In this document: positions 1 through 5,855 of the stretch, one piece after another
Layout of the letters: every line of letters begins with the position of its first letter
Position numbering within the stretch: position 1 is the stretch's first letter
IMG/VR virus record: IMGVR_UViG_3300005964_000055
Coordinates: 1 to 5,855 of that record
Length of the DNA: 5,855 nt
Reading direction: 5' to 3' (one strand)
Program-made: the position numbers and the translations under genes
Notes under the pieces: generated by a model
The model's database searches: none
What the model was told of the DNA's origin: nothing
The model's input: only the letters and a program-made list of their open reading frames with translations

Positions 1-479
1 ACAATTATTTGTAAAATTGCTAATCCGTCTACTAAATATGCATAAACTGACTTTTTAACTACGCTAAGTAAAGCAATAGCGAATAATAGTTCTGAAATTA
101 AAAACTTATCAAATATTGGAATATTGAAATTTAACAATACAAGGTTTGATAATACTGGAGCTGAAAATACATAAATTAACCAGAGCGAAATTCCAAAAAT
201 TGTATAAAACTTTGGAGAAAATGAAGATCTAATGTATGCATAATCTCCTCCATTTAATGGAATTTTCTTAGTCAGTAAATAATACATTACAAGTAACGGA
301 ATTCCAAAAGCAGAGCCTATAAGAACCGCAATTAATAAGTTTACATTTTTCATCATTTCAGAGACAAATAATGGATAACTTATTCCGCTCAAAATGCCCA
401 TGTACAAAAGATTTATAGAAAAAATATCTAATGCTGAAAAGCTTTTTATTACACCTGAACTTTCTCTTTTAAATTCCAT
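1..479 (-). CDS. APC-superfamily amino-acid permease, N-terminal 159 codons (3' end outside window)
   Basis: Manual translation from ATG at 479 is open to the window edge: MEFKRESSGVIKSFSALDIFSINLLYMGILSGISYPLF...LLIAVLIGSAFGIPLLVMYYLLTKKIPLNGGDYAYIRSSFSPKFYTIFGISLWLIYVFSAP...LQII. It has the archaeal APC N-terminal F-x-R-E-S-S-G motif, the P-x-x-GG-x-Y-x-Y-I loop after TM2 and several hydrophobic TM segments. Not in the ORF track because no stop codon lies in the window. Confidence 0.9.
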   Translation of the reverse strand, partial: MEFKRESSGVIKSFSALDIFSINLLYMGILSGISYPLFVSEMMKNVNLLIAVLIGSAFGIPLLVMYYLLTKKIPLNGGDYAYIRSSFSPKFYTIFGISLWLIYVFSAPVLSNLVLLNFNIPIFDKFLISELLFAIALLSVVKKSVYAYLVDGLAILQII

Positions 480-491
480 ATCATAGTTTCA

Positions 492-520
492 ATTTTATGA
501 CCAATTTAAGATTTACTCGA
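492..520 (-). promoter_or_regulatory. Permease promoter: TATA-like TTAAAT followed by GTCATAAAAT (rudiviral GTC element)
   Basis: Minus strand reads cTTAAATtgGTCATAAAATtgaaactatgatATG. TATA-like box at 509-504, G of GTC at 501, 22 nt before the ATG at 479. A GTC downstream of the TATA box is a described rudivirus promoter feature. Confidence 0.7.
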
Positions 521-523
521 AAT

Positions 524-549
524 TTAAAGAAATAAATATGTCATAAAAT
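524..549 (+). promoter_or_regulatory. Promoter of the 125-aa ORF: purine-rich BRE, ATAAATAT box and GTCATAAAAT
   Basis: aaagaa-ATAAATAT-GTCATAAAAT; G of GTC at 540, 23 nt before the ATG at 563. Confidence 0.7.
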
Positions 550-562
550 ATTTATCATATTG

Positions 563-940
563 ATGGCTAAGGAGTTTAAGTTAAGAGATAACGTGATAGT
601 TAAGATAAACGAAAATCAAGCTGAAGTAATTGTAGAAAATAAATATAAACTTTTTATAACTCTTTATGAGAATAATGTTACTGCTGAGTATAGTGATGTT
701 TCTATTTCAATTGAATATGATAAATTTGATGCTGAAAAATTAGCAAGAAAAATTTATGTTATAGTTCAACAATCTCATAGATTTTCAATTCTGTTAATTA
801 AAGAAGTTTTGGAATTGATTAAAATTAATAATATTTATGATGAAATAATAAGAGAGATAAAGAAGTTAAAGAGAGAAGAAAATATTGAAGCATTACTAAA
901 AATTTATGATTTTTTAAGTAAAAGTCAAAGCGTTAAATAA
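563..940 (+). CDS. Hypothetical viral protein, 125 aa (beta-rich N-half, charged helical C-half)
   Basis: The ORF track starts at TTG 560. The ATG at 563 is preferred because it fits the 22-23 nt GTC-to-start spacing. Composition is Lys/Glu/Ile-rich and no family motif was recognised. Confidence 0.75.
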   Translation: MAKEFKLRDNVIVKINENQAEVIVENKYKLFITLYENNVTAEYSDVSISIEYDKFDAEKLARKIYVIVQQSHRFSILLIKEVLELIKINNIYDEIIREIKKLKREENIEALLKIYDFLSKSQSVK

Positions 941-1978
941 TTGTTTTTTTACAGTTTCATAACTAAAGTTTTCTAACCAAAAGTTATAGTTTTCTTCAAT
1001 TTTTGCTTTATATTCATCCAATTTATCTAAAACTTCTAATATTTTATCTATAGCTTTATCCATACACATTTCTACACCATTTCCAATATGAATTGGATTA
1101 TTCCATAGAACTTCTGGAAATCTACAAGAATCAACTAGTAAATCTTTCAATTGAGGCGGAAAATATTCTTCCCATGCACCACCTTTAGTTGCAATTACTG
1201 GAATTTTGGAAACAAAAGCTTCTAAACCATTTAATTCAAAACTTCCACCTCTTGAAGTTAGTAAATACAAATCTGAAATTCTATACATTTTAACTATATT
1301 ATCAAAATCAGTATTTCCAGTCAAATTAAACATTCTCAAATCTTGAAAATCTGTTCTCGGTCCACCTGATTTTACTAGAAAATAAACATCATTCCTTTCT
1401 TTTTGTATTTCTCTAGCTATATTATGAAATAAATCAGCTCCTTTACGAAAATCAGAATGCCATAACGAAATCATTATTAGTTTTATTTTCTTTTCATTTT
1501 TAACTTTTTCAATATATTTAACTTGTTCATCAACTTTTAACTCATTATCTTTTGCTAATAATCTAGAATTGAAATTATGAACAACTTTAAAAATTGGAAT
1601 TTTTAATCCAGAATTTTTAAAAGCGTTTAATGTCCATTCAGAATTTCCAATTAGTCTATCCGCATAGTTATTAGCATAATCTATGAATTTTTCTGAAATT
1701 CTATCACTGTCAGCTACTTCAACTCCAATAATTGCTGAAACTCGGCTTCTATATTGCTCAAAAAATGAGAATTCAACTTTTCCCCAGTGCCACATTGAAT
1801 AAAAGAACGGATGAATTATAGAAATTGGATATCTGAATGGAGTAAATTGATAAAATGATAGAGCTGGAATTTCGTAAACTGTATATTTTTCTTTTAACAT
1901 TTTTATATGTTGTAAAGCAATAAATTTAAAAGAAACATCATGATGTTGAGGATAAACGTAATAAATTATATTTGACAT
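914..1978 (-). CDS. GT-B fold glycosyltransferase, GT4/Glycos_transf_1-like (resembles the ~356-aa rudiviral GT)
   Basis: Motifs D-R-L-I-G-N-S-E-W-T, V-V-H-N, R-K-G-A-D-L-F (aa 178), Y-R-I-S-D-L-Y-L-L-T-S-R-G-G-S-F-E-L-N-G-L-E-A and P-V-I-A-T-K-G-G-A-W-E-E, plus a C-terminal F-S-Y-E helix, all typical of GT4 C-terminal domains. Confidence 0.93.
   Translation of the reverse strand: MSNIIYYVYPQHHDVSFKFIALQHIKMLKEKYTVYEIPALSFYQFTPFRYPISIIHPFFYSMWHWGKVEFSFFEQYRSRVSAIIGVEVADSDRISEKFIDYANNYADRLIGNSEWTLNAFKNSGLKIPIFKVVHNFNSRLLAKDNELKVDEQVKYIEKVKNEKKIKLIMISLWHSDFRKGADLFHNIAREIQKERNDVYFLVKSGGPRTDFQDLRMFNLTGNTDFDNIVKMYRISDLYLLTSRGGSFELNGLEAFVSKIPVIATKGGAWEEYFPPQLKDLLVDSCRFPEVLWNNPIHIGNGVEMCMDKAIDKILEVLDKLDEYKAKIEENYNFWLENFSYETVKKQLFNALTFT
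941..950 (+). terminator. Putative archaeal oligo-T terminator
   Basis: ttgttttttt immediately follows the TAA at 938-940. It also lies inside the opposite-strand CDS (Lys codons), so it may be incidental. Confidence 0.4.
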
Positions 1979-1985
1979 TTTATGT

Positions 1986-1990
1986 TCACC
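1986..1990 (-). promoter_or_regulatory. Shine-Dalgarno GGTGA for the GT-B gene, overlapping the GT-A stop codon
   Basis: Minus strand: TGG TGA acataaa ATG. The Sulfolobales-type SD is 7 nt before the ATG at 1978. Confidence 0.7.
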
Positions 1991-2591
1991 AGCTAATTAA
2001 TACAAATTCTGGAATATGTTTAAATACTTGATTTATATCATTCAAAGTAAATTCCATTCTTTTTTCGCCTTCTGGAATTTTTACATAATGTATAGTTCCT
2101 AATTTTAATATATTTATAGGCAAAATATGGTCATGTAGAAATATATCTATTGGAAAATATTCATAATATTGTTTATCAAGATAGACATTTAATATAATTT
2201 CAAAAATTGCAATATGTTTTTTATTAAAAATGTAATTTGTTCCAGAACAAAACGGTCTAATCTCGTTAGCCCAGTCATAATAAAGCCAATAACATAAAGT
2301 CAAAATTCTATTTTGTGGATCAATATTCCTAATTTTTGGAACAATTAGATCACTATCAATTATCGCAAATATATCATCATCTTGATCTTTTGCTATATCT
2401 AGAATTTTCAATAATTGTTTCGCAATTCTGACCCATCTTATATTACTATTTGTTTCATTCCAGATAATTTTATCTGAATATTTATCGATTAACTGGGGAG
2501 TTAAATCATTAAAAGTTTTATCTACTACAACATAGTCAAAATCCAGTTCTTCTAAATGCTTTGTAAATCCAACAAAAGTAAAGATTTTCAT
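1986..2591 (-). CDS. GT-A fold (GT2-like) glycosyltransferase with DxD motif
   Basis: N-terminal strand plus V-V-V-D, hydrophobic F-A-I-I-D-S-D-L (DxD at aa 79-81, nt 2357-2349), C-S-G-T-N-Y-I-F strand, acidic P-I-D and a late H-Y. Size and layout match small crenarchaeal-virus GT-A enzymes. Confidence 0.8.
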   Translation of the reverse strand: MKIFTFVGFTKHLEELDFDYVVVDKTFNDLTPQLIDKYSDKIIWNETNSNIRWVRIAKQLLKILDIAKDQDDDIFAIIDSDLIVPKIRNIDPQNRILTLCYWLYYDWANEIRPFCSGTNYIFNKKHIAIFEIILNVYLDKQYYEYFPIDIFLHDHILPINILKLGTIHYVKIPEGEKRMEFTLNDINQVFKHIPEFVLISW

Positions 2592-2604
2592 AATTATTTC
2601 TCAA

Positions 2605-2630
2605 GTTCATGACAAATTAAAATATTGCTA
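2605..2630 (-). promoter_or_regulatory. Promoter of the glycosyltransferase pair: TTTTAATTT + GTCATGAAC
   Basis: Minus strand: gcaataTTTTAATTT-GTCATGAAC-ttgagaaataatt-ATG. G of GTC at 2613, 22 nt before the ATG at 2591, the same spacing as the permease promoter. Confidence 0.7.
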
Positions 2631-2722
2631 ATTCGTAACGAGAACAATTAGATCAAGCTATATACATAATATGATATATAAGTTATGAGTTTATTTTTAC
2701 TACAATTTAAGTATATAAACAT

Positions 2723-3646
2723 ATGAGCATTACATATGCTTCAATCTCAAGTTTATTAGCTTCACCATTTCAGCGTTTAACATCTGGAATGTGGAACACT
2801 GCATCTTTGCTTTTAATTCAGCTTTATGAGACTGGTGGAAATGCTGTAACTTCAATTCTAAAAAATGGAAACTTAACAATTCCAGGTTCAATAAATGCTA
2901 GTTCTGGATTTTTCTATGATGAAATTTATATAGCTGGACAGCCAGTTTTAACAGAACTAGATCCAATTTATATTGCTGGATTTATAGCTACTGCAAATCA
3001 ACAAATAAATTTAATTTTATATTCAAATGAACAACTTTATTATTCAATTGTCAAACTTCCGCAAGAAATTTATGAAAAAATTATAGTTGCCGTGCCTACA
3101 GCTACTTCAGTTTTAACTAAAGATACAATTGCTTTATATGAGACAATTTATAATGTTGTAAATTATTTAATTTCAAATGTTCAACAAACTAGAACTATAA
3201 TTAGTCAAGATTTACAGAATTTCTATGTTTCATTTTATGAATTAGTAAGTTCAATAGCTAAAAGATTAGGTCTTTCGTTACAAAATGCGATTTATTTTAT
3301 TGCAGATTCTATAGCTTATACATTAACATATGTTTATTTAGCTACAGTTGGTTTAGCTAATACAATTAATAAACTTTCTTTGTATTTATCACCGCCAACT
3401 ATAGAAGGTTTACAATTAGATGTCTCTACAACACCGAGTCCACTTTATTCAGGCCCGTCTATAGAAACTGTAAGAATAATTCTTCAAAATCTGAGTAATT
3501 ATATAGTTTATATTGGGAATCAATTATACAATAATTTCCCAATTTTGCCAAATGATAGTATAGAAATTCATGTTAATAATCCTAGTAATATTTACGCATG
3601 GGCTACTGGAAAATGTCAAGTTTATGCTCTATTCGAGGTTGTATAG
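2723..3646 (+). CDS. 307-aa viral protein, putative fibre/minor structural protein (N-terminal motif, helical stalk, C-terminal beta-sandwich)
   Basis: Long clean ORF. N-terminal Q-R-L-T-S-G-M-W-N motif is shared with the large minus-strand protein, the middle is amphipathic/helical, and aa 224-307 are alternating beta-strands (RIILQNLSNYIVYIG...ILPNDSIEIHV...IYAWA). CDS status is secure; the function is inferred. Confidence 0.7.
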   Translation: MSITYASISSLLASPFQRLTSGMWNTASLLLIQLYETGGNAVTSILKNGNLTIPGSINASSGFFYDEIYIAGQPVLTELDPIYIAGFIATANQQINLILYSNEQLYYSIVKLPQEIYEKIIVAVPTATSVLTKDTIALYETIYNVVNYLISNVQQTRTIISQDLQNFYVSFYELVSSIAKRLGLSLQNAIYFIADSIAYTLTYVYLATVGLANTINKLSLYLSPPTIEGLQLDVSTTPSPLYSGPSIETVRIILQNLSNYIVYIGNQLYNNFPILPNDSIEIHVNNPSNIYAWATGKCQVYALFEVV

Positions 3647-3657
3647 AGTTGATAAAA

Positions 3658-3828
3658 ATGTGGAATTATTGGATAGAAAAATTTAGAGAATGTGTAGATT
3701 TTGTTTGTTTAAACAATACAGTTCATGAATGTTATGAAATTTGTGATAAAAAAGAATTTCCAGATGATGTTAATGAATGTTATGCAATATGTAATGAACT
3801 TTATGAAGAAAATGCCAGATTTTTCTAA
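3658..3828 (+). CDS. 56-aa acidic Cys-rich microprotein (CX4C-X7-CX3C-X11-CX3C)
   Basis: Re-called start at ATG 3658 avoids a 49-nt overlap with the upstream gene and follows an SD-like GAGTTGAT (3646-3653). Protein: MWNYWIEKFRECVDFVCLNNTVHECYEICDKKEFPDDVNECYAICNELYEENARFF. It fills the gap between two co-oriented genes. Confidence 0.7.
   Translation: MWNYWIEKFRECVDFVCLNNTVHECYEICDKKEFPDDVNECYAICNELYEENARFF
3721..3795 (+). repeat. Imperfect in-frame 27-nt direct repeat, 48-nt spacing (VHECYEICD / VNECYAICN)
   Basis: gttcatgaatgttatgaaatttgtgat (3721-3747) vs gttaatgaatgttatgcaatatgtaat (3769-3795): 23/27 identical. Confidence 0.8.
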
Positions 3829-3830
3829 TT

Positions 3831-3837
3831 AGGTGAT
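3831..3837 (+). promoter_or_regulatory. Shine-Dalgarno AGGTGAT for the methyltransferase
   Basis: AGGTGAT-att-ATG(3841), complementary to the archaeal 16S 3' end and typical of internal operon genes in Sulfolobales. Confidence 0.75.
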
Positions 3838-3840
3838 ATT

Positions 3841-4317
3841 ATGGATTATAAAGATTATTTTTGTAAATTGGAATGTTGTTATTGGCACGAGTTTGATTTA
3901 GCTTATGGAAGACTTGATGTTAAAGATAGAACAATTACGATAATTGGTAATGATTGTGGAAGTTCAGCTTTATATTTTTTACTTAAAGGAGCTAAGAGAA
4001 TTATCGGATATGAAAAAAGTGATAAGTTAAATAAAAGATTTAAAGAAAAAGTTTGCAAAGAATTTAATATTTGTGATAAAGTTGATGTAAATGGAGAATG
4101 GATTGGAAAAGAATATCCTGACACTGACATTTTCGTGATGGATTGTGAAGGATGTGAAGCCAAATTAGATTTTTCTCAATTGCAAAAATATAAGCAATAT
4201 TGTATTGCTATTCATGATTGGACAAAAAACAGATTTGATTTAATGCGAAAATTATATGGCACAGTTCTAACTTTTATAACTGATGATAATAAAGAATTTG
4301 TATTTTGTAAGTTATGA
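3841..4317 (+). CDS. SAM-dependent methyltransferase, FkbM-like (resembles the 158-aa rudiviral MTase)
   Basis: Motif I region T-I-I-G-N-D-C-G-S-S-A-L-Y-F-L-L-K-G-A-K-R-I-I-G-Y-E and D-I-F-V-M-D-C-E-G-C-E match the FkbM pattern (D-x-G-A-x-x-G...V-x-A-F-E; l-K-i-D-x-E-G-x-E), followed by I-A-I-H. Confidence 0.85.
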   Translation: MDYKDYFCKLECCYWHEFDLAYGRLDVKDRTITIIGNDCGSSALYFLLKGAKRIIGYEKSDKLNKRFKEKVCKEFNICDKVDVNGEWIGKEYPDTDIFVMDCEGCEAKLDFSQLQKYKQYCIAIHDWTKNRFDLMRKLYGTVLTFITDDNKEFVFCKL

Positions 4318-4320
4318 AAA

Positions 4321-5855
4321 TTAGGCACATTGGTTATTTATAATTTTTGCATTTCCAGAAATATGTACTCCGCCAGAATTCTGTTTACAAATTAAATTTT
4401 CTATTACTGAATTATCATATAAATATATATTACCAACATTATCTTCTATATATAAAGTATTTATATATGCATTATTAAATAAAAATATACCGGCATTATT
4501 AAGTCCTATATTTACTAAATTTATACTTGTATAATCATATAAATTAATACTACCATTTTCAATTTGTATATTAATTTTATTAACAAATGAATTATTATAT
4601 AAATCCAATTCGCCATTATGAACTTGTATATTTATTGAATTTATATATGAATTATTATTAAGTTCTATATTTCCATTATTTGTTCCTATAATGAGAGAAT
4701 TTATAGATGCGTTATCTTGTAATTGTATAAATCCTTGATTTATGTATATTATAAAATTTGCAATTGTACCATAAATAGTGATAGATTGTAAATTATTATA
4801 AATTAGGAAATTTTTAATATAGACATTAGTTGGAATTGTAATATCAATTTGTGGACTTGAAATTAAAACATTTAGAAATGTATTAATTGAGTTTAATAAA
4901 TTATTAAATTCATTTCCAGTACAACTAAGCAAAAAGTATTGATTATGATTAAAAGTTAGAAATTGATTAACATTATAAACTATATCTGCAAATTGTGAAG
5001 CTTTTACTACTTGATCATGTTGAACATAAGAAAGTCTTTTTTGTAATTTTATGTTATTTTCATTTGCTAATTCTATGATAGCATTTATTAATTTATTGAA
5101 ATCGTTAGCTGTTAATGGAGTTCCTTTTTTTGCATGTAAAAGTGGAGTAAATGGATATGGTTGAAAGTTTTGGTAAAAGTTATAGAATTCATTGATTGCG
5201 GAATATATATATTCTGGATATGGAAATTGTATCAAATAATTAATATATTTATAAACACTGTAAGCTAAATATAAATCTTCTACGATTTCATTCCATAGTT
5301 TTGAAGATATTATAGAATATTTAGTTGGAGGAGATAATAATTTTGCAATTTGATAAACTGATTTACATGGTAAAACACATGGCAATAATTTAGAAGTTGA
5401 TTGACATGAAGTAGAAGAAGTAATAGAATATGATATATTATTACTATTTAGAAAATCTATTACTTGTTGATTTCCAATAAATGTAATTTCTGCTGTTAAA
5501 TATGCACCGAAATAAGGACATGTGGTCGGTGTTACGAATTCTACAGTTGTATTACTTGTAGGATAAAATGCTTGACAAGTTATAATTACTAATTGATTAT
5601 TTAGATCATTTAATGAAATTGCTGAAACATAATTTGAATTATTACATGTAGTTCCTATTGTATGACTTTGACCTTGATAGCATGCACAAAAATCTGTTTC
5701 AAATTGTCCATCAAAATTATTAATTATAGTTTCACTTTCAATTGACGAAATTGTTGTATTTTCAAAAGTCATAGTTAAATTTGGAACAATTTGACAACTT
5801 CCAACATTAATTAAATTAACTCCTTGTGGATAAATTAAAATTAACATGTAGTAGA
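4321..5855 (-). CDS. Large minor virion/fibre protein with C-terminal beta-solenoid, probably 5'-truncated (resembles the ~560-aa rudiviral structural protein)
   Basis: 508 aa from ATG 5847, but the frame stays open to the window edge (TAC TAC ATG), so the true start is probably upstream. It has a Cys/Thr-rich N-terminal region, four helical motif repeats and Asn/Ile-rich 20-aa repeats. Homology to the SIRV protein is from recalled synteny only. Confidence 0.75.
   Translation of the reverse strand, partial: YYMLILIYPQGVNLINVGSCQIVPNLTMTFENTTISSIESETIINNFDGQFETDFCACYQGQSHTIGTTCNNSNYVSAISLNDLNNQLVIITCQAFYPTSNTTVEFVTPTTCPYFGAYLTAEITFIGNQQVIDFLNSNNISYSITSSTSCQSTSKLLPCVLPCKSVYQIAKLLSPPTKYSIISSKLWNEIVEDLYLAYSVYKYINYLIQFPYPEYIYSAINEFYNFYQNFQPYPFTPLLHAKKGTPLTANDFNKLINAIIELANENNIKLQKRLSYVQHDQVVKASQFADIVYNVNQFLTFNHNQYFLLSCTGNEFNNLLNSINTFLNVLISSPQIDITIPTNVYIKNFLIYNNLQSITIYGTIANFIIYINQGFIQLQDNASINSLIIGTNNGNIELNNNSYINSINIQVHNGELDLYNNSFVNKINIQIENGSINLYDYTSINLVNIGLNNAGIFLFNNAYINTLYIEDNVGNIYLYDNSVIENLICKQNSGGVHISGNAKIINNQCA
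4345..4764 (-). repeat. Seven tandem 20-aa (60-nt) beta-solenoid repeats
   Basis: IANFIIYINQGFIQLQDNAS / INSLIIGTNNGNIELNNNSY / INSINIQVHNGELDLYNNSF / VNKINIQIENGSINLYDYTS / INLVNIGLNNAGIFLFNNAY / INTLYIEDNVGNIYLYDNSV / IENLICKQNSGGVHISGNAK: exact 20-aa period with no indels. Confidence 0.9.

What the first reader, a model, noticed from the sequence alone, without database searches (positions are those of the whole stretch)
914..5855. Candidate viral glycosylation plus glycan O-methylation module interleaved with fibre genes
Seen: a GT-A and a GT-B gene are divergently transcribed from a run encoding a fibre-like protein, a Cys microprotein and a methyltransferase, with a second fibre-like gene adjacent. 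The MTase has the FkbM-type D-x-E-G-x-E motif and lacks the DPPY/SPPY/NPPY or PC catalytic motifs of DNA methyltransferases. Known: FkbM-family enzymes are O-methyltransferases often found in surface-glycan loci, and rudiviral capsid protein has been reported to be glycosylated. Inference: the virus builds and O-methyl-caps its own glycan in the cytoplasm on capsid or fibre proteins (acid stability, receptor or superinfection effects), rather than using this enzyme for DNA methylation. An alternative is sugar modification of DNA.
Basis: partly seen in the sequence, partly recalled or inferred. Interest (0 to 1): 0.7.

Follow-up and report, generated by a model that had tools for sequence, protein, structure and literature searches.

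The report
Rudivirus glycosyltransferase pair with FkbM-like methyltransferase
This is the known central gene block of a Yellowstone Sulfolobus rod-shaped virus, and sequence and fold comparisons suggest, without chemical proof, that its small methyltransferase is a sugar-type O-methyltransferase working with the two neighbouring glycosyltransferases rather than a DNA methylase.

Summary
The window is a Usarudivirus (SIRV-type) fragment, 84-88% identical in DNA to SIRV8/9/10/V60.

- **Orthologues.** They correspond to SIRV2 gp44 (GT-B/GT4), gp43 (GT-A-like), gp42, gp41 (SAM methyltransferase) and gp40.
- **Methyltransferase family.** It has no direct Pfam hit. A profile of it reaches 703 relatives, 40 of 90 sampled hit Pfam FkbM (PF05050), and hhalign against such proteins gives 99.4%.
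- **Motifs.** D-C-E-G-C-E sits where DNA methylases carry DPPY or PC. There is no target-recognition domain.
- **Link to the glycosyltransferases.** The order methyltransferase, GT-A-like, GT-B is contiguous and co-directional in seven rudiviruses of four genera. An unrelated protein-primed-polymerase virus fuses homologues of this methyltransferase and this GT-B into one protein.
- **Background.** SIRV virion proteins are reported to be glycosylated.

The glycan O-methylation idea is therefore the best-supported reading, about 0.5, but no methyl sugar has been shown.

The 'fibre' label is unproven, because gp40 and gp42 are not among the established virion proteins. The Cys microprotein is a sporadic accessory insert. 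In betalipothrixviruses the methyltransferase lies away from the glycosyltransferase pair.

The genes are already annotated rudiviral core genes, so novelty is modest.

The parts
1..479 (-). 5' part of an amino-acid permease gene that runs off the window start. It lies outside the finding and is not part of the module.
   Evidence: The reverse-strand translation starts at 479. This is the position of the 'aminoacid permease' genes of SIRV8 and V60.
560..940 (+). 126-aa conserved hypothetical protein (SIRV8 ORF50 homologue). It converges on, and overlaps, the 3' end of the GT-B gene.
   Evidence: PHROG 21700, 2.4e-65. It is 92% identical to SIRV8. No function is assigned.
914..1978 (-). GT-B fold, GT4-type glycosyltransferase, 354 aa. 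Orthologue of SIRV2 gp44 / ORF356.
   Evidence: Pfam Glyco_trans_1_4 (38 bits, cut-off 27) and Glycos_transf_1 (32.6 bits, cut-off 26.4). PHROG 2170, 4e-109. It is 75% identical to SIRV2 and 55-69% identical to other genera.
1986..2591 (-). GT-A-like (DxD) protein, 201 aa. Orthologue of SIRV2 gp43 / ORF176. It lies 7 nt upstream of the GT-B gene, so the two are probably one operon.
   Evidence: The AF2 model has pLDDT 94.7. Foldseek finds the GT-A / NDP-sugar-transferase fold. D79-S-D81 is invariant. It occurs in all 42 rudiviral records and more weakly in 10 betalipothrixvirus records.
2592..2722 (.). 131-nt divergent intergenic region between the glycosyltransferase pair and the 307-aa/methyltransferase run. 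It is AT-rich with TATA-like runs on both sides.
   Evidence: Read directly from the sequence. Promoter function is inferred and was not tested.
2723..3646 (+). 307-aa acidic protein, poor in K/R and rich in S/T/N/Y. Orthologue of SIRV2 gp42 / ORF269. It has conserved N- and C-terminal parts and a middle of variable length. It is possibly a virion or surface protein, but this is not proven.
   Evidence: PHROG 7221, 4e-159. Alignment A5. pI 4.6 and K+R 3.6%. Homologues are found in SIRV2, SRV and SBRV1 only among the loci inspected. There is no Pfam, NCBIfam or PDB match.
3658..3828 (+). 56-aa Cys-rich microprotein with the pattern C-x4-C-x7-C-x3-C-x11-C-x3-C, built on an internal duplication. 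The longest ORF starts at 3598. It is an accessory insert.
   Evidence: It is present in the three V-isolates at 75-78% amino-acid identity, and in SBRV1 at another locus (residues 21-74, 50% identity, 2e-5). It is absent from SIRV8, where the 307-aa gene and the methyltransferase gene abut. The 48-nt duplication is 3721-3750 / 3769-3798.
3841..4317 (+). Minimal (158 aa) FkbM-like class-I SAM methyltransferase. Orthologue of SIRV2 gp41 / ORF158a. Motif I is G36-x-D-C-G-S41, the motif II acid is E58, motif IV is D101-C-E-G-C-E106, and H125 is invariant.
4321..5847 (-). 508-aa acidic, Asn-rich protein ending in eight 20-residue beta-solenoid-type repeats (residues about 346-505). Homologue of SIRV2 gp40 / ORF309, with an extra Cys-rich N-terminal part of about 160 aa. 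It converges on the methyltransferase gene.
   Evidence: PHROG 10791, 5e-218. Pfam DUF4097 'toastrack' 1.3e-4, below the cut-off. Period-20 self-identity is 33%. It is 40% identical to SIRV2 gp40 and 24-29% identical to the gene next to the ORF1070-type fibre gene in SSRV1, ARV2, MRV1 and ARV1, and to SRV ORF533.

Best explanation
**What the window is**
The window is the conserved central block of a Yellowstone SIRV-type rudivirus.

**The enzymes**
Three enzymes in it most likely act on one glycan:
- a GT4-type GT-B glycosyltransferase (354 aa);
- a small GT-A-like DxD protein (201 aa);
- a stripped-down FkbM-type SAM methyltransferase (158 aa).

**Proposed mechanism**
Rudiviral virions assemble in the cytoplasm and leave through pyramid portals. 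They therefore never meet the host's extracellular oligosaccharyltransferase. The virus supplies its own cytoplasmic glycosyltransferases to decorate virion proteins. The methyltransferase then transfers a methyl group from SAM to a sugar hydroxyl, either on the finished glycan or on its nucleotide-sugar precursor. The invariant His125 and the acidic D-x-E-G-x-E loop after strand 4 would form the acceptor site.

**What is shown here**
- Gene identities.
- Predicted folds.
- FkbM-superfamily relationship.
- Absence of DNA-methylase motifs.
- Conserved methyltransferase/GT-A-like/GT-B gene order.
- A methyltransferase+GT-B fusion in another virus.

**What is taken from the literature**
SIRV major and one minor capsid protein are glycosylated.

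**What is inferred**
- The acceptor is a sugar.
- The product sits on virion proteins.
- The 307-aa and 508-aa acid-adapted proteins are surface proteins and possible substrates.
For: **Family**
- The profile of 26 Ligamenvirales methyltransferases finds 703 proteins at E <= 1e-3 among 1.84 billion representatives.
- 130 of the best 150 keep D-x-E-G-x-E, and 107 of those read DCEGCE.
- 40 of 90 sampled relatives hit Pfam PF05050 (FkbM), best 6.9e-18. The next families (FtsJ, TRM5) are far weaker.
- hhalign of the viral profile against ten PF05050-positive proteins gives 99.4%, E 3.6e-21.

**Fold**
- The AF2 model has pLDDT 96 and shows a bare seven-stranded Rossmann core with no extra domain.

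**Gene order**
- The order methyltransferase, about 196-232 aa GT-A-like gene, GT-B is contiguous and co-directional in SSRV1, MRV1, ARV2, ARV3, SMRV1, SBRV1 and SRV. Gaps are at most 25 nt or the genes overlap.
- In SMRV1 the trio keeps together although its flanks differ.

**Fusions**
- P0143 is a 452-aa protein on a 21-kb contig that also carries a protein-primed polymerase B, Cas4, ThyA and dUTPase.
- It joins a homologue of this methyltransferase (34% identity, 5e-22) to a homologue of this GT-B (26% identity over 187 aa, 1e-11).
- Other relatives are fused to GT1, GT2 or a polysaccharide pyruvyl transferase.

**Neighbourhood in other viruses**
- In 31 other IMG/VR viral loci with FkbM-like methyltransferases, 26 of the methyltransferase-bearing ORFs hit PF05050. 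Between 4 (if the family counts overlap) and 9 carry a glycosyltransferase domain.
- As a rough count, at least 17 of 101 ORFs within two genes are glycosyltransferases, against 4 of 79 ORFs four or more genes away. Fisher p = 0.018.

**Substrate exists**
- SIRV capsid proteins are glycosylated and periodate inactivates virions (PMC9319562).

**Precedent**
- PBCV-1 A064R domain 3 2-O-methylates the terminal rhamnose of the capsid glycan (PMC9614988).
Against: - The window protein, and all 26 aligned relatives, give no direct Pfam, NCBIfam or PDB-sequence hit to any methyltransferase family.
- Foldseek is not family-specific. Its top PDB hits are rRNA m6A methyltransferases (METTL5, PH1948; E 4e-9, TM about 0.6, rmsd 5-6 A), followed by BpsA, TehB, Dim1 and PrmA.
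- FkbM-family membership does not fix the acceptor. FkbM itself methylates a macrolide (my own knowledge).
- The glutamate of the family's E-x-H strand is Ala in the viral proteins.
- All three genes are rudiviral core genes, so co-occurrence alone says little.
- In SIRVs the trio is split by an inversion. In ARV1 it is scattered.
- In betalipothrixviruses the methyltransferase lies about 10 kb from the GT-A-like/GT-B pair, and in AFV7 it follows a dual-specificity phosphatase.
- One relative (P0185) carries the C-terminal piece of a C5 DNA methylase.
- Two viral neighbours are TET-associated, DNA-type glycosyltransferases.
- No O-methyl sugar has been reported for rudiviral virions in the papers I could read.
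Confidence: 0.5

Rival explanations
1. The 158-aa enzyme is a nucleic-acid methyltransferase. It would either methylate viral DNA against host restriction or methylate an RNA (rRNA, tRNA or viral transcripts). Its position beside the glycosyltransferases would be synteny of core genes only.
For: - The top Foldseek PDB hits are RNA m6A methyltransferases, METTL5 and PH1948, and then Dim1.
- Relatives give weak cross-hits to TRM5/TYW2 and FtsJ.
- One relative carries a C5 DNA-methylase fragment.
- In AFV7 the gene follows a DSP-type phosphatase, a fold also used by RNA triphosphatases (the fold use is my own knowledge).
- The gene is shared horizontally among Sulfolobales virus families, as anti-restriction genes often are.
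Against: - There is no (D/N/S)PP(Y/F/W) motif and no PC or ENV motif. The motif IV position holds D-C-E-G-C-E.
- The 158 residues form only the Rossmann core, with no target-recognition or RNA-binding domain.
- The structural matches are generic: TM about 0.6, rmsd 5-6 A, 10-16% identity.
- The homology signal goes to FkbM, which is far stronger than to any RNA-methyltransferase family.
- Fusion partners are glycan enzymes in five cases and a DNA-methylase fragment in one.
Confidence: 0.15
2. It is a protein methyltransferase, acting on lysine, arginine, the N-terminus or a carboxyl group. It would modify capsid or host proteins, in line with the extensive lysine methylation of Sulfolobales proteomes.
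For: - PrmA, METTL21A/D, PRMT and FAM86A are among the Foldseek hits.
- Eight relatives give weak PrmA hits.
Against: - The matches are as generic as for the RNA enzymes.
- No protein-methyltransferase family is reached by sequence.
- FkbM-type motif IV and the invariant His fit O-methylation of a hydroxyl (inference).
- The fusions and the conserved gene order point to glycan enzymes.
Confidence: 0.12
3. It is an FkbM-type O-methyltransferase, but for a substrate unrelated to the two glycosyltransferases, such as a small metabolite, a lipid head group or a host surface glycan. The glycosyltransferases would act alone on virion proteins, and the 201-aa protein might even be a sugar nucleotidyltransferase rather than a transferase to an acceptor.
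For: - FkbM-family acceptors are chemically diverse (my own knowledge).
- The methyltransferase is detached from the glycosyltransferase pair in betalipothrixviruses, and SEV1 and SMV1 share it.
- The top Foldseek hits of the 201-aa model include the nucleotidyltransferases KdsB, IspD and GMPP.
Against: - The trio is kept as a tight co-directional unit in seven rudiviruses, even where the flanks differ.
- There is a direct methyltransferase+GT-B fusion in another virus.
- The 201-aa protein has an invariant DSD after strand 4. It has no G-x-G-x-R nucleotidyltransferase loop at its N-terminus (the motif rule is my own knowledge).
Confidence: 0.18

Closest known systems
SIRV2 gp40-gp44 (ORF309, ORF158a, ORF269, ORF176, ORF356) and the same block in SIRV4-11 and V60
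   Same: They are orthologous gene for gene and in the same order and orientation. Amino-acid identity to SIRV2 is 80% for the methyltransferase, 75% for GT-B, 66% for the GT-A-like protein, 63% for the 307-aa protein and 40% for the 508-aa protein. The DNA is 84-88% identical to Yellowstone SIRVs.
   Different: The window carries the 56-aa Cys gene between the 307-aa gene and the methyltransferase gene. Only the V-isolates share it. The gp40 homologue is about 200 aa longer than in SIRV2. None of these proteins has a tested function.
FkbM-family methyltransferases (Pfam PF05050). The related model PF05575, V. cholerae RfbT, is the O-antigen terminal-sugar methylase.
   Same: Both have the class-I Rossmann fold, motif I D-x-G-(A/S)-x-x-G, motif IV D-x-E-G-x-E after strand 4, and an invariant His on strand 5. 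hhalign gives 99.4%. Such enzymes commonly sit in, or are fused to, glycan-synthesis genes. One of the 31 methyltransferase-bearing viral ORFs hit PF05575.
   Different: The viral protein is much shorter, 158 aa against about 250-300, and lacks the insert between strands 3 and 4. It has Ala for the Glu of E-x-H. It has Cys at both x positions of motif IV. It is not detected by the Pfam model itself.
Chlorovirus PBCV-1 A064R (GT-A domain 1, rhamnosyltransferase domain 2, methyltransferase domain 3) with A061L
   Same: Both are virus-encoded, cytoplasmic and host-independent glycosylation of capsid protein, with a SAM methyltransferase that methylates the terminal sugar (PMC9614988). A64R domain 1 (PDB 2p72) is among the fold matches of the 201-aa model.
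   Different: PBCV-1 is a eukaryotic giant virus and its enzymes are fused into one chain. Its activities are proven biochemically. I did not test sequence relatedness of the methyltransferase domains.
P0143, a methyltransferase+GT-B fusion protein of an uncultured virus with a protein-primed polymerase (locus L013)
   Same: It holds homologues of both window enzymes in one polypeptide: methyltransferase 34% identity and GT-B 26% identity.
   Different: It comes from a different virus type, with a B-family protein-primed polymerase, Cas4 and ThyA. No GT-A-like partner was recognised next to it. Its function is unknown.

Membership tests
FkbM-type methyltransferase (Pfam PF05050 Methyltransf_21) | Match to the family model above its gathering score | tested here: not met
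   There is no PF05050 hit at E <= 1 for the window protein, or at E <= 10 for any of the 26 Ligamenvirales homologues.
FkbM-type methyltransferase (Pfam PF05050 Methyltransf_21) | Homology to bona fide members by profile methods | tested here: met
   The profile search reaches proteins that score PF05050 above the cut-off. Examples are P0259 (65 bits), P0250 (59 bits) and P0255 (56 bits), found at E about 1e-7 in 1.84 billion sequences. 40 of 90 sampled relatives are positive. hhalign gives 99.4%, E 3.6e-21.
FkbM-type methyltransferase (Pfam PF05050 Methyltransf_21) | Motif IV D-x-E-G-x-E after strand 4, and a conserved His on strand 5 | tested here: met
   D101-C-E-G-C-E106 and H125 are invariant in 26 viral sequences. 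E106 and H125 are invariant in 90 distant ones. Their placement relative to the strands comes from the AF2 secondary structure.
FkbM-type methyltransferase (Pfam PF05050 Methyltransf_21) | O-methylation of a hydroxyl on a sugar or polyketide | not testable with these tools
   This needs an enzyme assay or glycan mass spectrometry.
DNA methyltransferases (N6A/N4C amino-methyltransferases; C5 methyltransferases) | Catalytic motif IV (D/N/S)PP(Y/F/W), or PC together with ENV | tested here: not met
   None is present in the 158-aa sequence or in the best 150 relatives.
DNA methyltransferases (N6A/N4C amino-methyltransferases; C5 methyltransferases) | A target-recognition domain in addition to the Rossmann core | tested here: not met
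   The AF2 model is a bare seven-stranded core of 158 residues.
GT-A fold glycosyltransferase (the 201-aa protein) | GT-A (NDP-sugar transferase) fold | tested here: met
   The AF2 model has pLDDT 94.7. There are 74 PDB matches at E <= 1e-3, led by SpsA, alpha3GalT, BoGT6a, SunS, A64R domain 1 and the fold-sharing nucleotidyltransferases. Scores are modest, TM 0.4-0.5.
GT-A fold glycosyltransferase (the 201-aa protein) | DxD metal / NDP-binding motif at the end of the central strand | tested here: met
   D79-S80-D81 is invariant in 16 sequences from six genera and follows strand 74-79.
GT-A fold glycosyltransferase (the 201-aa protein) | Sequence match to a curated glycosyltransferase family | tested here: not met
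   Pfam GT2 gives E 0.13 (12.6 bits, cut-off 23.3). There are no NCBIfam or PDB-sequence hits. The PHROG family is labelled unknown function.
GT-B fold, GT4-type glycosyltransferase (the 354-aa protein) | Match to Glycos_transf_1 / Glyco_trans_1_4 above the gathering score | tested here: met
   It scores 32.6 bits against 26.4, and 38 bits against 27. PHROG 2170 'glycosyltransferase' gives 4e-109.
Rudiviral virion (fibre) proteins | Homology to a protein shown to be in virions (SIRV2 Gp26, Gp33, Gp38, Gp39) | tested here: not met
   The 307-aa and 508-aa proteins match SIRV2 gp42 and gp40, not the listed virion proteins (PMC5537682). Only their composition (pI 4.6-4.7, K+R about 3.5%) and the 20-residue repeats suggest surface exposure.

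The most novel reading that the evidence does not exclude
Rudiviruses, and through gene sharing other Sulfolobales viruses, carry a self-contained cytoplasmic pathway that glycosylates virion proteins and caps the glycan with an O-methyl group. The methyltransferase would be a previously uncharacterised minimal 'DCEGCE' clade of FkbM-like enzymes, about 160 aa long and also widespread in metagenomes, whose two motif-IV cysteines have a catalytic, metal-binding or disulfide role. This would be the first glycan O-methylation system described for an archaeal virus. It would also give a handle on why these virions survive about 80 C and pH 3, or on how they bind glycosylated host pili.
Probability: 0.35. 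Interest if true: 0.6.

Novelty: new member of a known kind. Interest (0 to 1): 0.38.

Why it matters
Rudiviruses are the best-studied model for viruses of hyperthermophilic archaea. Even so, the role of their core methyltransferase and of two of their three glycosyltransferases has never been tested.

Two findings turn a generic 'SAM-dependent methyltransferase' label into a specific hypothesis that can be falsified. First, the enzyme belongs with sugar-type FkbM O-methyltransferases. Second, it is coupled to the glycosyltransferases, both by gene order in rudiviruses and by fusion in another virus.

The test is feasible: delete SIRV2 gp41 with the existing genome-editing method, then compare virion glycans and virion stability.

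If the hypothesis holds, it extends virus-encoded glycan tailoring, known so far from giant eukaryotic viruses, to archaeal viruses. If it fails, the gene block remains an ordinary, already annotated part of a known virus family.

Tried and rejected
**Searches that gave nothing useful**
- Direct Pfam, NCBIfam and PDB-sequence searches of the methyltransferase and of its 26-sequence profile gave only noise. An example is repeated hits to de novo TIM barrels.
- Foldseek of the methyltransferase model against PDB and BFVD confirmed the class-I fold but could not name a family. The only close match was the SEV1 orthologue.
- A PDB profile search for the GT-A-like family gave no hit.
- PDB searches for the 307-aa and 508-aa proteins gave nothing beyond weak coiled-coil noise.
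- Rfam, tRNA and repeat scans of the window gave nothing beyond coding-repeat echoes.

**Context look-ups**
- The single genome-contig scan returned only SIRV-like contigs inside bacterial assemblies, which look like contamination. It gave no cellular context for the methyltransferase clade.
- Seven encoding-contig look-ups were made for distant relatives. All but P0143 lay on contigs of 1-3 kb with no informative neighbours.

**Literature**
- Two paper searches built on gp numbers returned unrelated phage papers, and one built on ORF names returned nothing.
- I found no paper in the library that links the rudiviral methyltransferase to FkbM, or that tests it.
- The SIRV2 genome-editing paper does not mention gp40-gp44.

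**Ideas considered and rejected**
- The 'putative protein acetyl transferase' label that the V60 record gives to the gp42 homologue has no support.
- The idea that the 76-aa ORF belongs to the module fails on its sporadic distribution.
- The idea that the 201-aa protein is a nucleotidyltransferase is unlikely. It has a DSD motif and no G-x-G-x-R loop.

**Procedural**
I re-ran it without that row.

Full report
**1. What the window is**

The 5,855-base window has about 25% G+C. It matches 19 Sulfolobus islandicus rod-shaped virus records at 84-88% DNA identity. The best matches are the Yellowstone isolates SIRV8, 9 and 10 and V60, genus Usarudivirus.

Gene order is the same as in those records. 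In the window it reads:
- the 5' part of an amino-acid permease gene (479-1, minus strand);
- a 126-aa conserved hypothetical gene (560-940, +);
- a 354-aa glycosyltransferase (914-1978, -);
- a 201-aa gene (1986-2591, -);
- a 131-nt divergent spacer;
- a 307-aa gene (2723-3646, +);
- a small Cys-rich ORF;
- a 158-aa methyltransferase (3841-4317, +);
- a convergent 508-aa gene (4321-5847, -).

In SIRV2 numbering the finding covers gp44, gp43, gp42, gp41 and gp40.

There are no tRNA genes, no Rfam families and no meaningful non-coding repeats.

**2. The two glycosyltransferases**

The 354-aa protein passes the Pfam gathering scores of both Glyco_trans_1_4 and Glycos_transf_1. It is a GT4-type GT-B enzyme.

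The 201-aa protein is 'unknown function' in PHROGs and misses every sequence library. An AlphaFold2 model built on 16 homologues is confident, pLDDT 94.7. It matches the GT-A / nucleotide-diphospho-sugar transferase fold: SpsA, alpha-1,3-galactosyltransferase, BoGT6a, SunS and the chlorovirus capsid glycosyltransferase A64R domain 1. It also matches the fold-sharing nucleotidyltransferases. Scores are modest, E from 1e-5 to 1e-3 and TM 0.4-0.5.

D79-S80-D81 is invariant across six genera and sits at the end of strand 74-79, where GT-A enzymes have their DxD motif. I accept 'GT-A-like' with that caveat.

The two genes are 7 nt apart on the same strand, so they are probably co-transcribed.

**3. 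The methyltransferase: fold and family**

The 158-aa protein is the orthologue of SIRV2 gp41 (ORF158a), at 80% identity. Homologues occur in all 42 rudiviral records and in 15 betalipothrixvirus records of the phage collection. Sulfolobus ellipsoid virus 1 has one too, at 46% identity. The ICTV profile of that virus also notes sharing with SMV1.

Neither the protein nor 25 relatives hit any Pfam methyltransferase family. A profile search of PDB sequences finds only noise.

The AlphaFold2 model has pLDDT 96. It is a bare seven-stranded class-I Rossmann methyltransferase core without any appended domain.

Foldseek confirms the fold but not a family. The top PDB hits are METTL5 and PH1948 (rRNA m6A enzymes), then BpsA, TehB, Dim1 and PrmA. 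All have TM about 0.6, rmsd 4-6 A and 10-16% identity.

Exhaustive profile searching settles the family:
- The 26-sequence profile finds 703 proteins at E <= 1e-3 among 1.84 billion representatives.
- 130 of the best 150 keep D-x-E-G-x-E, and 107 of them read D-C-E-G-C-E.
- Of 90 of these scanned against Pfam, 40 hit PF05050 (Methyltransf_21, the FkbM domain), best 6.9e-18. The next families, FtsJ and TRM5/TYW2, are far weaker and mostly below their cut-offs.
- hhalign of the viral profile against ten PF05050-positive proteins gives 99.4% probability, E 3.6e-21. Motif I, the motif II acid, D-C-E-G-C-E and the His of strand 5 are all aligned. The cellular proteins carry a long insert between strands 3 and 4 that the viral ones lack.

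This is a minimal, divergent FkbM-type enzyme.

It has no (D/N/S)PP(Y/F/W), no PC or ENV motif, and no target-recognition domain. That argues against a DNA methylase.

**4. Is the methyltransferase tied to the glycosyltransferases?**

Co-occurrence is complete within Rudiviridae. It carries little weight, because all three are core genes (bioRxiv 10.1101/2020.01.16.907410; PMC5454432).

Gene order is more informative:
- In SSRV1, MRV1, ARV2, ARV3, SMRV1, SBRV1 and SRV, from four genera, the three genes lie in the order methyltransferase, GT-A-like, GT-B. They are on one strand, with gaps of at most 25 nt or with overlaps.
- In SMRV1 the trio stays intact although its neighbours are different.
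- The SIRV arrangement seen in the window is an inversion of the glycosyltransferase pair, with gp42 in front of the methyltransferase.
- ARV1 is more scattered.

The strongest single item is a fusion. P0143 is a 452-aa protein on a 21-kb contig that also encodes a protein-primed polymerase B, Cas4, ThyA, a dUTPase and UDG. It joins a homologue of this methyltransferase (34% identity, 5e-22) to a homologue of this very GT-B (26% identity over 187 residues, 1e-11).

Other relatives are fused to GT1 (P0217), to GT2 (P0170, P0252) and to a polysaccharide pyruvyl transferase (P0219). One relative, P0185, carries a C-terminal fragment of a C5 DNA methylase.

I also looked at 31 IMG/VR loci with more distant FkbM-like methyltransferases:
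- 26 of the methyltransferase-bearing ORFs hit PF05050, and between 4 (if the family counts overlap) and 9 of them carry a glycosyltransferase domain.
- At least 17 of 101 ORFs within two genes are glycosyltransferases, against 4 of 79 ORFs four or more genes away. Fisher p = 0.018.
- This is a rough count from family tallies and naive ORF calls. It concerns the wider family.

Against the link:
- In betalipothrixviruses the GT-A-like and GT-B genes stay adjacent to each other, but the methyltransferase lies about 10 kb away.
- In AFV7 the methyltransferase follows a dual-specificity phosphatase.
- In SIFV2 it is one gene from a weak GT1-like gene.

**5. Is there a substrate?**

[quoted passage not shown] It also shows that periodate inactivates virions (PMC9319562).

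Rudiviral particles assemble in the cytoplasm and exit through pyramids, while the host oligosaccharyltransferase acts outside the membrane. This is established knowledge, not tested here. It makes virus-encoded cytoplasmic glycosyltransferases the natural source of these glycans.

I found no report of methylated sugars on them.

A proven precedent for a virus-encoded methyl 'cap' on a capsid glycan is PBCV-1 A064R domain 3 (PMC9614988).

**6. The 'fibre' genes and the microprotein**

The 508-aa protein is 40% identical to SIRV2 gp40 over its C-terminal two thirds. It is 24-29% identical to the gene that follows the ORF1070-type fibre gene in SSRV1, ARV2, MRV1 and ARV1, and to SRV ORF533. It ends in eight 20-residue repeats, with period-20 self-identity of 33% against a background of about 10%. 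It has a sub-threshold DUF4097 'toastrack' match. That fits a beta-solenoid.

The 307-aa protein matches SIRV2 gp42, SRV ORF286 and SBRV1 gp43. It has nearly invariant ends and a middle of variable length.

Both proteins are acidic, pI 4.6-4.7. Both are very poor in Lys+Arg, about 3.5% against 11-16% in the enzymes, and rich in Asn, Ser, Thr and Tyr. This fits exposure to acid outside the cell.

The established SIRV2 virion proteins are Gp26, Gp33, Gp38 and Gp39 (PMC5537682), not gp40 or gp42. 'Fibre-like' therefore remains a plausible guess.

The V60 record's label for the gp42 homologue, 'putative protein acetyl transferase', has no support.

The Cys ORF is conserved only in the three V-isolates and, from residue 21 onward, at an unrelated locus of SBRV1. 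SIRV8 lacks it altogether. It is best read as a 56-aa accessory gene (3658-3828) built on an internal duplication with two C-x3-C units. It is not part of the module.

**7. Verdict**

The enzyme is FkbM-type and not a DNA methylase by motif and architecture. Its association with the glycosyltransferases is backed by conserved operon structure and by a fusion protein. The acceptor, however, is inferred only, and the link is not universal across Ligamenvirales.

| Explanation | Probability |
|---|---|
| Sugar O-methylation acting with the glycosyltransferases | about 0.5 |
| An unrelated O-methylation | 0.18 |
| A nucleic-acid methyltransferase | 0.15 |
| A protein methyltransferase | 0.12 |

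The genes themselves are known, annotated rudiviral core genes. What is new is the specific family assignment and the supporting comparative evidence. Hence the novelty class is 'new member of a known kind', with moderate interest.

Noticed in passing
L019 (Planomonospora alba JCM 9373 contig, 31,951 bp), L020 (Paenochrobactrum glaciei), L021 (Streptomyces gamaensis): Three bacterial genome assemblies contain SIRV-like contigs that encode a methyltransferase 78% identical to the window's. One contig is about the length of a whole rudivirus genome. This looks like contamination of the assemblies, and it explains the NCBI label 'MULTISPECIES ... [Bacteria]' on P0382.
   Followed up: no
window 3658-3828 (longest ORF from 3598): This is a 56-aa Cys-rich microprotein made of an internal 48-nt duplication (3721-3750 / 3769-3798). 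It has two C-x3-C units plus a C-x4-C. It is present only in V60-type isolates, and at a different locus in SBRV1. Its function is unknown. It may be a disulfide-stabilised or metal-binding helical hairpin.
   Followed up: partly
window 4141-4158 (methyltransferase residues 101-106), and proteins P0121-P0270: 107 of the 150 best relatives of the methyltransferase keep both cysteines of D-C-E-G-C-E, whereas classic FkbM proteins have D-(I/V)-E-G-(A/G)-E. The viral proteins have eight conserved cysteines in 158 residues. The role of the motif-IV cysteines is unexplained.
   Followed up: partly
L003:5468-6063 (SIRV2 gp43 / ORF176): The last 38 or so residues of the GT-A-like protein match SIRV2 in a different reading frame from the first 173. 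The SIRV2 reference gene is therefore frameshifted, or mis-sequenced, near its 3' end.
   Followed up: no
L009:2937-3987 (SBRV1 gp45 and gp46): SBRV1 has two adjacent putative methyltransferases, of 182 and 158 aa, directly upstream of the GT-A-like/GT-B pair. The extra one is a weak structural match to the window enzyme (rank 24).
   Followed up: no
L010:4635-5387 (ARV1 gp31): In ARV1 the thymidylate synthase gene lies between the GT-A-like gene and the GT-B gene. This is an odd neighbour. It would deserve a look if DNA hypermodification were ever suspected.
   Followed up: no
L060:3079-3968 (AFV7 gp52 and gp53): In AFV7 the orthologous methyltransferase directly follows a dual-specificity phosphatase (Pfam DSPc, 8e-10), in a co-directional run of unannotated genes. 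This context is different from the one in rudiviruses.
   Followed up: partly
L001:6831-7634 (V60 record OM401713): The deposited annotation calls the gp42 homologue 'putative protein acetyl transferase'. No Pfam or NCBIfam acetyltransferase model matches the window orthologue.
   Followed up: yes
window 4321-5847; residues 1 to about 160 of the 508-aa protein: The Usarudivirus gp40 homologue has a Cys-rich N-terminal extension that is absent from SIRV2 gp40 (309 aa). Identity to SIRV8 also drops in the last 100 residues, to 47%. This may be a fast-evolving, host-interaction-type region.
   Followed up: no
IMG/VR loci L025-L059: Two TET-associated glycosyltransferases (Pfam TAGT, DNA base glycosylation) appear among the neighbours of FkbM-like methyltransferases in other viruses. 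Five of the methyltransferase-bearing ORFs are fused to radical-SAM/SPASM domains.
   Followed up: no

What the first reader, a model, noticed from the sequence alone, without database searches (positions are those of the whole stretch)
4885..5349. Four copies of a helical 'LT(A/S)xx(W/F)N' motif in the large protein, with a fifth at the N-terminus of the 307-aa protein
Seen: SIISSKLWNEIVEDL, TPLTANDFNKLINAI, QVVKASQFADIVYNV and LSCTGNEFNNLLNSI in the large protein, and QRLTSGMWNTASLLL in the 307-aa protein (nt ~2771-2815). Most copies are preceded by an L-L/L-S segment with a turn. Known: similar G-x-x-L-T-A-x-x-(L/W/F)-N-x-L motifs mark attachment regions of phage tail-fibre/baseplate proteins. 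Inference: the two convergent genes share a docking module, so the large protein may be a branched adaptor to which the 307-aa protein attaches in the terminal fibre complex.
Basis: partly seen in the sequence, partly recalled or inferred. Interest (0 to 1): 0.65.

Follow-up and report, generated by a model that had tools for sequence, protein, structure and literature searches.

The report
Helix-start motifs in rudivirus adhesin-like protein
The repeated motif is real and conserved, but it most likely marks the start of each helix in the conserved neck of an adhesin-like protein of a Sulfolobus rod-shaped virus, and nothing shows that the 307-aa protein docks there.

Summary
The window is a fragment of a Yellowstone-type Sulfolobus islandicus rod-shaped virus (Rudiviridae).

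The large protein is cut at the window end. Its full form is about 591 aa and belongs to the SIRV2 ORF309/gp40 family. A confident AlphaFold model shows three parts: an N-terminal beta-sandwich, an alpha-helical neck and a C-terminal right-handed beta-helix like those of tailspikes and adhesins.

Each of the four copies lies at the first turn of a neck helix, in the helix-cap and hydrophobic-staple arrangement. Copies 1 and 2 are conserved across rudivirus genera. Copy 3 is conserved only in its hydrophobic positions, and copy 4 is not conserved beyond SIRVs. An unbiased self-comparison finds no significant internal repeat.

The 307-aa protein is a core rudiviral protein (SIRV2 ORF269/gp42) with an invariant N-terminus. 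That N-terminus resembles copy 1 only weakly. It resembles more clearly the N-terminus of the ORF564 family, labelled structural in the SRV record and encoded just outside the window.

The complex prediction gave no answer. "Branched adaptor" is unsupported. A common N-terminal anchoring element in three neighbouring proteins remains a modest, testable lead.

The parts
4321..5853 (-). Large protein gene, with the N-terminal ~81 codons lost at the window end. It belongs to the rudiviral SIRV2 ORF309/gp40 family (SRV ORF533).
   Evidence: phrog_10791 E 5.6e-220, starting at profile position 82. A near-identical 591-aa full-length protein, P0001, exists. tblastn finds homologues in SIRV1/2/3, SRV, SMRV1 and SBRV1.
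5404..5853 (-). C-terminal two thirds of a variable N-terminal beta-sandwich domain (P0001 residues 82-231).
   Evidence: AF2 model, all strands, pLDDT about 85-98. 29 of 84 homologues lack the domain. Only weak jelly-roll or lectin-like Foldseek rows were found.
5317..5403 (-). Cys-containing linker and lead-in (includes ...LLSPP...) before the neck.
   Evidence: Non-helical in the AF2 model, with its lowest pLDDT (65-83).
4882..5316 (-). Conserved alpha-helical neck (window residues 180-324). It is the constant core of the family and holds the four motif copies.
   Evidence: Helices at P0001 265-290, 294-305, 307-310, 330-346, 366-380 and 395-400. Occupancy is 0.99 and column entropy is the lowest of any region.
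5272..5316 (-). Copy 1, the start of the 26-residue first neck helix. W and N are invariant.
   Evidence: Conserved in all five genera compared.
5077..5121 (-). Copy 2 (G-x-P-L-T-A-x-x-F-N...), the start of a 17-residue helix with a T...D capping box.
   Evidence: Conserved in all five genera compared.
4969..5013 (-). Copy 3, the start of a 15-residue helix. Only the aromatic and the hydrophobic positions are conserved.
4885..4929 (-). Copy 4, a 6-residue helix just before the beta-helix and probably its N-terminal cap. It is not conserved outside SIRVs.
4324..4881 (-). Right-handed parallel beta-helix built of 20-residue rungs, with a conserved C-terminal cap.
   Evidence: VIA Z 15-17 to TibA, Ag43, phage tailspikes and PL6 lyases. 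DUF4097 E 1.2e-4. Length varies in 20-aa steps among homologues. A 60-nt tandem repeat lies at 4537-4658.
2723..3646 (+). 307-aa protein gene, a core rudiviral family (SIRV2 ORF269/gp42, SRV ORF286, ARV1 ORF318).
   Evidence: phrog_7221 E 3.9e-159. tblastn finds it in rudivirus isolates of nine genera or lineages: SIRV1-11, SRV, SBRV1, SMRV1, ARV1-3, SSRV1 and MRV1.
2723..2950 (+). Invariant N-terminal element of the 307-aa protein (residues 1-76). It includes the fifth motif copy at 2771-2815.
   Evidence: P-F-Q-R-L-T-S-x-M-W-N is identical in the eight genus-level sequences aligned. hhalign to the ORF564-family N-terminus gives 61-63 columns, P 5e-5 to 4.5e-4 and z = 7.2.
3841..4317 (+). SAM-dependent methyltransferase gene between the two genes of the finding (context only).
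   Evidence: phrog_5108 E 5.1e-84.

Best explanation
The four copies are the N-terminal capping signatures of four of the six helices of a conserved alpha-helical neck. The neck joins a variable N-terminal beta-sandwich to a variable-length C-terminal beta-helix in a modular, tailspike- or adhesin-like rudiviral protein of the SIRV2 ORF309/gp40 family. In each copy a small polar residue (S, T or K) sits at the helix N-cap or within one residue of it. An aliphatic residue just before the cap and the W or F four residues after it can clamp the first turn; this is the hydrophobic-staple arrangement. In copies 2 and 4 an acidic residue at N3 completes a capping box. The hydrophobic residues that follow (+3, +4, +7 from the aromatic) are the usual packing face of an amphipathic helix. 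The pattern therefore recurs because four helices in one tightly conserved thermostable domain start in the same way. It does not recur because the protein carries four docking sites. The neck is the constant part of the protein and is the likeliest place for oligomerisation or attachment to the virion. The domains on either side vary and probably contact the host. Shown here: the fold, the position of the motifs at helix starts, and the conservation. Inferred: the stabilising role of the caps, association with the virion, and the adhesin function.
For: The AF2 model of the full-length near-identical protein has mean pLDDT 91.7. Helices start at P0001 residues 265, 330, 366 and 395, directly after S264, T329 and K365 and two residues after T393, the polar residues of the four copies (window residue = P0001 residue minus 81). 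The helices are 26, 17, 15 and 6 residues long, so they are not equal repeat units. An unbiased self-hhalign of the neck finds its best off-diagonal alignments in motif register, but with P only 0.13-0.25. Motif-centred segment comparisons give P 0.005-0.01, against a decoy background of 0.02-0.06. The neck is the best-conserved and always-present region: occupancy is 0.99, while 29 of 84 homologues lack the N-terminal domain and the beta-helix varies from 106 to 266 residues in 20-aa steps. The beta-helix matches TibA, Ag43 and phage tailspikes at Z 15-17. In other rudiviruses the gene lies in the structural gene block, directly after the ORF1070 and ORF564 homologues. The hydrophobic staple and capping box are established helix-start motifs (Harper and Rose 1993; Munoz, Blanco and Serrano 1995; Aurora and Rose 1998; cited from my own knowledge).
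Against: Capping rules do not explain the Asn that follows the aromatic residue. They also do not explain why W-N in copy 1 and F-N in copy 2 are invariant or nearly so in the 84 aligned homologues and unchanged in the other genera compared, apart from M-N at copy 2 in SIRV1 and SIRV2. The loose pattern is concentrated in these two proteins within the SIRV8 proteome. The best off-diagonal self-alignments fall exactly in motif register, which an old duplication would also produce. Copy 3 has K, R, D or T rather than a canonical S/T cap. No data show that the protein is in virions.
Confidence: 0.62

Rival explanations
1. Shared N-terminal anchoring element. Copy 1 with its lead-in, the N-terminus of the 307-aa protein and the N-terminus of the ORF564-family minor structural protein would be versions of one short module, [LI]-[ST]-x-x-x-W-N at the start of an amphipathic helix. 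The module would direct all three proteins to the same site, for example the terminal plug or fibre base of the rod, or an assembly factor. Copies 2-4 would be unrelated helix caps.
For: Among 12 rudiviral families, the 307-aa N-terminus and the ORF564-family N-terminus are reciprocal best non-self hits. hhalign scores are 29-31 with P about 4.5e-4 over 47-61 columns; with deeper alignments the probability is 66% and P 5e-5; z = 7.2 against column shuffles and the reversed control scores 9. The alignment is nearly ungapped through family-invariant positions (P, L, S/T, W, N, L, G, N-G-N-L/F, A). Copy 1 is the second-best hit of the 307-aa N-terminus (24.4, P 0.0055, background 20 or less; z = 7.4). 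[LI][ST]xxxWN occurs in only four proteins of SIRV8 and of SIRV2. In SIRV2 three of these are the neighbouring gp39, gp40 and gp42, with the W at residues 21-29 from the start. SRV ORF581, of the ORF564 family, is annotated as a structural protein.
Against: All scores are below the usual homology thresholds. HMMER alone does not link the families (iE 0.04-2.4 in a database of 115 proteins). With copy 1 as the query, the two families barely exceed the decoys (19.3 and 18.7 against 18.4). In this window's virus copy 1 is internal, about 260 residues from the N-terminus. The segments were chosen after seeing the motif. No virion data exist for gp40 or gp42.
Confidence: 0.3
2. One reading: the four copies are docking sites, and the 307-aa protein attaches to the large protein through its own copy, making the large protein a branched adaptor of the terminal fibre complex.
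For: The motif is present in both proteins. There is a weak profile similarity between copy 1 and the 307-aa N-terminus. Both genes lie near the structural gene block.
Against: The 307-aa N-terminus matches copy 2 only marginally (P 0.007-0.008, barely above the decoy background) and copies 3 and 4 not at all (P 0.44-0.45). The copies are starts of unequal helices within one compact, confidently modelled neck. Two like motifs suggest a common partner rather than binding to each other. No tail-fibre or baseplate family matches. Copy 4 is not conserved outside SIRVs.
Confidence: 0.06
3. Ancient internal duplication: the neck arose by repeated duplication of a loop-plus-helix unit that has since diverged beyond clear recognition.
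For: The best off-diagonal self-alignments are in motif register (copies 1-3 and 2-4). Pairwise segment comparisons among copies 2, 3 and 4 align in register with P 0.005-0.01. Similar lead-ins (LL, LS) precede several copies.
Against: P values are 0.13-0.25 in the unbiased test. The units are 65, 36 and 28 residues apart and the helices are of very different length. The similarity is confined to positions that any capped amphipathic helix would share.
Confidence: 0.15

Closest known systems
SIRV2 ORF309 (gp40), SRV ORF533 and SBRV1 ORF37-523 family (phrog_10791 / phrog_14297)
   Same: Homologous from the neck to the C-terminus (38-49% identity to SIRV1, SIRV2 and SIRV3; Foldseek E 1e-19 to 1e-65 to the BFVD models). 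The gene position, after the ORF1070 and ORF564 homologues, is the same.
   Different: The window's protein has the extra ~240-residue N-terminal beta-sandwich that SIRV1/2/3 and SMRV1 lack. It also has more beta-helix rungs than, for example, SIRV8 ORF45. I could find no function or virion location for the family.
Right-handed parallel beta-helix adhesins and phage tailspikes (TibA, Ag43, CBA120 TSP2, phi29 gp12)
   Same: The fold of the C-terminal 200 residues matches (VIA Z 15-17, rmsd 2.5-3.5 over 190-207 residues). A short helix precedes the first rung, as in many beta-helix proteins. The architecture is modular with a variable number of rungs.
   Different: Sequence identity is only 8-16%. 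No catalytic residues or trimer were tested. The order of domains differs from classical tailspikes, which have the particle-binding domain at the N-terminus and the beta-helix in the middle.
Helix N-cap, capping box and hydrophobic staple (a general protein structural motif)
   Same: An aliphatic residue at N', S/T at the N-cap, a small residue at N1, an acidic residue at N3 (copies 2 and 4) and an aromatic residue at N4. The helix begins at the predicted place in all four copies.
   Different: The Asn after the aromatic residue, and its invariance in copies 1 and 2, are not part of the general motif.
SIRV2 ORF564 (gp39, DUF2341), SRV ORF581 minor structural protein family
   Same: The N-terminal ~60 residues align almost without gaps to the N-terminus of the 307-aa family, including L-[ST]-x-x-x-W-N, a Gly, and N-G-N-[LF].
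   Different: The rest of the proteins is unrelated. The similarity is sub-threshold (hhalign probability 33-66%). The gene lies outside the window.
Conserved N-terminal attachment regions of phage tail fibres
   Same: Copy 2 (G-x-P-L-T-A-x-x-F-N-x-L-I) looks like that recalled consensus.
   Different: No Pfam or PHROG tail-fibre or baseplate family matched at any useful E-value (best: baseplate hub phrog_150, E 0.11). Copy 2 is internal, not N-terminal. The resemblance is a recollection, not a tested membership.

Membership tests
Rudiviral ORF309/gp40 family (phrog_10791) | Significant sequence match over the neck and the beta-helix | tested here: met
   E 5.6e-220; tblastn and Foldseek to SIRV1/2, SRV, SBRV1, SMRV1 and ARV3
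Rudiviral ORF269/gp42 family (phrog_7221) | Full-length sequence match of the 307-aa protein | tested here: met
   E 3.9e-159; 46-93% identity in every rudivirus isolate hit, covering nine genera or lineages
Right-handed parallel beta-helix (tailspike or autotransporter adhesin fold) | Stacked three-stranded rungs forming a right-handed helix | tested here: met
   AF2 pLDDT 95-98 over residues 406-591, regular 20-residue strand pattern; VIA Z 15-17
Right-handed parallel beta-helix (tailspike or autotransporter adhesin fold) | Homotrimer and/or glycan-cleaving active site, as in phage tailspikes | not tested
   No multimer model of the large protein and no catalytic-residue comparison were made
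True internal sequence repeat (four homologous units) | Significant profile similarity between units, and units of similar length | tested here: not met
   Self-hhalign off-diagonal P 0.13-0.25; helix lengths 26, 17, 15 and 6; spacing 65, 36 and 28 residues
Helix N-cap / hydrophobic staple | Polar cap residue immediately before the first helical residue; hydrophobic residues at N' and N4 | tested here: met
   DSSP helix starts at 265, 330, 366 and 395 against S264, T329, K365 and T393; N' = I, L, V, C; N4 = W, F, F, F. Contacts were not measured, as no coordinates were available
Helix N-cap / hydrophobic staple | Capping box (S/T at the N-cap with E/D/Q at N3) | tested here: inconclusive
   Met in copies 2 (T...D) and 4 (T...E); copy 3 has K...Q; copy 1 has S...L
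Phage tail-fibre or baseplate N-terminal attachment motif | Match to a curated tail-fibre or baseplate family covering the motif | tested here: not met
   Pfam and PHROGs at E up to 10 gave no tail-fibre family; best was phrog_150 baseplate hub at E 0.11. The atlas look-alikes 'tail fiber family' (0.76) and T4 gp9/10 N-terminal domain (0.84) are below the lead threshold
Shared module between the large protein and the 307-aa protein | Significant profile-profile similarity | tested here: inconclusive
   E 0.23 with shallow alignments; P 3e-4 to 5.5e-3 with genus-level alignments; z 7.4 against shuffles; rank 2 of 11 decoys from one side, not above background from the other
Physical complex of the two proteins | Predicted or measured interface | tested here: inconclusive
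   Complex prediction gave no answer, which counts neither for nor against binding
Virion (terminal fibre or plug) component | Detection in purified virions | not testable with these tools
   Record annotations mark only the ORF1070/1059 and ORF564/581 homologues as structural. Nothing was found on ORF309 or ORF269
Protein acetyltransferase (GenBank label on 307-aa homologues of isolates V60 etc.) | Match to an acetyltransferase family | tested here: not met
   No Pfam family at E up to 10 apart from a PRD row at E 5.5; no PDB sequence relative

The most novel reading that the evidence does not exclude
A short N-terminal 'W-N helix' element ([LI]-[ST]-x-x-x-W-N followed by an amphipathic helix) is a common incorporation or anchoring signal. 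It would be carried by three proteins encoded side by side in rudiviruses: the ORF564 minor structural protein, the ORF309-family beta-helix adhesin (the large protein here) and the core ORF269-family protein (the 307-aa protein here). If so, the last two are unrecognised components of the virion termini that bind host pili, and the modular large protein is a host-range determinant.
Probability: 0.25. Interest if true: 0.6.

Novelty: new member of a known kind. Interest (0 to 1): 0.33.

Why it matters
The termini of rudivirus rods bind the host's type IV pili, but only ORF1070 has been put forward as the fibre protein (PMC7911016). The roles of the neighbouring genes are unknown.

This analysis gives the ORF309 family a concrete architecture: a variable lectin-like domain, a constant helical neck and a beta-helix with a variable number of rungs. 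That layout is typical of receptor-binding proteins. The analysis also points to a possible common N-terminal element that links the family and the core ORF269 family to a protein labelled structural in the SRV record. If confirmed, this would name two more parts of the host-recognition apparatus of a model archaeal virus.

The motif itself, read as four docking sites, is most likely an ordinary helix-start signature.

Tried and rejected
1. Complex prediction of the neck (P0001 236-425) with the 307-aa protein gave no answer: score 0.00, the partner's own fold uncertain, controls not run. It counts neither for nor against binding.

2. The AF2 model of the 307-aa protein was too poor to use (mean pLDDT 41). 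I ran no fold search on it, and its helix boundaries are not evidence.

3. Foldseek against the PDB and the shape search of the ESM Atlas with the whole large model gave nothing significant for the N-terminal domain or the neck. The VIA list was filled by the beta-helix.

4. PDB sequence searches with both family profiles found no relatives.

5. Pfam and PHROGs at permissive E-values found no tail-fibre family for any segment.

6. The N-terminal domains of SIRV8 ORF45 and ORF44 are not similar by BLASTP. I had briefly suspected a shared N-terminal domain because of the chimera P0085.

7. Literature searches for ORF309, ORF269, gp40 and gp42 of SIRV2 found nothing. The SRV paper (J Bacteriol 2008) is not held.

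8. The ORF1070 and ORF488 families showed no similarity to the 307-aa N-terminus above background.

9. The large representative-protein search was not used. A match of about 30 bits would not reach significance in 1.8 billion sequences, so it could not have settled the question.

10. No reads tools were used, and nothing in the window looked human.
Full report
**What the window is.** The 5855-nt window is a stand-alone IMG/VR virus fragment. It is 84-88% identical in DNA to the Yellowstone Sulfolobus islandicus rod-shaped viruses SIRV8, SIRV9, SIRV10 and isolate V60 (Rudiviridae, Usarudivirus). GC content is about 25%.

The genes, in order:
- an amino-acid permease fragment (3-479, -)
- a 126-aa ORF (560-940, +)
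- a GT4 glycosyltransferase (914-1978, -)
- a 201-aa protein (1986-2591, -)
- the 307-aa protein (2723-3646, +)
- a SAM-methyltransferase (3841-4317, +)
- the large protein (4321-5853, -), which runs off the window

A 98%-identical full-length protein of 591 aa (P0001) shows that about 81 N-terminal residues are missing here. Window residue numbers equal P0001 numbers minus 81.

**The observation.** All five peptides are present at the stated places. The strict consensus LT[AS]xx[WF]N occurs once in each protein, and the other three copies fit only a looser pattern. Shuffles of the large protein give 0.04 loose matches against 4 observed. In the whole SIRV8 proteome the loose pattern occurs six times, four of them in these two proteins. 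The pattern was derived from these same sequences, so the numbers describe enrichment and are not unbiased probabilities. The two genes are convergent but are separated by the methyltransferase gene.

**Conservation.** In 84 homologues of the large protein, the region holding the motifs is the best conserved and is always present. S, I, S, W, N, D and L of copy 1 are invariant, and L, T, F and N of copy 2 are invariant or nearly so. Across genera (SIRV2 ORF309, SRV ORF533, SMRV1 orf12, SBRV1 ORF37-523), copies 1 and 2 persist. Copy 3 keeps only its aromatic and hydrophobic positions. Copy 4 is lost outside the SIRVs. The 307-aa protein is a core rudiviral protein, found in every rudivirus isolate hit, covering nine genera or lineages. 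Its N-terminus, including P-F-Q-R-L-T-S-x-M-W-N, is identical in the eight genus-level sequences aligned, even at 46% overall identity. Its centre varies in sequence and length, and its C-terminal ~90 residues are again strongly conserved.

**Structure of the large protein.** AlphaFold2 with the 84-sequence alignment gave a confident model (mean pLDDT 91.7). It has these parts, in P0001 numbering:
- a beta-sandwich region (1-231)
- a linker
- a helical neck with helices at 265-290, 294-305, 307-310, 330-346, 366-380 and 395-400
- a regular beta-helix of 20-residue rungs (406-591)

The beta-helix matches right-handed parallel beta-helix proteins at Z 15-17. These include the autotransporter adhesins TibA and Ag43, phage tailspikes and tail fibres, and PL6 lyases. 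Pfam's DUF4097 'toastrack' gives a sub-threshold hit there. Foldseek against predicted viral structures finds only rudiviral relatives, including one from ARV3. Neither family has a sequence relative in the PDB.

**What the motif is.** The four helices that carry the copies start at residues 265, 330, 366 and 395. In copies 1-3 this is directly after the S, T or K of the copy (S264, T329, K365); in copy 4 it is two residues after T393. In each copy the residue before that polar residue is aliphatic or Cys (I, L, V, C), and the residue four positions after it is W or F. In copies 2 and 4 the third helical position is D or E. This is the textbook helix N-cap with hydrophobic staple and capping box (established knowledge: Harper and Rose 1993; Munoz et al. 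1995; Aurora and Rose 1998). The hydrophobic residues at +3, +4 and +7 after the aromatic are the normal packing face of an amphipathic helix. The helices are 26, 17, 15 and 6 residues long and the copies are spaced 65, 36 and 28 residues apart, so they are not equal units. The last, short helix sits directly before the first rung, where many beta-helix proteins carry a capping helix. I had no model coordinates, so the staple contacts are inferred from helix boundaries.

**Is there an internal repeat?** A self-comparison of the neck profile, with no segment chosen in advance, puts its best off-diagonal alignments exactly in motif register (copy 1 with 3, copy 2 with 4). The P values are only 0.13 and 0.25. 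Segment-by-segment comparisons give P 0.005-0.01 among copies 2, 3 and 4, and copy 1 does not align to the others through its motif. Against decoy rudiviral families the background is P 0.02-0.06. An old duplication cannot be excluded, but it is not demonstrated.

**Do the two proteins share a module?**
- With the metagenome-derived, shallow alignments, the full-length profile comparison was not significant (E 0.23). Its single alignment did pair the 307-aa N-terminus with copy 1 and its LLSPP lead-in.
- After adding genus-level homologues, the N-terminal 60-80 residues of the 307-aa family align to the copy 1 segment over 29 columns. P is 3e-4 to 5e-4, z is 7.4 against 100 column shuffles, and a reversed control scores 11.
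- In a decoy test with 12 rudiviral families of comparable depth, the large family was the second-best non-self hit of the 307-aa N-terminus (score 24.4, P 0.0055; the remaining background was 20 or less). With copy 1 as the query the signal was not above background.
- Copy 2 gave only a marginal in-register match to the 307-aa N-terminus (P 0.007-0.008; score 20.2 against a decoy background of 16.9). Copies 3 and 4 showed nothing.
- The complex prediction gave no answer.

So at most copy 1 is related to the 307-aa N-terminus, and weakly.

**A stronger link outside the window.** The best non-self hit of the 307-aa N-terminus is the N-terminus of the ORF564 family (SIRV8 ORF44, SIRV2 gp39, SRV ORF581). 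SRV ORF581 is annotated as a structural protein, and the family's gene lies directly upstream of the large-protein gene in related genomes. The two N-termini align almost without gaps through family-invariant positions: P, L, S/T, W-N, L, G, N-G-N-L/F and A. hhalign gives probability 66% and P 5e-5 over 63 columns with the deeper alignment. The reciprocal best scores in the decoy test are 29-31 (P about 4.5e-4). z is 7.2 against shuffles. The ORF564 N-terminus also aligns in register to copy 1, more weakly (P 1e-3 to 0.045, z 3.8). In both SIRV8 and SIRV2, [LI][ST]xxxWN occurs in exactly four proteins: these three, plus one internal site in a glycosyltransferase. In SIRV2, where the large-family protein starts at the neck, the W lies at residues 21-29 of three neighbouring gene products. 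HMMER alone does not connect the families, so this is a lead and not an established homology.

**Most likely function.** The large protein looks like a modular adhesin or tailspike-like protein.
- The neck is constant.
- The N-terminal beta-sandwich is absent in 29 of 84 homologues.
- The beta-helix varies from 106 to 266 residues in steps of one 20-residue rung, and a 60-nt tandem repeat is visible in the DNA.
- A natural chimera joins its N-terminal ~115 residues to the C-terminus of the ORF564 family.

This pattern of a constant core flanked by exchangeable domains, together with the gene's place in the structural block, suggests a virion-associated host-interaction protein. The neck would be the part that oligomerises or attaches. 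That is inference: the records mark only the ORF1070 and ORF564 homologues as structural, and I found nothing published on ORF309 or ORF269. Reviews name ORF1070 as the candidate pilus-binding fibre (PMC7911016).

**Verdict.** The motif is best explained as a recurring helix-start signature in a conserved neck (confidence about 0.6). A common N-terminal element shared by the 307-aa protein, the ORF564 structural protein and, less surely, the start of the large protein's core remains a modest, testable lead (about 0.25-0.3). The genes are new members of known but uncharacterised rudiviral families.

Noticed in passing
outside the window; SIRV8 locus L011:22930-24666 (ORF44), SIRV2 L012:23800-25488 (ORF564): The N-terminal ~60 residues of the ORF564 family, labelled structural in the SRV record, align almost without gaps to the invariant N-terminus of the 307-aa family, including L-[ST]-x-x-x-W-N and N-G-N-[LF]. 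hhalign gives probability 33-66%, and the two are reciprocal best hits among 12 families.
   Followed up: yes
protein P0085 (298 aa, ENA metagenome): A natural chimera: the N-terminal ~115 residues are those of the large-protein family, and the C-terminal ~40 residues are those of the ORF564 family (68% identity). This points to module exchange between neighbouring genes.
   Followed up: partly
window 4324-4881 (-); tandem repeat 4537-4658: The beta-helix is built of 20-residue rungs. Among 84 homologues its length changes in steps of 20 residues (106 to 266). A 60-nt tandem repeat (2 copies, 77% match) is visible in the DNA.
   Followed up: partly
window 5404-5853 (-): The N-terminal beta-sandwich domain is missing in 29 of 84 homologues, including SIRV1/2/3 and SMRV1. 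In those proteins the protein starts a few residues before the neck.
   Followed up: partly
window 3598-3840 (+): An insertion of about 190 nt lies between the 307-aa gene and the methyltransferase gene. It carries a small Cys-rich ORF (76 codons from the first ATG, overlapping the end of the 307-aa gene). Among the loci fetched it is shared only with isolate V60 (87% nt, 78% aa). SIRV8 has the two genes 3 nt apart.
   Followed up: partly
window 2723-3646 (+): Homologues of the 307-aa protein in GenBank records OM401712-14 are labelled 'putative protein acetyl transferase'. No acetyltransferase family or any other Pfam family matches. The predicted layout is a conserved N-terminus, a variable long-helix middle (about 40 residues shorter in SIRV2 and SIRV5) and a conserved C-terminal beta region.
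   Followed up: partly
SIRV8 L011:11843-12829 (ORF28), SIRV2 L012:14792-15799 (ORF335): A rudiviral glycosyltransferase carries an internal F-T-S-W-Q-W-N-L-L segment. It is the only other [ST]xxxWN site in either proteome and the main decoy hit for the 307-aa N-terminus (11 columns).
   Followed up: no
SIRV8 L011:18813-21989 (ORF42), SIRV2 ORF1070: The N-terminus of the ORF1070 fibre candidate has a similar-looking [IL]-S-S-D-F-I-N-F segment, with the aromatic one position earlier. Profile comparison to the 307-aa N-terminus is at background level.
   Followed up: partly
window 914-940: The 126-aa ORF (560-940, +) and the glycosyltransferase gene (914-1978, -) overlap by 27 nt at their 3' ends. 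The same arrangement is annotated in SIRV8.
   Followed up: no
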